Both the position numbers and the translations under genes were made by a program. The notes beneath the pieces were generated by a model. It worked only from the letters and a program-made list of their open reading frames with translations. It did no database searches and was not told the DNA's origin. From Actinomycetota bacterium (GTDB taxonomy: Bacteria > Actinomycetota > Acidimicrobiia > Acidimicrobiales > JAJPHD01), in the NCBI GenBank assembly GCA_021325455.1, contig JAJPHD010000026.1, positions 334,722-398,721 of the forward strand: a DNA stretch of 64,000 nt. The letters are read 5' to 3'. The stretch's first letter is position 1. Each line of letters starts with the position of its first letter. Below, one piece after another: positions 1 to 64,000 of the stretch.

Positions 1-481
1 ACTGCGGGTAGATGGGGATGATCCGCCCCGTCCTGTCGCCTATCAGGTCGACCACGGGGTTGGTCATCTGGACCCGGCCCCGGTAGGAGTCCAACTTGCC
101 GAACACCGCCACCTGTAGGCCGGCCTGGAGCTGGCGGGCCCGCCAGGCCTGGTTGAAGAACGTGAGCTTGAGATAGGCGCGTCCGTCCGAGACGTGGGCC
201 TCCACGAGGGGCTGCCCACGCCGGGTCCGCCGGGAGGTCACCCGCCGGACGGTGCCCACCACGGTGGCCTCCTCGCCCACCGACAGCTCGGCTATGCCGG
301 CCTGCCTGGTCCGGTCCACGTAGCGGCGCGGGTAGTGGGTTACGAGGTCGTAGACCGTCTCGATGCCTATCTCGGCCAGGGCCTCGGCGTTCTTGGGACC
401 GACCCGGCGGACCCTGGTGACAGGCAGGCTGGCCAGGTAGTCCAGGCTCCTCGGAGGGGCCGGCGGGGTGGTGACGCTCAC
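1..481 (-). CDS. recG: ATP-dependent DNA helicase RecG, N-terminal part (gene runs off the left edge)
   Basis: Own minus-strand translation from GTG at 481: VSVTTPPAPPRSLDYLASLPVTRVRRVGPKNAEALAEIGIETVYDLVTHYPRRYVDRT...EEATVVGTV...LTFFNQAW, a RecG N-terminal/wedge pattern. GTGA overlap with the yloV stop. Absent from the ORF track because it has no stop in the window. Confidence 0.8.
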   Translation of the reverse strand, partial: MSVTTPPAPPRSLDYLASLPVTRVRRVGPKNAEALAEIGIETVYDLVTHYPRRYVDRTRQAGIAELSVGEEATVVGTVRRVTSRRTRRGQPLVEAHVSDGRAYLKLTFFNQAWRARQLQAGLQVAVFGKLDSYRGRVQMTNPVVDLIGDRTGRIIPIYPQ

Positions 482-2142
482 TCGATGCTTATGAGGTAGG
501 GATAGAGCGGCTGACCACCGTGGTGGACCTCGGCCGTGGCCCGGGGACGGTGCTCGGCCAGCCACTCCGTGATGCGGCGGGTGTCGGCAGGCCGGGCCCC
601 CTCGCCCTCGATGAGGGTCACCAGCTCGTGGTCGTCCCGGCACAGCTTGGCGAGGAGGGCGCAGGCGGCATCGGACGGCCCCCCGGCCTCCACCACCTCG
701 ATCCGTCCCCCGGACAGACCGAGCCAGTCCCCTTCGGTGATGGGGCCTGCCGGACCGCCCGAGCTGCGCACCGCCCTCGTCACCTCACCGGTCACCACCC
801 GGGCCGCCGCCTCGGCCATGGCCCGGGAGTTGTCCTCCGCCCCTGCCTCGGGGTCGTACTCCATGAGGGCGGCGAACCCCTCCACGATCCCCTTCGTGGG
901 CAGCACCCGAACCTGCTTGGGCGAGAGCCGGGCGGCCTGCTCGGCCACGGGGACGATGTTGGGGTTGTTGGGCAGGATCACCACCTCCCCCGCCGGTGCC
1001 CCCTCGACCGCCGACAGGAGCTCGGCCGTCGAGGGGTTCATGGACTGGCCTCCCGCCACCACCTGGCCCACCCCGAGGGAGCGGAAGATCCGCTTGATGC
1101 CCTCGCCGTTGGCCACCGCCACCACCGCCGTGGTGACGGCATGCCCGGGCAGCGGAGCAGGGCCTGCGCCGCCGGCCGCAGCCTCCCGTACCCAGCGCTC
1201 CTCCTCCACCTCCTCCATGAGATCCGTCACCCGGATGTTGCGGGGCCGGCCCACGTCCAGGGCGGCCTCGATGGCCCCCCCGATGTCGTCGGTGTGGATA
1301 TGGCAGCTCCAGAGGGATCCGCTCCCTACCACCACGATCGAGTCGCCAAGCCCCGCCCAGGCTTCCCGGAACCCGGCGATCGCCTCCTCGGGCGCCTCCA
1401 GTAGGTACATGACCTCGTAGCGCAGGTCGGCGACGGAGTCGTGGGGGCCAGGGCCCTCCCCGGCCCCGCGAGAGGCCAGAGGCGCCCCTGACGAGGCCGG
1501 TGCCTCGGGGAGAGGCCGGCCGTCCAGGGCCGACAGCCAGGCATCGATCAGGAGCAGGTACCCGGCCCCCCCGGCGTCGACCACCCCCGCCTGGGACAGG
1601 GCCGGGAGCTGCTCGGGCGTCCTGGCCAGGGCGGCGGCCCCGGCCTGGCGCGCCCGCTCCAGGAGCCCCACCAGGCCGGTGCCGGCGGCGGCGGCAGCAG
1701 CCTCGGCCGCGACCCGGGCCACGGTGAGGATGGTCCCCTCCACCGGGCGGGTGACCGCCCCGTAGGCGGACTCGGCGCCCCGGCCCAGGGCGCGCGCCAG
1801 GGACGAGGGCCCGGCGGGGCCTTCCTCCCGGGCCAGGACCTCGGCCATGCCCCGGAGCACCTGGGACAGGATGAGGCCGGAGTTCCCCCGGGCCCCCATG
1901 AGCGCTCCGTGGCTGATGGCCTGGCACGTGCGCTCCATCCCCGGCTCCTCCTCCTCGCCCAGCTCGTCCAGGACAGCCACCACCGAGGAGGCCGTGAGGG
2001 CCATGTTCGTGCCCGTGTCCCCGTCAGGGACGGGGTACACGTTGAGCCGGTTGATGGCCTCCCGGTGGCTGGCGAGGGCCTCGGCGTACATCCGCATGGC
2101 CCGGCGCAGGTCGGGGGCGCCGAGCTGGCCGGCCGGGTTCAT
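478..2142 (-). CDS. yloV: DAK2/DhaL-domain fusion protein YloV
   Basis: 554 aa. N-terminal DhaL motif VYPVPDGDTGTNM plus a C-terminal YloV-type domain. Conserved position between recG and rpmB. Confidence 0.9.
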   Translation of the reverse strand: MNPAGQLGAPDLRRAMRMYAEALASHREAINRLNVYPVPDGDTGTNMALTASSVVAVLDELGEEEEPGMERTCQAISHGALMGARGNSGLILSQVLRGMAEVLAREEGPAGPSSLARALGRGAESAYGAVTRPVEGTILTVARVAAEAAAAAAGTGLVGLLERARQAGAAALARTPEQLPALSQAGVVDAGGAGYLLLIDAWLSALDGRPLPEAPASSGAPLASRGAGEGPGPHDSVADLRYEVMYLLEAPEEAIAGFREAWAGLGDSIVVVGSGSLWSCHIHTDDIGGAIEAALDVGRPRNIRVTDLMEEVEEERWVREAAAGGAGPAPLPGHAVTTAVVAVANGEGIKRIFRSLGVGQVVAGGQSMNPSTAELLSAVEGAPAGEVVILPNNPNIVPVAEQAARLSPKQVRVLPTKGIVEGFAALMEYDPEAGAEDNSRAMAEAAARVVTGEVTRAVRSSGGPAGPITEGDWLGLSGGRIEVVEAGGPSDAACALLAKLCRDDHELVTLIEGEGARPADTRRITEWLAEHRPRATAEVHHGGQPLYPYLISIE

Positions 2143-2198
2143 GGCGGGGCATGCTAACCTCCCCGCCAGTCCAGTCTGGCGAGTGAGAGGTTCGCGCC

Positions 2199-2393
2199 GT
2201 GGCAGCAGTCTGTGAGGTGTGCGGCAAGCACCCCTCGTTCGGGATGAGCATCAGCCACTCGCACCGCCGCACCAAGCGGCGGTGGAACCCGAACATCCAG
2301 AGGGTCCGTGCCGTCGTGGGCGGCAGCCCCCGCCGGCTCAACGTCTGCACCTCCTGCATCCGGGCCGGCAAGGTCACCAAGCCGGCCCGGTAG
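2199..2393 (+). CDS. rpmB: 50S ribosomal protein L28 (zinc-ribbon C+ form)
   Basis: 64 aa: CEVCGKHPSFGMSISHSHRRTKRRWNPNIQRVR...CTSCIRAGKV, a classic L28 with CxxC...CxxC. GTG start with GAGAGG about 8 nt upstream. Confidence 0.95.
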   Translation: MAAVCEVCGKHPSFGMSISHSHRRTKRRWNPNIQRVRAVVGGSPRRLNVCTSCIRAGKVTKPAR

Positions 2394-2404
2394 GAGCCTG
2401 CCTC

Positions 2405-3616
2405 CTAGGAGAGGCGCTCCACCACCATCGCCATCCCCTGGCCCCCCCCGACGCACATGGTCTCGAGGCCCACGTTGGCGTCCTCGTGGGCCAGGCCGTT
2501 GAGCAGGGTGGTCATGATGCGGGCGCCCGTCATGCCGAACGGGTGCCCGAGGGCGATGGCCCCCCCGTGCACGTTCAGCTTGTCCCACTCGATGCCGAGA
2601 TGGCGGGCGCAGGGCACGACCTGGGCTGCGAAGGCCTCGTTCAGCTCGACCAGGTCGACGTCCCCGATGGTCATGCCCGCCCTCTTCAGGGCCTGGCGGC
2701 TGGCCTCGATGGGCCCCAGGCCCATGATCTCGGGGGTGAGGGCGCTGACCCCGCTGGAGACGATGCGGGCCAGGGGGGCTATCCCCAGCTGGCGGGCCCG
2801 GGTGTCGCTCATCACCACCACCGCGGCCGCCCCGTCGTTGAGGGGGCAGCTGTTGCCGGCCGTCACCCTCCCGTCGGGGCGGAAGGCGGGCTTCAACGTG
2901 GCCAGGACCTCGACGGTGGTGTTGGGACGGGGCCCGTCGTCGACCTCGAAGGTGCTGCCGTCGGGGAGGGTCACCGGCGTGATCTCGTCGCGGAAGAAGC
3001 CGTCCTCCTGGGCCTTCACCGCCCGCTGCTGGGAGAGGGCGGCATAGCGGTCCATCTCCTCGCGCGACACCTGCTCCAGCTCGGCCACGTTCTCCGCTGT
3101 CTGGCCCATGGCGATGTAGACGTCAGGCAGGCCCTCGGCGGGCGCCCAGGGCTCGGCCCCGCCCTCGGACCGCCTGGCCGAGCGGGCCTGGGCCTCTGAG
3201 AACCTGGGGTTCTGGGTGTCGGGCATGCCGTCGGAGGTACCCTTCACGAACCGGCTCACCATCTCCACCCCGGCGGCTATGAAGACGTCTCCCTCGCCGG
3301 CCTTGATGGCATGAGCGGCCATGCGGATGGTCTGGAGCGAGGACGAGCAGTACCGCGTGACGGTCGTGCCCGGGACGTCGTGCAGGCCGGCCAGGATGCT
3401 CACCACCCGGGCCATGTTGTAGCCCTGCTCCCCCCCGGGCAGGCCACAGCCCAGGATGATGTCCTCCACCTGGTCGGGGTCCAGCTCGGGCACTTTGGCC
3501 AGGACGGCCTGCACGATGGTGGCGGCGAGGTCGTCGGGGCGGACGTCGACCAGCGAGCCCTTGAAGGCGCGGCCGATGGGACTGCGGGCGGTGGCGACGA
3601 TGACGGCCTCGGGCAC
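2405..3616 (-). CDS. acetyl-CoA C-acetyltransferase (thiolase II)
   Basis: 403 aa. IVATARSPIGRAFKGSL N-terminus, active-site context RYCSSSLQ, C-terminal NVHGGAIALGHPFGMTGAR and CVGGGQG thiolase signatures. GAGGAGG Shine-Dalgarno (SD) sequence before the ATG. Confidence 0.92.
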   Translation of the reverse strand: MPEAVIVATARSPIGRAFKGSLVDVRPDDLAATIVQAVLAKVPELDPDQVEDIILGCGLPGGEQGYNMARVVSILAGLHDVPGTTVTRYCSSSLQTIRMAAHAIKAGEGDVFIAAGVEMVSRFVKGTSDGMPDTQNPRFSEAQARSARRSEGGAEPWAPAEGLPDVYIAMGQTAENVAELEQVSREEMDRYAALSQQRAVKAQEDGFFRDEITPVTLPDGSTFEVDDGPRPNTTVEVLATLKPAFRPDGRVTAGNSCPLNDGAAAVVVMSDTRARQLGIAPLARIVSSGVSALTPEIMGLGPIEASRQALKRAGMTIGDVDLVELNEAFAAQVVPCARHLGIEWDKLNVHGGAIALGHPFGMTGARIMTTLLNGLAHEDANVGLETMCVGGGQGMAMVVERLS

Positions 3617-3636
3617 GGCTCCTCCTCTGGGCTTCG

Positions 3637-3654
3637 GGTTACCGGTCAGTAACC
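3637..3654. promoter_or_regulatory. perfect-arm palindrome GGTTAC-N6-GTAACC upstream of the thiolase start (candidate operator or 5'-UTR hairpin)
   Basis: Sequence GGTTACCGGTCAGTAACC in a locally lower-GC patch, 21-38 nt upstream of the thiolase ATG (3616, minus strand). The function is inferred only. Confidence 0.35.
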
Positions 3655-3700
3655 ACTGCCCGATCTTTACCCCGCCCGGGCCGTCATCACCACCCGGAGC

Positions 3701-4090
3701 TCAGGCCAGGAACCTGTCCAGGGCGCCCTGGTCCTCCTCGAAGGACCAGAACTCGGTGGCCTTCCCGCCGGCCAGGTGCCAGGTGTGAACGGCTCGCCCC
3801 TCCAGGGTGCGCCCCTCCCGCTCGGCGTGGGCCACCACCATGGCAGCCCCATGCGTGTCGTTGGCCAGGATGTCGTGGACCTGAAGGCGGAAGGTGCCCC
3901 CGGACAGCTCCATGAGCCTGGCGAAGAAGCCCATGACCTCCTGGTGGCCCTTGTAGTCGCCGGTCAGCGGGCTGTCCCCCCCGATGTGCCAGGAGATGTC
4001 CTCGGAGAAGATGGACAGGACCGTGTCCAGGTCGCCGGCACCAAAGGCCTCGTAGCCGCGGCGCAAGAGCTCCTCGTTCGGGTGTGCCAT
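3701..4090 (-). CDS. SnoaL-like / NTF2-fold (ketosteroid-isomerase-like) protein
   Basis: Start re-set to the ATG at 4090 (MAHPNEELLRRGYEAFGAGDLDTVLSIFSEDISWHIGG...), the typical SnoaL_2 N-terminus. The upstream 26 codons of the track ORF look like run-on. Confidence 0.6.
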   Translation of the reverse strand: MAHPNEELLRRGYEAFGAGDLDTVLSIFSEDISWHIGGDSPLTGDYKGHQEVMGFFARLMELSGGTFRLQVHDILANDTHGAAMVVAHAEREGRTLEGRAVHTWHLAGGKATEFWSFEEDQGALDRFLA

Positions 4091-4172
4091 TGCCCCTCCC
4101 TTCTTCCCGCCCTCATGAGGCGGGGCCGATACATCGTATCCCTCCGCCGGGCCCCCCGCTCCGTCCACCCCT

Positions 4173-5117
4173 CTAGTCGCCGGCCCATCTCCATTCGTGC
4201 TCCCAGCCGCCGGCCTCCAGGGGCTGGCCTCCCAGGCGGAGCTGCCCGGCCCGGCCTGTGCAGCGCCCTATGCACGCCGGCCCGGCAAGACCCGCCATCC
4301 GGAAGGACCGGTCCACGGCGCCGGCGTCGGGGGAGGTGAAGAGGAGCTCGTAGTCCTCCCCGCCGGTCAGCGCCTCGGCCTCCGTTGCCCCCTCGGCCAC
4401 CGGCACGTGGTCCAGGTCCACCCCCACCCCGGAGGCCCGGGCGAGATGCCCGAGGTCAGCAGCCAGGCCGTCGGAGATGTCGATCATGGCCCGGGCCCCA
4501 CCCTCTGCAGCGGCCAGCCCCTCCGCCACCCGGGCCTCGGGCCGGCGGTGGCGACTCGCCAGCGCTCGTGACTCGAGGTCGCCTGAGCCGCCCCGGAGCG
4601 CCCGCAGCCCCGCCGCTGCCGCGCCGAGGGGCCCGGTCACGAACAGGAGGTCCCCTTCCCGGGCTCCGGAGCGCAGGACGGGGAGGCGCCCTCGGGGCAG
4701 CGAGCCGGTGACGGCCACGGACACCGTCACCACCGGGCCGTTGGAAAGGTCACCGCCCACGATGGGGCACCTCCAGCGCCTCGCCGCCTCGACCAGGCCC
4801 GAGTAAAGCAGCCCCAGATCCGTCTCGGGAGGCCCGGCCACGGTCACCAGGGCGTGGCCGGGGACCCCGCCCATGGCGGCGATGTCGCTCACGTTCACGG
4901 CCAGCGCCTTCCAGCCCAGGTCGTCCAGGCCCTCTAGGCCCAGGTCGGCGTGAACCCCGGCCACGACGAGGTCGGCAGCCAGGAGGAGGGGCCCTCCGGG
5001 GGTCTGGACCACGGCCGCATCGTCGCCGACCCACGTCTCCCCCGGGGGCGGGACGCCCAGCCGGGCCGTGAGCAGCTCTTGTATGCGCCCGATGGCGGCG
5101 AACTCTCCGGCGCCCAC
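4173..5117 (-). CDS. thiL: thiamine-monophosphate kinase ThiL
   Basis: Only the C-terminal about 315 aa of track ORF 4173..6329 is real; the rest is antisense to pckG. VGAGEFAAIGRI...GDDAAV...DLVVAGVH...GWKALAVNVSDIAAMGG...GGDLS = AIR-synthase-fold ThiL. GTG at 5117 gives the canonical GEF N-terminus; ATG at 5177 is the alternative start. Confidence 0.85.
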   Translation of the reverse strand: MGAGEFAAIGRIQELLTARLGVPPPGETWVGDDAAVVQTPGGPLLLAADLVVAGVHADLGLEGLDDLGWKALAVNVSDIAAMGGVPGHALVTVAGPPETDLGLLYSGLVEAARRWRCPIVGGDLSNGPVVTVSVAVTGSLPRGRLPVLRSGAREGDLLFVTGPLGAAAAGLRALRGGSGDLESRALASRHRRPEARVAEGLAAAEGGARAMIDISDGLAADLGHLARASGVGVDLDHVPVAEGATEAEALTGGEDYELLFTSPDAGAVDRSFRMAGLAGPACIGRCTGRAGQLRLGGQPLEAGGWEHEWRWAGD

Positions 5118-5201
5118 GAGCCAGAGAGTAAGCGGACACCGAACGTGATGGGAAAGAGAAGCGATTTCGCCCCTCATCTGGCGCCCCCCTAGGCTGGGCC
5201 C

Positions 5202-6998
5202 ATGGGTGCAAGGTCGCATAACAGCAAGCTGCTGAGGTGGGTGGACGAGGTGGCCGCCCTCACCACCCCCGACCGGGTCGAGTGGTGCGACGGCTCGGCC
5301 GAGGAGTACGACCGGCTGGCCCAGCTCCTGGTGGACCAGGGGGCCTTCGTGCGCCTCTCGGACGCCAAGCGACCCAACAGCTACTGGGCCCACTCCGACC
5401 CGGCCGACACCGCCCGGGTGGAGGGGCGCACCTTCATCTGCTCCGAGCGGGAGGAGGATGCCGGCCCCACCAACAACTGGCGGGACCCGGCCGAGATGCG
5501 CCGGACCCTCACCGGGCTCTTCCGGGGCTCCATGCGGGGGCGCACCATGTACGTAATTCCCTTCTCCATGGGACCCCTCGGGTCCCCGATCGCCCACATC
5601 GGGGTCCAGTGCACCGACTCTGCCTACGTGGCGGTGAACATGCGGATCATGACCCGCATGGGCCAGGCTGCCCTGGACGTGCTCGGGGACGACGGGGACT
5701 TCGTCCCCTGCCTGCACTCCGTGGGCGCCCCTCTGGAGCCGGGCCAGCAGGACGTGGCCTGGCCCTGCGACCCCGACAACAAGTACATCGTGCACTTCCC
5801 CGAGACGCGCGAGATCTGGTCCTACGGCTCGGGGTACGGGGGCAACGCCCTCCTGGGCAAGAAGTGCCTGGCCCTGCGCATCGCCTCGGTCATGGCTCGC
5901 GATGACGGCTGGCTGGCGGAGCACATGCTGATCGTGAAGCTGACCTCCCCTGAGGGGGAGACGCGTTACGTCACGGGTGCCTTCCCGTCGGCGTGTGGGA
6001 AGACCAACCTGGCCATGCTGGTCCCCACCCTTCCCGGATGGAAGGTGGAGACGGTGGGTGACGACATCTGCTGGATGAAGTTCGGTCCCGACGGCCGGCT
6101 CTACGCCATCAACCCGGAGGCGGGCTTCTTCGGCGTGGCTCCCGGCACCAGCATGAAGACCAACCCCAATGCCATGCTGACCCTGGACGGCAACTGCATC
6201 TTCACCAACACCGCCCTCACCGACGACGGCGACGTGTGGTGGGAGGGGATGACCGAGGAGCCACCCGCCCACCTCACGGACTGGAGGGGCCAGCCCTGGA
6301 CACCGTCCTCGGGGACGCCGGCGTCCCATCTCAATGCCCGCTTCACCGCCCCGGCCAGCCAGGACCCCGCCATCGCTCCAGAGTGGGAGGACCCGGCCGG
6401 GGTCCCCATCTCGGCCATCCTGTTCGGGGGGCGGAGGGCCTCAGTGGTGCCCCTCATCGTGGAGTCCACCAGCTGGCGCCACGGGGTGTTCCTGGGATCG
6501 ATCATGGCCTCGGAGACAACTGCTGCGGCCGCCGGCAAGGTGGGCAACCTGAGGCGTGACCCCTTCGCCATGCTGCCCTTCTGCGGCTACAACATGGGTG
6601 ACTACTTCGGCCACTGGTTGGAGGTGGGCCGGGCGACCACGCCGGACAAGCTGCCCAAGATCTTCTACGTCAACTGGTTCCGCAAGGACAGCGAGGGCCG
6701 GTTCCTCTGGCCCGGCTTCGGCGAGAACAGCCGGGTCCTGGAGTGGGTGTTCCAGCGCTGCGGAGGCAGGGGCGAGGCGGTGGAGACCCCCGTGGGCCTG
6801 GTCCCCGCCCCCGGGGCCATCGACACCAGCGGGCTCGACGTGCCCAAGGAGGACATGGAGGAGCTGCTGCGCGTCGACACCGGCGAGTGGCGGGCCGAGG
6901 TGCCGCTCATAAGGGAGCACTTCGAGCGGTTCGGAGCCCACCTGCCGGCGGAGCTCGCCGAGGAGCTGGAGGCGCTCTCCCAGCGCCTGGACAAGTAG
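5202..6998 (+). CDS. pckG: phosphoenolpyruvate carboxykinase (GTP)
   Basis: 598 aa. Kinase-1a loop [29 protein letters not shown] and FGGRR motifs. N-terminus collinear with mycobacterial PckG as I recall it. Confidence 0.95.
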
Positions 6999-7005
6999 GC
7001 CGGCG

Positions 7006-9039
7006 ATGCCTTCCACCGGCCCCCGTGCCGTCGCGCCTCACGGCTCCTGGCCGTCCCCCATAGGCGCTGCCATGGTGGCGGCCGGGGCCCGCCGCTGGGA
7101 CGCCCTCCAGGTCGATGGGTCGACCCTCTACTGGCTGGAGAGCCGGCCCCAGGAGGGGGGCCGGGTGGCGCTCATGCGGCTGGCGGCTGAGGGCGGGGAC
7201 GAGAGCCAAGGATCGCCGTCCCAGCCCGAGGAGGTGACACCCGCACCGTGGTCCGTGCGCACCAGGGCCCATGAGTACGGAGGCGGGGCCTACCTGGTGG
7301 CGGCTGGGGTGGTGTTCTTCTCCAACTTCTCCGACCAGCGCCTGTGGCGCCTGGACCCGGGGGCTGGCGCCCCCGTCGCCCTGACCGCCCCGGCGGAGGA
7401 GCGCCGGCCCGGCACGCTCTCGGTCCGCTTCGCCGACGCCTGCATGGTCCCCGGCGGCCGCTGGCTGGTCTGCGTCCGGGAGTCCCACTACGGACCGGCC
7501 GCCACCCAGGTGGTGAACGAGCTGGTGGCCCTGCCCACGGGCGAGGGCGGCGGGGAGGAGCGCGTGCTGGCCACGGGCCGGGACTTCTACTCCTTCCCCA
7601 GGGTGAGCCCCGACGGCCGCCGTCTGGCCTGGACCTGCTGGGACCACCCCCGCATGCCCTGGGACGGGACCGAGCTGTGGGTGGCGGACCTGGACGGGCC
7701 TTCGCTGGACGGTGCCCGCATGGTGGGGGGCGGACCGGAGGAATCGGTCTTCCAGCCCGAATGGGCACCGGACGGGAGCCTCACCTACGTGAGCGACCGG
7801 GACAGCGGCTGGTGGAACCTGTACCTGGACCGCTTGGACGGGGAAGGGCCCCATGCCCTCACCGCCCGGGAGGCCGAGTTCGCCTTGCCCCAGTGGGTGT
7901 TCGGCCAGTCCACCTACGCCCACCTTCCCGACGGCCGGATCGCCTGCAGCTGGTCGCAGGCGGGCCTGGGCCATCTCGGCCTGCTCGACCCCGGCGCCGG
8001 CGAGGCTTCCCTTACCGAGCTCAGCATCCCGCACTCCTCCATCTCCCACGTCCGGGCCACCTCCAGGGGGGTGGCCTACCTGGGCGCCGACCCCCGGACC
8101 CCTCGTGAGGTCGTGGAGATCCCCCTGGGCGGTGGCGAGCCCGGGTCGGCCAGGGTGCTGGCCAGGAGCCGCCACCTCGACCTCGACCCAGCGGGGCTGG
8201 CCCAACCCGATCCGATCGAGTACCCGACAACCGGTGGCCGCAGCGCCCATGCCCTCTACTACCGGCCGGCCAGCGCCAGCCATCGGGGACCGGAGGACGA
8301 GCGGCCACCCTTGGTGGTGATGAGCCACGGTGGCCCCACCGCTGCCACCTCCAGCGCCTTCGACCTGGCCATCCAGTACTGGACCAGCCGGGGCATCGCC
8401 GTGGTGGACGTCAACTACGGAGGCAGCACCGGCTACGGACGCGAGTACCGCCAGCGCCTCAAGGGCGCCTGGGGGATCGTGGACGTCGACGACTGCGTGA
8501 ACGCCGCCCGGTACCTGGCCGACAGGGGCGAGGTGGACGGGGACCGGCTGGCGATCCGGGGCGGGAGCGCCGGTGGGTACACGACCCTTTGCGCCCTCAC
8601 CTTCAGGGACGTGTTCGCCGCGGGGGCCAGCTACTACGGGGTGGCCGACGCCGCCGCTCTGGCCGCCGACACCCACAAGTTCGAGTCACGCTACCTGGAC
8701 GGGCTCATCGGCCCCTGGCCGGAGGCGGAGCGCACCTACTGGGAGCGCTCGCCCGTCCACCATGTCGCCCAGCTCTCCTGCCCCCTCATAGTCTTCCAGG
8801 GGCTGGAGGACCCCGTGGTCCCGCCCAACCAGGCCGAGGCCATGGTGGCGGCCCTGCGGGAGAGGGGCATACCCCATGCCTACCTGGCCTTCGAGGGCGA
8901 GCAGCACGGCTTCCGGAGGGCCGAGACGGTGCAGCGCTGCCTCGAGGCCGAGCTCTACTTCTACGGCGCCATCCTCGGCTTCGAGGTGGTGGACGCCGTG
9001 GAGCCCGTCCCCATCGAGCCACCGCCCCGCCAGACCTGA
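7006..9039 (+). CDS. S9-family serine peptidase (prolyl oligopeptidase / acylaminoacyl-peptidase-like)
   Basis: 677 aa. N-terminal beta-propeller-like region (WAPDGS, SPDGRRLAW) plus a C-terminal alpha/beta-hydrolase domain with nucleophile elbow GGSAGGYTT and an HGF histidine region. Confidence 0.85.
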   Translation: MPSTGPRAVAPHGSWPSPIGAAMVAAGARRWDALQVDGSTLYWLESRPQEGGRVALMRLAAEGGDESQGSPSQPEEVTPAPWSVRTRAHEYGGGAYLVAAGVVFFSNFSDQRLWRLDPGAGAPVALTAPAEERRPGTLSVRFADACMVPGGRWLVCVRESHYGPAATQVVNELVALPTGEGGGEERVLATGRDFYSFPRVSPDGRRLAWTCWDHPRMPWDGTELWVADLDGPSLDGARMVGGGPEESVFQPEWAPDGSLTYVSDRDSGWWNLYLDRLDGEGPHALTAREAEFALPQWVFGQSTYAHLPDGRIACSWSQAGLGHLGLLDPGAGEASLTELSIPHSSISHVRATSRGVAYLGADPRTPREVVEIPLGGGEPGSARVLARSRHLDLDPAGLAQPDPIEYPTTGGRSAHALYYRPASASHRGPEDERPPLVVMSHGGPTAATSSAFDLAIQYWTSRGIAVVDVNYGGSTGYGREYRQRLKGAWGIVDVDDCVNAARYLADRGEVDGDRLAIRGGSAGGYTTLCALTFRDVFAAGASYYGVADAAALAADTHKFESRYLDGLIGPWPEAERTYWERSPVHHVAQLSCPLIVFQGLEDPVVPPNQAEAMVAALRERGIPHAYLAFEGEQHGFRRAETVQRCLEAELYFYGAILGFEVVDAVEPVPIEPPPRQT

Positions 9040-9052
9040 GAAGGGCCCCGGC

Positions 9053-11212
9053 TCAGTAGGTGGCCAGCTCCTCCAGCGCCCTGGCGATGTCAGGGACCTG
9101 GGGCAGGATGGCCCGCTCCAAGGTGGGCTCGTAGGCGACGTGGCAGTCCTTGGCCCCGATGCGCCGGACGGGGGCATCCAGCTCGGCGAAGCAGTGCTCC
9201 GACACCCATGCCGCCACCTCGGCTCCGAACCCGGAGGTGAGGACGTCCTCGTGCACCACCAGGACCCGGCCGGTCCTGGCCACGGACGAGGCGACCAGCT
9301 CCTGGTCCCAGGGGATGAGGGTGCGCAGGTCGATGATCTCCACCGATACGTCGTCGGCCACCTGCAGGGCTGCCTGCCGGGACCGCTCCACCGTGGCCCC
9401 CCAGGTGACCACGGTCACGTCCTGGCCGTGGGTCACATAGCGCCCCCGGCCGAAGGGGACCACGTGCTCCGGGCCTCCCGTCTCCCCCCGGGTGTAGGGC
9501 TGGCGCAGGAGGTGCTTGTGCTCGAGGAACAGCACGGGGTCCTCGCAACGGAAGGCATAGCGCAGGAGGCCGGCCGCGTCCCGGGCCCGGGACGGGAAGG
9601 CGACGAGGAGCCCGGGCACGTGGGTGAAGATGGACTCTCCGCACTGTGAGTGCCAGATGGCGCCCCCTGTGAGATAGCCCCCGATCGGGACCCGGATCAC
9701 CACGGGGCAGGTGAAGGCCCCGTTCGACCGCCACCTCACCGTGGCCGCCTCGGACTTGATCTGGCTCATGGCCGGCCAGATGTAGTCGAAGAACTGGATC
9801 TCGGGACAGGGCCTCAGGCCCCGGAGGGCCTGGCCTACCGCTCGGCCCACGATGTTGGCCTCGGCCAGGGGGGTGTTGTAGCAGCGGGCCAGCCCGAACT
9901 CCCGCTGCAGGCCGAGCGTGGTGCCGAACACCCCTCCCTTGCCCTCCACCTGGGCCAGGACCGCCTCCCTGGCGTCGGCCACGTCCTCCCCGAACACCCG
10001 GACCCGCTCGTCGGCGGCCATGACCTCGTGCAGGGTGCGCCGGATGGCCTCGCCCAAGGCCACCACCGCCTCCCCGGCCGGTGGGGACCCGCTCCCGGCC
10101 AGGGCGGGGTCGGGCTCCCGGTCCTCGGGCCCAGGGTCGGGGGCCGGGGGCAGCACGTACACGTGGTCGGTCACGGTGGCCGGGTCGGGGCGGGGAGCAG
10201 CCAGGGCCTCAGCCGCGGCCCGGCCCACCACCGCCTTGGCCTCGGCCCGGATGGCCGCCACCTGGTCGGGGTCGAGGATCCCCCTCGCCACGAGGGCCTG
10301 CTCCATCAACAGGATGGGGTCGTGGAGGGCCTCGTCGGCCAGGTCCTCGGGCGTGCGGTACTTGCTCTGGGTATCGGCCGCCGAGTGGGAGTAGGGGCGT
10401 GTGACCCTGGCATGGATGAGCCCCGGTCCCTCGCCGGCCCGCACCCGGGCGATGGCCGCCGAGCCCACCTCCCTCACCTGGAAGTAGTCCCGGCCGTCCA
10501 GGTCGTGGATGGCCAGGCCCCGGAAGCCCCGGGCCAGCTCGTGCACGGGCGCCGGCGCCTGGTCCGACGAGGGGACGGAGATGGCGTACCCGTTGTCCGC
10601 CACCACGAACAGCACGGGGAGGTGGAGGGTGCAGGCGGTGTTGAGGCTCTCCCAGAACTCCCCCTCCGAGGTCGCTCCCTCGCCCAGGGACACGTAGGTA
10701 ACCTCGTCCCCCTCCGCCCGGCAGCCCACCAGGTCGGGCCGGCGGGAGATGTAGCGGGCCGCCTCGGCACAGCCCACCGCCGGCAGGCACTGGGTACCGG
10801 TGGGGCTGGACGACGTGGCCACGTTCTTGTCCCGGTAGCCCCAGTGGCAGGGCATCTGGCGTCCCCCTGAGGCCGGGTCGGCGGCCGACCCCACCGCCTC
10901 CAGCAGGATCTCGGTGGGCGTGACCCCGAGGCCGAGCATGAGGGCCCGGTCCCGGTAGTAGGGGAAGAACCAGTCGTAGCCCGGGCGCAGGTACCGGGCC
11001 AGGCCCAGCAGCAGCGCCTCGTGCCCGGCCCCCGAGATCTGGAAGAAGACGCGGCTCTGCTTCTGCAGGATGATCTCGCGGTCGTCGAGGGACCGGGAGA
11101 TGCACGCCAAGCGGTAGTCCTCTATCAGCTCCTCGGCCGGGTACTCCTCGCCGCCGGCCGGCGGCCTCTCGCCCCCTCTCAGGAGCCCGGGCGACTGCAT
11201 GACACCTGCCAT
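9053..11212 (-). CDS. 2-oxoacid dehydrogenase E1 component, fused alpha+beta subunits (TPP-dependent)
   Basis: 719 aa. The alpha part has a TPP-binding region (SLGEGATSEGEFWESLN, VADNGYAIS). A P/G-rich linker follows, then a beta transketolase-like part (FGEDV..GGVFG.T.GL, YEPTLERAILP). Confidence 0.85.
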   Translation of the reverse strand: MAGVMQSPGLLRGGERPPAGGEEYPAEELIEDYRLACISRSLDDREIILQKQSRVFFQISGAGHEALLLGLARYLRPGYDWFFPYYRDRALMLGLGVTPTEILLEAVGSAADPASGGRQMPCHWGYRDKNVATSSSPTGTQCLPAVGCAEAARYISRRPDLVGCRAEGDEVTYVSLGEGATSEGEFWESLNTACTLHLPVLFVVADNGYAISVPSSDQAPAPVHELARGFRGLAIHDLDGRDYFQVREVGSAAIARVRAGEGPGLIHARVTRPYSHSAADTQSKYRTPEDLADEALHDPILLMEQALVARGILDPDQVAAIRAEAKAVVGRAAAEALAAPRPDPATVTDHVYVLPPAPDPGPEDREPDPALAGSGSPPAGEAVVALGEAIRRTLHEVMAADERVRVFGEDVADAREAVLAQVEGKGGVFGTTLGLQREFGLARCYNTPLAEANIVGRAVGQALRGLRPCPEIQFFDYIWPAMSQIKSEAATVRWRSNGAFTCPVVIRVPIGGYLTGGAIWHSQCGESIFTHVPGLLVAFPSRARDAAGLLRYAFRCEDPVLFLEHKHLLRQPYTRGETGGPEHVVPFGRGRYVTHGQDVTVVTWGATVERSRQAALQVADDVSVEIIDLRTLIPWDQELVASSVARTGRVLVVHEDVLTSGFGAEVAAWVSEHCFAELDAPVRRIGAKDCHVAYEPTLERAILPQVPDIARALEELATY

Positions 11213-11423
11213 CAGCGCCCGGCCCCGTTGCCTGTGCGCGGCATCGTCTCGACCTCCCTTCAGGCCCGCCGTACCGGCGGGCCGAGGTTCTTGACCCTAG
11301 TTGTTCCCGCTCCCGGGCCACCGCCATGCCGGGGCCGCCGGGCCAAGGGTTCGGGCCACCCCGGAGCGGGGCCGTCCGGGGGCGGGTCTTGCCCGCTGCG
11401 AGCCGCGGCGCTACACCTGTCCC

Positions 11424-13400
11424 ATGGGAGCAGAGGGCCGCATGCTGTGGGAACCCCCGGCGGCCGTGAGGGAGCGGGCCCGGCTGACCGCCTTCCTCGG
11501 CTGGCTGGCCGACCACCTGGGGCGGCGCTTCGAGGGCTACGAGGACCTGTGGCGCTGGTCGGTCGACGACCTCCCCGGGTTCTGGGGCTCGGTCTGGGAG
11601 TTCAGCGGGCTGGGCGCCTTCGGAGGCTACGAGCGGGTCCTCTCCGGGCGGGAGATGCCGGGGGCCCGCTGGTTCGAGGGGGCCCGGCTCAACTACGCCC
11701 AGCGGGCCCTCGGCCATCCACCGGACCACCTGGCCGTGTCGGCCTGGTCCGAGACGCGGGGACCCGTCACGCTCACCTATGGCGAGCTGGGCGACCAGGT
11801 GGGCGCGGCCGCCGCCGGGCTGCGCCGGCTGGGGGTGGGCAAGGGCGACAGGGTGGCGGCCTTCCTGCCCAACATCCCCGAGACCCTGGTGGCCTTCCTG
11901 GCCACGGCCACCCTGGGGGCGGTGTGGTCCAGCTGCGCCCCGGAGTTCGGTGCCGAGAGCGTGCTGGACCGCTTCACCCAGATCCGGCCCAAGGTCCTCC
12001 TCACCGTGGACGGCTACCGCTACGGCGGGGTGGACCGGGACCGGAGGGCTGTCGCCGGCCGGATCGCCTCCGGCCTGCCCGACCTGGCCGCCACCGTCAC
12101 GGTGGGCTACCTGGGAGGAAGGAAGGCCGAACTGGTGGAAGGGGGAGGCCGGGCCCTCGGCTGGCCCGACCTCCTGGCCGCCCCCACCCCTCCCGAGCCC
12201 GAACCGGTGGCCTTCGACCATCCCCTTTGGGTCCTCTACTCGTCGGGGACCACGGGCCTGCCCAAGGCCATCGTCCACGGGCACGGTGGCATGCTCATCG
12301 AGCACCTGAAGTACCTGGCCCTCCAGGCCGACCTGGGCCCCGACGACCGGTTCTTCTGGTTCACCACGACCGGCTGGATGATGTGGAACTTCCTCGTGAG
12401 CGGGCTGCTCACGGGCTCCACCCTGGTCCTCTACGACGGCAGCCCCGTCCACCCCGGGCCCGAGGCCCTCTGGGAGCTGGCCGAGCGGGCGGGGATCACC
12501 TACTTCGGCACCAGCGCCCCCTACATCCTGGCCCAGCGCCAGAGCGGGACCGACCCCGGCCGCCACCACGACCTTTCCCGCCTTCGGGGGGTGGGCTCCA
12601 CCGGGGCCCCCCTCCCCGCCGAGGGGTTCGAGTGGGTCTACGAGCACGTGGGGTCCGACCTCGTGCTGGGGTCGGTGAGCGGAGGGACCGACGTCTGCAC
12701 CGCCTTCGTAGCCTCCTGCCCCCTCCTGCCCGTCTACGCCGGGGAGTGCCAGTGCCGGGGCCTGGGTGCCCCCGTGGAGGTCTACGACGAGTCGGGGAAG
12801 CCGGTGGTGGACCAGATCGGGGAGCTGGTCCTAACCGCCCCCATGCCCTGCATGCCCGTGGGGTTCTGGGGGGACGAGGACGGCAGCCGGTACCGGGAGA
12901 GCTACTTCTCGACCTTCCCCGGCGTGTGGCGCCACGGCGACTGGGCCCGGCTCACCCCCCGGGGGACCGTGGTGATCACGGGCCGCTCCGATTCCACCCT
13001 CAACCGGGGCGGGGTCCGCATGGGCACCGCAGAGTTCTACCGGGTCGTGGAGCAGGTGGAGGGGGTGGTGGACAGCCTGGTCGTCGACACCTCCGGCGCC
13101 GGCGCCGGCGAGGGCCGGCTGGTTCTTTTCCTGGTCCTGGCCGAGGGGAGGGTGCTTGACGACGCCCAGCGCCGCCGCATCGCCGGGGCCATCCGCTCCG
13201 CCCTCTCCCCCCGCCACGTGCCCGACGAGATGGTCCAGGTCCCCGAGGTCCCGAGGACCCTGTCGGGAAAGAAGCTGGAGGTTCCCGTCAAGCGCCTCCT
13301 GGCCGGCGAGGACGCCAGCAAGGTGGTGAACCTCGGCACCCTGGCCAACCCCTCCTCGGTCGAGGCCCTGCTGGCCGCGGCCGGGAAGGGGACCCCCTAG
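11424..13400 (+). CDS. acetoacetyl-CoA synthetase (acetoacetate-CoA ligase)
   Basis: Start re-set to ATG 11424 (or 11442). MLWEPP...LTAFLGWL...YEDLWRWSVDDLPGFW is the AACS-type N-terminus. AMP-binding motif YSSGTTGLPKAIVH; C-terminal TLSGKKLEVPVKR. Confidence 0.85.
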   Translation: MGAEGRMLWEPPAAVRERARLTAFLGWLADHLGRRFEGYEDLWRWSVDDLPGFWGSVWEFSGLGAFGGYERVLSGREMPGARWFEGARLNYAQRALGHPPDHLAVSAWSETRGPVTLTYGELGDQVGAAAAGLRRLGVGKGDRVAAFLPNIPETLVAFLATATLGAVWSSCAPEFGAESVLDRFTQIRPKVLLTVDGYRYGGVDRDRRAVAGRIASGLPDLAATVTVGYLGGRKAELVEGGGRALGWPDLLAAPTPPEPEPVAFDHPLWVLYSSGTTGLPKAIVHGHGGMLIEHLKYLALQADLGPDDRFFWFTTTGWMMWNFLVSGLLTGSTLVLYDGSPVHPGPEALWELAERAGITYFGTSAPYILAQRQSGTDPGRHHDLSRLRGVGSTGAPLPAEGFEWVYEHVGSDLVLGSVSGGTDVCTAFVASCPLLPVYAGECQCRGLGAPVEVYDESGKPVVDQIGELVLTAPMPCMPVGFWGDEDGSRYRESYFSTFPGVWRHGDWARLTPRGTVVITGRSDSTLNRGGVRMGTAEFYRVVEQVEGVVDSLVVDTSGAGAGEGRLVLFLVLAEGRVLDDAQRRRIAGAIRSALSPRHVPDEMVQVPEVPRTLSGKKLEVPVKRLLAGEDASKVVNLGTLANPSSVEALLAAAGKGTP

Positions 13401-13408
13401 CCGGGCCC

Positions 13409-14338
13409 TCAGACCTCGACCTCGGCCAGGACGTAGGGGTTGAGGGCGGTCCCGAGGAGCGGCGGGGGGAAGCGGGCCAGGGCCGAGCCGAGGACCCGCT
13501 TGGCCAGGGCGGGCAGCCCGGCCCGATCGAGGGAGGAGAAGCCGAAGTAGCCGGCCAGGGGGAGGGGCCGCAACGGCCTCGGGCCGAACCACCGGCGGAG
13601 GTCGCCGTAGGAGGCGAGGTGGTAGGGCCCCCACACGGGATGGAGGTTGACCCCCGTCCGCTCGAACAGCCAGGCCCGGCGGGGAGCGGTGGTCTGGCCG
13701 TCGTTGGGCCCGTGCTGGACGTCGAGGGGGAAGCGGCGGTTGGGGCAGGCCACGAGGATGCGCCCCCCCGGCCTGGTCACCCGGGTCAGCTCGGAGCAGA
13801 ACCGCACCCTGGCCTGCCACCAGCCCGGGGCCAGGGTGAGGTGCCCGGTGGTGGTGCCGACGTGCTCGATGACCCCGAGGGCCAAGACGGCGTCGAAGGT
13901 GCCCGCCTTCATGGGGAGCCGGCCCAGGTCGCCCACCACGAAGCCCTCGGGGTCGTGGCCGAGCTGGGCCCAGCGGGTGGCTACGGAGGCCACGTCCAGG
14001 CCCACCGCCTCCAGGCCGTCGGCCCGCATGGCCTCCACGCCCAGGCCGATCCCGCAACCGGCGTCGAGGACCCGCCGGGCACCCACCCGGTCCAGCCAGG
14101 GCCGCAGGTAGGCGTCGTAGAGGCGGCGTCCCGCCCCTTCCTGGATGCGGGCGCAGGAATCGCTCGTCGTCTCCAGGCGGAGGGCGGGGCTCCCCGCAGC
14201 CGCCAGGTGCAGGAAGCCCGAGGGGCCGGGCCCGAAGCGGTGGCTACCGGCTTGGCACCGGACCTCCCCGCCGGCCGGCTCCATCGCCGAGCCGTCCACC
14301 GGGCAAGCCAGCAGGCGGGCGAGGCGCTCCCAGGGCAC
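13409..14338 (-). CDS. class I SAM-dependent methyltransferase with Trm112-like N-terminal segment
   Basis: Real part of track ORF 13409..14914. GTG at 14338 is in frame (VPWERLARLLACPVDG...). SAM motif I is VLDAGCGIGLG; post-I/II motifs are present (FDAVLALGVIEH, RPGGRILV). Confidence 0.7.
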   Translation of the reverse strand: MPWERLARLLACPVDGSAMEPAGGEVRCQAGSHRFGPGPSGFLHLAAAGSPALRLETTSDSCARIQEGAGRRLYDAYLRPWLDRVGARRVLDAGCGIGLGVEAMRADGLEAVGLDVASVATRWAQLGHDPEGFVVGDLGRLPMKAGTFDAVLALGVIEHVGTTTGHLTLAPGWWQARVRFCSELTRVTRPGGRILVACPNRRFPLDVQHGPNDGQTTAPRRAWLFERTGVNLHPVWGPYHLASYGDLRRWFGPRPLRPLPLAGYFGFSSLDRAGLPALAKRVLGSALARFPPPLLGTALNPYVLAEVEV

Positions 14339-14422
14339 GAGGCGAGCATAGGAACCTCCCAGCGGCGGGCTCCCCCGCCCCGTTTCACCGATTGCCCAGG
14401 GGGCCCTCCGCCAACCCCTAGC

Positions 14423-15676
14423 GTGCGGTGGGTGAGGACCAAGGCGCGGGCGGGGTCCGCCGGCCGCCTGGCGCTGCTGTGGCTGGCGGGGATGGACCTG
14501 CGGGTGACGCTGCTCGCCCTGCCCCCCCTGCTGCCCCTGGTGAGCGCGGACCTGGGGCTGGACCGGGCCGCGGTCGGGGCCCTCACGAACCTCCCGGTCC
14601 TGCTGCTGGGCCTGGCCTCGGTGCTGGGGTCGGCCATCATCGGGCGCCTGGGTGCCAGCCGGGCCCTCCTGGTGGGCCTGGTCACGGTGGCCCTGGCCGG
14701 CGCCCTCCGGGGGGCGGGGGCCGACACCGCCGTGCTGTTCGCCATGACCTTCGCCATGGGAGTGGGGATAGCGGTCCTCCAGCCGGCCCTGCCCACCCTG
14801 GTGCGCCAGTGGCTCCCGGGGGCGGTGGGGCCGGCCACGGCCCTCTACGGCAACGGGCTCCTCGTGGGCGAGGCCCTGGCCGCCTCGATAACCCTGCCCG
14901 CCGTCCTGCCCCACACCGGCTCCTGGGAGGCCAGCCTGGCGGTGTGGTCAGCACCCGTGGCCCTGGCAGCCGGGCTGGCCGCCTGGGTGACCAGGCGGGC
15001 CGAGCCCCCTCCCCTGGCGGGGCGGGGGGAGGCGGGGGCCGCCCCGGCCGAGGATGGCACCCCTCGGCCCGCCGGCCCACCGGCTCCGGCGCAGGCCACC
15101 ACCTCCTGGCCCGACCTGGGGGACTCCCGGGTGTGGAAGCTGGGCCTGGTGCAGGGAGGGGCCTCGGCGGCCTACTTCGCCACCAACACCTTCCTGCCCG
15201 GTTACCTCCACGCTCTGGGGAGCCCCGGCCTCGTGAGCCCCACCCTCGCCGCCCTCAACGTGAGCCAGCTGCCAGCCTCCATCCTCCTCCTCCTCCTCTC
15301 CCGCCGCCTCGTGGGGCCCCGCTGGCCCCTCCTGGGCCTGGGCGGGATCCTGTTGGTGGCGTCCGTGGGCCTCCTGGCCGCCCCCCCACCCGTGCTCTTG
15401 GCCCCCGTGGTCGCCATCGGCTTCTCCTCCTCGCTCCTCCTGCTCCTCACCCTGGCCCTGGCCCCCGTGTGGGCCGGCCGGGAGGAGGTGGCCCGCCTGT
15501 CAGCGGGGATGTTCAGCGTGGGCTACACCCTGGCCTTCGCCCTTCCCGTGCTGGGTGGGGTGGCCTCGGATGTGTCGGGCTCGCTCACCATGACCCTGGT
15601 GCCGGCGCTGGTGGGGGCGGTGCTGGTGGGCGTCTCGGCGCTCACCCTGGGCGCCGGAGGGCCCCTGCGCGGTTAA
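14423..15676 (+). CDS. MFS transporter (CynX/NimT-like)
   Basis: Real part of track ORF 13619..15676. GTG at 14423 is in frame. About 12 hydrophobic helices (LALLWLAGMDLRVTLLALPPLLP...), typical of a cyanate-permease-like MFS. Confidence 0.7.
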   Translation: MRWVRTKARAGSAGRLALLWLAGMDLRVTLLALPPLLPLVSADLGLDRAAVGALTNLPVLLLGLASVLGSAIIGRLGASRALLVGLVTVALAGALRGAGADTAVLFAMTFAMGVGIAVLQPALPTLVRQWLPGAVGPATALYGNGLLVGEALAASITLPAVLPHTGSWEASLAVWSAPVALAAGLAAWVTRRAEPPPLAGRGEAGAAPAEDGTPRPAGPPAPAQATTSWPDLGDSRVWKLGLVQGGASAAYFATNTFLPGYLHALGSPGLVSPTLAALNVSQLPASILLLLLSRRLVGPRWPLLGLGGILLVASVGLLAAPPPVLLAPVVAIGFSSSLLLLLTLALAPVWAGREEVARLSAGMFSVGYTLAFALPVLGGVASDVSGSLTMTLVPALVGAVLVGVSALTLGAGGPLRG

Positions 15677-15755
15677 GAGGGTGCGCCCCGCCGCCCATTG
15701 GGCGGGCCAGGGCCGTTTCGCTTACCATGCGGGCTGGAGAGCATGAGGAGGCATA

Positions 15756-15998
15756 GTGAGCGACGCCGTGACGGCATACGTGCTTATCCAGACCGAGGTG
15801 GGCAAGGCGGCCCAGGTCGCCGGTGAGGTGAGCAGGATCGAGGGTGTGGTCACCGCTGAGGACGTCACCGGCCCCTATGACGTGATCGTCCGGGCCGAGG
15901 CGAACTCGGTGGACGAGCTGGGGAAGCTGATCGTGAGCCGGCTCCAGCTCATAGAGGGCATCACCCGGACCCTCACCTGCCCGGTGGTCAAGCTCTAG
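15756..15998 (+). CDS. stand-alone Lrp/AsnC ligand-binding (RAM) domain protein
   Basis: 80 aa: AYVLIQTEVGKAAQVAGEVSRIEGVVTAEDVTGPYDVIVRAEANSVDELGKLIVSRLQLIEGITRTLTCPVV, the conserved actinobacterial small AsnC-type domain. GAGGAGG SD before the GTG. Confidence 0.7.
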   Translation: MSDAVTAYVLIQTEVGKAAQVAGEVSRIEGVVTAEDVTGPYDVIVRAEANSVDELGKLIVSRLQLIEGITRTLTCPVVKL

Positions 15999-16081
15999 GG
16001 GGCCCGAGGGCATCCCTGGGCGCCTCTCCCCACGGTCCACCACCGCCCGCCGCGTGGAGACAGCCCGCCCCGGCGCCTAGC

Positions 16082-16501
16082 TTGGGTCTCGTGGTGCAAG
16101 CCCCCGCCGCCCCCCGCCCGCCGGCTGGCGGACCTCCCACGCGGCCGGCCCCTGACCGCTGGGCCCGCCGGGTGCTGCGGGTGCGTGATGACCGGTTGAC
16201 CGTGGGCCAGGCCCAGGCCGAACGGCTCTTCAGCACCTCCATCGTCCTCTCCGCCAGCCGCTGCCTGGCCACCTACGTGGTCCTGCCCGTCATCAGCCTC
16301 GTGGTCCAGGGGGCGGCCAGCGTGGGGCCCGACGTGGGTGTCCCCCTCGGCCTGTTGGCCCTGGTGTTCGACGTGGTGGGCATCAGGAGGTTCTGGCTGG
16401 CCGACCACCGCTGGCGCTGGCCCGTCACCGCCGTCTACCTGATGGTGATGGCCCTGGTGGTGGCCTTCCTGGTCATCGACGTCTCCGCCCTGACCCGCTG
16501 A
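16082..16501 (+). CDS. hypothetical small membrane protein
   Basis: 139 aa with high GC3 and 3 hydrophobic helices (ATYVVLPVISLVV, VPLGLLALVFDVV, VTAVYLMVMALVVAFLVI). No family recognised and the start is uncertain. Confidence 0.4.
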   Translation: MGLVVQAPAAPRPPAGGPPTRPAPDRWARRVLRVRDDRLTVGQAQAERLFSTSIVLSASRCLATYVVLPVISLVVQGAASVGPDVGVPLGLLALVFDVVGIRRFWLADHRWRWPVTAVYLMVMALVVAFLVIDVSALTR

Positions 16502-16546
16502 GCAGGGCGCCCGAGAGGCGGCACCCGCCGGCCACCGGGCCCTCGC

Positions 16547-17908
16547 TCAACGGGACAGGCCCACCCCGTCCCCGTCCGGGCGGCGCCGGCCCTCCCGCAC
16601 CCGTGTCCTGCCCTCAGGGGCCGCCACCAGGTCCCTCCAGGGCGGGGAGGCATGGCTGGGCGTGAGGCGGACCGAGGCCGGGGGGCGCCCCGCCTCCAGG
16701 TAGACGGCCCGGCCCCGGACTCCCTGGCTCAGGGCTGCGACCGGCACCCGGGGCTGGCGCCTGGTGGACCACGTCGTGGTGGAGCTGAGGCCACCCCGCT
16801 GCCACCAGCGGCCCGAGCGGCTGACCGAGCGGACAGGGACGTCCAGGTCACCGCAAAGGGCCGACAGGGCCTCCAGGATCCTGGCCTCCCCCAGCCCGGG
16901 GAGGATCAGCTTGGCCCGGAAGTGGCTGAGGAAGCCGCCGGCAGCGGCCGGGCCCCAGCGGTCCCGGGCCTGGGAGAGGTCCTGGAAGCAGGCCGGCACC
17001 AGCACCCCCTGGCCTCCGCCCTCCGAGACGATGCGGGGGAGGCTGGGGAGGGGGGCGATGTTGGCCACCTCGTCCAGGGCCAGCACCACGGCCGGAGGGA
17101 CGGGGCGGGAACCCGCCTCCCCGGCGGCACGGTAGGCGGCTGAGCACACCTCTTCGAGCAAGGACACCACCAGCGGCCCCACCAGGTCCTGGGACCCCGA
17201 GGGAGCGCATATGTAGACCGTGTCCCGCGAGCGCACGAAGGCCCCGGGCTCGAAGTTGGGCCGGCGGGTGGTGGCCAGGGCGGCATCGGTCTGGTAGGCG
17301 GAGATGGCCTGCGCCGCGGTGGAGAAGATGGCCGACAGCTCACGGTCCTCGCAGTCCGTGACCCCCGCCAGCACGTCCGCGGCCAGCGGCGAGCCCTGCT
17401 CACCGAGGACCGCCTCGGCGGGAGAGACCTGCCTGCGGTTCACCCACCGGCTCACGTCCTCCATGGAGGCCCCGCACACTCCCCCGGCATGGAGAAGCGG
17501 CGCCAGCAGGGCCTCGGCCCGGCCCTTCCAGTGGTCGGCGTCGAGGGTGCCCCGGCCGGAGGAGGAGGTGGCCACCAGCCGGCGCGCCACCAGCCGGGCC
17601 GTCTCCCAGCGGGCCGAGGCCGGGACGGGCGACCACCGCAGGGCCCTCACGCCGGCCGGGACCCCCACCTCTCCGGTGGGGTCGAACAGCCAGCACTCCC
17701 CGGACCGGCTCCGGTGGGCGAGGGTGGCAGCCAGCACATCGGGCTTGGTGGAGGTGGAGACCACCGGCCCTCCCCCGGCCAGGACGTTGGGGATGACGAG
17801 GGACGAGGTCTTGCCCGACCGGGGCGGTCCCAGCACCAGGAGGTGGGCCTCGGGAGGGGCCCACGCCCACCCCGCCGGCGTGGCTCCCAGGTACAGGGAG
17901 GGGGTCAC
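16547..17908 (-). CDS. VirD4/TraG-family type IV coupling-protein-like P-loop ATPase, lacking an N-terminal TM anchor
   Basis: 453 aa. Walker A LVLGPPRSGKTSSLVIPNVL (the VIPN signature of TraG/VirD4), Walker B VVLALDEVANIAPLP, and a TraG-D_C-like C-terminus. GTG start 9 nt after the stop of the upstream CoA-transferase gene. Confidence 0.75.
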   Translation of the reverse strand: MTPSLYLGATPAGWAWAPPEAHLLVLGPPRSGKTSSLVIPNVLAGGGPVVSTSTKPDVLAATLAHRSRSGECWLFDPTGEVGVPAGVRALRWSPVPASARWETARLVARRLVATSSSGRGTLDADHWKGRAEALLAPLLHAGGVCGASMEDVSRWVNRRQVSPAEAVLGEQGSPLAADVLAGVTDCEDRELSAIFSTAAQAISAYQTDAALATTRRPNFEPGAFVRSRDTVYICAPSGSQDLVGPLVVSLLEEVCSAAYRAAGEAGSRPVPPAVVLALDEVANIAPLPSLPRIVSEGGGQGVLVPACFQDLSQARDRWGPAAAGGFLSHFRAKLILPGLGEARILEALSALCGDLDVPVRSVSRSGRWWQRGGLSSTTTWSTRRQPRVPVAALSQGVRGRAVYLEAGRPPASVRLTPSHASPPWRDLVAAPEGRTRVREGRRRPDGDGVGLSR

Positions 17909-17917
17909 CGCCGCCGG

Positions 17918-19063
17918 TCAGGCCAGAGCACCCACCCGGCGCAGCCGGGCCAGGTCGGCGGCGCTGAAGCCCCAGTCGGCGAGAGCCTCGTCCGTGTGCT
18001 GGCCGGCGTGGGCCGGCGGAGCCCCCACCTCGCCGGGTGTCCGGCTGAAGCGGGGAGCGGGCCCCGGCTGCACCACCCCGCCCACCTCCACGAAGGTGCC
18101 CCGGGCCCGGTTGTGAGGGTGGCCCGGCGCCTCTGCCATCGACAGCACGGGGGCGAAGCAGGCGTCCGAGCCCTCCATCAGCTGGCACCACTCGTCCCTC
18201 GTCCGGGAGCGGAACACCTGGGCCAGGCGCTCCTTCATCCGGGGCCAGGCCGCCCGGTCCATCTGGGGGGGGAGGTCCTCCTCCTCCAGCCCGCTCCGGC
18301 GCACCAGCTCGGCGTAGAACCGGGGCTCGATGGCCCCTACGGCGACGTGGCCCCCGTCGGCCGTCTCGTACACCTCGTAGAAGTGGGCTCCGGTGTCGAG
18401 GAGGTTGGTGCCCCGCTCGTCTCTCCACAGGCCCATGGCCCTCAGCCCGTGGATCATGGTGGTGAGCAGGGCGGCCCCATCCACCATGGCGGCATCGACC
18501 ACCTGGCCCTTGCCGGAGCGGGCCGCCTCGAGGAAGGCGCACACCATCCCGAAGGCCAGCAGCATCCCTCCCCCGCCGAAGTCGCCCACCAGGTTGAGGG
18601 GCGGGACCGGGCGCTCCCCCGCCCTGCCGATGGCGCCCAGGACACCGGCCAGGGCGATGTAGTCGATGTCGTGCCCGGCGGCCCCGGCCAGCGGGCCGTC
18701 CTGGCCCCAGCCCGTCATCCGCCCGTAGGCCAGCCGGGGGTTGCGGGCCAGGCAGGGCTCGGGCCCGATCCCCAGCCGCTCCGCCACCCCGGGCCGGAAG
18801 CCTTCGATGAGGCCGTCGGCCCGCTCCACCAGCCGGAGCACGGTCGCCACGCCCTCGGGGTGCTTGAGGTCCACGCCCACCGAGCGACGGCCGCGGGCCA
18901 GGAGGTCGGCGGAGGGGGTATCCGGCCCGCCGGCGGGGACCGAGGAGGCCCGGTCCACCCGGAGCACCTCTGCCCCCATGTCGGCGAGCATCATGGCGGC
19001 AAAGGGCCCGGGGCCGATGCCCGCCACCTCCACCACCCTGAGCCCGGCCAGCGGCCCGCTCAA
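17918..19063 (-). CDS. family III CoA-transferase (alpha-methylacyl-CoA racemase / CaiB-BaiF type)
   Basis: 381 aa. [35 protein letters not shown]-terminus, GWGQDGP, typical of the MCR/Far family. TTG start overlaps the upstream stop (TTGA). Confidence 0.85.
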
Positions 19064-19956
19064 CCCGCCCGCTCCGCCTGGGTCGGCTCGGCCCGCCGGG
19101 CGTTGTCCACGATGGCGTCGATGATCCGGTCCCAGAGCTCGGGGGGGAGGTCATGGCCCATGCCCGGAACCAGCATGAGCCGGGCACCGGGAACGGCCCT
19201 GGCCGTCGCCTCCCCCCCGCTGGGGGTCACCAGGGGGTCGGCTTCCCCGTGTATCACGAGGGTGGGCACCCTGACCCGGGCCAGGGCCTCCGTGCGGTCG
19301 GGCGAGGCCAGGATGGCGGCCAGCTGGCGAACGACGCCCTGGGGGTGGTAGCCGCGCTGCCAGCACCTCTGCGCCCGGGCCCTCAGCCTCTCGGGGTCGG
19401 GAGGGTAGGCAGGGGACCCGATGACCGCCGCCGAGGCCAGGGAGCCCGCCAGGTAGCTCTCCCAGTCCGTGGCCGGGGGGCGCAGGAGCACCGCCATGGC
19501 CTCCGGGCTGGGCTGGCCCACGCCCCGGGCGCCGGTGGTGGACATGACCGAGCACAGGCTGGCGACCTTCTCCGGGTGGGCCACGGCCAGGGCCTGGGCG
19601 ATCATGCCCCCCATGGATGCCCCCACCACATGGGCCCGCTCCACCCCGATGGCATCGAGCAGCCCGGCGGCGTCCTCGGCCATGTCCTCCAGCCGGTAGG
19701 GGGCAGAGGACGGGTCGCCGCTCATGAGAGCGGCGATGTCAGGGGCAGGTCCACCGTCCAGCTTGGTGGACAGCCCCACGTCGCGGTTGTCGAAGCGCAC
19801 CACCTGGAACCCCCGGCTGGCCAGGGCCTGGCACCAGCTGTCCTCCCACCACACCATCTGGGCCGACAGCCCCATGATCAAGAGCATGGCCGGGTCGGTG
19901 GGCCGACCCGTCAGCTCGTATTCCAGTTCTATGCCGTTGACCAGAGCGCGGGGCAT
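19060..19956 (-). CDS. alpha/beta hydrolase
   Basis: Real part of track ORF 19060..20379; ATG at 19956 is in frame. [17 protein letters not shown]...LIMGLS..., nucleophile elbow [11 protein letters not shown]-terminal GMGHDLP. Confidence 0.8.
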
Positions 19957-19987
19957 GCCAGATGCTGGCCTTAGCTTGACCAGGCGG

Positions 19988-20779
19988 TCAAGGAGCCACG
20001 TCCCACCACAGGCAGGCCGCCTCGGTGGCAGGCAGGCCCGCCCCCGGGGGGAGGAGGCGGTCCACCTCGGGGTCGGCGCTCGGGTCCAGGCACAGGCGGC
20101 GCCGGACGAAGGCCACGTGCGACCGGCGGTCCAGGTCACCCGCCCGGGGTGGCCGCTCGAAGCGCTCCGCACCGGGCTCGACACCCGCCTCCCTGAGGAG
20201 AGCGATGGCGTCCTCCAGACCGGGGCCCTCGGGCCGGTCAAGGCCGTGGAAGTGGCGCCACAGGTGGTTGAGCCCCGCCTGGGGATGGGCGGTGGTGATC
20301 TCCACGACCACCCGGCGCCGGGCATGCTCGGTGAGGGCGGCGACAAAGGGGGCGGCGTCGGCCACGTTGTAGAGCACATGGTGGCAGACGACCACGTCGG
20401 CCGGGCCCACCTGGCCGGCCACCTCGGGCCAGGTGCCCGTCACCGTCTGGGCCTCCACACCCCGGGCCCCGGCCTTGGCCACCAGCGCCTCGAGCATCGT
20501 GGCGCTCTGGTCCACCGCCGTCAGCCTCCCCGCCGGAGGGACCAGGGCCAGGCCGGCAGCACCGGCGCCTGCCCCCACGTCCAGCACCGAGCCTCCCTCG
20601 GGGAGGGCCTCCAGGGCCCGCCGGCGGGAGGGAGTGTCGGGGGGCTGGTCGGGGGCGGCGAACAGCTCGGGGGGGAAGCCCCACGGAGACTCCGGGGCCC
20701 GGGCCAGTATCTCCTCGGGTATGGCCCAGGAGGCCAGCTGCTCGGCCCACCGCTGGGCCGCTGGTCCTCCGCTCACCAT
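19988..20779 (-). CDS. class I SAM-dependent methyltransferase
   Basis: 263 aa. Motif I SVLDVGAGAGAAG, with DQSATMLE and DVVVCHHVLYNV. Confidence 0.75.
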   Translation of the reverse strand: MVSGGPAAQRWAEQLASWAIPEEILARAPESPWGFPPELFAAPDQPPDTPSRRRALEALPEGGSVLDVGAGAGAAGLALVPPAGRLTAVDQSATMLEALVAKAGARGVEAQTVTGTWPEVAGQVGPADVVVCHHVLYNVADAAPFVAALTEHARRRVVVEITTAHPQAGLNHLWRHFHGLDRPEGPGLEDAIALLREAGVEPGAERFERPPRAGDLDRRSHVAFVRRRLCLDPSADPEVDRLLPPGAGLPATEAACLWWDVAP

Positions 20780-20829
20780 GGGGGAGTCAGGTTAGCGGGG
20801 AGTTAGCCTCTCCCCATGGAGCCCGCCGG

Positions 20830-21315
20830 GTGCCAGGCGTGAAGCGGGTCCCCGAGGTCATCGAGTTCCGCCCACCCGACCTGGGGGAGGTCGTCACCCG
20901 GATGGCCTGGCTGGAGGAGCGGGCCGGTGGCTGGGTCAACTTCCAGCCCGAGGTGAGGGGGGTCCCGCCCCGGCGCCCCAGCGCCCTGGTGTCCCTGTTC
21001 GAGCGCCGTCCCCCGGAGCTCACCCTGGCCACCTGGGCACCCGGCAGGCGCCGGGGGCCGCAGGCCGAGCCCGCCACGGTCGGGATACAGCACGGGCGCC
21101 CGGACACGGTGCGGTCGCTCCTGGTCCGGGCGGGCCTGGCCCTTCCCCCGGGATGGCGCCTGGTGCAGGACCGGCCCCGGGCCGGCCTGGTGGCCAGGCT
21201 CCCCGCCGCTACGCCTCACGAAGAGGTACTGGCCTGGCTGCTGGAGGCCGTGCAGGTGGTGTCGTCCTTCCCCATCACCGGGACCTGGCGGGCCCTCGTC
21301 CACCATCCCCGCTGA
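20830..21315 (+). CDS. hypothetical protein
   Basis: 161 aa with strong GC3 bias consistent with coding. No family recognised. Confidence 0.45.
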   Translation: MPGVKRVPEVIEFRPPDLGEVVTRMAWLEERAGGWVNFQPEVRGVPPRRPSALVSLFERRPPELTLATWAPGRRRGPQAEPATVGIQHGRPDTVRSLLVRAGLALPPGWRLVQDRPRAGLVARLPAATPHEEVLAWLLEAVQVVSSFPITGTWRALVHHPR

Positions 21316-21319
21316 GCGG

Positions 21320-21940
21320 CTACCAGCGCTGGAGCAGCTCGGCCCTCTTGGCGTCGAGCTCGGCCCGGGAGATGATCCCCCGCCGGCAGAGATCGTCCAG
21401 CCTCTCGATCTGGTCGGCGATGGAGAGGAAGTCGGGGTGCCCCGGGGTGGGGCCGGCGCCCGCCCGCCGGCTGCGCTCGACCTGGGTGGAGATCAGGCGC
21501 TGGACGGCGGCCGGGCGCGGCACCCGGGCCATCACGGCCTGGCCCCTCTCCCCCCCGGACTCGATCGTGATGGTCCCGCAGCCCACCAGCCGCTCACCGG
21601 GGGTCTGGCGGTAAGACAGGTCGGCCACCCGGCTGAGGGGGATCTCCCGTCCCTGGCGGACCAGCACCCCCCGGGAGCAGATGACGCGCTCGTTGGTCAC
21701 CACGAAGCTGGTGGTGGCCCACCGGGCGTACCGGGCCGCCACCCAGGCCACCCCTGCCAGCACCACCACTCCCAGAGCCTCCAGCCCCCACCCGGGGACG
21801 GCGGGGAGCACGAAGCCGGCCAGGGCGCCCGCCATGGCCGCCAGGGTGAAGGCGAGCGGGCCGGCCAAAAAGGACCAGTGCGGGCGGAGGTCGACCACCA
21901 CGTCCTCCCCCTCGTCCAGCAGCCGGATCGGGTACGGCAC
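21320..21940 (-). CDS. membrane bPH (YdbS/YdbT-like PH) domain protein with C-terminal SHOCT domain
   Basis: 206 aa. Two TM helices are followed by TSFVVTNERVICSRGVLVRQGREIPLSRV (bacterial PH pattern). The C-terminus DQIERLDDLCRRGIISRAELDAKRAELLQRW is SHOCT-like. Confidence 0.7.
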   Translation of the reverse strand: MPYPIRLLDEGEDVVVDLRPHWSFLAGPLAFTLAAMAGALAGFVLPAVPGWGLEALGVVVLAGVAWVAARYARWATTSFVVTNERVICSRGVLVRQGREIPLSRVADLSYRQTPGERLVGCGTITIESGGERGQAVMARVPRPAAVQRLISTQVERSRRAGAGPTPGHPDFLSIADQIERLDDLCRRGIISRAELDAKRAELLQRW

Positions 21941-21985
21941 CGGCCCGAATCGTACCGATGAGGGGCCGCTTCAGGCCTGCGGCCC

Positions 21986-23107
21986 CTAGCCCAGCTTGCC
22001 GGCGATGGTACCCGCCGAGCGCAGGGCGCTGCCGTCCGCTCCCGCCGTCGTCCATTGGACGGCGGGGCGCCGGGCCGCCTCCTCGACCATGTCGGCGAGC
22101 AGCCGGGCGAACTCGAGGGGCGGGTCCACCCACAGGTACCTGGCCAGGGAGCCCGGGATCGTGTTGATCTCGTTGACGAAGAGCTCCTGGCCGTCGGAGA
22201 GGAAGTCCAGGCGGGCCACCCCCCTCACCCCGGCCAGGACCGCCACCTGGCGAGCGGCCTGGCGCAGGTCGGCCTCCAGGCCGGTGCCGAGGCGGGCAGG
22301 CAGCTCCCGGGGGGCACTCGCCATCCCCTGGCCCCCCACGTACTTGTCCGAGTAGGTGTAGATCTCTGCCCCGGTGGAGGAGCGCAAGGGCCTCTCGATG
22401 GCGGAGAGCTGCAGCTCGGGCCAGGTCCGGACGGCCACCTGGAGGTCGTACAGGTCCGGCCGGTAGGGCTCCAGGACGGCCCCCTGGCGCAGGTGCGGGT
22501 TGGCGACCAGCCGGGCCCGGGCCGTCTCGGCGTCCTCGACCACGTCGATACCGATGGAAGAGCCGCCGAAGCGTGGCTTCACGATGTAGGGGCCGGGAAA
22601 CCCGGGCCAGCCGGGGGGATGGTCGCCCCCCCCGCCCAGCGCCACCCGGGGCAGGCAGGGAAGCCCTGCCGCCGACACCACGGCGCCGAAGCCCAGCTTG
22701 TCCATCCCGAGGGCGGCTCCGGCCGCGGTGGGCCCCGTGTAGGACACCTGGGCCAGGTCCAGGGCGGCCTGCAGGCTGCCGTCCTCACCGGGGCCCCCGT
22801 GGCAGCAGTTCACGGCCACCTCCACCTCCACCGGCCGCTCCCTTCCCAGGCGCCCGCCCGGGGCCACGAAACCCCCCCCGGGGCTGGCCACCAGGCGGAG
22901 GGGGGAGGCACCCCGTGGCGGGCCGTCGGCGAAGTCGGCCCCCTCGAGCCCGGGATCGACCTCGAACCAGTCCCCGGTCTTGGCCCAGTAGAGCCCCCGG
23001 ACCCGGGCCGGGCCGGGGCCGAGGGCCCGGGCCGCCTGCAGCCCGGTCAGCACGCTCACGTCATGCTCGGGGGACGGCCCCCCGAAGATCACCGCGATGT
23101 CTCCCAT
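21986..23107 (-). CDS. ddl: D-alanine--D-alanine ligase-family ATP-grasp enzyme
   Basis: 373 aa. IAVIFGGPSPEHDVSVLTG, HGGPGEDGSLQA, GMDK, KPRFGGSSIG, FVNEINTIPGS = Ddl signatures. Has an extra about 30-aa C-terminal tail. Confidence 0.8.
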   Translation of the reverse strand: MGDIAVIFGGPSPEHDVSVLTGLQAARALGPGPARVRGLYWAKTGDWFEVDPGLEGADFADGPPRGASPLRLVASPGGGFVAPGGRLGRERPVEVEVAVNCCHGGPGEDGSLQAALDLAQVSYTGPTAAGAALGMDKLGFGAVVSAAGLPCLPRVALGGGGDHPPGWPGFPGPYIVKPRFGGSSIGIDVVEDAETARARLVANPHLRQGAVLEPYRPDLYDLQVAVRTWPELQLSAIERPLRSSTGAEIYTYSDKYVGGQGMASAPRELPARLGTGLEADLRQAARQVAVLAGVRGVARLDFLSDGQELFVNEINTIPGSLARYLWVDPPLEFARLLADMVEEAARRPAVQWTTAGADGSALRSAGTIAGKLG

Positions 23108-23119
23108 CTCTCCTCGTTA

Positions 23120-24805
23120 TCAGGGGAAGTGGTCGGGTAGGTCATTCTCGTACAGCACGGCATCGCCCGGCCCCAGGTTCTGGCGCACCCAGGCCACCGC
23201 CTCCTCCCGGTTGGCCACCAGCACCACCCGGGGGCCTGAGGGCAACGGAGCCTCGGGGTCCAGGTCCACCAGGCGCCGGGCGGGCCCGGCCGCCACAGGC
23301 ACGGGGGCGGCCCTGGCGCTGGCCCCCACCCCGGCCAGGAGGGCGCGCCTGTTGGTGTGGCCCACGATGACGAGGTCGCTCACCACCTCCCTCGCCAGGG
23401 CGGCCAGGGCCTGGTTCTCCCCGGCCTGGCGCTCGCCCAGCTCGACCATCCCCGGGGTCACGAGCACCCGCCGGCCGTCCTGCGGGCAGTCCAGGGAGGC
23501 CAGGGCAGCCAGTGCCATGCGGGCACCGGCGGGGTTCGAGTTGTAGGTGTCGTCCAGGATGGAGAACCCCCCCGAGCCTTCCAGGGGGGCCAGCCGGTGG
23601 GCGGCCACGGGCAAGGAGGGCAGGAGCCTGCCCACCTCGTCCCCGGGGACACCCAGCTCGAGGGCCACCGCCACGGCGCACGCCACGTTCGTCGGTGCCA
23701 CCTCGGTCCGGGCCCTGACCCGGCCCAGAGGCCGGCCCCCGACCAGGACCGCCCACATGGGACCGCCAGCCCCGGTCCCTGCAAGGGGAGGACGAGCAGG
23801 AGGAGGGACCGTTTCGTCCCCGGCAGGACCGACGAACACATCGGCGGAGGGGTCGGTACCCGAGCAGCGCCAAACCCGCTTCCCGGATGCCGCCGCCCGC
23901 CCCGCCACCGCCGCCAGCCGTTCGTCATCGACGTTCAGCACGGCCACCTCGGCCCCGGCCAGGATCTCCGACTTGGCCTCCACGATCCTGTCCTCCGACC
24001 CGAACCGCTCCAGGTGCACAGGGCCGATGGCGGTGATCACCGACACCTTGGGATGGGTCCAGGAGCACAGCTCCGCGATCTCCCCCTTGCCGTAGGTGCC
24101 CATCTCGGCCACGAAGACCTCGGTCCCCGGTGCCAGGTGCTCGTTGACGGCCCGGGCCAGACCGGCCCGGTTGTTGTAGCTGGCCGGGCTGGGGACCACC
24201 GAGCGGGTGGTGCCGAGGAGGTGGGCCACGTACCCCTTGGTGCTGGTCTTGCCATACGAGCCCGTGATGGCCACCACGACGGGGCCCACCTTGGCCAGCC
24301 GCTCCGCTGCCCGGCGCACGTAGGGCGCCACCAGCCGGCGCTCCAGCGGGGCGGCCAGGAGGCAGGCCAGGTCCACCGTGGCCGGCACGAACAGGGTGAG
24401 CAGGCCGATCAGGGCTCCCCCACCCCCTGCCTCCGCCCCCACCACGGTTGCCGCTGCCAGGGCCACGAGCTGCAGCAGGGCCCAAATGGCCGCCAGCCGG
24501 CGCAGGCGGGCCGTCCAGGCCAGCTTGGCGGTGCGGCCCCGCAGCCCCAGCCCGAGCGGCCCCCCCGCCACCACGGCCGCCGTCACGACCTCCACCGCCG
24601 GCTGAGAGAGGGAGACCAGCAGGGCCAGGGCGGCCAGCACCCACAGCAGGCGGTTGAACCCGATGCCCCCCCACCAGCGCAGGGCGAAGCGCGATCCCGC
24701 CGGCGCCAGGTAGTGCTCGCGCTGGGCGACCCGCAGCCACCGCACCCCGGCCAGGGCCGAGGCCACCAGGCCCGAGAGGGCAGCGGCCCACAGCGAGGGG
24801 CTCAC
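23120..24805 (-). CDS. MurF-like Mur-ligase family protein with about 150-aa N-terminal multi-TM extension
   Basis: 561 aa. At least 4 hydrophobic helices come before the Mur-ligase P-loop ITGSYGKTSTKGY. AEMGTYGKGEI, DDTYNSNP and LVTPGMVELG are MurF-type motifs. GTGA overlap with the upstream hydrolase stop. Confidence 0.8.
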   Translation of the reverse strand: MSPSLWAAALSGLVASALAGVRWLRVAQREHYLAPAGSRFALRWWGGIGFNRLLWVLAALALLVSLSQPAVEVVTAAVVAGGPLGLGLRGRTAKLAWTARLRRLAAIWALLQLVALAAATVVGAEAGGGGALIGLLTLFVPATVDLACLLAAPLERRLVAPYVRRAAERLAKVGPVVVAITGSYGKTSTKGYVAHLLGTTRSVVPSPASYNNRAGLARAVNEHLAPGTEVFVAEMGTYGKGEIAELCSWTHPKVSVITAIGPVHLERFGSEDRIVEAKSEILAGAEVAVLNVDDERLAAVAGRAAASGKRVWRCSGTDPSADVFVGPAGDETVPPPARPPLAGTGAGGPMWAVLVGGRPLGRVRARTEVAPTNVACAVAVALELGVPGDEVGRLLPSLPVAAHRLAPLEGSGGFSILDDTYNSNPAGARMALAALASLDCPQDGRRVLVTPGMVELGERQAGENQALAALAREVVSDLVIVGHTNRRALLAGVGASARAAPVPVAAGPARRLVDLDPEAPLPSGPRVVLVANREEAVAWVRQNLGPGDAVLYENDLPDHFP

Positions 24806-25590
24806 CGGGGTCGGTGGCGGAGGAGGGCCTGGCGGAGAGCACCGGGCACCTCGATCGGGGTCATGTGCCCGGCTCCGGGGCAGAGGGTGAGCCGGGCGCG
24901 TCCGTCCAGCAGGGCCGAGGCGGCCCGAGCCACCTCCACGGGGACCTCGGTGTCATGCTCGCCCCACACCAGCTCCACCGGGCCGGGCAGGCGGGCCAGG
25001 TCATCGTCATAGGCCTCGTTGACCAGGTGCACGAACACCTCCCGCATCACTCCGCTGGCCTGGCGGTAGTCGGCCGAGCCGTAGCGATGGCGCAGCCTCT
25101 CCATGGTGGCGTCGGGAAGGAGCCCACGGCGGTGAGCGCCTTTGGCCAGGCGGAACGCCAGCGGGGCCCTCCTCGGCCCCCCGCCCACCTGCGCCAGGCT
25201 AGGGACGCCGGTCAGCACCAGCCCTCCCACCAGCGAGGGCCAGCCAGCCGCCAGGCGCACGGCCACCCTCCCCCCGAAGGAGTGGCCCAGCACCACCACC
25301 GGCCGGCCCAGCTCCCCCGCCATGGCCTCCACGACGGGGACCACCGCCCGGGCGTAGCCCTCGGACCCCCACCCCTCAGGCGGCGGCGGGCTGGCCCCGA
25401 AGCCGGGCAGGTCCAGGGCAACGGCATCGAGGGCCGGCTCCGGGCCGGCTCCGGGGGTGGCCGGGACCGGGCCCAGCACGGAGTCGAAGTCGCGGTGGGT
25501 CCTCCGCCAACCGTGGAGGGCCAGTGCCCAGGGAGGGCGGGACCCCGTCCTGGCGCCGAAGAGCCGACCAGCGTCGAAGGAGCTCAGCAT
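24802..25590 (-). CDS. alpha/beta hydrolase
   Basis: 262 aa. LALHGWRRTHRDF, nucleophile elbow GHSFGGRVA, C-terminal GAGHMTP. First gene of the hydrolase/MurF-like/Ddl string. Confidence 0.75.
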   Translation of the reverse strand: MLSSFDAGRLFGARTGSRPPWALALHGWRRTHRDFDSVLGPVPATPGAGPEPALDAVALDLPGFGASPPPPEGWGSEGYARAVVPVVEAMAGELGRPVVVLGHSFGGRVAVRLAAGWPSLVGGLVLTGVPSLAQVGGGPRRAPLAFRLAKGAHRRGLLPDATMERLRHRYGSADYRQASGVMREVFVHLVNEAYDDDLARLPGPVELVWGEHDTEVPVEVARAASALLDGRARLTLCPGAGHMTPIEVPGALRQALLRHRPR

Positions 25591-25650
25591 GGGGTTCGGG
25601 AGAACGGGGTGCGCATCTCGCGGATGGTCACGATAGTGGGCCGATGCCCC

Positions 25651-25679
25651 TTGACTGTGGGACCGGGAGGGTGCAGACT
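25651..25679 (+). promoter_or_regulatory. candidate sigma-A-type promoter: TTGACT - 17 nt - CAGACT
   Basis: TTGACT (25651-56) matches TTGACA at 5 of 6 positions. After a 17-nt spacer, CAGACT keeps the conserved A2/T6 of TANNNT. It would give a leader of about 260 nt before uvrD2. Confidence 0.35.
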
Positions 25680-25699
25680 CCCCCTAGCTCAGCGTGACG

Positions 25700-25932
25700 C
25701 AGCCCAGCGGACGCCGGGGAGAGGGTGGCCACAGGTCGCCCCCCTGGAGCGGGAGCGGGGCGAGGTTGCACTGGGTCAGGGCGTCTAGCCCTGCAGCGGA
25801 ACAGCAGTTCCGCCATAGAGCCGGGTAAGCCCGGAGGCTCGGTCCCGAGGAGACCGGGGAGATCCCCGGCTACTTGGGGCCGAGTCGCGTGGGGGCCCCG
25901 GAGCCAAAACCACATCGGTGTAACGCGGGCTG
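25700..25932 (+). ncRNA. candidate structured RNA / long structured 5' leader of uvrD2 (family not recognised)
   Basis: Four contiguous hairpins: 25777-93 (6 bp), 25796-813 (7 bp, AGCA loop), 25818-40 (8 bp, UAAG loop) and 25841-81 (9+6 bp, including 2 G-U pairs that exist only on the + strand). A closing stem pairs 25700-09 with 25924-32. Confidence 0.3.
25797..25812. promoter_or_regulatory. weak LexA-box-like palindrome CGGAAC-AGCA-GTTCCG
   Basis: The core GAAC-N4-GTTC of the actinobacterial SOS box is present, but the flanks differ from TCGAAC/GTTCGA. It coincides with hairpin 2 of the structured leader, 135 nt upstream of the uvrD2 ATG. Confidence 0.3.
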
Positions 25933-25946
25933 GCTATGGTCGGGCC

Positions 25947-28112
25947 ATGGACGACCGGCTGCTCGATGGCCTCACCCCGAGCCAGCGCCAGGCCGTCGTG
26001 GTGGAGGCGGCCCCGTTGTGCATCCTGGCCGGCGCCGGCTCGGGCAAGACCCGGGTCCTCACCCACCGCATCGCCTGGAGGATCGCCTCGGGATCGGCCA
26101 GCCCCTCCCATGTCCTGGCCCTCACCTTCACGCGCAAGGCTGCCGGCGAGCTCCGCCGTCGCCTGCTGTCGCTGGGGGCGCGGGACCAGGTGGCGGCAGC
26201 CACCTTTCACGCCGCCGCCCTGGCCCAGCTCCGCCGCCGGTGGGCGGACCAGGGCCGGACTCCCCCGGCCATCCTCCAGCGCAAGTCCGCTCTGCTGGGC
26301 CGGGTCCTACCCCGCCATCACCGGGGAGGCCAGCCGGGCGAGGTCCTGGCCGCTCTGGCCGGCGAGATCGAGTGGGCCAAGGCCCGCCTGGTCGACCCGG
26401 CGGGCTACCCGTCGGCGGCGGTCGCCGGGGGCCGGCGCCCCCCGCTCACCCCCGGGGAGGTGGCAGAGGCCTACCGTGCCTATGAGGAAGAGAAGGCCAG
26501 ACGGGGCCTCATGGACCTGGACGACCTGCTGGTGGCTTGCGCCAGCGCCATCGAGGCCGACCCCGTGTTCGCCGCTGCCCAGCGCTGGCGCTTCCGGCAC
26601 GTGTTCGTGGACGAGTTCCAGGACGTGAACCCCGCCCAGGAGCGCCTGCTCAGGGCCTGGCTCGGCTCCAACCGGGACCTGTGCGTGGTGGGGGACCCCC
26701 ACCAGGCCATATACGGATGGAACGGAGCCGACCCCACCGCCCTGACCCGCATGCCCGAGCGCTTCCCGGGCACGGAGGTGGTGAGGCTGGAGGACAACTG
26801 GCGCTCCTCGCCCCAGATCCTGGCCGTGGCCTCGGCCGTGCTGAGCCATGGCCGCCGGGCTGCCCGGGGCGGGGGCGCCCCTCTCCGGGCCCACCGACCC
26901 GACGGCCCCGTGCCCACCATCACCCCCTACGGCTCCGACCGCCTGGAGGCGGAAGGGATCGCCCGCAGGGCCCGCCAAGCCCACCGGCCGGGGCGTCCCT
27001 GGTCGGACATGGCTGTCCTGGTGCGCACCAACGCCCAGATACCGCTGCTGGAGGAGGCCCTGCAGGCGGCAGGCATACCGCACCGGGCTCCCGGAGGAGG
27101 GCTTCTCTCCCAGGGTGTCGTGCAGGAGGCCCTGGCCCGCCTGGGCCGCTCGCCTCACCGCAGCATGACGGCGGTGGCGGCCCAGCTGAGGGAGGAGGCA
27201 GCGGAGTGGGCCGCCCCGAGCCGGGACCTGCAGGCTCCGGGCCCGGTCGGTGCTGGCGCCGCCGGCGACCCGGGCGACGAGCGGGCCGACCTGCTCCTGG
27301 GCCTGGCCCGCCTGGCCGGCGAGTACCAGTCGCTCGACCCGGAAGCGACGGCGGCGGGGTTCGAGCCCTGGCTGGTCGCCACCTTGGGCCGGGCCTCGGA
27401 GGAGGAGGGGAGCGATGCCGTCCAGGTCCTCACCTTCCACCGGGCCAAGGGCCTCGAGTGGCCGGTCGTCCTGGTGGCGGGGCTGGAGCTCGGGCTGGTG
27501 CCCATCGGCCACGCCACCACCCCGGCGGCCGACGAGGAGGAGCGCCGGTTGCTCTACGTGGCCCTGACCCGGGCCGAGGCCGAGCTGCACTGCTCCTGGG
27601 CCCGCCGGCGCACCTTCGGTGAGCGGACCACCCGGCGCTCCCCCTCCCCCTACCTGGCCACGCTGGAGTCGGTCTGCTCCTCCCTGGCACGGGCGCCGGC
27701 GGGGGCCCAGGTGGCCGACCTGCTGGCCGCCAGCCGAAGGGCCCTGGAGCAGGGGGCCACCAAGGGAGCGGGCCCAGCTGCGGGAGGGCGCTCGGACCTG
27801 GTCCACAGGCGAGGGCGGCGGAGCGGGGGGACCGGGCGGGGCGGTCCCCGCGAGGCACCGGCGCTCACCCTGGCCCGGTCCGCCAACCCCGAGGCGGTGG
27901 AGGCCCTGCGAGCCTGGCGGGCAGCCACCGCTCGGGCCTCCGGGGTGCCTGCCTACGTGATCCTCCACGACGCCACCCTGGCCGGCCTCGCCAGCGCCCT
28001 GCCCTCCACCCCCGGCGACCTGCAGGGGCTCCCCGGGCTCGGCCCCGTCAAGGTCGCCCGCTACGGCCGGGCCCTGCTGGAGGTACTGGCGCCCTACCGG
28101 GCCTCCGCCTGA
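25947..28112 (+). CDS. uvrD2: UvrD2-type superfamily-1 DNA helicase with C-terminal HRDC domain
   Basis: Start re-set to ATG 25947 (MDDRLLDGLTPSQRQAV). Walker A AGAGSGKTRVL, motif II VDEFQDVN, NWRSS. The C-terminal HRDC is LRAWRAATARASGVPAYVILHDATLAGLA...LQGLPGLGPVKVARYG. Confidence 0.88.
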   Translation: MDDRLLDGLTPSQRQAVVVEAAPLCILAGAGSGKTRVLTHRIAWRIASGSASPSHVLALTFTRKAAGELRRRLLSLGARDQVAAATFHAAALAQLRRRWADQGRTPPAILQRKSALLGRVLPRHHRGGQPGEVLAALAGEIEWAKARLVDPAGYPSAAVAGGRRPPLTPGEVAEAYRAYEEEKARRGLMDLDDLLVACASAIEADPVFAAAQRWRFRHVFVDEFQDVNPAQERLLRAWLGSNRDLCVVGDPHQAIYGWNGADPTALTRMPERFPGTEVVRLEDNWRSSPQILAVASAVLSHGRRAARGGGAPLRAHRPDGPVPTITPYGSDRLEAEGIARRARQAHRPGRPWSDMAVLVRTNAQIPLLEEALQAAGIPHRAPGGGLLSQGVVQEALARLGRSPHRSMTAVAAQLREEAAEWAAPSRDLQAPGPVGAGAAGDPGDERADLLLGLARLAGEYQSLDPEATAAGFEPWLVATLGRASEEEGSDAVQVLTFHRAKGLEWPVVLVAGLELGLVPIGHATTPAADEEERRLLYVALTRAEAELHCSWARRRTFGERTTRRSPSPYLATLESVCSSLARAPAGAQVADLLAASRRALEQGATKGAGPAAGGRSDLVHRRGRRSGGTGRGGPREAPALTLARSANPEAVEALRAWRAATARASGVPAYVILHDATLAGLASALPSTPGDLQGLPGLGPVKVARYGRALLEVLAPYRASA

Positions 28113-28181
28113 CACCAACGGGCGGGAGGGGCTGTAGGCGGGACGGGTTGACGCCGGCCCCTGACGGCGCGACAACTGAGC

Positions 28182-28484
28182 ATGACCACCTTCATCTGGC
28201 CTGCCGAGGACGGTTGGCCTTACCCCGACGAGGACCGGGGCTTGGGGGACCCGGAAGCCGACCTGGACGAGGACCTGCTGGCCCTCCACTGCCTGCCACC
28301 CAGGGCCCTGGAGCTGCTGGACCCGCTGGAGCGCACGGTGCTGGCGGCGCGCTTCGGGGTGGGCGGGGGGCCAGTGCGCACCATGAAGGAGCTCCACGCC
28401 GAGACGGGCTGCTCCCGGGCCGAGCTGCGCTCCGCCCTGAGCTCGGGCCTGGCCAAGCTGCGGGCCCAGATGGCCTCGGGCTGA
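28182..28484 (+). CDS. stand-alone sigma-70 region-4-like HTH protein with acidic N-terminus
   Basis: 100 aa. LDPLERTVLAARFGVGGGPVRTMKELHAETGCSRAELRSALSSGLAKLR matches the region 4.2 pattern (L.ERE..VL.LRFGL....RTL.E.....G.SRE....I...AL.KLR). No regions 2 or 3. High GC3. Confidence 0.6.
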   Translation: MTTFIWPAEDGWPYPDEDRGLGDPEADLDEDLLALHCLPPRALELLDPLERTVLAARFGVGGGPVRTMKELHAETGCSRAELRSALSSGLAKLRAQMASG

Positions 28485-28509
28485 GGCCCCCAGCCCCGGG
28501 CCGGCGGCG

Positions 28510-29304
28510 CTACGGGCCCTGGCGCCACCCGTCGGCCACGTCGACCAGCACCGGGGCGTGGTCAGAGGGCTGCTTGCCCTTGCGGGCGAAGCGGTCGATG
28601 AGGGCGAAGGTCACCCGCTCGGCCAGCGGGCGGGTGAGGAGGATGAGATCGATGCGCATGCCCCGGTGCTGGTGGAAGTCGCCGGCCCGGTAGTCCCACC
28701 AGGAGAAGAGCCCTTCCTGGTCGTAGCGGGTACGGAAGGCGTCCACCAGGCCCCAGCTGAGGAGCCCCTTCAGCGCCTGGCGCTCGGGCTCGCTCACGTG
28801 GGTGGCTCCCTGGAAGGAGGAGGGGTCCCAGACGTCGCGGTCGTCGGGGGCAATGTTGAAGTCCCCGCACAGGGCCAGCGGCCCCGCCGGGTCGCAGGCC
28901 TCCTCCAGGTGGTGCTGCAGGCTGTCCAGCCAGGCGAGCTTGGCCTCGTAGTGCTCGCTGCCCACGCTCCGCCCGTTGGGCACGTAGAGGCTGGCCACCC
29001 TCACCCCTCCACAGGTGGCGCTGACCAGGCGGGCCTCGGTGACCTGCTCTGGGAGCTGGCCCGAGAAGCCGGCCCGCACCTCCTCCAGGCCCACCCGGCT
29101 CAGGATGGCCACCCCGTTCCAGCGGCCGAGGCCATGGTGGGCCGCCTCGTACCCCCGGGAGGCGAAGGCCATGGCCGGGAAGTCGCCGTCGGCCATCTTG
29201 GTCTCCTGCAGGCACAGCACGTCGGGCTGGGCGTAGTCCAGCCACTCCTCGACCCTCGGAAGCCGGGCCTTCAGGGAATTGACGTTCCAGGTGGCGATGC
29301 GCAC
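28510..29304 (-). CDS. xthA: exodeoxyribonuclease III
   Basis: 264 aa. MRIATWNVNSLKARL...PDVLCLQETK...GDFNIAP...SDHAPV = ExoIII/APE1 family signatures. Confidence 0.92.
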   Translation of the reverse strand: MRIATWNVNSLKARLPRVEEWLDYAQPDVLCLQETKMADGDFPAMAFASRGYEAAHHGLGRWNGVAILSRVGLEEVRAGFSGQLPEQVTEARLVSATCGGVRVASLYVPNGRSVGSEHYEAKLAWLDSLQHHLEEACDPAGPLALCGDFNIAPDDRDVWDPSSFQGATHVSEPERQALKGLLSWGLVDAFRTRYDQEGLFSWWDYRAGDFHQHRGMRIDLILLTRPLAERVTFALIDRFARKGKQPSDHAPVLVDVADGWRQGP

Positions 29305-29310
29305 GGTGCC

Positions 29311-29736
29311 TCAGCGGCTGATGACGAAGAGCATGTCCACCTCGCAGGCCCGGGCCCCGTCCACCACCGCCCGGCCGTGCCCCCTGCCGGCCTTGGCCGA
29401 CAGATGGCTCAGGGAGACCTCCAGGTCGAGGGTCTCACCGGGGACGACCTGACGCCGGAACCGGGCCCGGTCGATGCCCCCGAAGAGGGGGAGGGAGCCG
29501 GCAAAGCGCTCATCGGCGAGGAGGGCTGCCGCCCCCACCTGGGCAAGGGACTCCACCATCAGGACACCCGGGAGGGTGGGCTGTCCCGGGAAGTGCCCGG
29601 CGAAGAAGTCCTCCTTCCCCGTCAGGTGCCATCGGCCCCTCGCTCCCGTGCCGGGCTGGATGTCCACGATCTCGTCCACGAGGAGGAAAGGGGGGCGGTG
29701 GGGCAGTAGGTCCCCGGGGTGCATGGGGGCGACCAT
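29311..29736 (-). CDS. fabZ: 3-hydroxyacyl-ACP dehydratase FabZ
   Basis: Real part of track ORF 29311..30159; ATG 29736 (or 29724). LPHRPPFLLVDEI...FFAGHFPGQPTLPGVLMVESLAQ = FabZ hot-dog active-site motif. Confidence 0.88.
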   Translation of the reverse strand: MVAPMHPGDLLPHRPPFLLVDEIVDIQPGTGARGRWHLTGKEDFFAGHFPGQPTLPGVLMVESLAQVGAAALLADERFAGSLPLFGGIDRARFRRQVVPGETLDLEVSLSHLSAKAGRGHGRAVVDGARACEVDMLFVISR

Positions 29737-29776
29737 AGCGCGCCGGGTTGGGAACCGGCCGAGGGCCGTCCCCCCC

Positions 29777-31477
29777 TCAGGAACCCCCTGCGCCCTCGGG
29801 GCCCGGCGTCCGGCGCCGGCGGGTGGGCCGCGGAGGCTCGGCCGGCTCCCCCTCCGGGGAGGGGGGAGCCTTCTTGGTGCGGGAGCGCTTGGCGGCGGGG
29901 GCCTTCTCGGCGGGGGAGGCCTTGTCAGCGGGGGAGGCCTTGTCAGCGGCGGTGGCCTTCCCGCCTGCCTTCTGCCCGGCCGGGGCCTTCCCTGCCCTTT
30001 GCCCCGCCGGGGCCTTCCCCGCCTTCTGCCCGGACGGGGCCGTCCCACCGGCCTTCGGCCCGGTGGCCCCGGCCTCCTGGCCCGCCTTCCTGGCTGCCCT
30101 GGCTCCCCCGGCCTTCGGGACGGCCTTCCTGCCTGTCCCCGCCGTCCCGCCGGTGGCACCCTCCGGGCCCTCCTTCTCAGCGGCGGCCGCCCTGGTCCGC
30201 CGGGTGGCCCTCTTGCCGGCCGGTGGCGGGCCCTCCCCCGGCGGCGCCGCCTCGCCCCCGCCTTCCCCGCCTCCCGGCTCGGGCTCTGCTGGCGCCTTCC
30301 TGCGGGGAGCCCGCTTGGCCGGGGCCTTCTCGGGGGCGGGCCGGCTCGGCTCCTCCTCCCGCCCCGCCTCCTTGGCAGCGCCCTTCGCCGGCTCCGTCCC
30401 CGCCGCCTTGGCTCTGGCCCCGCTGGCCCGCTTGGGCTTCTGCTGCTTGGCGCTGCCGGCGATCTCGGCCTCCACCGTCTCCTCGCTCGGCGTCCCGGCG
30501 ACCTGGGCGAACTCGGGAAGGGCCAGCTCGATGCCCCGCCGCTGGGGGTCCAGGGCCTGGAGCACGAACCTGCGGTGCTCGCCCTTGCTCAGCACCGCCC
30601 TGGCCTTGGTCGGCGGCGGGTCCCCCAGGCCGGACAGGGGCACGTACCCCCTGGCCCCGTCCACGGTGATGAACGCCCCGTGGGAGGTGAAGCTCTCCAC
30701 CTCGCCCTCCACCTGGCTGCCGAGGGGGTGCTCGGCGATGAAGGTGATGAACGCAAGGGGCTCGTTCACGGCCTGGGGTGGTGGTCCGGCTCCTCTCCGG
30801 CGGCGCCGGCGACGGGCCGTGGTCGAGTCGGGAGCCTCCACCTCCTTGGTGGCCGCCGCAATGGCCTTGCGCACCTTCTCGTCCTTGGCCGGGGCGGCCT
30901 TGATCCCCACGGCCTCACCACCCTTAGGGCTGATGGGGCGGGGCGGGGGAGTGGTAGGGACCGGCATGGGCTGGGAGGCCTCTTTGGAGCCGATGCGCAC
31001 CCGGTGCATCCGGGCCTCTTTCATGGCCTGCTTGCTCCTCTGGCCCCGCACGGGCGTGCGGGGGGTGAAGATCCAGCCCACCCCGGGGACCGGCTTGCCC
31101 CCGATCAGCCTTCCCTTGTCGAACAGCCACTCGTGCTCCCCGTGGAACTCCTGGAAGGAGTCGTTGGAAAGGACCACGGCGCCGGTCTTCTCGGCAATCA
31201 GCAGCAGGAAGGCGTCACCCCGCCCGATGGCACCGGCCGGCGGGGAGACCACCTCCCCGTGAGCCTCGGCCTCCTGGAAGGAGGCCCGCTCCGACTCGTC
31301 GATGCGGTGGCCGAAGGTGGCATCGACGACCACCGTGATCTCGGCGTCGGGGAACTCGGCCTGAAAGGCCCGGACGGCCTCGTCCAGCTGGGCCAGGCTG
31401 GGGAGCGACCGTCCCTCGGTGGCAATGTTGGAACCGTCGACGACGACGTGGCGGCGTGGCATCTCCCCCGTAGTCAA
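29777..31477 (-). CDS. NYN (Zc3h12a-like) ribonuclease domain + S1 RNA-binding domain protein with long K/A/P-rich histone-H1-like tail
   Basis: 566 aa. N-terminus is HVVVDGSNIATEG...VVVDATFGH...GDAFLLLIAEKTGAVVLSNDSFQEF (NYN/PIN-like). The middle is GSQVEGEVESFTSHGAFITVDGARGYVPLS (S1). The C-terminal about 250 aa is Lys/Ala/Pro/Gly repeats. Confidence 0.75.
   Translation of the reverse strand: MTTGEMPRRHVVVDGSNIATEGRSLPSLAQLDEAVRAFQAEFPDAEITVVVDATFGHRIDESERASFQEAEAHGEVVSPPAGAIGRGDAFLLLIAEKTGAVVLSNDSFQEFHGEHEWLFDKGRLIGGKPVPGVGWIFTPRTPVRGQRSKQAMKEARMHRVRIGSKEASQPMPVPTTPPPRPISPKGGEAVGIKAAPAKDEKVRKAIAAATKEVEAPDSTTARRRRRRRGAGPPPQAVNEPLAFITFIAEHPLGSQVEGEVESFTSHGAFITVDGARGYVPLSGLGDPPPTKARAVLSKGEHRRFVLQALDPQRRGIELALPEFAQVAGTPSEETVEAEIAGSAKQQKPKRASGARAKAAGTEPAKGAAKEAGREEEPSRPAPEKAPAKRAPRRKAPAEPEPGGGEGGGEAAPPGEGPPPAGKRATRRTRAAAAEKEGPEGATGGTAGTGRKAVPKAGGARAARKAGQEAGATGPKAGGTAPSGQKAGKAPAGQRAGKAPAGQKAGGKATAADKASPADKASPAEKAPAAKRSRTKKAPPSPEGEPAEPPRPTRRRRTPGPEGAGGS
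29893..30045. repeat. in-frame tandem repeats inside the tail of the NYN-S1 gene
   Basis: A perfect 2 x 18-bp tandem CGGGGGAGGCCTTGTCAG (29911-28 and 29929-46) plus a degenerate third copy (29893-910), encoding ADKASP units. Adjacent about 27-bp units encode KAGKAPAGQ x3. Confidence 0.7.
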
Positions 31478-31567
31478 CCATCCCCACGCCCCCGCGCCGG
31501 TGACCCCGGGCCGGCAGGGGGGGCCGGGGCCCTGGAGCGGGCACCGAGGACCCTGCCCGGCCTGCGG

Positions 31568-34500
31568 TCAGTCGACGGGCACCGCCAGGGGCGCGAAGGC
31601 CCGCTGCAGCAGATCCTCGGTCTCCAGCTGGTGGACGGCAGAGCTGCCCGTCGCCGGGCTGCCGGCCTCCGCCCTGCTCACATGGCCCAGGCGGAAGTCG
31701 TTGCGCAGGATCCGGTGGAGGCGGCCGTGCACGAAGCCCCAGGGCCCCTGGTTCTCGGGCTCCTCCTGGACCCACACCACCTCCTCGGCCCGCTCGTAGC
31801 GGGCCAGGAGGCCGGCGATATGGTCCTCGGGCCAGGGATAGAGCTGCTCCACCCTGGCCACCGCCGTCACCGGGCCCTTCCCCTCCTTCAGGAGCTGGTC
31901 CCGGCGGGCCATGACCTCGTAGGAGACCTTCCCGCTGCACAGCACTACCCGACCGACGGACAGGGGGTCGATGGGTCCACCGTCGGAGGTGGCGGGATCG
32001 TCCAGCACCTCCCGGAACGACCCCTCCACCAGGTCCTCCACCCTGGACCTCGAGTGCCGGGAGCGAAGGAGGGACTTGGGCGTGAGCACCACGAGGGGGA
32101 CGAGGCGGTCGCGCCGGTGCACCTGGGCCCGGAGCAGGTGGAAGTACTGGGCCGCGGTGCTGGCGTTCACCACCCGGATGTTGCCCCCGGCGGCAAGGGT
32201 CAAGAACCGCTCCACCCGCGCCGAGGAGTGGTCAGGGCCCTGGCCCTCGTAGCTGTGGGGCAGCAGCAGGACCAGCCCGGACCGCTGGTCCCACTTGTCC
32301 TCGGCCGCGACTATGAACTCGTCGATGATGGTCTGGGCCCCGTTGGCGAAGTCTCCGAACTGGGCCTCCCAGGCCACCAGGGCGTCGGGCCGCACGACCG
32401 AGTACCCGTACTCGAAGCCCAGGGCGGCGAACTCCGAGAGGAGCGAGTCGTATATGAGGAACCTCCCCTGGCGCTCCTCGGGTGCCGCCGCCGGCCTGTC
32501 ACCCTCGTCGGGGGCCAGGGGACCGGCTGCGGGCGCCGCCCCCGTTCCCCGCGTGGCCCCTCCCCCGCTGGCGCCGTTGAGCCATCCGCCCTCGGGGGCG
32601 AGATGGGCCAGCGGCACCCACTCCTCCCCGGTCCGGTAATCCACATAGGCGGCGTGGCGCTGGCTGAACGTCCCCCGCCGGCTGTCCTGGCCCGCCAGGC
32701 GGACGTCCACCCCCTCCAGCAGCAGCGACCCGAAGGCCAGGGCCTCGGCCAGGGCCCAGTCCACCTCGCCGCCTGCATACACCTTGGCCCGGCCCGCCAT
32801 CTGCTTCTCCAGCTTGGGGTGCAAGGTGAACCCTTCGGGGACGTTGTGGACGGCGCGGGAGATGCGGTCCAGCACGCTGCGCTCCACGCCCGTGGGGGGG
32901 GCGGACACGACCTCCACCGGCGGCGGAGGAGGCACGGTGTCCGGCTTGGGCGGTGCCGAGGACCGGGTCTGCTCAAGGGCCGTCTGGAGGCGGGCGGAGA
33001 AGTCCTCGAGGGCCTGCTCGGCCTCCTCCAGGGTGAGGTCGCCCCGGTGGACCAGGCGCTCGGTGTACAGCTTGCGCACGGAGCGATGGCGGTCGATGCG
33101 CTCGTACATCTGGGGCTGGGTGTAGCTGGGCTCATCCCCCTCGTTGTGCCCGTACCTGCGGTAGCAGACCATGTGGATCACCACGTCCCGGTGGAACCTC
33201 TGGCGGAACCCGTAGGCCAGCTTGGCCACCCGCACGCAGGCCTCGGGGTCGTCCCCGTTCACGTGGAAGATGGGCGCCTGGACCATCTTGGCCACGTCGC
33301 TGGCGTAGACCGACGTGCGGCCCTCCTCAGGGGTGGTGGTGAAGCCCAGCTGGTTGTCGATGACGAGGTGGACGGTCCCCCCTGTGCGGTACCCCCGCAG
33401 CCCCGACAGGTTGAGGGTCTCGGCCACGACCCCCTGGCCGGCGAAGGCGGCATCCCCGTGGATGAGAACGGGGAGGACGGGGAACTCGGTGCCCCGGTCC
33501 AGGAGGTCCTGCTTGGCCCGGGCCATGCCCTCCACTACCGGGTCGACGGCCTCCAGGTGGGAGGGGTTGGAGGCCAGCGTCACGGGGATGTCCGAGCCGC
33601 TGCGGCCCACGAACTTGCCGCTCGCCCCCTTGTGGTACTTGACATCGCCCGATCCCTGCACCGTGTCGGGGTCGATGTGGCCCTCGAACTCGTTGAAGAT
33701 CTCGCCGTAGGACTTGCCCACGATGTTGGCCAGGACGTTCAGCCGGCCCCGGTGCGCCATTCCCAGCACGGCCTCTGCCAGCCCGTCGGAGGCGGCCAGG
33801 TCGAGGATGGTGTCCAGGATGGGGATGGCCGACTCCCCGCCCTCAAGGCCGAAGCGCTTCTGGCCTATGTACTTGGTCTGGAGGAACCTCTCGAAGGCCT
33901 CGGCCGCGTTGAGCCGGCCCAGGATGTGGCGCTGCTCGTCGGGAGGGAGGGTGGTGTCCACGCCCTCCACGTGCTCCTGGATCCAGCGCTTCTCGGCTGG
34001 CTCCTGGATGTGCATGTACTCCACGCCGACGGTCCGGCAGTAGGCGTCCCTCAGGATGCCCAGGATCTCTGAGAGGGGCAGCTCGTCGTGGCCGGCCAAC
34101 CCGTCGGTGAGGAAGCTGCGCCCCAGGTCCCAGAGCGTGAGGCCGTAGGTGGCCGGGTCCAGCTCGGGGTGCATGCGGGGAGGGAGGGCCGCCAGCGGGT
34201 CGAGGTCGGCGATGAGGTGGCCCCTCACCCGGTACATGTTGATGAGGGTCTGGACGTGCACCTGCTTGAGGGCCCGGGCCCGCTCGCCGTCGACGGCAGG
34301 GTTGGTGTCCGGCAGCCACCGCACCGGCTCGTAGGGCACCCCCATGGCCCCGAAGATCTCGTGGTAGAAGCCGTCGGCTCCCAGCAGCAGCTCGTGGACC
34401 CGGGCCAGGAACAGCCCGGACTCGGCCCCCTGGATGACCCGGTGGTCGTAGGTGGAGGTGAGGGTGGCGACCTTCCCCACTCCCATCTCGGCCAGCCGGG

Positions 34501-35455
34501 CCGGGTCGGCGGCCTGGTACTCCGCCGGGTAGGCGATGGCCCCCACCCCGACTATCACCCCCTGGCCGGGCATAAGACGGGGGATGGAGTGGACGGTCCC
34601 GATGGTGCCCGGGTTGGTGAGGGTGAGGGTGGCCCCACTGAAGTCGTCAGGGGCGATCTTGTTGGTGTGGACCTTGCGTACCAGCTCCTCGTAGGCCAGC
34701 ACGAAGCTGCGGAAGTCCAAGGTGTCGGCGCTCTTCACCACCGGTACCAGCAGGGTTCTCGACCCGTCGGGCTTCTCGACGTCCACCGCCAGGCCCAGGC
34801 CCACGTGCTCGGGCTGGGCCACCCCGGGCGTCCCCTTGCCGTCGACGTCCTCCACGAAATGCCGGTTCATGGCCGGCACCACCCGCACCGCCTGGACCAC
34901 TGCGTAGCCGATGATGTGGGTGAAGCTGACCTTGCCCCCGTGCGTACGGGCCAGGTGGTTGTTGAGGATGGTGCGGTTGACCTCCAGCAGCTTGGTGGGC
35001 ACCGGCCTGACGCTGGTGGCGGTGGGGATGGCCAGGCTGGCCTGCATGTTGGCCGCGATGCGGGCCGGCGCCCCCCGCAGCGGCTTCGCATCCCCGTCGA
35101 GATGCTGCTCCTTGCCCGCAGCCGTCCCCGGTCCGCTCGCCTCCTTCCCCGGCCGGCCCGGCGCTCCCTCCGGCTCCTTGCCGTCACGGATGGCCGGCGA
35201 GCCCAGTGCCGCCCCGTCCTCCGAGGGGCTGGGCGGGGGCTGAGGGGCGGAAGGCTGGGGAGAGGGCGGGTCACCGGTGGGCACCGGGCGTCCCTCGACG
35301 TCGATGACAGGGCGGGAGCCGGGGCCCGCCACTCCCCTGCCCGGCTGGTAGTCGGCGAAGAACTCCTGCCAGCTCTCGCTCACTGAGCCAGGGTCCTGGC
35401 GGTACTGCTCGTACATGTCATCCACGAGCCAGGCGTTGGGGCCGAATGCCCCCAT
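31568..35455 (-). CDS. kgd: multifunctional 2-oxoglutarate decarboxylase/dehydrogenase E1o with fused E2-like acyltransferase domain (Kgd/OdhA type)
   Basis: Start re-set to ATG 35455 (MGAFGPNAWLVDDMYEQYRQDPGSVSESWQEFF). E2-like catalytic domain (TSTYDHRVIQGAESG), then the E1o TPP domain (HGDAAFAGQGVV, CYRRYGHNEGDEP). Confidence 0.93.
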   Translation of the reverse strand: MGAFGPNAWLVDDMYEQYRQDPGSVSESWQEFFADYQPGRGVAGPGSRPVIDVEGRPVPTGDPPSPQPSAPQPPPSPSEDGAALGSPAIRDGKEPEGAPGRPGKEASGPGTAAGKEQHLDGDAKPLRGAPARIAANMQASLAIPTATSVRPVPTKLLEVNRTILNNHLARTHGGKVSFTHIIGYAVVQAVRVVPAMNRHFVEDVDGKGTPGVAQPEHVGLGLAVDVEKPDGSRTLLVPVVKSADTLDFRSFVLAYEELVRKVHTNKIAPDDFSGATLTLTNPGTIGTVHSIPRLMPGQGVIVGVGAIAYPAEYQAADPARLAEMGVGKVATLTSTYDHRVIQGAESGLFLARVHELLLGADGFYHEIFGAMGVPYEPVRWLPDTNPAVDGERARALKQVHVQTLINMYRVRGHLIADLDPLAALPPRMHPELDPATYGLTLWDLGRSFLTDGLAGHDELPLSEILGILRDAYCRTVGVEYMHIQEPAEKRWIQEHVEGVDTTLPPDEQRHILGRLNAAEAFERFLQTKYIGQKRFGLEGGESAIPILDTILDLAASDGLAEAVLGMAHRGRLNVLANIVGKSYGEIFNEFEGHIDPDTVQGSGDVKYHKGASGKFVGRSGSDIPVTLASNPSHLEAVDPVVEGMARAKQDLLDRGTEFPVLPVLIHGDAAFAGQGVVAETLNLSGLRGYRTGGTVHLVIDNQLGFTTTPEEGRTSVYASDVAKMVQAPIFHVNGDDPEACVRVAKLAYGFRQRFHRDVVIHMVCYRRYGHNEGDEPSYTQPQMYERIDRHRSVRKLYTERLVHRGDLTLEEAEQALEDFSARLQTALEQTRSSAPPKPDTVPPPPPVEVVSAPPTGVERSVLDRISRAVHNVPEGFTLHPKLEKQMAGRAKVYAGGEVDWALAEALAFGSLLLEGVDVRLAGQDSRRGTFSQRHAAYVDYRTGEEWVPLAHLAPEGGWLNGASGGGATRGTGAAPAAGPLAPDEGDRPAAAPEERQGRFLIYDSLLSEFAALGFEYGYSVVRPDALVAWEAQFGDFANGAQTIIDEFIVAAEDKWDQRSGLVLLLPHSYEGQGPDHSSARVERFLTLAAGGNIRVVNASTAAQYFHLLRAQVHRRDRLVPLVVLTPKSLLRSRHSRSRVEDLVEGSFREVLDDPATSDGGPIDPLSVGRVVLCSGKVSYEVMARRDQLLKEGKGPVTAVARVEQLYPWPEDHIAGLLARYERAEEVVWVQEEPENQGPWGFVHGRLHRILRNDFRLGHVSRAEAGSPATGSSAVHQLETEDLLQRAFAPLAVPVD

Positions 35456-35525
35456 GGCGGACGGTTCCGGGGATCGGCGCGGCATCACCTCCAATCCTAC
35501 GGTCTCGCCGTCTACGGTCGGAGGG

Positions 35526-37208
35526 GTGCCGGCCCAGTTCATCTTCACCATGCAGCACCTGTCCCGGGTCCACCCTCCAGACCGCCAGGTCCTGCGGGAC
35601 ATCTCCCTGGCCTTCTACCCGGGGGCCAAGATAGGCGTGCTGGGGCCCAACGGGGCGGGCAAGTCCTCGCTGCTGCGGATCATGGCCGGGGAGGACGACG
35701 GCTACACGGGCCAGGCCCGGCTGACGCCGGGCTTCACGGTGGGCTACCTGCCCCAGGAGCCCGTCCTGGACGAGGGCAAGGACGTGCTGGCCACCGTGGA
35801 CGAGGGCGTGGCGGGAACCCGCGCCCTGCTGCAACGGTTCGACGACATAGGGGCCCGGCTGGGTGAGGCCGGGCCCGAGGAGATGGAGAAGCTGCTGGAG
35901 GAGTACGGGGCGCTGCAGGACCGTATCGAAGCCGCCTCGGCCTGGGACCTCGACCGCTCGATCGAGGTCGCCATGGACGCCCTCCGCCTACCCCCACCCG
36001 AGGCCCAGGTGGCCACCCTGTCCGGGGGGGAGCGGCGCCGGGTGGCGCTGTGCAGGACCCTCCTCGCCCGTCCCGACCTGCTCCTCCTGGACGAGCCCAC
36101 CAACCATCTCGACGCCGAGTCCGTGGCCTGGCTGGAGCGCTTCCTCTCCGACTACCCGGGCACGGTCGTGGCCGTCACCCACGACCGCTACTTCCTGGAC
36201 AACGTGGCCGGGTGGATCCTGGAGCTGGACCGGGGCGCCGGGATCCCCTTCGAGGGCAACTACTCGTCATGGCTGGAGCAGCGCCACGCCCGCCTGGCCG
36301 CCGAGGACAAGGCCCAGTCGGCCCGGGCCCGCACCCTGGCGCGCGAGCTGGAGTGGATCCGCCTCTCCCCCCGGGCCCGCCAGGCCAAGGGCAAAGCCCG
36401 GCTCAGGGCCTACCAGTCCCTCCTCGCCGAGGCAGAGTCGGCCCCCGGGCGGCCCGACCGCCTGGAGATCTCCATACCTCCCGGGCCCCGCCTGGGTGAC
36501 GTGGTGGTGGAGGCCGAGGGCATCACCAAGGGCTACGGAGACCGCCTCCTCATCGACGGCCTGTCCTTCTCGCTGCCTCCGGGGGGCATAGTGGGGGTGA
36601 TCGGGCCCAACGGCGCCGGCAAGACGACGCTCTTGCGCATGATCACGGGCGAGGAGGCCCCCGACGCCGGCACGCTGCGGGTGGGGCCGACCGTCCGTCT
36701 GGGGTACGTGGACCAGTCCCGCTCCGACCTGGTCCCGGACCGGACCATCTATGAGGAGATCACCGGCGGGGAGGACCCGATCGTGGTGGGCGGCCGGCAG
36801 CTGCCCGGGCGGGCCTACGTGGCCAGTTTCGGGTTCAGGGGTCCCGACCAGCAGAAGCGGATCGGGGAGTGCTCGGGGGGAGAGCGCCACCGGGCCCAGC
36901 TGGCCAAGGTCCTGCGCTCGGGGGCCAACGTCCTGCTGCTGGACGAGCCCACCAACGACCTCGACGTGGACACCCTGCGGGCCCTGGAGGAGGCCCTGGC
37001 CGAGTTCCCCGGCTGCGCCGTGGTGGCCAGCCACGACCGCTGGTTCCTGGACCGGGTGGCAACCCATGTGCTGGCCTTCGAGGGGGACTCCGAGGTCCGC
37101 TGGTTCGAGGGGAACTTCAGCGACTACGAGGCTGAGAGGCGGCGCCGGCTGGGTGCCGAGGCCGACCGGCCCCACCGCATCCGCTACAAGCCCCTGGTGC
37201 GCAGCTGA
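35526..37208 (+). CDS. ettA: energy-dependent translational throttle protein EttA (ABC-F ATPase)
   Basis: Start re-set to GTG 35526 (VPAQFIFTMQHLSRV, compared with E. coli MAQFVYTMHRV). Two ABC cassettes (GPNGAGKSS/LSGGERRR; GPNGAGKTT/CSGGERHR). GGAGGG SD. Confidence 0.93.
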   Translation: MPAQFIFTMQHLSRVHPPDRQVLRDISLAFYPGAKIGVLGPNGAGKSSLLRIMAGEDDGYTGQARLTPGFTVGYLPQEPVLDEGKDVLATVDEGVAGTRALLQRFDDIGARLGEAGPEEMEKLLEEYGALQDRIEAASAWDLDRSIEVAMDALRLPPPEAQVATLSGGERRRVALCRTLLARPDLLLLDEPTNHLDAESVAWLERFLSDYPGTVVAVTHDRYFLDNVAGWILELDRGAGIPFEGNYSSWLEQRHARLAAEDKAQSARARTLARELEWIRLSPRARQAKGKARLRAYQSLLAEAESAPGRPDRLEISIPPGPRLGDVVVEAEGITKGYGDRLLIDGLSFSLPPGGIVGVIGPNGAGKTTLLRMITGEEAPDAGTLRVGPTVRLGYVDQSRSDLVPDRTIYEEITGGEDPIVVGGRQLPGRAYVASFGFRGPDQQKRIGECSGGERHRAQLAKVLRSGANVLLLDEPTNDLDVDTLRALEEALAEFPGCAVVASHDRWFLDRVATHVLAFEGDSEVRWFEGNFSDYEAERRRRLGAEADRPHRIRYKPLVRS

Positions 37209-37270
37209 CCTCAGGGGGCAGAGGGGAAGGCAGTGGAGATGCGGTGCCATTTCGAGCATGCTCTAGGTCC

Positions 37271-37483
37271 ATGGCAGAGAGCCGGGCCGTGCTTCGCCTC
37301 GTCGAGCCCGGCACCAGCGCCGAGTGCGCCCACTGCGGCCGGCCGGTGAAGTTCCAGGCTCGCGTCCAGGCCCGCCAGGTCATCGCCAACGTGTACGAGG
37401 CGGGCGTGTGGGCCCGGGTGGAGCACTACCACGCCGAGTGCTACGAGACCGCCGGCCAGCCCTACGGGCCCCCGGGCCCCTGA
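37271..37483 (+). CDS. small conserved-looking hypothetical protein (CxxC ... HxxC)
   Basis: About 70 aa from ATG 37271. ECAHCGRPVKFQARVQARQVIANVYEAGVWARVEHYHAECYE. High GC3. No family recognised. Confidence 0.45.
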   Translation: MAESRAVLRLVEPGTSAECAHCGRPVKFQARVQARQVIANVYEAGVWARVEHYHAECYETAGQPYGPPGP

Positions 37484-37506
37484 TCGCCCCGTAGTCTGGG
37501 GAGGCC

Positions 37507-37854
37507 GTGCGAACCCGAGTGACCCGCACCTTCTCCTTCGAGGCGGCCCACCAGCTCCCCTGGCACCCGGGCCGGTGCCGGCGCCTGCACGGGCACCACT
37601 ACCGCCTGGAGGTGACCGTGGAGGGTCCGGTGGGCCCCAACGGCGTGGTGGTCGACTTCGCCGACGTGGCTGCCGTGGCCGAGCGCGAGGTGGTGGGCCC
37701 CTTCGACCACAGCTACCTAAACGACGTCATGGGCAACCCCACGGCCGAGCTCATCGCCGCCGAAGCCTGGAAGCGGCTGGAAGCTGCGGGGCTGGCCGTC
37801 GTGGCCCTCCGGCTGTGGGAGACCGCCGAGTCCTGCGTGGAGCTGCTGGCGTGA
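37507..37854 (+). CDS. queD: 6-carboxy-5,6,7,8-tetrahydropterin synthase QueD
   Basis: 115 aa. FSFEAAHQLP...C..LHGHHYRLEV = PTPS/QueD zinc and catalytic motif. Confidence 0.9.
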   Translation: MRTRVTRTFSFEAAHQLPWHPGRCRRLHGHHYRLEVTVEGPVGPNGVVVDFADVAAVAEREVVGPFDHSYLNDVMGNPTAELIAAEAWKRLEAAGLAVVALRLWETAESCVELLA

Positions 37855-38522
37855 GCCCTCCCCCGGTCTCGGACGTCGTCGTGCTCTCCGGCGGGCTGGA
37901 CTCGACGGTGTGCCTGGCCCTGGCCGCCAGGGAGGCAGGCCGGCCCGCCCTGGCGCTCACCTTCGACTACGGGCAGCGGCACCGGGTCGAGCTGGAGAGG
38001 GCCGCGGCCGTGGCCCGGGAGGCGGGCGCCGAGCAGCTGGTCGTGCGCCTCAATGCCGAGGCCTGGGGAGGGTCGGCCCTCACCGACCCGGCCATCGAGG
38101 TCCCCAGCGGAGGGGGCGAGGGCCTGCCTGCCACCTATGTCCCGGGCCGGAACATCATCTTCCTGGCCGTGGCCCTGGGGGTAGCCGAGGCCAAGGGGGC
38201 CGACAGGGTCTGGATAGGGGTCAACGCCCTCGACTACAGCGGCTACCCGGACTGCCGGCCCCCGCTCATCAAGGCCATGCGCCACGTGGCCAGGGTCGGC
38301 CAGCAGCGGGGGGTGGAGGGCAGGCCGGTCGAGATCAGGGCCCCCCTGCAGCACCTGTCGAAGGCGGACATCGTGCGCCTGGGCCTCGAGGTGGGGGCTC
38401 CCCTCAGGCTCACCTGGTCCTGCTACCGGGGAGGGCCGGCTCCCTGCGGGAGCTGCGACGCCTGCCTCCTGCGGGCCAAGGGCTTCGCCGAGGCGGGCGC
38501 TCCCGATCCCTCCCTCGAGTGA
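37851..38522 (+). CDS. queC: 7-cyano-7-deazaguanine synthase QueC
   Basis: Real part of track ORF 37575..38522. GTG 37851 overlaps the queD stop (GTGA). PP-loop VLSGGLDSTV, YVPGRN, C-terminal Zn cluster CYRG...CGSCDAC. Confidence 0.9.
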   Translation: MSPPPVSDVVVLSGGLDSTVCLALAAREAGRPALALTFDYGQRHRVELERAAAVAREAGAEQLVVRLNAEAWGGSALTDPAIEVPSGGGEGLPATYVPGRNIIFLAVALGVAEAKGADRVWIGVNALDYSGYPDCRPPLIKAMRHVARVGQQRGVEGRPVEIRAPLQHLSKADIVRLGLEVGAPLRLTWSCYRGGPAPCGSCDACLLRAKGFAEAGAPDPSLE

Positions 38523-39280
38523 CGGTGGGCGACGAGCTGTTCGTGACCGAGGTCTTCTCCGCCATCCAGGGCGAGGGAGCCCTGGTGGGCGAGAGGCAGG
38601 TCTTCGTCCGCCTGGCGGGTTGCAACATCCGCTGTGGCTACTGCGACCAGCCCGAGGCCCTGGAGCGCCGGCCCGGGCCCTGCCGCCTCGAGCGCACGGC
38701 AGGCAGGCGGGACTGGGAGGTCAGGTCGAGCCCCTTGCCCATCGCCGACCTGACCCGTGACCTCGACCGCCTCTGGGACCAGTTGCCCCACCACTCGGTG
38801 AGCCTCACCGGCGGGGAGCCGCTCATGCAGTCGAGGCGGCTGGCCGCTTTCCTCCCCCGGTGGGCCCGGGAAGGCCGGCCGGTGATGGTGGAGACCAACG
38901 GGACCCTCCCCGCCGCCCTGGCTCGCCTGCTGCCGTGGGTCCAGCTGGTGAGCATGGACCTCAAGCTCTCGAGCGTCGACGGGGAGGCGGTCGACCCGGC
39001 CCTGCAGCGCCGCTTCCTGGAGGTGGCCCGCCAGCGCCGGGTCTGGGCCAAGATCGTGGTGGGGCCCGACACCGACGAGGGCGAGCTGGCCGGGGCCGTG
39101 GCCATGGTGCACGAGGTGGCCCCGGCGGCAGAGGTGTACCTGCAGCCGGTGACGCCTTGTGGGAGCGTCGCCGCTGCCCCGTCGCCGGACCAGGTGCTCG
39201 GCTGGCAGGCCCTGGCCCTCCGTCTGCACCCCCGGGTGCGGGTGGTTCCCCAGACCCACAAGCTGATCGGGCAACTGTAA
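38519..39280 (+). CDS. queE: 7-carboxy-7-deazaguanine synthase QueE (radical SAM)
   Basis: Real part of track ORF 37910..39280. GTG 38519 overlaps the queC stop (GTGA). FSAIQGEG...VFVRLAGCNIRCGYCD = QueE CxxxCxxC cluster. Confidence 0.9.
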   Translation: MTVGDELFVTEVFSAIQGEGALVGERQVFVRLAGCNIRCGYCDQPEALERRPGPCRLERTAGRRDWEVRSSPLPIADLTRDLDRLWDQLPHHSVSLTGGEPLMQSRRLAAFLPRWAREGRPVMVETNGTLPAALARLLPWVQLVSMDLKLSSVDGEAVDPALQRRFLEVARQRRVWAKIVVGPDTDEGELAGAVAMVHEVAPAAEVYLQPVTPCGSVAAAPSPDQVLGWQALALRLHPRVRVVPQTHKLIGQL

Positions 39281-39284
39281 GGCA

Positions 39285-39313
39285 GGGGGCCGCCTCACCT
39301 GGGCGGGGCCCCT
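39285..39313 (+). terminator. GC-rich imperfect hairpin just after the queE stop (possible intrinsic terminator)
   Basis: GGGGGCCGCC-7-nt loop (TCACCTG)-GGCGG(GG)GCCCC(T): 9-10 bp with a GG bulge, followed by TTACCTAAC. There is no real U-tract, so it is weak. Confidence 0.3.
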
Positions 39314-39330
39314 TACCTAACATCTCGTAG

Positions 39331-39555
39331 GTGGCCAGCCGCCGCCTGACCCGGCCCTACCTGGTCCCCGTGGGCCTGTTGGCCCTGGTGATGGCCGGGG
39401 CCGGTGTGGCCATGTTCTCGGAGTTCGGCCTCAACGCCTGGGCCTCGGCGAGCCAGCTCGGGGACTGGGTCCAGCACGGGGTGATCTTCTGGGGCGGGAT
39501 GGCGGTGGGAGTGGGCGTGGCCGGCCTCTGGCAGGCCGGCCGGCGCAGGCGCTAG
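39331..39555 (+). CDS. hypothetical small 2-TM membrane protein
   Basis: 74 aa with two hydrophobic helices and high GC3. TAACAT (TANNNT) lies 7 nt upstream of the GTG, which would fit a leaderless transcript. Confidence 0.4.
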   Translation: MASRRLTRPYLVPVGLLALVMAGAGVAMFSEFGLNAWASASQLGDWVQHGVIFWGGMAVGVGVAGLWQAGRRRR

Positions 39556-39568
39556 AGGCCGCCCCGCC

Positions 39569-41170
39569 GTGGCAACCGGACTGGCGCCCACCTGGTCACG
39601 CCTTCGCCCCTCCACCCGGTCCCTGGACCCCGCCGCTCTGGGAGTGGCCCTGGCCGTAGCCCTCGCCCTGGCCTGGGTCACCTCCCTCGCCTACCTGGTG
39701 GTCCGCGGGGGGCTAGCCAGTCCCGTCCGCCTGGCCGTGGTAGACCTCGTCCACCTCTACCTGGGGGTGGCCTTCCTGGCCCTGCTCGCCCTCAAGTCGG
39801 CCCGCGTCGGCTTCCGGTTCAAGGTGGCGGGCGAACCGGAGCCCGCACCCCGCCGCCGGTGGCTGTCGTGGGCCCTGGTGGTGCTGTGGGCAGGTGTGGG
39901 GGCGACGGGTGCGCTCACCCTGGTTCCCTTCCCGGGAGGGCTCCGGGCCGACCTGGTCGACGGCCATCTCATCGCCGCGGTGTGGGCGACGGTGCCCACC
40001 ACCGTGCACCTCGCCACCTATCGCCGGCGGGCCCTCCCCATGGTCACCAGGCCCTGGCGGCCGGGGGGGCGGCGGGTGGCCGGTGGTCTCGGGCTCCTGG
40101 TCCTGCCCCTGGCAGCCGGCCTGGCGCTGGCACCCTCGGCCGGCCCCCGGGCCGTCTCGCCCCTCGCCCAGCAGGGAGCAGGGGCGGCATGGGAGCGTGC
40201 CGGCCCGCGGCCCTTCCTCGACCGCCTGGCCGTGACCCGGGGCGGCTCCACGCTGGTGGCCGGGGGGGCAGGGCTGTACCTGTCCCCCGCCGGCCACGTC
40301 GGCCGGGGGTGGGAGAGGGTGGGCCCCTTCGGCGTGCAGAACCTCGTCACGGGCCTGGACCTCCCCCCCCGGGGACAGGTCCGGGCCTGGGTCGGCACCG
40401 TGCTCGGGCTGTGGGCCGCTCACCGACTGCGGGGCCCGTACCACCGGGTCCCCTTGCCGGCCAGCACCGTCCACGCCATAGCCGCCAACCCGGGCCGGCC
40501 CGGCGTGGTCTGGGCCAGCTCCCTGTCAGGGTTCTGGCGGTCGACCGACGGGGGCCGCACCTGGAGACGGGAGGACGCCGGGGTGGGCTCCGCCTCCACC
40601 AGCTGGGCCCTGGCCTGGTTCCGGGGCTCCCTCTATGCCAGCACGGCCCACCATGTCTACCGGTGGGGCGGCCGGCGTTGGGTGGTGAGCTCCGGCCAGT
40701 ACGGGGTGGTCATGCTCGACCCTGCCGGGAGCCGGCTGTTTGCCAGCTCCATGGGCGACGGCATCCGGGTCCTGGAGGGCCGCAGGTGGCAATCGGCCCA
40801 GGCCGGGCTGCAGGTCCACGACCACGGAGCGCTCCGGGGTGTCCACGTGGTGAGCGTCACCGCCTCCCGCCGGGGCCCTGCCTACGCCGGCACGATGGTG
40901 GACGGGATAGCTGTGTCCTTGGACGGCGGCAGGACCTGGGCGCAGACCTGGTCCGGCCTGGCCGCCGAGGGCGTGGTGTGGCGGGTGCTGCGGGTCGGGG
41001 ACCGGCTCCTGGCTGCCACCGACCACGGGCTGTTCGCCTACCGGCTGCCGAGGTCCCGGGGGCCCACCGCCCTGTGGTGGGTGGCGGTGGTGGGGGCGGC
41101 TCTCATGGCCGGGGCCGGCGGCGGTTACCTCGCCGCCGGACGGGGCGCCAGACGACGGGCCACCTGGTAG
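39569..41170 (+). CDS. membrane-anchored BNR/Asp-box repeat beta-propeller protein (Ycf48/sialidase-like fold) with His-containing multi-TM N-terminal domain
   Basis: 533 aa. The N-terminal about 190 aa has 4-5 TM helices with conserved-looking His residues (HLYLG, DGHLIAAVW, VHLATY). The C-terminal part carries Asp-box repeats (WRSTDGGRTWRRE, VSLDGGRTWAQTW). The start is uncertain. Confidence 0.6.
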   Translation: MATGLAPTWSRLRPSTRSLDPAALGVALAVALALAWVTSLAYLVVRGGLASPVRLAVVDLVHLYLGVAFLALLALKSARVGFRFKVAGEPEPAPRRRWLSWALVVLWAGVGATGALTLVPFPGGLRADLVDGHLIAAVWATVPTTVHLATYRRRALPMVTRPWRPGGRRVAGGLGLLVLPLAAGLALAPSAGPRAVSPLAQQGAGAAWERAGPRPFLDRLAVTRGGSTLVAGGAGLYLSPAGHVGRGWERVGPFGVQNLVTGLDLPPRGQVRAWVGTVLGLWAAHRLRGPYHRVPLPASTVHAIAANPGRPGVVWASSLSGFWRSTDGGRTWRREDAGVGSASTSWALAWFRGSLYASTAHHVYRWGGRRWVVSSGQYGVVMLDPAGSRLFASSMGDGIRVLEGRRWQSAQAGLQVHDHGALRGVHVVSVTASRRGPAYAGTMVDGIAVSLDGGRTWAQTWSGLAAEGVVWRVLRVGDRLLAATDHGLFAYRLPRSRGPTALWWVAVVGAALMAGAGGGYLAAGRGARRRATW

Positions 41171-41181
41171 GAAGTCATCCC

Positions 41182-41973
41182 ATGACCACCGCCGCCGCCC
41201 GCCTCCGGGCCACCGAGCGCGCCCCCGGTGAGGGCGGCCGCCTACCCGTCGTGGCCCTGGTGCACGGGTCCATGAGCCGCAGCGCGGTCATGGCGCCCGT
41301 GGCCAGCCGGCTCCCCGACCTCCATGTGATGCTCTACGACCGCCGGGGCTACCACCGGTCACGGGAGGCAGGGGTGGCGGCCGGCCTGGGGCAGCACGTG
41401 GACGATCTGCTGCGTCTCCTGGAGGGGCGGCCGGCCGTGGCCGTGGGGCACAGCTACGGAGGTCTCGTGGCCCTGGCCGCCGCTGCCGGCGCACCAGAGG
41501 TCGTCCGCTCCGCCCTGGCCTACGAGCCTCCGCTCCCCTGGCTGGCCGGATGGCCGGAGGACAGTGCCGGCGGGCTGGCCCTCCGGGCCGCCGAGGAGGC
41601 AGGGGATCCCGGCGCCGGTGCCGAGGCCTTCATGCGCCAGGTGCTCGGCGACGAGGGCTTCGAGCGCCTGCCGGCCGGGGTCAGGGCCGAGAGGCGGCTG
41701 GAGGGGCCGGCCCTGGTGGCAGAGCTGGGGGAGCTCCGCTCTCTGGGCGCCCCCTTCACCCCCGAGAGCATCGAGGTTCCCGTGATCCTGGCCTGCGGGA
41801 CCGAGACCGCCCCCTATCGCCGCCCCGCCCTCGCCAGCCTGGCCCGGTCGATCCCGGGCGCCCGGCTGGAGCTGGTGGAAGGGGCCGGCCACGACGCTCC
41901 CATCACCCACCCGGGGCCCCTCGCCGACCTGGTCCGCCGGGCCGTGGCCCTGGCCGGAGGTGGCCCCCGATGA
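41182..41973 (+). CDS. alpha/beta hydrolase
   Basis: Real part of track ORF 39859..41973; ATG 41182 is in frame. VVALVHGSMS..., nucleophile elbow GHSYGGLVA, C-terminal GAGHDAP. Confidence 0.75.
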   Translation: MTTAAARLRATERAPGEGGRLPVVALVHGSMSRSAVMAPVASRLPDLHVMLYDRRGYHRSREAGVAAGLGQHVDDLLRLLEGRPAVAVGHSYGGLVALAAAAGAPEVVRSALAYEPPLPWLAGWPEDSAGGLALRAAEEAGDPGAGAEAFMRQVLGDEGFERLPAGVRAERRLEGPALVAELGELRSLGAPFTPESIEVPVILACGTETAPYRRPALASLARSIPGARLELVEGAGHDAPITHPGPLADLVRRAVALAGGGPR

Positions 41974-42878
41974 GGGTCCTCGTGAGCGGCTCCCACGGGC
42001 TCATCGGGTCGGCCCTGGTAGAAACCCTCTCCGGGGCCGGCCACGACGTCGTGCGCCTGGTCCGGGGCCAGCCGGGCCCCGGCGAGGCCAGCTGGGACCC
42101 GGCCGCCGGCCGGATCGACCTGGCCCCCCTCGAAGGCCTGGATGCCGCCGTGCACCTGGCCGGGGTGCCACTGGGCGAGCGACGCTGGACCGAGGAGCAA
42201 AAGGCCCGCATCCAGGACAGCCGAGTGGACAGTACCCGCCTGCTGGCCGAGACCCTGGCCCGCCTCGAGCCGGTCCCCGCCGTCCTCGTAAGCGGCTCGG
42301 CCGTGGGCTACTACGGCGACCGGGGGGACGAGGTGCTCGACGAGGGGAGCCCGCCGGGCTCCGGCTTCCTGGCCGGGCTCTGCGCCGCCTGGGAGGGCGC
42401 CACCCTGGCTGCCGAGGAGGCGGGTACCAGGGTCGTCCACCTTCGCACCGGGATCGTGCAGAGCCGGCGGGGTGGTGCCCTGGCCAAGCAGCTCCCGCTG
42501 TTCAGGCTGGGGCTGGGGGGCCGCCTGGGCCATGGCCGCCAGTGGCTGAGCTGGATATCGCTGGCCGACGAGGTGGGGGTCATCATGCACGCCCTGGCGG
42601 ACCCGGGCCTGAGCGGGGCGGTCAACTCCACCTCGCCCCGGCCCGTGACCAACGCCGAGTACACCCGCACCCTGGCCCGGGTCCTCGGCCGGCCCGCCCT
42701 CCTGGCGGTCCCCGCTCCGGCCCTCTCGCTGGCCCTGGGCCAGGAGATGGCGGCCGAGATGGCGCTCGTGAGCCAGCGGGTCCTCCCGAGGAAGCTGGAG
42801 GCCGCCGGATACCCGTTCCGCCACCCTGACCTCGAGGCCGCCCTCCGGGCGGCTCTGTCCGAGGGCGGCCCCGGGTGA
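41970..42878 (+). CDS. TIGR01777/YfcH-type NAD-dependent epimerase-dehydratase family protein (SDR fold + DUF1731-like C-terminus)
   Basis: The ATG at 41970 overlaps the upstream stop (ATGA). MRVLVSGSHGLIGSAL Rossmann motif; ...GGRLGHGRQWLSWISLADEV...NSTSPRPVTNAEY, typical of this family. Confidence 0.85.
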   Translation: MRVLVSGSHGLIGSALVETLSGAGHDVVRLVRGQPGPGEASWDPAAGRIDLAPLEGLDAAVHLAGVPLGERRWTEEQKARIQDSRVDSTRLLAETLARLEPVPAVLVSGSAVGYYGDRGDEVLDEGSPPGSGFLAGLCAAWEGATLAAEEAGTRVVHLRTGIVQSRRGGALAKQLPLFRLGLGGRLGHGRQWLSWISLADEVGVIMHALADPGLSGAVNSTSPRPVTNAEYTRTLARVLGRPALLAVPAPALSLALGQEMAAEMALVSQRVLPRKLEAAGYPFRHPDLEAALRAALSEGGPG

Positions 42879-44110
42879 TATGCGCCGATGCCGTGGTGGT
42901 GGGCGCCGGCCCGGCGGGATCGGCGGCAGCCATCACCCTGGCCCGGGCGGGCCGGGACGTGCTGCTCGTGGACAAGGCCCGCTTCCCGAGGGACAAGTGC
43001 TGCGGGGACGGGCTCACCACGGGAGCGGTGCGCTGGCTGGAGCGCCTGGGGCTCCGCCCCCAAGGGGTGCGGTCCTGGACGCCGGTCGAGGACATCTGGA
43101 TCCGCTCCCCGTCAGGCCGGGTCGCCCGCTACCCCCTGCCCCGGGGGCATGGCTCGTACGGGGCCGTGGCCCGCCGGGTCGACCTGGACGCGGCCCTGGT
43201 GGAGGAGGCCCGCCGGGCCGGCGCCGAGGTGAGGGACGGCCACAGCCTGGTAGGGGTGGACACAGGGGGGGCCGGTAGCTGGACCATCGAGCTCGAGGTG
43301 GAGGGCCTGGGCACGGTCCGCACCCGCTACGCCATAGCGGCCGACGGCATGTGGTCCCCCCTGCGCAAGCAGGCGGGCCTTCTGGAGGACCACGCCTACC
43401 GGGGGGAGTGGCATGCCTTCCGCCAGTACTTCACGGACGTCACCGGCCCGGCGGCCGAACAGCTCTGGGTGTGGTTCGAGCCTGCCCTCCTCCCCGGCTA
43501 TGCCTGGTCCTTCCCCCTGCCCGGAGGGGCGGCCAACGTGGGCTTCGGCGTCCGCCGGGGCCCGGGGTTCCGGGGATCGGTGATGGCCCGTCTCTGGCCC
43601 GAGGTCCTGGCCCTCCCCCACGTCCGGGAGCTGCTCGGGCCGCACGCCCGGCCCGCCGCCCCCCACCGGGCCTGGCCCATACCGGCCCGGCTGGCCCGGA
43701 GCGCCCTCGCCGGTGCCGGGGGGAGGGTCCTCTTGGCCGGGGACGCCGCCCGGGCTAGCGACCCCATGACCGGAGAGGGCATCGCCCAGGCCCTGGAGAC
43801 CGGGGCCCTGGCCGCCCGGGCCATCCTGGCCGCCGGGGCCCTGGCCCCGAGGAGGGCCGCCTGCCTCTACCAGAGGGCGGTGTCCTCGGGGCTGGCCCTG
43901 GACAACCGCCTGGCCGGGGCCCTGTCCCGGGTCCTGCGCACACCTCTGGGGGCCCGGGGGGCGGTGCGGGCCACCTCGGCCAACGAATGGGTGGCGGGCC
44001 ACTTCGCCCGCTGGCTCTACGAGGACTACCCGCGGGCGCTCCTGGCCACCCCCTGGCGGTGGCGCCATGGGGCCCTGGAGCGAGAAGGAGCGTGGGCCGC
44101 AGCCCCCTGA
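42875..44110 (+). CDS. geranylgeranyl-reductase-family FAD-dependent oxidoreductase
   Basis: The GTG at 42875 overlaps the upstream stop (GTGA). ADAVVVGAGPAGSAAA...LLVDKARFPRDKCCGDGLT, and later LLAGDAARASDPMTGEGI. Confidence 0.8.
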   Translation: MICADAVVVGAGPAGSAAAITLARAGRDVLLVDKARFPRDKCCGDGLTTGAVRWLERLGLRPQGVRSWTPVEDIWIRSPSGRVARYPLPRGHGSYGAVARRVDLDAALVEEARRAGAEVRDGHSLVGVDTGGAGSWTIELEVEGLGTVRTRYAIAADGMWSPLRKQAGLLEDHAYRGEWHAFRQYFTDVTGPAAEQLWVWFEPALLPGYAWSFPLPGGAANVGFGVRRGPGFRGSVMARLWPEVLALPHVRELLGPHARPAAPHRAWPIPARLARSALAGAGGRVLLAGDAARASDPMTGEGIAQALETGALAARAILAAGALAPRRAACLYQRAVSSGLALDNRLAGALSRVLRTPLGARGAVRATSANEWVAGHFARWLYEDYPRALLATPWRWRHGALEREGAWAAAP

Positions 44111-44188
44111 GGCCCAAGGGGGCGCCCGGGCCCCCGACCTCTCCCGGCTCCCGTTGTCCGCTCCCCGAGGCGGTCCTACGCTTCGGCC

Positions 44189-45838
44189 ATGACGCCCTCC
44201 TATGCCCACGGGGCCAGCTCCACCCCCCTCCTCGGCGAGACGATCGGGGCCAACCTGGAGCGCACCGTCCGCCGCCACCCCGACTCCGAGGCCCTGGTGT
44301 CCCTCCACCAGGGGTTGCGGTACACCTGGGCCCAGTTCGACTCCGCCGTGGACACCGTGGCCCTCGGGCTCATGGGCCGGGGCATCGAAGCCGGCGACCG
44401 CGTCGGCATCTGGAGTCCCAACCGCGCCGAGTGGGCGATCATCCAGTACGCCACGGCCAAGATCGGGGCCATACTCGTCAACATCAACCCCGCCTACCGG
44501 GTGACGGAGCTGGAGTACGCCCTCGGCCAGTCGGGGTGCAGGATGCTCGTCTCGGCCCCGTCGTTCAGGGACAGCGACTACCGGGCCATGGTGGCCGAGG
44601 TGCGCGCCGGGCTGGGGGCGCTGGAGGACGTGGTCTTCCTCGACTCCCCCGACTGGGACGGCCTGGTCGAGGCGGGCGAGGGCGCCGGAGCGGAGGGGCG
44701 GGACCGGCTGCGCCGGCGCATGGCCGGCCTGCAGTTCGACGACCCCATCAACATCCAGTACACGAGCGGCACCACCGGGTTCCCCAAGGGGGCCACCCTC
44801 TCCCACCACAACATCTTGAACAACGGGTACTTCATAGGGGAGGGCTGCGGCTACTCCGAGTCCGACCGGGTGTGCATCCCGGTGCCCTATTACCACTGTT
44901 TCGGGATGGTGCTCGGCAACCTGGCGTGCACCACGCACGGGGCCTGCATCGTCCTCCCCTCGGCTGGCTTCGACCCGTTGGCGGTGCTGGAGGCCGTCCA
45001 GGATGAGCGCTGCACGAGCCTCTACGGGGTGCCGACCATGTTCATCGCCGAGCTCTCCCACCCCCGCTTCAGCGAGTTCGACCTCTCCAGCCTCCGCACC
45101 GGCATCATGGCCGGCTCCCCCTGCCCCGTGGAGATCATGAAGCGGGCGGTGTCGGAGATGCACATGACCGAGGTGACCATCTGCTACGGCATGACCGAGA
45201 CCTCTCCTGTATCCACCCAGACCGGCGCCGAGGACAGCTTGGACCAGCGGGTCTCCACCGTCGGCAGGGTGCACCCCCACGTGGAGATCAAGATCGTGGA
45301 CCCCGCCACCGGCGCCGTGGTCCCGAGAGGGCAGCCCGGGGAGCTGCTCACCCGGGGATACTGCGTGATGCTCGGCTACTGGGACGACCCCGGCCGCACC
45401 GCCGAGGCCATAGACCGGGCCCGCTGGATGCACACGGGGGACCTGGCGACCATGGACGAGGAGGGCTACGTGAAGATCGTGGGGCGCTCCAAGGACATGG
45501 TCATAAGGGGCGGGGAGAACATCTACCCGCGGGAGGTGGAGGAGTTCATATACGGCCACCCCGAGGTGGAGGACGTCCAGGTGATCGGAGTGCCCGACGC
45601 CCGCTACGGCGAGGAGCTGATGGCCTGGGTCCGCCTGCGCCCGGGGGCGAGGGTCGACGAGGAGGGGATAAGGGAGTTCTGCCGGGGCCGCATCGCCCAC
45701 TACAAGGTGCCCCGCTACGTGAAGTTCGTGGACGAGTTCCCCATGACCGTGACGGGGAAGGTCCAGAAGTTCAAGATGCGGGAGATGGCCGTAGCCGAGC
45801 TGGGCCTGGAGGAGGCGGCGGCCACCGAGACGGCCTGA
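44189..45838 (+). CDS. AMP-binding fatty-acid/acyl-CoA ligase (FadD-like)
   Basis: 549 aa. [62 protein letters not shown]. Confidence 0.85.
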
Positions 45839-45985
45839 GGCGGTCGGCTGGCCCCTCGGGGACAAGCCGTGGGGTGACAGCGGCCGCCGCCTGGGACCCC
45901 CGGGCAGCCGCACGGTCCACATCCCTTTGGTCAGCCTGGCCCAGCGCTAGCGTGAGGCGGCTGCAACTACCCATGGAGGTGAGCC

Positions 45986-46405
45986 ATGAAAGGATTCCGG
46001 GACTTCCTCCTCAAGGGGAACCTCGTCTCGGCGGCAGTCGCCTTCGTTATGGCCCTGGCCTTCGCTGCTCTCGTGCAGGCCTTCGTCAAGGCCTGGATAA
46101 CGCCGTCGATCGCCCTGGCCGCCGGGGGCCACGGCAACTTCGCCAACAGCGGCTTCCACATCGGCAAGGTGCTCTATCCCTGGGGCTCCTTCATCAACGC
46201 CCTCATCGCCTTCATCATCATCTCCGCCGCTGTCTATTTCATGGTCGTCATCCCCTTCACCCATCTGATGGCACGCCTCGGGCTGGGGCCGGCGCCCATG
46301 AAGTCCTGCCCCGAGTGCCTGAGCCAGATCCCCGCCGCCGCTTCCCGGTGCTCGTTCTGCACCGCCCTCCAGCCCCCCACCGTGGACCTCCCCCCCGCCA
46401 CCTAG
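45986..46405 (+). CDS. mscL: large-conductance mechanosensitive channel MscL with C-terminal CxxC-X10-CxxC zinc-ribbon-like tail
   Basis: 139 aa. MKGFRDFLLKGNLVSAAVAFVMALAF (MscL TM1 signature) and TM2 INALIAFIIISAAVYFMVV. The tail is CPECLSQIPAAASRCSFC. GGAGGTG SD 5 nt before the ATG. Confidence 0.9.
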   Translation: MKGFRDFLLKGNLVSAAVAFVMALAFAALVQAFVKAWITPSIALAAGGHGNFANSGFHIGKVLYPWGSFINALIAFIIISAAVYFMVVIPFTHLMARLGLGPAPMKSCPECLSQIPAAASRCSFCTALQPPTVDLPPAT

Positions 46406-46470
46406 ACAAGGAGGACGGGGAGGTCAGCCGGGGAAGGCATAGCGCCCCTGGCGGGCCCTTCACCGGGGTG

Positions 46471-47358
46471 TCAGGGAACTTCGTCGCCGGTGGCCGTTGG
46501 GGCTTCCTGAGAGACCTGGCCGGTTACCAGCGGGGACCGGGCCAGGGCGATCACCCCGGCCACGATGATGACGGCGCTCACCGCCTCGATGACAGGTGCG
46601 GGACCGCCCTGGCTGATCTGCTCGCCGAAGAGGAAGACCCCGAGGATGGCGCCGACCACGGGTTCGGCGATGGTCATGGCCGGCACGGAGGCCGCCAGGT
46701 GGGTCGCCTGGTAGGCACCCTGGGACAGGAGGAGCCCCAGGATGGCGAGGGCACCCAGGGTCCATGGCTCCCAGCTCTCCGCCACCCGCACGACGGACAC
46801 CCCGAGCAGGGCCACCGTCGACTTGGTGACCACGTCGGCCAGCCCGTTGGTGATGCCGGCGGCGACCCCGAGCAGCAGGGCCCGGGGCCCGCCATGGGTC
46901 CTGGCCCCCAGGACCACCAGGGGAGCGCAGCACACGAACACCGAAGCGCCGGCAAGTATCCAGCGGGCGCTGGAGGCCGTGCTGGCACCTCCCGTCGGGT
47001 TCCCCACCACCAAGAAGGCGGCGATACCCCCGGTGGTGGCCACCGTGGCCAGCCAGTCCCGGGCGCTCATGCGCTGATGGGCCCACGCCGAGGCCAGGGG
47101 GAGCGTGAAGACCAGGCTCGTGGCCAGGAGCGGCTCCACCTCGACCACGTTGCCGGTGCCGAGGGCCACCGCCTCCGCCACGTAGCCGCCCAGCAGCGTG
47201 GCCACCCCGATCAGCCACAGCGGGCGCCGCACCAGGCGGGCCAGCACGATGGCGCTGAGGCCGGAACCGATGTCGCCCTCCACGCCGCCTTGCTGTTGGA
47301 GCACCGATGCCAGGGCGAAGGCGGCAGCTGCCGCCAGCGAGACGGCGAGGACCGTCAC
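46471..47358 (-). CDS. DMT-superfamily-like 10-TM transporter (paralog A)
   Basis: 295 aa, about 10 hydrophobic helices. The N-terminal FALASVLQQ motif is shared with the divergent neighbour. GTG start. Confidence 0.6.
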   Translation of the reverse strand: MTVLAVSLAAAAAFALASVLQQQGGVEGDIGSGLSAIVLARLVRRPLWLIGVATLLGGYVAEAVALGTGNVVEVEPLLATSLVFTLPLASAWAHQRMSARDWLATVATTGGIAAFLVVGNPTGGASTASSARWILAGASVFVCCAPLVVLGARTHGGPRALLLGVAAGITNGLADVVTKSTVALLGVSVVRVAESWEPWTLGALAILGLLLSQGAYQATHLAASVPAMTIAEPVVGAILGVFLFGEQISQGGPAPVIEAVSAVIIVAGVIALARSPLVTGQVSQEAPTATGDEVP

Positions 47359-47405
47359 CTGGGTGCGCTACTTTCGTCGGGCGGTGGCCGCCGCCCATCC
47401 TTCCC

Positions 47406-47464
47406 GGGGTAGCCCCTGGCCAGAGGAGGTGGCCCGAAGTGGAGGCCAGGGGAACCGCTACCCC
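47406..47464. repeat. long inverted repeat / hairpin in the divergent intergenic region between the two transporter paralogs
   Basis: GGGGTAGCCCCTGGCC (47406-21) pairs with GGCCAGGGG-AACCG-CTACCCC (47444-64): 9+7 bp with a 5-nt bulge. The 22-nt loop contains AGGAGG. Confidence 0.5.
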
Positions 47465-47469
47465 AATCG

Positions 47470-48630
47470 ATGTTCCACAGCATGATCCAGCTCATCCCAC
47501 ACCAGGTCGTCCCACTCGGGCACTCTCAAGCTAATGGCGTGGTGGTCGTCACCGTGGCCGCCCTGGGCGCAGCCCTCCTGTTCGCCCTGGCCTCGGTGCT
47601 GCAACATCGCTCGGCTGAGCGGGAGTCGGAGGAGGCCACCTTCCGGGTGCACCACATGGGCCGCCTCGTGCTCCGGCCCGTGTGGCTGGCGGGGATCCTC
47701 GCTGACGCCGGGGGCTACGTCCTGCAGTTCATCGCCCTGAGGCAGGGGACCCTCGTCGTGGTCCAGGTCCTGCTGGTGAGCGGCCTCCTCTTCGCCCTGC
47801 CGCTGGCGGCGGCCTTCAACCGGCGCCGCCCCCACACCGTGGAGCTCGTGGGTGCCCTTGCCGTGGTGTGCGGGCTCGCCCTGTTCCTGGTCGTGGCCCG
47901 GCCTGCCCCCGGCTTCGTGGAGGCCTCGAACTTCACCTGGGGCCTGACCCTGATTGGCACCTTGGTGCCTGCCGGCCTGCTGGTGGGCCTGGCCGGGCGG
48001 AGGCCGGGGATCAGGCGGGCGGTGCTGCTGGCAGCAGCGTCCGGCATCGCCTACGGGCTCACGGCCGCCCTGACCAAGGCCACGGCCGACCTGCTCAGCT
48101 TCGGATGGCTCCGGCTGGCTCTCGGATGGCAGACCTACGCCCTGGCCGCCATCGGGCTGCTTACGCTCTTCATGACCCAGAAGGCATTCCACGCCGGGCC
48201 CCTGCGCGCCTCCCTGCCGACCCTCAGCGTCGTGGACCCGGTGGTGAGCATCATCATCGGGGCCCTGGCCCTGGGCGAGAGCATCGCCACCGTGGGACTG
48301 CACCTGCCCGTGGAGGTGCTGGCCCTGGCCCTGCTCACGGTGGGCGTCGTCATCCTGGCCCGCTCCACCCTGGTGAGCGGCGAGGTGCCGTCCCCGGGGG
48401 GCAAGGAGGGCCGGGCCGGCCCGCCCGGACTTCCCGGCCCGGCCCCCAGCCCGTCCCGGGGCCCGGCCCAGGGTCCCAATCCCGTCAGCCACGCTTCCCC
48501 CCCACTACCGTGGCCCTTCCATGAGCTCCCTACCTCCCCGCCGGCTGACCCAGTACAGCCACGGCGCTGGCTGAGCCTGCAAGCTCGCCCCGGGCGAGCT
48601 GGCACAGGTTCTGCGCCGCCTGACCCCTAG
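47470..48630 (+). CDS. DMT-superfamily-like 10-TM transporter (paralog B) with P/G-rich C-terminal tail
   Basis: 386 aa as listed. The true start is probably GTG 47539 (VVVVTVAALGAALLFALASVLQH aligns with the paralog A N-terminus). The last 110 nt overlap selD out of frame and have lower GC3 than the selD frame. Confidence 0.6.
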   Translation: MFHSMIQLIPHQVVPLGHSQANGVVVVTVAALGAALLFALASVLQHRSAERESEEATFRVHHMGRLVLRPVWLAGILADAGGYVLQFIALRQGTLVVVQVLLVSGLLFALPLAAAFNRRRPHTVELVGALAVVCGLALFLVVARPAPGFVEASNFTWGLTLIGTLVPAGLLVGLAGRRPGIRRAVLLAAASGIAYGLTAALTKATADLLSFGWLRLALGWQTYALAAIGLLTLFMTQKAFHAGPLRASLPTLSVVDPVVSIIIGALALGESIATVGLHLPVEVLALALLTVGVVILARSTLVSGEVPSPGGKEGRAGPPGLPGPAPSPSRGPAQGPNPVSHASPPLPWPFHELPTSPPADPVQPRRWLSLQARPGRAGTGSAPPDP

Positions 48631-49594
48631 CACCCACCCGGACCTCCTGGTGGGAACCAGCACCGGTGACGACGCCGCCGTGTGGCGCCTGGACCAGTCG
48701 CGCGCCCTGGTGGTGACGGCCGACTTCATCACCCCGGTGGTGGACGATGCCCGGACCTGGGGGCGCATAGCGGCGGTAAACGCTGCCAGTGACGTGTGGG
48801 CCATGGGGGGCCGCCCCCTCCTGGCCCTCAACCTCGTGGCCTGGAACTCCGAGGAGCTGGGCACAGACGTGCTGGTGGAGGTCCTGGAGGGGGCCGCCGA
48901 GGCGGCCACCGAGGGACACTGGGTGGTGGCGGGCGGTCACACGGTGGACGACCCGGAGCCCAAGTTCGGCCAGGCCGTGGTGGGCGAGGCTCACCCCGGC
49001 CGCCTCCTCACCAATGCCGGCCTGCGCCCGGGCGACCACCTGGTGCTGACCAAGGCCCTCGGCACGGGGATCGTGACCACTGCCCTCAAGGCGGGGGTGG
49101 CCACCACCGAGGTGGAGGCGGCGGCGGTGGCCTCCATGGGCCGCCTCAACGACCAGGCCGCCGAGCAGGCCCTCCTGGCGGGGGCCACGGGCGCCACCGA
49201 CATCACGGGCTTCGGGCTCCTCGGCCACCTGGCCAAGATGGCCGAGGCCTCGGGGGTCGACGTGACCCTGGACGCCGCCGCCGTGCCCCTCCTCCCCGGG
49301 GCGGGCGAGCTGGCCCTCGCCGGCCATGTCCCGGGAGGCAGCCGGCGCAACCTGGACTGGGTGCGGGAGCGCCTGGCCACGACGCCGGAGGGCCCGGGGC
49401 CCGACGACCTCACCCTCACGGTCCTGGCCGACGCCCAGACCTCAGGGGGGTTGCTGTTCGGCGCCCCCCTGGAGGCGGCCGCGGCGGCGGCGGCCGCCCT
49501 GCGGGCCAGCGGTCATGCCGCCGCCGTGATCGGGGCCGTCACCGGGCTAGGCACCGGCCGCATTGCCCTCAGCGGCCGCCTGGCTCCCTCCTGA
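48521..49594 (+). CDS. selD: selenide, water dikinase SelD, selenocysteine-containing (in-frame TGA at 48572-48574)
   Basis: Own translation from ATG 48521: MSSLPPRRLTQYSHGAG-TGA-ACKLAPGELAQVL..., compared with E. coli RLTQYSHGAGCGCKISP. The TGA sits exactly at the catalytic Cys/Sec. The same frame continues into track ORF 48650..49594 (GDDAAV, GGHTVDD, DITGFGLLGH, PGGSRRN). Confidence 0.9.
48576..48608 (+). promoter_or_regulatory. SECIS-like hairpin immediately downstream of the selD UGA
   Basis: Lower stem CCUG/CAGG (48576-79 / 48605-08), an internal loop, then upper stem AGCUCGC/GCGAGCU (48582-88 / 48594-600) with apical loop CCCGG. The apex is about 17-20 nt after the UGA. Confidence 0.6.
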
Positions 49595-49718
49595 GCCCTT
49601 CGGGCGGTCCCTCCCCTGATGGGGCCACCGCCGGGCCCCGGCCCGTCCTTCTCCTTGCGGGCGCCAGGGCCGGGCCCGCCCCCGGGCCCCCTCCATCGGG
49701 CATCCTCTGGCCCAGCGA

Positions 49719-51284
49719 TCAGTCCTGGAGCCGGAACCCCGGGTCCCCGGCCAGCTCCCCCACGTCCATCTGGGCCCGCTGCAGGTGGCCCGAGTAGTCC
49801 CAGTTGACGGCCTGCCAGCGGGTGAACTGGTCGAGCACCCACATACCCGACTGACGGCTGCCGTTGCCGGACTTGCCGTTCCCGCCGAAGGGAAGGTGGG
49901 CCTCCGCCCCGGAGGTGGAGTTGTTGATGCTCACCATGCCGGCGCTGATGCCCCGGCGGAAGTGGAAGGCCGAAGTGGCCGATGTCGTGTAGATGGACGA
50001 TGACAGCCCGTAGCCCGAGGCATTGGCCAGCGAGAGGGCGTGGTCGAGGTCCACGCACGACGCCACCCCTACGATGGGGCCAAAGGTCTCGGTAACGAGC
50101 AGGTCATCGCCTGCCACCACCCCGTCCACGATGGTGGGATGGCAGTAGAGCCCGGCGTCGGGGTCCCCGACGAACCCCTCCCTCGGGCTCTCCCCGCTGG
50201 TGATGCGCCCGGTGCCGGTCGACCCCAGCACCCGATGATGGGGCTGCACCAGCCCCAGGTGGTCATCGCAGAAGCGCTGCAGGAACCTCTCGTCCAGCAT
50301 GGGGCCGTAGAGCACGTCCCGGAAGGGGTCCCCGATGGCCGCCGTCGCCACCCGGCCCGCTAGGCGCTCCACGAACTGGTCGTGGACGGCCTCCTCGACG
50401 ATGGCGGTGCCGAGCGAGGTGCAGCGCTGGCCGGCGGTGCCGAAGCCGGAGAACAGGGCCCCCTCCACGGCCAGGTCCAGGTCGGCGTCGGCCATGACCA
50501 CCATGGGGTTCTTGCCCCCCAGCTCCAGGCAAGGGGACTGGAGGTGGCTCCCGCACAGCTCCCCGATCCTGGCCCCCACCTCCGACGAGCCCGTGAAGCC
50601 CACCTTGTCCACCAGGCCGGCGTCGAGCGCCTGGGAGAGGCCCGTGAAGGTGGCCGGCCCGTCCGCCATGACCAGGTTGAGGACCCCCGGGGGCAGGCCC
50701 CCCTGGTTGAAGATCTCGAACAGGGCGGCGGCGCTGGCGGCGGCGTACTCGGCGGGCTTCCACACCACGGTGTTGCCGCACAGGAGCGCCGGCACCAGGT
50801 ACCACGACGGGACGGCCACCGGGAAGTTCCCGGCCGTTATCACCGCCACCACGCCCACCGGGTTGCGGTAGGTGAAGAGGGCCTTGTCCGGCATCTCCGA
50901 GGGGACGGTCTGGCCGTAGAGCCGCCGGCCCTCGCCGAGGAAGAAGTCGCAAGTGTCCACGATCTCCTGCACCTCGCCGCGCGCCTCCACCAGCGGCTTG
51001 CCGATGTCGCGCGTCACCAGGCGGGCCAGGGCCTCCTTGTTGGCTTCCACCAGGCGCCCGATCTGGGCGATGGCCCGTCCCCGCACCGGCGCCGGGACGT
51101 CGGCCCAGGCCAGCTGGGCGGACCGGGCCGCCTGGCAGGCCTCGGCCAGGGTGGCGGCGTCCCCGAGCGCCACCTCGGCCACCACCTCGTCCAGGTGGGC
51201 CGGGTTGCGGGAGCTCAACTTGCCCCCGGGGCCGGCGGGGTCGGCCTTGCCGGCGATGACCGAGCACACGGTGCGGGTGCTCAT
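49719..51284 (-). CDS. pcd: aldehyde dehydrogenase, probable piperideine-6-carboxylate (alpha-aminoadipate-semialdehyde) dehydrogenase
   Basis: Start re-set to ATG 51284, which overlaps the lat stop (ATGA). ALDH motifs WKPAE, FTGSSEVG, ELGGKNP, catalytic GQRCTS. The specific function is inferred from coupling to lat. Confidence 0.8.
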   Translation of the reverse strand: MSTRTVCSVIAGKADPAGPGGKLSSRNPAHLDEVVAEVALGDAATLAEACQAARSAQLAWADVPAPVRGRAIAQIGRLVEANKEALARLVTRDIGKPLVEARGEVQEIVDTCDFFLGEGRRLYGQTVPSEMPDKALFTYRNPVGVVAVITAGNFPVAVPSWYLVPALLCGNTVVWKPAEYAAASAAALFEIFNQGGLPPGVLNLVMADGPATFTGLSQALDAGLVDKVGFTGSSEVGARIGELCGSHLQSPCLELGGKNPMVVMADADLDLAVEGALFSGFGTAGQRCTSLGTAIVEEAVHDQFVERLAGRVATAAIGDPFRDVLYGPMLDERFLQRFCDDHLGLVQPHHRVLGSTGTGRITSGESPREGFVGDPDAGLYCHPTIVDGVVAGDDLLVTETFGPIVGVASCVDLDHALSLANASGYGLSSSIYTTSATSAFHFRRGISAGMVSINNSTSGAEAHLPFGGNGKSGNGSRQSGMWVLDQFTRWQAVNWDYSGHLQRAQMDVGELAGDPGFRLQD

Positions 51285-52639
51285 GCCTGCTCCTCCATGC
51301 GGGCGATCACCCGGTCCAGGGCCGCCACCGCCATCTCCAGCTCCTCGGCCCCTACGGTGAGGGCGGGGCGGAAGCGGATGGCCCTCTCGCCGCAGCCCAG
51401 GGCCAGGACGTGCTCCTCGGTCCGCAGCCGGCGCAGGGCCTCGTCGCGCTGGGCCGGGCCCGGCAGGTCGATGGCGCACATGAGGCCCCGCCCCCGGGCA
51501 TTGGACACCAGCCCGGGATGGGCGGCCGCCAGCTTCTCCAGCCCCGCCAGCAAGCCCTCCCCGAGTTCGGCGGCCCTCGGGAAGAGCCGATCGCGCTCCA
51601 TGATCTCAAGGAGCCGGCGGGAGCGCACCATGTCGGCCAACCCGCCGCCCCAGGTGGAGTTGATGCGAGAGCTGACCCTGAACACGTTGTCCGCCACCTC
51701 GTCCACCCGGCGACCGGCCATGATCCCCCCCACCTGCACCTTCTTGGCGAAGGCCACGATGTCCGGCTCCAGGCCCATCTGCTGGTAGGCCCAGGCCGTG
51801 CCGGTCAGACCCACCCCTGTCTGGACCTCGTCCAGCACGAACAGGGCATCGTGCTCATGGCACATGTCCTGCATGGCCCGGAGGAACTCAGGCCGCAGGT
51901 GGTTGTCCCCCCCTTCGCTCTGTATGGGCTCGGCGATGAAGCAGGCGATGTCGTGGGGATGGGCAGCGAAGGCCTCCTCGGCCTGAGCGAGGGCCCGGCG
52001 CTCGGCCTCCTCCACCTCCCCCCGGTGCTCCTCCAGGGGGAACACCACGGCGGGACAATCGATACGGGGCCAGTCGAAGACCGGGAAGCGCTCGGTCTTC
52101 ACGGGGTCGGTGTTGGTGAGGGAAAGGGTGTACCCGCTGCGCCCGTGGAAGGCGTGGCGCAGGTGCATCACCCTCGTGCCCAGAGAGGCAGGCCGCCCGT
52201 GCGCTTCGTTGTGGCGGCTCTTCCAGTCGAAGGCACACTTGAGGGCGTTCTCCACCGCCAGCGCACCGCCCTCCACGAAGAACAGGTGCGGCAGGGCGGG
52301 GTCGCCGAGCACCCGCCAGAAGGTCCGGACGAACTCGGCCAGCTCCACGGTGTAGGTGTCGGGGTTGGCCGGCTTGTTGGCCGCCACGCGCCCCAGGTAG
52401 GACACGAACTCGGGGTCATCGGCCAGCCCCGCCGGGTTCATGCCCAGGGGGAGCGAGGCGAAGAAGGTGTAGACGTCCAGGTACTCCTCTCCTGTCCTGG
52501 CATCCACCAGCCATGACCCGTGGCTCGCAGCGATATCGAGCACCAAGCGGAAGCCGTCCACCAGGAGGTGCTGTCCGAGCTCCTCGTGAACCTGCTCGGG
52601 GGGCAGGGGGCGGGCGGTAGGGAGCGACGTCGTTGCCAT
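51281..52639 (-). CDS. lat: L-lysine 6-transaminase (L-lysine-epsilon aminotransferase)
   Basis: 452 aa, collinear with mycobacterial Lat as I recall it: LPHLFFVEGGALAVENALK.AFDWKSRHN, FHGRSGYTLSLTNT, FDWPRID, EPIQ.EGGD, FDEVQTG.GLTGTAWAYQQ, STWGG. Confidence 0.92.
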   Translation of the reverse strand: MATTSLPTARPLPPEQVHEELGQHLLVDGFRLVLDIAASHGSWLVDARTGEEYLDVYTFFASLPLGMNPAGLADDPEFVSYLGRVAANKPANPDTYTVELAEFVRTFWRVLGDPALPHLFFVEGGALAVENALKCAFDWKSRHNEAHGRPASLGTRVMHLRHAFHGRSGYTLSLTNTDPVKTERFPVFDWPRIDCPAVVFPLEEHRGEVEEAERRALAQAEEAFAAHPHDIACFIAEPIQSEGGDNHLRPEFLRAMQDMCHEHDALFVLDEVQTGVGLTGTAWAYQQMGLEPDIVAFAKKVQVGGIMAGRRVDEVADNVFRVSSRINSTWGGGLADMVRSRRLLEIMERDRLFPRAAELGEGLLAGLEKLAAAHPGLVSNARGRGLMCAIDLPGPAQRDEALRRLRTEEHVLALGCGERAIRFRPALTVGAEELEMAVAALDRVIARMEEQA

Positions 52640-52737
52640 GCCCCCATCGTAGGGAGGCCCCCCTGCCGACGCCTCCCGGGCCGTCAGGATCCCCGTTCCC
52701 CCCGGCTACACTGCCTGCTTCCGCCCCTGGATCACCC

Positions 52738-55038
52738 ATGGAGCTCCCCGCCCTCTCCAACCACAGCCTGGTCCTGCTATGGGTCCAGCTGGCTGCCCTG
52801 ATCCTGGCGGCCCGGACCCTCGGAGCCCTGGCCCGCCGGTGGGGCCAGCCCCCGGTGGTGGGCGAGCTGCTGGCCGGCCTCATCCTCGGACCCTCTGTCT
52901 TCGGCCAGCTGTGGCCCAAGGGCTTCGCCTGGTTCCTGCCCCCCGGCCACCTCCAGGGCGACCCCCTGCTCACCGTGGCGGCCCTCTCCTTGGTCCTGCT
53001 CCTCGTCGTGATAGGGGCCGAGACCGATCTGCCCCTCATCCGCAGCCTGGGGAGGGCGGCGGCATCGGTGTCGGCCCTGAGCCTGGCGGTGCCCTTCGCC
53101 GCCGGCCTGGGGGCGGCGGTCCTGCTCCCCGCCACCCTCCTCGGCCCGCACCACAACCGGCTCGTCTTCGCCCTGCTCATCGCGGGGGCGGTATCGGTTT
53201 CCTCGCTGCCCGTGATCGCCAAGATCATCACCGGGCTCGGCGCGGTGCGACGCAACTTCGGGCAGCTGGCCCTGGCCGCCGGGACGGCCAACGACGTCTT
53301 CGGCTTCCTGGTGGTGGCCCTGGCCACCGGCCTCGGTGGCGCAGGAGCGGCATCGGGCCGGTTGGCGGTGGCGCTGGCAGGCCTGGTCTTCCTCATCGTG
53401 GTGGCCTTCACCGGGGGCCAACGGGCCGTTGATGCCATGCTGCGCCATGTCAGGCGCCTCGGCCCCAACGTGACGGGGTCCCTTGGTATCTGTATCGCCA
53501 CCGCCCTGGTGGCTGCCGCCGCCACCCAGGCCATAGGCGTGGAAGGGGCCCTGGGGGGTTTCCTGGCCGGAGTCCTGCTGGGCCGCTCCCGATTCCAGCA
53601 GGGAGAGGGGTTGCGCCACCTCGACCGCCTGTCGACGGCCTTCCTGGCCCCCATCTACTTCAGCACGGCCGGCCTGAGGGTCAACCTGGCCGACCTGGCC
53701 AGCCTGCCCGTCCTGGCCTCCTTCGTCGTGCTCACGGCCCTGGCCGCCGTGGCCAAGTTCGCCGGCGCCGCCCTGGGCGCCCGGCTGGCCCGCCTGCCCG
53801 GGAGGGAGGCCTTCGCCCTCGGTGTGGGGCTCAACGGGCGCGGCGCCCTCCAGGTGATCCTGGCCACGGCCGGCCTGGCCACCGGTGCCTTCGGCCAGCA
53901 GGCCTACACCATCGTCATCCTGCTCTCCATCGTCACCTCCGTGGCGACCCCCCCGTTGCTGAGGTCCATCGTGGCGGGGTGGCGGGGCTCGGAGGGGGAG
54001 CAGGCCCGGCTGGAGAAGGAGGAACGCCTGGAGCGCAACGTCGTGGTCCGGGGCCAGCGCCTGCTCCTCCCCAGCCGGGGCAGCCCCAACTCGCTGGTGG
54101 CCGCCGAGGTGCTGGACTTTGCCTGGCCCAGCGAGTCCCCGGTGACGATCCTCTCCATAGGATCGGCCCCGGGCGGCGAGCGGGGCCGGGCCCACGACAC
54201 GACGACGGTGGCCGACGTCCTGGCCAACCGTCAGGTCGAGCAGCGTCACGTGCCCTCGGACCACGTCCTGGACTCGATCCTGGCCGAGGCCCGGCTGGGC
54301 TACGGCGTGATCGGGGTGGGGGCCGCCGAGGAGCCGGTGGCCGGCCACCTCCTGTCTCCCGTGGTGGACGACCTCCTGGCCCGCAGCCCCATCCCCCTGC
54401 TCGTGGTGCGCCGGGCCCACGGCATGGACCGCTCGCTACCCCCGGCCTTCGCCCGGGCCCTGGTTCCCGTGGTGGGGACGGCACCGTCCCGGGCCGCCCA
54501 GGAGGTCGCCGCCACTCTGAGCAGCCACCTCGGCACCGCCCTCCTGGTCATGCACGTGGTGACCCGCCCACCGGCAGCGGCAGCCGGGGTGGTGGTGCGG
54601 TCGGCGCCGGCCCTGGCGGGGGGACCCGGTGCCGGTGCCCCCTCGCCGGGCCCCGGCGAGCCCCTCCCGGCCGGGGCCGCCCGGACCGGGGTGGGCCCCC
54701 CGGGGGCGGGTGGTGGCCGGTCAGGGACCGATGCCGCCCACGGGGTGCTCAAGGAGGCAGAGGCCCTGGCCCACGAGCACGGCGCCGAGAACGTCCAGAC
54801 GAACGTGCGGGTGGGCATGGCCGCAGGGCCGGAGATCGTCCTGGCCGCCGAGGAGTCCGAGGCCGACCTGGTCGTCCTGGGCACGACCGTCCGTCTGATC
54901 GATGGCCGGCCCTTCCTGGGGCACACCGTGGAGCACGTGCTCGCCAACTGCCCCGCCACGGTGGCGGTGGTGGTGCTCCCGGACCCGTCGGTGGCGGGAA
55001 CCGGAGGAGGAGGGATGCCGGCGCCCGACCCGGCCTGA
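52738..55038 (+). CDS. CPA2-family cation:proton antiporter fused to C-terminal tandem universal-stress-protein (USP) domains
   Basis: Start re-set to ATG 52738 (MELPALSNHSLVLLWVQLAALILAARTLG...GQPPVVGELLAGLILGPS, a Kef/NapA-type N-terminus). About 12 TM helices. The C-terminal USP-like halves (LLVVRR; ADLVVLGTT...VLANCPATVAVV) are separated by a G/P-rich spacer. Confidence 0.85.
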   Translation: MELPALSNHSLVLLWVQLAALILAARTLGALARRWGQPPVVGELLAGLILGPSVFGQLWPKGFAWFLPPGHLQGDPLLTVAALSLVLLLVVIGAETDLPLIRSLGRAAASVSALSLAVPFAAGLGAAVLLPATLLGPHHNRLVFALLIAGAVSVSSLPVIAKIITGLGAVRRNFGQLALAAGTANDVFGFLVVALATGLGGAGAASGRLAVALAGLVFLIVVAFTGGQRAVDAMLRHVRRLGPNVTGSLGICIATALVAAAATQAIGVEGALGGFLAGVLLGRSRFQQGEGLRHLDRLSTAFLAPIYFSTAGLRVNLADLASLPVLASFVVLTALAAVAKFAGAALGARLARLPGREAFALGVGLNGRGALQVILATAGLATGAFGQQAYTIVILLSIVTSVATPPLLRSIVAGWRGSEGEQARLEKEERLERNVVVRGQRLLLPSRGSPNSLVAAEVLDFAWPSESPVTILSIGSAPGGERGRAHDTTTVADVLANRQVEQRHVPSDHVLDSILAEARLGYGVIGVGAAEEPVAGHLLSPVVDDLLARSPIPLLVVRRAHGMDRSLPPAFARALVPVVGTAPSRAAQEVAATLSSHLGTALLVMHVVTRPPAAAAGVVVRSAPALAGGPGAGAPSPGPGEPLPAGAARTGVGPPGAGGGRSGTDAAHGVLKEAEALAHEHGAENVQTNVRVGMAAGPEIVLAAEESEADLVVLGTTVRLIDGRPFLGHTVEHVLANCPATVAVVVLPDPSVAGTGGGGMPAPDPA

Positions 55039-55127
55039 GGGTACGGACAGGCCCTGACGAGGCCCCGGGCGCTCAGATCCCCACAGGCTCGAACGGCCTG
55101 GACGGCGCCGGCGCCAGGCCGGGGCCC

Positions 55128-56228
55128 TCAGGAGCCGAAGACGGCGGCCAGCTCCTCCGGCACGGCCGTTTCCAGCTGGTCGTAACGGCAGCTCTCCGCC
55201 GGGCGGTCCGGCCGCCAGCGGCGGAAGGTGGTGGCATGGCGGAAGCGGTCCCCCTGCAGGTGGTCGTAGGCCACCTCGCACACCAGCTCGGGCCGCAGGG
55301 GCTCCCACGAGAGGTCCCGGCCGGCGTTCCAGCGGCTGGTGGCACCGGGGCGCCGGCCGGCCCCGGCCGGGGGCCCCGCCCCTTCACCGGCTGCGGGCTG
55401 TGCATCCTCACCGGCCCACCCCGCCCACGGGTGACCGGCCAGGTCGGGCACCCGGTAGGGCTCCAGCTCCCCCACCAGCTCCTTGCGGCGGCGGTCGGTG
55501 AAGGAGGCGGTCACCCCCACGTGATGCAGCACGCCCCCGTCGTCATAGAGGCCGAGCAGCAGCGACCCCACCACCGGCCCGGACTTGTGCCAGCGGAACC
55601 CGGCCACGACGCAGTCGGCGGTCCGCTCGTGCTTGACCTTCACCATGGCCCGCCGGCCCTCCTGGTAGGGCTGGTCCAGGGCCTTCACGACCACCCCGTC
55701 CAGCCCGGCCCCCTCGAAGCGCCGGAACCAGTCCCCCGCCACCTCCCGGTCCCTCGTCTGCTGGGTGAGATGGACCGGGGGCCGGGCCCGGGCCAGCGCC
55801 TCCCCCAGGGCGGCCCTCCGCTCCTCGAAGGGCGCCGGGCGCAGGTCCCGGCCGCCCAGGGCCAGGATGTCGAAGGCCACGAAGGAGGCCGGCGTGGCCT
55901 CGGCCAGCATCCTCACCCGGGAGGCGGCCGGGTGGATGCGCTGGAGAAGGGCGTCGAAGTCCAGCCCCCGGGGGCCGGCGATGACGATCTCCCCGTCCAC
56001 CACGCACCGAGCGGGCAGCGAGGCGAGCAGGGGCGCCACCAGCTCCGGGAAGTAACGGGTGAGGGGCCTCTCGTTCCGGCTCCCCAGGACAACCTCGTCC
56101 CCGTCCCGGAAGACGACGGAGCGGAACCCGTCCCACTTGGGCTCGTAGGCCACCCCCCCTGCCGCCGGCAGCTCCCGGGCCAGCTTGGCCAGCATGGGGG
56201 CCACCGGGGGCATGACGGGCAAGTCCAT
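55128..56228 (-). CDS. ligC: ATP-dependent DNA ligase (LigC-like, no Ku or primase neighbour)
   Basis: 366 aa. Adenylation motif I EPKWDGFR, plus GEIV, LVAFDIL, GLDGVVVK, and a C-terminal OB domain. Confidence 0.85.
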   Translation of the reverse strand: MDLPVMPPVAPMLAKLARELPAAGGVAYEPKWDGFRSVVFRDGDEVVLGSRNERPLTRYFPELVAPLLASLPARCVVDGEIVIAGPRGLDFDALLQRIHPAASRVRMLAEATPASFVAFDILALGGRDLRPAPFEERRAALGEALARARPPVHLTQQTRDREVAGDWFRRFEGAGLDGVVVKALDQPYQEGRRAMVKVKHERTADCVVAGFRWHKSGPVVGSLLLGLYDDGGVLHHVGVTASFTDRRRKELVGELEPYRVPDLAGHPWAGWAGEDAQPAAGEGAGPPAGAGRRPGATSRWNAGRDLSWEPLRPELVCEVAYDHLQGDRFRHATTFRRWRPDRPAESCRYDQLETAVPEELAAVFGS

Positions 56229-56239
56229 GAGGCCCTGGC

Positions 56240-56860
56240 TCAGCGCGAGGTTCCAACGCCCAGCCCCCGCCAGGAGCCCGCCTCCACCAGAGGACGCAGG
56301 GGGGTGCGGTCCACGATCTCGGTCACCCAGCGCAGGAGGAACATGCCGATGGGGCGGATCAGGAGGATGACCAAGGCCCCGAGGGCCAGGCCGCCCACCA
56401 CGTCACCCGGGTAGTGGGCCCCCACGTAGATGCGGGCGAAGGCCAGGAACAGCCCGGCGACGGTAGCCACCAGGGCCAGCCAGCGGTCCCGGCCGGTCAG
56501 CCACAGGCCGGTCATCACGGCCCCGGCGGTGGTGGCGTGGTCACTGGGGAACGAGAAGTCATGGGCCCTCGGGACCAGCACCTCCATCCCGTGGAGGGTG
56601 TAGTAGGGCCGTATCTCGGCCACCAGGTGGTTGATGGGCTGGGCTATGGCGACGGCGCACACGGTGCCCGCCGCCGCCCACAGCACGGCCGCCACCGCCT
56701 CGCGGGGGTCCCCGTCCGAGCGCGCCCGCCACCAGGCCAGGAGCAGGACGAGGGCCAGGAAGGCCACCCCCCCGAGCAGGGCCCAGGCCGACATGAAGCC
56801 GTGGATCACCGGGGTGGTCCGGGCAAAATGGTTTATGTCCTTGTAGAAGGTCGTGTTCAC
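56240..56860 (-). CDS. PAP2-family phosphatase (membrane)
   Basis: Start re-set to GTG 56860 (VNTTFYKDINHFA, with AAGGA 7 nt upstream). Motifs FPSDHATTAGAV and ARIYVGAHYPGDVV (the SxH / SRxxxxxHxxxD type). 5-6 TM helices. Confidence 0.75.
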   Translation of the reverse strand: MNTTFYKDINHFARTTPVIHGFMSAWALLGGVAFLALVLLLAWWRARSDGDPREAVAAVLWAAAGTVCAVAIAQPINHLVAEIRPYYTLHGMEVLVPRAHDFSFPSDHATTAGAVMTGLWLTGRDRWLALVATVAGLFLAFARIYVGAHYPGDVVGGLALGALVILLIRPIGMFLLRWVTEIVDRTPLRPLVEAGSWRGLGVGTSR

Positions 56861-57075
56861 CGACTGTCCTTGTGAGTGCTGGGGGCCGTGCTCACGGTAG
56901 CGAACCAATGGGCCCCCCAGGGGCCAAGCAGATCCGGAGGGGGCGCAGGGGGACCTGGCCGCTCGCTGTCGGCCACCCCCATGCCGTGTTCGCACCTGGA
57001 CGGCTCATAAAAGCCCCGGCGGTCCATGGGCGCACCTCCCCCGTGGCGACACGTTACCAACTAGCTTGCCAGAGG

Positions 57076-57765
57076 GTGGGCGACCTCAACGGCTCGGACA
57101 TAGACGCCGTCCTGCTCGACGCCGGCGGTGTCCTGCTCCTGCCCGATCCGCTGGCGCTCCGCCGGGCGCTGGCCCCCTTCGGGGTCGTACCGGACGACGA
57201 GACCTGCCGCCGGGCCCATTACGCCGGCGTTCGGGCGCTGGACCGGCTGGACCTCCCGGACTGGCGGGCGGTGGACGGCGCCGTGGCCGGCGCGGTCGGT
57301 GTCCCCGAGGAAGCCCTGGACGAGGTGGTAGGCCTTATACCGCATGTCTACGTGACGGAGCCCTGGGTGGCGGCACCGGGCGCGGCCCAGGCCCTGCAAC
57401 GCCTGGGTGCTGCGGGCCTGGCCCTGGCGGTGGTGTCCAATGCCACGGGCACGGTGGAGCAACAGCTGGCCGAGCACCGGATCTGTTCCGTGGACGGCGG
57501 GGCCTGCGCCCGGGTGGCGGTGGTGGTGGACTCCCACCTGGTGGGGGTGGAGAAGCCCGACCCCGCCATCTTCGGGATCGCCCTGGAGGCCCTGGGGGTG
57601 GAGCCCGAGCGCTCCATCCACGTGGGGGACTCGGTGCACTTCGACGTGCAGGGGGCCCGGGCGGCGGGTGTCCGGCCCGTACACCTCGACCCCTACCGGC
57701 TGTGCGGGGCCGGCGACCATGCCCACGTCCGTTCCCTCGAGGAGCTCGCCGCCCGGCTCGCCTAG
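57076..57765 (+). CDS. HAD-superfamily hydrolase (subfamily IA-like)
   Basis: Real part of track ORF 56872..57765; GTG 57076 is in frame. Motif I VLLDAGGVL, motif II VVSNATG, motifs III/IV GVEKPDPAIF ... HVGDSVHFDVQGA. Confidence 0.7.
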   Translation: MGDLNGSDIDAVLLDAGGVLLLPDPLALRRALAPFGVVPDDETCRRAHYAGVRALDRLDLPDWRAVDGAVAGAVGVPEEALDEVVGLIPHVYVTEPWVAAPGAAQALQRLGAAGLALAVVSNATGTVEQQLAEHRICSVDGGACARVAVVVDSHLVGVEKPDPAIFGIALEALGVEPERSIHVGDSVHFDVQGARAAGVRPVHLDPYRLCGAGDHAHVRSLEELAARLA

Positions 57766-57771
57766 CCGCGA

Positions 57772-60096
57772 TCAGCCTCTCACCGGGACCTCGACCAGGC
57801 CGCCGGGCAGGTGGACGACGGCCTGCCGGGCTCGCCCTCCGGCCATGTCCACCGCCACCACCGCCCCGGTGGCGTCCAGCACGGGGCGGGGACGCCAGAC
57901 GTGGGGGCCGTCGAGGATCTCACCGGGACGGCCGGGCCCGGGGAACACGTGCAGGGTCCAGGGCTCCCCGGGGGCCACCTGGTCCGTGCACTGCATGGGC
58001 GGCCCCATGGGCACCACGGACCCTCCCCGGGCGAACAGCGGCAGCCGCTCCAGGGGGGCCTCCACCTCCACCCAGGCGGGGCCGGTGCGGGCTTGCCCCG
58101 ACCACCAGTCCACCCATTCCCCGGGAGGCAGGTAGCAGGCCACACCGACGGGGCCCGGCCCGTCGTCGAGGACCGGCACCACCAGGAGGTCCGAGCCCAG
58201 CAGGTACTGGTGCTCGACAGCCCAGGCCGCCCTGTCCCCGGGGTACTCCAGGGCCACCGGCCTCATCAGGGGCCACCCGTGGCGGGCCGCCTCGCCCGCC
58301 ACGTGCAGGAGGTAGGGCAGGAGGCGGTAGCGCAGCTCCATGAACGCCCGGACTATCCCGAGGGCCCGGTCGCCGAAGGCCCAGGGCTCGCGGGGCCCGA
58401 TCCCGTGGAAGCGGGCCAGGGGGGAGAGGCACCCCCACTGGGCCCAGCGGACGAAGAGCCCCGGCGTGAGGCCATGGCCCGAGAACCCGCCGATGTCGTG
58501 GGCCCACAGGCCCGGTGCCGACACCGCCCATCCCAGGCCACCCCGCAGGCTGGCGGCCATGCCGGCCACGCTGCACTCGGCATCACCGCCCCACTGCCCC
58601 GGGTAGCGCTGCGAGCCGGCCCACCCGCTGCGGCCCAGGACGAAGGGCGCCACCTCGGCGACCGTGCGGTTGTACCAGAGGGGGTAGATGTTGCACCACG
58701 ACCGGCCGGGGCTGCCGTCCGACATCACGGCGTCGTCGGGCAGACCCTCGCCGAAGTCGGTCGTGAAGGCGGCCACCCCCGCCCCGAGCAGGGGCCGGTG
58801 GCGCTCCTGCCACCACCTGCGGGCCTCGGGGTTGCTCATGTCCACCATGGCCCGGGGACGACCATCGGCCGTGAAGGTCGAGACCGCCGCCGGTTGCCCC
58901 CCTGCCTTCTCGACCAGGAACCCCTTGGCAGCAGCCTCACCGTAGGCGGGGGAGGCCGGGTCCAGGTAGGGGCACTCCCACAGTGACAGGCGCAGCCCCT
59001 CACGAGCCAGGTCGCCGACCAGGTCCTCGGGACGGCCGAAGCGCTCCTCGCTCCACTCGAAGTCGCAGCACAGCCGGTCCCTCACCAGCCAGCTCGGGTC
59101 CAGGTGGACCACGTCGCAGGGGAGGCGGTGCCGGCGCAGGCCGGACACCACCTCTTCCACCTGGGCCCGGTCCCGGTAGCGGCAGCGCGACATCCACACC
59201 CCGAGGGCCCAGCGGGGGGGCATCGGCGGGCGCCCGGTCAGCTCCGTGTAGAGGCTGAGACGCTCCCTCGGGTCGGGTCCCACGATGAGGAAGAGGTCCA
59301 TCACCTCCCCCTCCACCTCGAGGGCCAGCACCGCCGGCCAGGTGGCGCCCACGTCGGCCACCACCGGCCCCGGGGAGTGGACGAAGGCGCTGTAGCCGGC
59401 GCTGCTGTGGAGCACCGGGGCTGCCTTGTAGGCCCGCCCCGTGCCCGTGCCCAGGGCATCGGCTACGACCAGCTCGAGCCGCTGGCCATTGCGCACCAGG
59501 GGCCCGAAATGCTCGCCCAGTCCCGTGATGGCCTCGCCGGGCTGGATCTCGAGGGCTACCGACAGCTTGCCGCCGGGGTGGAGGGTCACCGCCGGGGCGA
59601 GGGGCAGGCCGGCCACCTGCCGGCGCTCGCCGGCCGTGGTCACCAGCGTGCGTCCGGTGGGGTCCATCAGGGTCAAGCCGAAGGGGCGGCGGCCGATCCG
59701 GCACTGCAGCGCCTCGGTGCCGAGGACCACCGCCCTCTCCTGCTCGGCCACCTCCAGCGGACCCGTCCCCGGGTCGCCGGCCAGGATGCCGGCGGAGAGA
59801 CCGTCGTCGAGGGGGCGCCAGGGCCGGCCCGGCACCAGGGTGAGCCGGAGGACAGCGGGCGCCGGGGAGCGGACCACGAGGGAGGCGGGGGAGCGTCCGA
59901 CAGGCAGGGCGGGCAGGGGGGGGAGGTTGGGCAGGTCGACGACGATCCCCTGGGTGGCGGGATCCTCCCCGGTGAGGACCCCGAGCGAGGAGCTCAGGCG
60001 TAGGCCGGTGACCATCTCCAGGTCGAGGTCGGTTCGTTCAGGGCCGGCCCTCACCTTCGTCACCGAACGGGCCAAGGTGATGGGGACCGGCTCCAC
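57772..60096 (-). CDS. glycoside hydrolase family 31 (alpha-glucosidase/alpha-xylosidase, YicI-like)
   Basis: 774 aa. WALGVWMSRCRY, LPCDVVHLDPSW, the nucleophile region GVAAFTTDFGEGLP, and WGGDAECS. Confidence 0.88.
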   Translation of the reverse strand: MEPVPITLARSVTKVRAGPERTDLDLEMVTGLRLSSSLGVLTGEDPATQGIVVDLPNLPPLPALPVGRSPASLVVRSPAPAVLRLTLVPGRPWRPLDDGLSAGILAGDPGTGPLEVAEQERAVVLGTEALQCRIGRRPFGLTLMDPTGRTLVTTAGERRQVAGLPLAPAVTLHPGGKLSVALEIQPGEAITGLGEHFGPLVRNGQRLELVVADALGTGTGRAYKAAPVLHSSAGYSAFVHSPGPVVADVGATWPAVLALEVEGEVMDLFLIVGPDPRERLSLYTELTGRPPMPPRWALGVWMSRCRYRDRAQVEEVVSGLRRHRLPCDVVHLDPSWLVRDRLCCDFEWSEERFGRPEDLVGDLAREGLRLSLWECPYLDPASPAYGEAAAKGFLVEKAGGQPAAVSTFTADGRPRAMVDMSNPEARRWWQERHRPLLGAGVAAFTTDFGEGLPDDAVMSDGSPGRSWCNIYPLWYNRTVAEVAPFVLGRSGWAGSQRYPGQWGGDAECSVAGMAASLRGGLGWAVSAPGLWAHDIGGFSGHGLTPGLFVRWAQWGCLSPLARFHGIGPREPWAFGDRALGIVRAFMELRYRLLPYLLHVAGEAARHGWPLMRPVALEYPGDRAAWAVEHQYLLGSDLLVVPVLDDGPGPVGVACYLPPGEWVDWWSGQARTGPAWVEVEAPLERLPLFARGGSVVPMGPPMQCTDQVAPGEPWTLHVFPGPGRPGEILDGPHVWRPRPVLDATGAVVAVDMAGGRARQAVVHLPGGLVEVPVRG

Positions 60097-60116
60097 GGGA
60101 CCGAACCTTACGGCTC

Positions 60117-60145
60117 TTGCGGTATCGAACTGGTGTTCGTAGGAT
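60117..60145 (+). promoter_or_regulatory. imuB promoter: TTGCGG - 17 nt - TAGGAT
   Basis: The -35-like TTGCGG is at 60117-22 and the -10 TAGGAT at 60140-45 (fits TANNNT). The spacer is almost entirely the LexA box. It lies about 48 nt upstream of the imuB GTG, which has an AGGAGAG SD. Confidence 0.5.
60125..60140. promoter_or_regulatory. LexA (SOS) box TCGAAC-TGGT-GTTCGT
   Basis: 15 of 16 bases match (16-bp site) the actinobacterial/mycobacterial SOS box TCGAAC-N4-GTTCGA. It overlaps the -10 element of the imuB promoter. Confidence 0.8.
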
Positions 60146-60193
60146 GGGAGACCCGGGCCACCGGGCGGAGCAAAGCTGGAGCGAGCAGGAGAG

Positions 60194-61453
60194 GTGGTGG
60201 CCTTGAGCCAGGTCGTCGTGTCCCCGGAGGGCCCTACCCTCCTCGAGCGCAGGAGCGAGGTCGGCTGCCTGCTGGTGCCGCGCTTCCCGCTGGCCTGCGA
60301 AGTGGCCGAGCGCCCCTGGTTGGCCGGCCTGCCGGTGGCGGTGGCCGACCCCTCTTCCCCGGTGGTGTGGACAGCCTCTCCCGAGGCGGAGGCAGAGGGA
60401 GTGGCGCCCGGTCAACCTCTGTCCGAGGCCCTGGGGCGGTGCCCTTCCCTGGCCGTGCTCGAGGGACGGCCGGCCCGCTATGCCAGTGTGGCCGAGGAGG
60501 TCATGGCCTGCCTGGAAGGGGCAGCCCCGGGGGTGGAAGAAGGCCCCCCCGGTGTGGCCTGGGTGGAGCGGGTGGACCGCCTGGGTTCTTCCTCACAAGG
60601 CTGGTGGGCCGGGTTGCTGGCCTGCCTTCCTCCCCACCTCGGCCGGGTCCCACCCCGCCTCCAGCCCCGCCTGGGTGTGGCCCCCGCCAAGTTCGCCGCC
60701 CTGGTCGCCGCCCACGGGGCCCCGGGTGGGGGCATCCTGGCCCTCGAGGCGGAGTCCATGGCCGCCTACCTGGAGCGCCAGCCCGTCGCCGTGCTGCCCG
60801 TCCCGGCCGAGGTCCGCCGGCGGCTGGTCCTCATGGGCATCACCACGCTGGGGCGGCTCTCCGGCCTGCCCCGCTCGGCCGTGGTGGCCCAGTTCGGCCC
60901 GGTCGGGGGCCGGGCCTGGGACCTGGCCCGGGGCCAGGCCGAGCCGGTGCGCCCCCGGGCCCACCCCGTGAAGGTGGTGGGCCGGCTCCTCCTCTCCGAG
61001 CCCCTGTCCAGTCGGGAGGCCCTGCTGGCAGCGGCGGAGCAGACCTTGTCCCGGGCCGTGCGCCAGCCCCGCTTCCGGGGAAGGGCGGCCCGCCGGGCTC
61101 GCCTGCTCGCCGTGGACGAGCGGGGCGGGGCCTACGACCGGACGGTCACCTTCAAGTCCGCTCTGGCTGGCAGGAGGGCATTGTGGACCGTGCTGCGCCC
61201 CTACCTGGCCGAGGCCCGCCTGCCTGCCCCGGTGAGCGAGATCTCCATCGAGCTGGACGGGCTCTGCCCCCAGCGGGGACAGCAAGGCGAGCTGCTCCCC
61301 CCCCGGATGGCCCCCCAGCGGGAGCGCCTGGAGGAGTGCCTGCGCCAGCTCAAGGCCCGTTACGGCTACTGCCCCGTCGGGCGGGTGGTGGCGGTGGAGC
61401 CATGGAGCAGGATCCCCGAGCGGCGGCTGGCCCTCATCGACTTCGACCTCTAG
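60194..61453 (+). CDS. imuB: ImuB, catalytically inactive Y-family polymerase-like subunit of the SOS mutasome
   Basis: 419 aa. N-terminal CLLVPRFPLACEV replaces the DinB D-x-D catalytic motif. Y-family palm and little-finger-like layout (GVAPAKFAALVAA..., LPVPAEVRRRLVLMGITTLGRL). A LexA box lies upstream and dnaE2 downstream. Confidence 0.85.
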   Translation: MVALSQVVVSPEGPTLLERRSEVGCLLVPRFPLACEVAERPWLAGLPVAVADPSSPVVWTASPEAEAEGVAPGQPLSEALGRCPSLAVLEGRPARYASVAEEVMACLEGAAPGVEEGPPGVAWVERVDRLGSSSQGWWAGLLACLPPHLGRVPPRLQPRLGVAPAKFAALVAAHGAPGGGILALEAESMAAYLERQPVAVLPVPAEVRRRLVLMGITTLGRLSGLPRSAVVAQFGPVGGRAWDLARGQAEPVRPRAHPVKVVGRLLLSEPLSSREALLAAAEQTLSRAVRQPRFRGRAARRARLLAVDERGGAYDRTVTFKSALAGRRALWTVLRPYLAEARLPAPVSEISIELDGLCPQRGQQGELLPPRMAPQRERLEECLRQLKARYGYCPVGRVVAVEPWSRIPERRLALIDFDL

Positions 61454-61536
61454 GCCAGCCGGTCCCCGCCCAGGTCACCACCGGCGCCGGAGGCCAGCCG
61501 GCCCGCGCCGGCGCCCGGGGCCGGTCGTGCCAGGAG

Positions 61537-61692
61537 GTGGTGGAGGTACAGGAGACCTGGCGGGTGGACGAGGGCTGGTGGCGGCCCAAGCCCATCTCCC
61601 GGCTCTACTACCGTCTGGTCCTGGCCGACGGCCAGCACCTCACCGTCTACCGGGACCTGGTCGGGGGGGGTTGGTGGGCCCAGCGGTATTGA
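61537..61692 (+). CDS. small Trp-rich ORF downstream of imuB (start uncertain: GTG 61537/61540 or ATG 61402 overlapping imuB)
   Basis: Only the last about 50 codons of shadow ORF 60133..61692 look real: VVEVQETWRVDEGWWRPKPISRLYYRLVLADGQHLTVYRDLVGGGWWAQRY. High GC3; AGGAGG at 61532-37. Confidence 0.45.
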   Translation: MVEVQETWRVDEGWWRPKPISRLYYRLVLADGQHLTVYRDLVGGGWWAQRY

Positions 61693-61709
61693 CCACGGGC
61701 GGGGCCGGG

Positions 61710-61919
61710 CTATCGCCCCGACGGCCGGCGTAAACCGGCGCGGGCGAGGACATGGTGAAAGAGGTCAGCCACGATCGGCACGACCTCAGCGGCGCTGCGG
61801 TCCTCCCCGGCCAGGCCGTCGAAGGTCTCGAAGCCCATCAGCACATGCAGCGTCCTGGCCAGCTCGTCGATGCGGGCCCCTCGCGGCGGGCGCGGACCGA
61901 GGCGTCCCAGGAGCATCAC
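61710..61919 (-). pseudogene. possible C-terminal fragment of a TetR-family-like regulator (no HTH part present)
   Basis: The last about 69 codons of track ORF 61710..62210 have coding-like GC3 (VMLLGRLGPRPPRGARIDELARTLHVLMGFETFDGLAGEDRSAAEVVPIVADLFHHVLA). The rest of that ORF is antisense to the membrane gene. The family call is weak. Confidence 0.25.
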
Positions 61920-61974
61920 CAGCCCCCGCGGCCCTGGACCCCGATGTCGGCGCCGTGATCGCTGCCTGGCCGAG

Positions 61975-62352
61975 GTGGTGGCCAATGGCCCGGTTGGGCT
62001 GTCCATCCACGTGGTGCTGGGGATCCTCCTCTTCGTGAGCGGGATCACCGTGGTGGTGCGAGCCGCCCTCCTACGCCGGACCCTTCCGATCTCCCTGGCC
62101 GCTGCCGGGTTGGCGGCCATACTGGTCGCCGGCGGGAGCGGGGCCCGTTTCGTGGGCCAGGGGAGCACCAACGCCTCCCTGGTGATGGCGCTGGCCGCTG
62201 GCCTTGCCATCGTGTCCTACGCCGCCATCCTCTTCGTCTCGCCCTCCCCCATGAGACCGGCCGACAGGGAGGACCACCGGGCGGAGGCCACGGCTGCGGG
62301 GGCGGCCCTGTCCGGGACGGGTGAAGCCACGCCGGCCGGCCGCCATGGCTGA
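61975..62352 (+). CDS. hypothetical 4-TM membrane protein
   Basis: Real part of track ORF 61870..62352; GTG 61975. Helices LSIHVVLGILLFVSGITVVV, LPISLAAAGLAAILVAG, ASLVMALAAGLAIVSYAAILFV. Confidence 0.45.
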   Translation: MVANGPVGLSIHVVLGILLFVSGITVVVRAALLRRTLPISLAAAGLAAILVAGGSGARFVGQGSTNASLVMALAAGLAIVSYAAILFVSPSPMRPADREDHRAEATAAGAALSGTGEATPAGRHG

Positions 62353-62457
62353 GCTGGCTGGCCCTCGTCCCTCCCCTTCGCTCGGCCCGGCACCGGGCAG
62401 AGGCATCCCCCCGGTACCCAGGCCCGCCCCGGCCGCTCCCGCTGCCGGGTCTCTGTC

Positions 62458-63348
62458 ATGACCCCAGGGACCGGCTCCCCCCTCGCCGGCCAGTCTGCCG
62501 TCGTGACCGGCGCCAGCAGTGGCATCGGCTTCCACACAGCCCTGCTCTTCGCCAGGCGAGGGGCATCCGTCACCATCACCGGGCGTGACCCGAAGCGGGG
62601 CGCCGGAGCCGTGGCGGCCATCCGGGCCGCGGCCGGGCACGGGGCGGTGCGGTTCATGGCTTGTGACCACTCGCTGGCCGCGGCCAACCAGGACCTGGCC
62701 GCCCGCCTGACGAGCTCCCTCGACCGCCTCGACCTGCTGGTGAACAACGTAGGGGGCATCTCGGCCAAGCGGCGGGTCACCGAAGAGGGCATCGAGTGGT
62801 CCCTGGCCGTCAACTTCCTCGCCCCCTTCACCCTCACCGGGGCCCTCCTCCCCAAGCTCAGGGAGAGCCCCGGCGTCAGCCGGTGCCCGAACGTCGTCTC
62901 CAGCGCCTACAAGATGGCCAGGGGGGACCCCTTCGAGGACCTGCAGGCCGCCCGGTCCTACGTGGGTATCGAGGTCCACGGACGAGCCAAGCTCTTCACC
63001 CTGCTGTGGTCACTCGGCTTGAGCCGCCACACCCCGCCCAGAGAGCTCGTGGTGGTGGCCGTGAACCCGGGGATGACCTGGACGCCGATGACCCAGTCCA
63101 TGACCCCTGAGGTGGTCCCGGCATGGAGGTACTTCTTCCCCGTCGTGCGGGCCTTCCAGCGCCGGGCCCATCCGGCTCGTGCCGCCGGGAACTGCGAGCG
63201 GCTCGCCCTGGCTACCCTTCAGGCCGTCTCGGGGCGCTACTTCGACGGCAAGAAGCCCAAGCGGCTCCCCGATCAGCTCGGCGATCCGGAGCTCATCGAG
63301 CGGGTCATGCGTATCGGGATGCAGTTGCGCTCCTCGGCCTTGGCCTGA
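62458..63348 (+). CDS. short-chain dehydrogenase/reductase (SDR) family oxidoreductase
   Basis: 296 aa. Cofactor motif AVVTGASSGIGFHTA, LVNNVGG, and an active-site region SSAYKMA. Confidence 0.8.
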   Translation: MTPGTGSPLAGQSAVVTGASSGIGFHTALLFARRGASVTITGRDPKRGAGAVAAIRAAAGHGAVRFMACDHSLAAANQDLAARLTSSLDRLDLLVNNVGGISAKRRVTEEGIEWSLAVNFLAPFTLTGALLPKLRESPGVSRCPNVVSSAYKMARGDPFEDLQAARSYVGIEVHGRAKLFTLLWSLGLSRHTPPRELVVVAVNPGMTWTPMTQSMTPEVVPAWRYFFPVVRAFQRRAHPARAAGNCERLALATLQAVSGRYFDGKKPKRLPDQLGDPELIERVMRIGMQLRSSALA

Positions 63349-63376
63349 CAGCCCGACTCAGGTATCACGGCTATTG

Positions 63377-63392
63377 TAGAACACATGTTCGA
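63377..63392. promoter_or_regulatory. LexA (SOS) box TAGAAC-ACAT-GTTCGA
   Basis: 15 of 16 bases match (16-bp site) TCGAAC-N4-GTTCGA. It lies 53 nt upstream of the dnaE2 ATG, and TATTGT (TANNNT) at 63372-77 abuts it. Confidence 0.75.
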
Positions 63393-63444
63393 GGCCAGGA
63401 GCCGGCCGGCCTCAGCCGCCCCGTCACCGAGACCGTCCCTTTCG

Positions 63445-64000
63445 ATGCCGGTTGAGACCGGTTCCTGCCCAAGGAGCTCCGGTCCATCCAGCCATGAGAC
63501 CAGCGGCCCGGGCCAGCCCGCCCCGGACTATGTGGAGCTGCACGTCCACACCAACTACTCGCTCTTGGAAGGAGCCTCCCATCCCCGGGAGCTGGTCGAG
63601 CAAGCCGCCGACTACGGGTACCGGGCTCTCGCCATCACCGACCGGGACAATCTCCATGGGGCGCTCGAGTTCGCCCGCCTGTGCCGGGAGCGCGGCATCC
63701 AGCCCATTGCCGGCGTGGAGCTGACGGTGGCTGAGGACCCCGACGCCGACCCGGGCCAGGAGCCCGGCCAGGGGAGCCGCCATTCACTGGTGCTGCTGGC
63801 CGAGACCCGCCGGGGCTGGGCCAACCTGTGCCGGCTGGTCAGCCTGGCCCACGGGCATGCCGAGACCACCCAGGCCGGCCGGGAGCGGCGCCGGCGGGAC
63901 CCCTGCCTGGCCCGCCGATACCTCGCCAGCCACTCGGCCGGGCTCATCTGCCTGACCGGAGGCCGGCGCAGCGAGGTGGCCATGGCGGTCGACGCCGGTC
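63445..64000 (+). CDS. dnaE2: error-prone DNA polymerase III alpha subunit DnaE2 (ImuC), N-terminal PHP domain; runs off the right edge
   Basis: Own translation from ATG 63445: MPVETGSCPRSS...PDYVELHVHTNYSLLEGASHPRELVEQAADYGYRALAITDRDNLHGALEFARLCRERGIQPIAGVEL...HSLVLLAETRRGWANLCRLVS = PHP domain. Absent from the track because it has no stop in the window. Confidence 0.88.
   Translation, partial: MPVETGSCPRSSGPSSHETSGPGQPAPDYVELHVHTNYSLLEGASHPRELVEQAADYGYRALAITDRDNLHGALEFARLCRERGIQPIAGVELTVAEDPDADPGQEPGQGSRHSLVLLAETRRGWANLCRLVSLAHGHAETTQAGRERRRRDPCLARRYLASHSAGLICLTGGRRSEVAMAVDAG

Follow-up and report, generated by a model that had tools for sequence, protein, structure and literature searches.

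A probable ImuA-less, LexA-repressed translesion mutasome with a split ImuB and a lineage-specific insertion upstream of dnaE2 in an Acidimicrobiales genome

The imuB-dnaE2 region at the end of the window (the whole 64-kb stretch of DNA analyzed) likely encodes a LexA-repressed translesion mutasome without ImuA, of the DnaE2X-iPolY-ImuB-C(-RecA) type with split ImuB. We assigned the locus to this module, which is treated in Aravind 2013, Timinskas & Venclovas 2019 (PMC6511836) and NAR 2026 (PMC12926913), because its ImuB-C, iPolY and DnaE2 N-terminus match the published components. The gene set is of an already described type, and what is particular to the locus is a 1.67-kb lineage-specific insertion. 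The preliminary description started from the premise that only imuA-imuB-dnaE2 cassettes or imuA'-imuB with an unlinked dnaE2 exist. This premise is outdated, as ImuA-less cassettes have been described in which DnaE2 accompanies an inactive PolY and a standalone ImuB-C (PMC3765255, PMC6511836, PMC12926913). The imuB ORF, the divergent GH31 gene upstream of it and the SDR gene were correctly recognized at the outset and are listed with the other features in Table 1. Among 80 related genome loci, iPolY lies directly upstream of ImuB-C in 71, and dnaE2 follows downstream on the same strand in 53.

Table 1. Features of the imuB-dnaE2 region, in window coordinates.
Feature	Position	Strand	Basis or remark
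GH31 gene	57772-60096	-	divergent, upstream of imuB
LexA (SOS) box TCGAACtggtGTTCGT	60125..60140		palindrome, 53 nt upstream of imuB/iPolY
imuB-like inactive Y-family polymerase (iPolY/ImuY), 419 aa	60194..61453	+	PF00817, AF2, Foldseek, BLAST
β-clamp-binding-like QxxL[LF] motif Q364-G-E-L-L368, disordered linker of iPolY	61283..61297	+	conservation, pLDDT
RecA-NT-like helix-strand motif LEECLRQLKARYGYCPVGRVVAV, iPolY residues 379-401	61328..61396	+	conservation, AF2
imuB-C, standalone ImuB C-terminal domain, 96 aa	61402..61692	+	hhalign, BLASTP, tblastn, AF2
Lineage-specific inserted segment, ~1.67 kb	61696..63367		window aligned to L002
Reverse ORF, 68 aa as called on L001	61710..61916, open to 62210	-	no domain match
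Small membrane ORF, 125-160 aa	61975..62352	+	Kyte-Doolittle: 3 hydrophobic segments
Short-chain dehydrogenase/reductase (SDR), 296 aa	62458..63348	+	PF00106 2.7e-24; NF004846 7.5e-42
Second LexA box TAGAACacatGTTCGA	63377..63392		52 nt upstream of dnaE2 ATG 63445
dnaE2 5' end (DnaE2X-type error-prone Pol III alpha), runs off the window	63445..64000	+	PHP domain; L001

Judging from its sequence, the imuB product is a catalytically dead Y-family polymerase. Its start codon is ambiguous (GTG 60194/60197 or GTG 60260). The AF2 model (pLDDT 85.8) adopts the Y-family fold and matches Dpo4/DinB in Foldseek (E~1e-24); the sequence has LVP and GV where the catalytic DxD and DE, respectively, would stand, and the catalytic carboxylates are absent. 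Over its whole length the protein shares 43% identity (E=3e-74) with the published iPolY-wE2X of Sphaerobacter, ACZ39475. The best 120 of 358 homologues are all ~345-483 aa long, and their precomputed Pfam domains are polymerase domains only. The QxxLL motif in the linker, a putative β-clamp binder, falls within residues 362-369 of low pLDDT (<50), and G362, Q364 and L367 are invariant across 20 homologues. The tail's RecA-NT-like motif is strongly conserved and is followed by the invariant EPWSRIPERR; AF2 predicts a helix at residues 370-390 and a strand at 397-401. The same motif is found in the published iPolYs that were modelled with RecA. Aligned with RecA N-termini by hhalign, it fell in the expected register with a weak score (E=0.004, probability 9%), while against a two-sequence RecA N-terminal alignment it was one residue out of register and not significant (E=0.049, probability 1%). 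A short motif HMM did not retrieve RecA N-termini.

The small Trp-rich ORF downstream had been taken for an unrelated insert that might substitute for ImuA, but it is ImuB's C-terminal domain as a separate ORF. By hhalign it matched the C-termini of five canonical ImuB proteins from imuA-imuB-dnaE2 cassettes (probability 96.7%, E=4.6e-10) and residues 410-483 of the 504-residue R. etli ImuB (E=4e-5). BLASTP aligned it end to end with the published Sphaerobacter ImuB-C ACZ39476 (44% identity, E=6e-24), and tblastn matched it to the C-terminus of an annotated ImuB. The family profile retrieved 1438 representative proteins, the best 150 of which are all standalone (59-197 aa); Pfam DUF6504 is matched by 4 of 31 family members. 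AF2 predicts a six-strand β-barrel (pLDDT 86) for which no fold match was found in the PDB, as published for ImuB-C.

The public contig L001, which is identical to the window, extends dnaE2 to its full length of 1242 aa, and the product scores 974 bits against the NF004225 'error-prone DNA polymerase' model (cutoff 939). Over its N-terminal 415 aa it shares 55% and 46% identity with published DnaE2X proteins and 29-33% with ImuA-associated DnaE2A, which places it in the DnaE2X group by pairwise identity over these residues, not by phylogeny. The locus has the same three parts in the same order as the 'Kyrpidia tusciae type' module (PMC6511836), whose members include Sphaerobacter thermophilus, Dehalogenimonas, Kyrpidia and Deinococcus deserti (PMC12926913), and ImuA is likewise absent. 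The S. thermophilus counterparts are 43% (iPolY), 44% (ImuB-C) and 55% (DnaE2 N-terminus) identical to the proteins encoded here. The iPolY C-terminal tail (...VEPWSRIPERR...) and the ImuB-C N-terminus (M, about 10 residues, LRPL) are also shared. In contrast to the module, imuB-C is here parted from dnaE2 by the insert, dnaE2 has a LexA box of its own, and the DnaE2 PHP domain carries a low-complexity loop of ~120 aa.

The insert stands in place of ~130 bp of intergenic DNA in a relative (L002) that is 90% identical in ImuB and in which dnaE2 comes directly after imuB-C. As this close relative is devoid of the insert, we regard the insertion as a lineage-specific rearrangement, in agreement with the earlier suggestion of a rearrangement between the SOS-controlled units; the foreign DNA amounts to ~1.67 kb rather than ~1.9 kb. 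No direct or inverted repeats were found flanking it. The reverse ORF had been called a TetR-like fragment, but it had no Pfam or NCBIfam match at E<=0.1 and no plasmid match by tblastn. In the databases a single homologue turned up, an unnamed protein of 90% identity, and codon-position GC does not tell which strand is coding. The membrane ORF (GC3 = 0.87) has three hydrophobic segments and not the four transmembrane segments first proposed. It matches PF09534 weakly and partially (E=0.002-0.003, below cutoff), and may be truncated at its 5' end because only the distal part of the profile is matched. The SDR gene, absent at the equivalent position of L002, is cargo outside the mutasome.

The membrane and SDR genes could be functional cargo, made damage-inducible by read-through from the imuB promoter, in which case the insert would be selected and not neutral. 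Both genes point the same way as imuB-C, the stretch from 61692 to 63348 showed no intrinsic terminator, and other lineages carry cargo at the same imuB-C/dnaE2 junction (VapC/AbrB pairs, HAD hydrolases, MFS). This cargo, however, varies by lineage and is absent in the closest relative, and on its left side the insert looks fragmentary, so that we consider selection of the insert unlikely.

In line with the preliminary description, imuA is missing from the locus: an ImuA HMM run on the whole 64-kb window in six-frame translation found no ImuA-like ORF (best E=0.6 anywhere). It likewise found nothing in 86 loci, and nothing within +/-8 kb at any of the 80 related genome loci or in the metagenomic relatives. 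No recA lies within the 64-kb window. Published genomes carrying the ImuA-less DnaE2X system have no imuA at all, and the substitute proposed in the literature is RecA, bound via the PolY tail's RecA-NT-like motif; this conserved tail is also present here. As in mycobacteria, an imuA' gene (ImuA2) with its own LexA box might lie elsewhere in the genome and cooperate with the present imuB and dnaE2, the small ORF being a broken-off piece. The search covered 64 kb + 4 kb of DNA with an HMM that was built from proteobacterial and Nitrospirota ImuA and might miss actinobacterial ImuA' (ImuA2), although it detects a distant RecA-like control. Moreover, the NAR 2026 table lists three cultured Acidimicrobiia, all with the ImuA-associated DnaE2A (PMC12926913), unlike the Acidimicrobiales locus described here with its DnaE2X type. 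Against this, all three proteins group with ImuA-less DnaE2X components and not with ImuB2 or DnaE2A, and the split described below is kept in at least three phyla; together with the literature and the 80/80 related loci without ImuA, this makes an imuA' elsewhere very unlikely. The locus does share with the mycobacterial system (PMC10421592) an actinobacterial host, separate LexA-controlled imuB and dnaE2 units and LexA boxes of the GAAC-N4-GTTC type. It differs in that imuB is preceded by a LexA box and the divergent GH31 gene instead of imuA', in that ImuB has no fused C-terminal domain, and in that DnaE2 falls outside the ImuA-associated group.

The imuB-C ORF overlaps the 3' end of imuB by 52 nt in the -1 frame, and its ATG (61402) is formed by the Pro403-Trp404 codons of imuB (CCA TGG). 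Among the sequences compared, at least three phyla share this conserved arrangement, and thus the iPolY/ImuB-C split is not a recent break. As ImuB-C is open through the overlap, which measures 52 nt in 51 loci and is unusually conserved as DNA, programmed -1 frameshifting might fuse it to iPolY; the product would match the canonical ImuB domain order exactly and the split would be only apparent. Yet a start codon (ATG, GTG or TTG) occurs at the Pro-Trp codons in 56 of 66 loci, and 33 loci, the present 74%-GC genome among them, use the rare Pro codon CCA that gives rise to the ATG. No X-XXY-YYZ slippery heptamer is read within the overlap, and in some Gemmatimonadota loci the ImuB-C match starts 26-40 nt beyond the iPolY stop or is kilobases distant from iPolY. 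In published annotations and complex models ImuB-C is a chain of its own, and dual coding of two conserved peptides accounts for the conservation of the overlap DNA. Frameshifting is therefore highly improbable.

As originally proposed, imuB is the first gene behind its own LexA box and dnaE2 belongs to a unit with another. GAAC-N4-GTTC has three matches in the 64-kb window against 0.2 expected, and 27 of 77 related loci carry an exact match <=300 nt upstream of iPolY; a sigma-70-like promoter consensus was not found by a simple scan. L002 keeps the imuB-side box as TCGAACggatGTTCGT, and a LexA box identical to TAGAACacatGTTCGA precedes its dnaE2, indicating that the dnaE2 box is older than the insertion. 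That the insertion uncoupled and inactivated the system, leaving a decaying remnant, is hardly credible: although partly fragmentary foreign DNA now parts dnaE2 from imuB-C, and dnaE2 in most relatives lies a few to ~30 nt behind imuB-C, apparently in one operon served by one LexA box upstream, the three ORFs are all intact and show coding-type GC3, dnaE2 retains its pre-insertion box, and dnaE2 is unlinked or divergent in the functional-looking relatives L004 and L005 and also in S. thermophilus, the latter judged only by distant accession numbers.

For an intact ImuA-less mutasome, the literature on homologues suggests that DNA damage would lead to RecA-stimulated LexA cleavage and derepress both units. 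iPolY would act as the scaffold: the QxxLL motif of its linker would bind the β-clamp, and its RecA-NT-like helix-strand motif would bind RecA in place of ImuA. ImuB-C, whose synthesis translational coupling would tie to that of iPolY, may dock on the PHP domain of DnaE2, which would carry out error-prone synthesis. In this lineage, the foreign segment with the reverse ORF, the 3-TM ORF and the SDR gene entered between imuB-C and dnaE2. The locus would tolerate it since a separate LexA box and promoter region already preceded dnaE2.

Genetic proof for an ImuA-less cassette comes solely from Deinococcus: in D. deserti and D. ficus, both without imuA, ImuY and DnaE2 are needed for UV mutagenesis, which is lost in the imuY and dnaE2 mutants (PMC8072749). 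The Deinococcus imuY-imuB-C-dnaE2 operon shares with the present locus a dead Y-family protein, a small ImuB-C, DnaE2 and LexA/RecA control. The operon here has LexA boxes instead of a lexA gene, ImuB-C is 96 aa as opposed to 80 aa, and DnaE2 similarity to D. deserti is low (30%). In Proteobacteria and Nitrospirota, for example on R. etli p42f and a Ca. Manganitrophus plasmid, the canonical (lexA-)imuA-imuB-dnaE2 cassette is also under SOS control and pairs a dead Y-family scaffold and a homologous ImuB-C domain with DnaE2. In that cassette, ImuA is present, ImuB-C is fused to ImuB and the polymerase belongs to the DnaE2A group, whereas the present locus lacks ImuA and has a split ImuB and a polymerase of the DnaE2X group. 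The Streptomyces DnaE2B-iPolY (scDinB2) pair is likewise actinobacterial and ImuA-less, with an inactive PolY adjoining DnaE2; it has no ImuB-C, which is present here and overlaps iPolY.

Published work already holds a class of DnaE2 mutasomes that resembles the window locus. In Aravind et al. 2013 (PMC3765255), ImuB-C is defined and solo ImuB-C proteins are noted together with DnaE2 and an inactive DinB. Timinskas & Venclovas 2019 (PMC6511836) describe operons of inactive PolY, standalone ImuB-C and DnaE2 (Kyrpidia type), report no imuA in the genomes of this type, and propose RecA as its replacement. A NAR 2026 survey (PMC12926913) gives the class the name DnaE2X-iPolY-ImuB-C-RecA, refers to a 'split ImuB' and presents a model of the complex of four proteins; for Sphaerobacter thermophilus, the three AlphaFold-Multimer confidence values in its table are ~0.83-0.85. 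Hosts of this system include Deinococcus deserti, Kyrpidia tusciae and S. thermophilus. The window locus carries the traits of this class that can be tested at the sequence level, its RecA-NT-like motif being consistent with the class but weakly similar to RecA. The split between imuB and dnaE2 and the lack of imuA pointed out in the preliminary description are largely real, but a layout lacking ImuA is no anomaly: it is an already described variant with experimental support, and having no imuA is one of the traits that define this class.

The defining features of the ImuA systems are missing from the window. The canonical ImuA-ImuB-DnaE2 cassette has imuA, encoding a RecA-fold protein, whereas the window locus has none and its upstream neighbor is a GH31 gene. 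Canonical ImuB carries a fused C-terminal ImuB-C, whereas the window gene ends at a stop codon (61451-61453) and ImuB-C follows in another frame with its own ATG. In the mycobacterial system, imuA' is located directly upstream of imuB and co-transcribed with it, whereas 60097-60193 in the window contains only a LexA box, with a divergent gene beyond. An HMM of proteobacterial and Nitrospirota ImuA recognized all control ImuAs and a distant RecA-like protein of Thermomicrobium roseum, but nothing in the window extended by ~4 kb or in any of 86 loci (80 genome loci ±8 kb and metagenomic relatives); the best E-value outside the control loci was 0.6. A tblastn search with Rhizobium etli ImuA found none in the window and chance-level matches in related loci (E of 0.23 or worse), and no recA was found in the 64-kb window.

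The small Trp-rich ORF downstream of the Y-family gene had been listed as an unrelated element, but profile, BLASTP and fold evidence identify it as ImuB-C, the missing domain of ImuB. Encoded separately, it adjoins iPolY and has its own start codon at 61402. Its six close homologs, from Acidimicrobiales-type metagenomes, stand alone at 76-94 aa, and their profile matched 1438 cluster representatives (E≤1e-3); small standalone proteins make up all of the best 150. Pfam and NCBIfam gave no match to the ORF itself, and Pfam DUF6504, which is not mentioned in the literature searched, was reached by only 4 of 31 family members. In the 504-aa ImuB of R. etli p42f, the stretch aligned with the family profile is 410-483 (E=4e-5), and hhalign against five ImuB C-termini from annotated imuA-imuB-dnaE2 cassettes gave a probability of 96.7% (E=4.6e-10, 79 columns). 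Using tblastn, the window ORF hit the C-terminus of the annotated ImuB in the lexA-imuA-imuB-dnaE2 cassette of Ca. Manganitrophus, and it is 44% identical, end to end, to ACZ39476, which the NAR 2026 survey lists as the S. thermophilus ImuB-C (E=6e-24). AF2 confidently predicts a six-stranded beta-barrel (pLDDT 86), and PDB searches with the family returned nothing significant by sequence or fold, in agreement with the description of ImuB-C as a novel beta-barrel in the survey (PMC12926913). Such an ORF, short, 'hypothetical' and placed behind an imuB-like gene, is an annotation trap, being the missing C-terminal domain of ImuB. In R. etli p42f, the neighbors of the imuA-imuB-dnaE2 cassette include an SRAP peptidase gene, dinB and a hypothetical ORF of 86 aa (together at 385-2227 of locus L088); the 86-aa ORF next to dinB gave no ImuB-C match when compared as a single sequence by hhalign.

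The gene previously called imuB encodes an inactive Y-family polymerase, iPolY (ImuY). Its predicted structure has the Y-family fold, and the three catalytic carboxylates are replaced (DMD by LVP and DE by GV), as seen when HIDMDAYY and SLDEAYLD of DinB are aligned with CLLVPRFP and PPGVAWVE of the window protein. It is 43% identical over the full length to the S. thermophilus iPolY-wE2X ACZ39475 (E=3e-74); of 358 homologs, the 120 listed are all ~345-483 aa long, and none of these 120 has a precomputed Pfam domain other than the polymerase domains. No match was obtained by tblastn against plasmids. In the disordered linker after the little finger, Q364-G-E-L-L368 represents a conserved Q-x-x-L-[LF] pattern, of which G362, Q364 and L367 are invariant; at the level of this pattern, QGELL is a candidate motif for binding the beta-clamp, placed after the little finger and before the RecA-NT-like motif. 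The linker is followed by a conserved motif, LEECLRQLKARYGYCPVGRVV, predicted to form a helix and a strand, and then by the invariant tail EPWSRIPERR. The pattern L..LRQL...YG....R in this motif is common to the published members of the class. Against an eight-sequence alignment of RecA N-termini, the motif aligned in the expected register with a weak score (E=0.004, probability 9%), while hhalign against a two-sequence RecA alignment placed it one residue out of register without significance and a short HMM of the motif did not retrieve RecA N-termini. The motif is consistent with the published 'RecA-NT-like motif'. The start of the gene is ambiguous: GTG at 60194/60197 is almost abutted by an RBS-like GGAGAG, and GTG at 60260, the start used by homologs of other phyla, has AGGAG at 4-nt spacing. 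Residues 1-17 are disordered in the AF2 model.

The full DnaE2 was taken from a public contig whose DNA is identical to that of the window (L001; gene at 2924-6652, minus strand). The 1242-aa protein scores 974 bits against the 939-bit cutoff of NF004225, 'error-prone DNA polymerase'. Over its first 415 aa, it shares 55% and 46% identity with two DnaE2X proteins from the literature and 29-33% with four DnaE2A proteins of imuA-containing cassettes; these pairwise identities, rather than a tree, place it probably in the DnaE2X group. Within the PHP domain, residues ~186-305 form a low-complexity loop of ~120 aa in which Gly, Pro, Ala, Arg and Glu abound; this loop is longer in the closest relative, L002, and absent from another Acidimicrobiales relative (L004) and from the R. 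etli DnaE2 in the alignment. At 1095 aa, the DnaE2X published for S. thermophilus is ~150 aa shorter. In the published models, ImuB-C docks on the PHP domain of DnaE2.

The earlier inventory of ORFs and LexA boxes was essentially right: the Y-family ORF, the SDR, both palindromes and the error-prone polymerase were confirmed (see table). In the window, whose G+C content is ~74%, GAAC-N4-GTTC occurs three times against 0.2 expected. Two of these palindromes precede the two units by 52-53 nt, and both are kept in L002; in related loci, GAAC-N4-GTTC is ~20-fold enriched upstream of iPolY and dnaE2. A LexA-type box precedes iPolY in 27 of 77 loci, and a second one before dnaE2 is rare (the window, L002 and the related genome loci L049 and L059). 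At the motif level, this points to SOS (LexA) control of both units. A simple promoter-consensus scan gave no match; such a scan is uninformative in an actinobacterium of 74% GC.

Features of the window and of the imuB-C/dnaE2 junction in related loci (L numbers, Chloroflexota MAGs)
Feature	Locus	Coordinates	Strand	Basis or remark
Third GAAC-N4-GTTC site, GGAACagcaGTTCC	window	25799-25810
UvrD/PcrA-like helicase ORF	window	25725/25940-28112	+	reading of translation
ATP-dependent DNA ligase ORF	window	55128-56228	-
GH31 glycosidase	window	57772-60096	-	divergent from imuB/iPolY
LexA-type palindrome TCGAACtggtGTTCGT	window	60125-60140		motif
Y-family ORF (iPolY), 419 aa	window	60194-61453	+	translation, PF00817
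Small Trp-rich ORF (imuB-C)	window	ends 61692	+	translation
Reverse ORF	window	61710-62210	-	translation
Small hydrophobic ORF	window	61975-62352	+	translation
SDR	window	62458-63348	+	translation, PF00106/NF004846
Second LexA-type palindrome TAGAACacatGTTCGA	window	63377-63392		motif
Pol III alpha gene start (dnaE2)	window	63445 onward, past window end	+	translation
PIN (VapC-like) and AbrB/SpoVT-like antitoxin pair	L009	8288-9219	-	by eye
PIN and AbrB/SpoVT-like pair	L015	6168-7044	-	by eye
PIN and AbrB/SpoVT-like pair	L032	2520-3438	-	by eye
PIN and AbrB/SpoVT-like pair	L041	8276-9155	-	by eye
PIN and AbrB/SpoVT-like pair	L047	8282-9184	-	by eye
PIN and AbrB/SpoVT-like pair	L057	8282-9162	-	by eye
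PIN and AbrB/SpoVT-like pair	L011	8273-9476	-	by eye

We scanned species-representative genomes and found at least 547 stretches coding for ImuB-C relatives. The best 80 of these, all from MAGs, are mostly from Chloroflexota, with ~20 from Gemmatimonadota and a few from Dormibacterota and Actinomycetota; among them, iPolY is immediately upstream of imuB-C in 71 and dnaE2 is downstream on the same strand in 53. The scan suggests that uncultured Chloroflexota, Gemmatimonadota and Dormibacterota carry the class much more often than the 'small' group known from complete genomes would imply. The window, whose closest named homologs are from Acidimicrobiales MAGs, indicates the class in what are probably Acidimicrobiia; the three cultured Acidimicrobiia in the survey (PMC12926913) have DnaE2A. 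What is particular to the window is modest, namely an insertion, the probable membership of Acidimicrobiia and the low-complexity loop of DnaE2, and no new question on DnaE2 mutasomes arises beyond the one posed in the literature, whether RecA replaces ImuA. A third arrangement, on the T. roseum megaplasmid NC_011961.1 (L087, 2217-7682), consists of a recA-like gene (357 aa), a gene for a hypothetical protein of 416 aa and dnaE2. The C-terminus of the hypothetical protein gives a marginal ImuB-C match. T. roseum is a cultured representative of the Chloroflexota group, and its arrangement may be of the ImuA3 type.

The insertion was delimited by comparison with L002, whose ImuB and ImuB-C are 90% and 91% identical to those of the window and whose neighbors are the same (GH31, HAD, PAP2 and ligase genes, with MOSC downstream). 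Homology ends at 61695 and restarts at ~63368, so that the window has ~1.67 kb in place of ~130 bp; in L002, dnaE2 begins ~330 nt after imuB-C, behind an identical TAGAACacatGTTCGA box. The 1.67-kb insertion between imuB-C and the independently LexA-boxed dnaE2 is recent and particular to this window. We considered a mobile-element origin and rejected it, as no flanking repeats, terminal inverted repeats or target-site duplication were found. Within the insert, the SDR is intact, with an adh_short Rossmann domain (PF00106, 2.7e-24; NF004846, 7.5e-42) and TGxxxGxG present as TGASSGIG in the translation. Read by eye, its catalytic YxxxK seems to be HGRAK (..GIEVHGRAKLF..), and the active-site Tyr may be replaced by His. 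The hydrophobic ORF, described before as a 4-TM protein, has three TM-like segments and may be truncated. The reverse ORF had been read as a TetR-like fragment, a reading that we discarded: neither a TetR_N HTH nor a TetR C-terminal domain is recognizable, Pfam and NCBIfam gave no match at E≤0.1, and no family is detectable. Against plasmids, tblastn with this ORF gave no match at E≤1; a single homolog was found.

The junction carries other cargo elsewhere. Reverse-strand toxin-antitoxin-like pairs lie between imuB-C and dnaE2 in Chloroflexota MAGs (see table), and HAD hydrolase genes (L075, L049) and an MFS transporter gene (L076) were seen there by eye in other related loci. In another Acidimicrobiales relative, dnaE2 is divergent from imuB-imuB-C with two boxes between them. 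Across these arrangements, imuB and imuB-C form a fixed unit, while dnaE2 is flexibly linked to them. The junction might be a preferred landing site for cargo hitch-hiking on SOS-induced transcription.

Within the fixed pair, imuB-C is read in the -1 frame and shares 52 nt with the end of imuB. The ATG at 61402 straddles two imuB codons, taking its A from Pro403 (CCA) and its TG from Trp404 (TGG); the stop codon of imuB is at 61451-61453. A start codon at this position, in frame with ImuB-C and followed by no stop, is present in 56 of the 66 loci that keep Pro-Trp (ATG in 33, GTG in 21 and TTG in 2), and 51 loci, from Chloroflexota, Dormibacterota, Actinomycetota and some Gemmatimonadota, have an overlap of exactly 52 nt. 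In 33 loci, among them this genome with its 74% GC, the ATG arises from the rare Pro codon CCA. The overlap codes for the N-terminal segment LRPL(N)xPxP of ImuB-C; this segment is conserved among family members, and its counterpart in fused ImuB is RPxRLLxxP. In relatives, gene callers start at a GTG and obtain 76-aa products; the window has GTC at that place, which is immaterial because the upstream ATG is the family-typical start.

The Pro-Trp start and the fixed overlap could constitute a dedicated coupling device that sets the stoichiometry of iPolY and ImuB-C. Alternatively, the overlap could be a regulated frameshifting site that yields both split and fused ImuB. The -1 frame of imuB-C would suit a fusion, but the overlap contains no slippery heptamer on inspection, which favors translational coupling, and together with the start codons surveyed across loci we judged an iPolY-ImuB-C frameshift fusion unlikely and rank it below coupling. 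That the overlap is such a coupling (or, less likely, frameshifting) device and, at the same time, the imuB-C/dnaE2 junction is a preferred landing site strikes us as a long shot. Neither the start within Pro-Trp nor the recurrent junction cargo was found in the accessible portions of the published accounts of the class.

Two further genes of the window may bear on the damage response. The third GAAC-N4-GTTC site lies just upstream of the UvrD/PcrA-like helicase ORF, which is plausibly another SOS-regulated gene, although the site's flanks do not follow the TCGAAC/GTTCGA pattern seen in the other two boxes. The ATP-dependent DNA ligase ORF, ~4 kb upstream of the mutasome, has an equivalent in L002 with PF01068 and PF04679 and may be another repair gene of the neighborhood.
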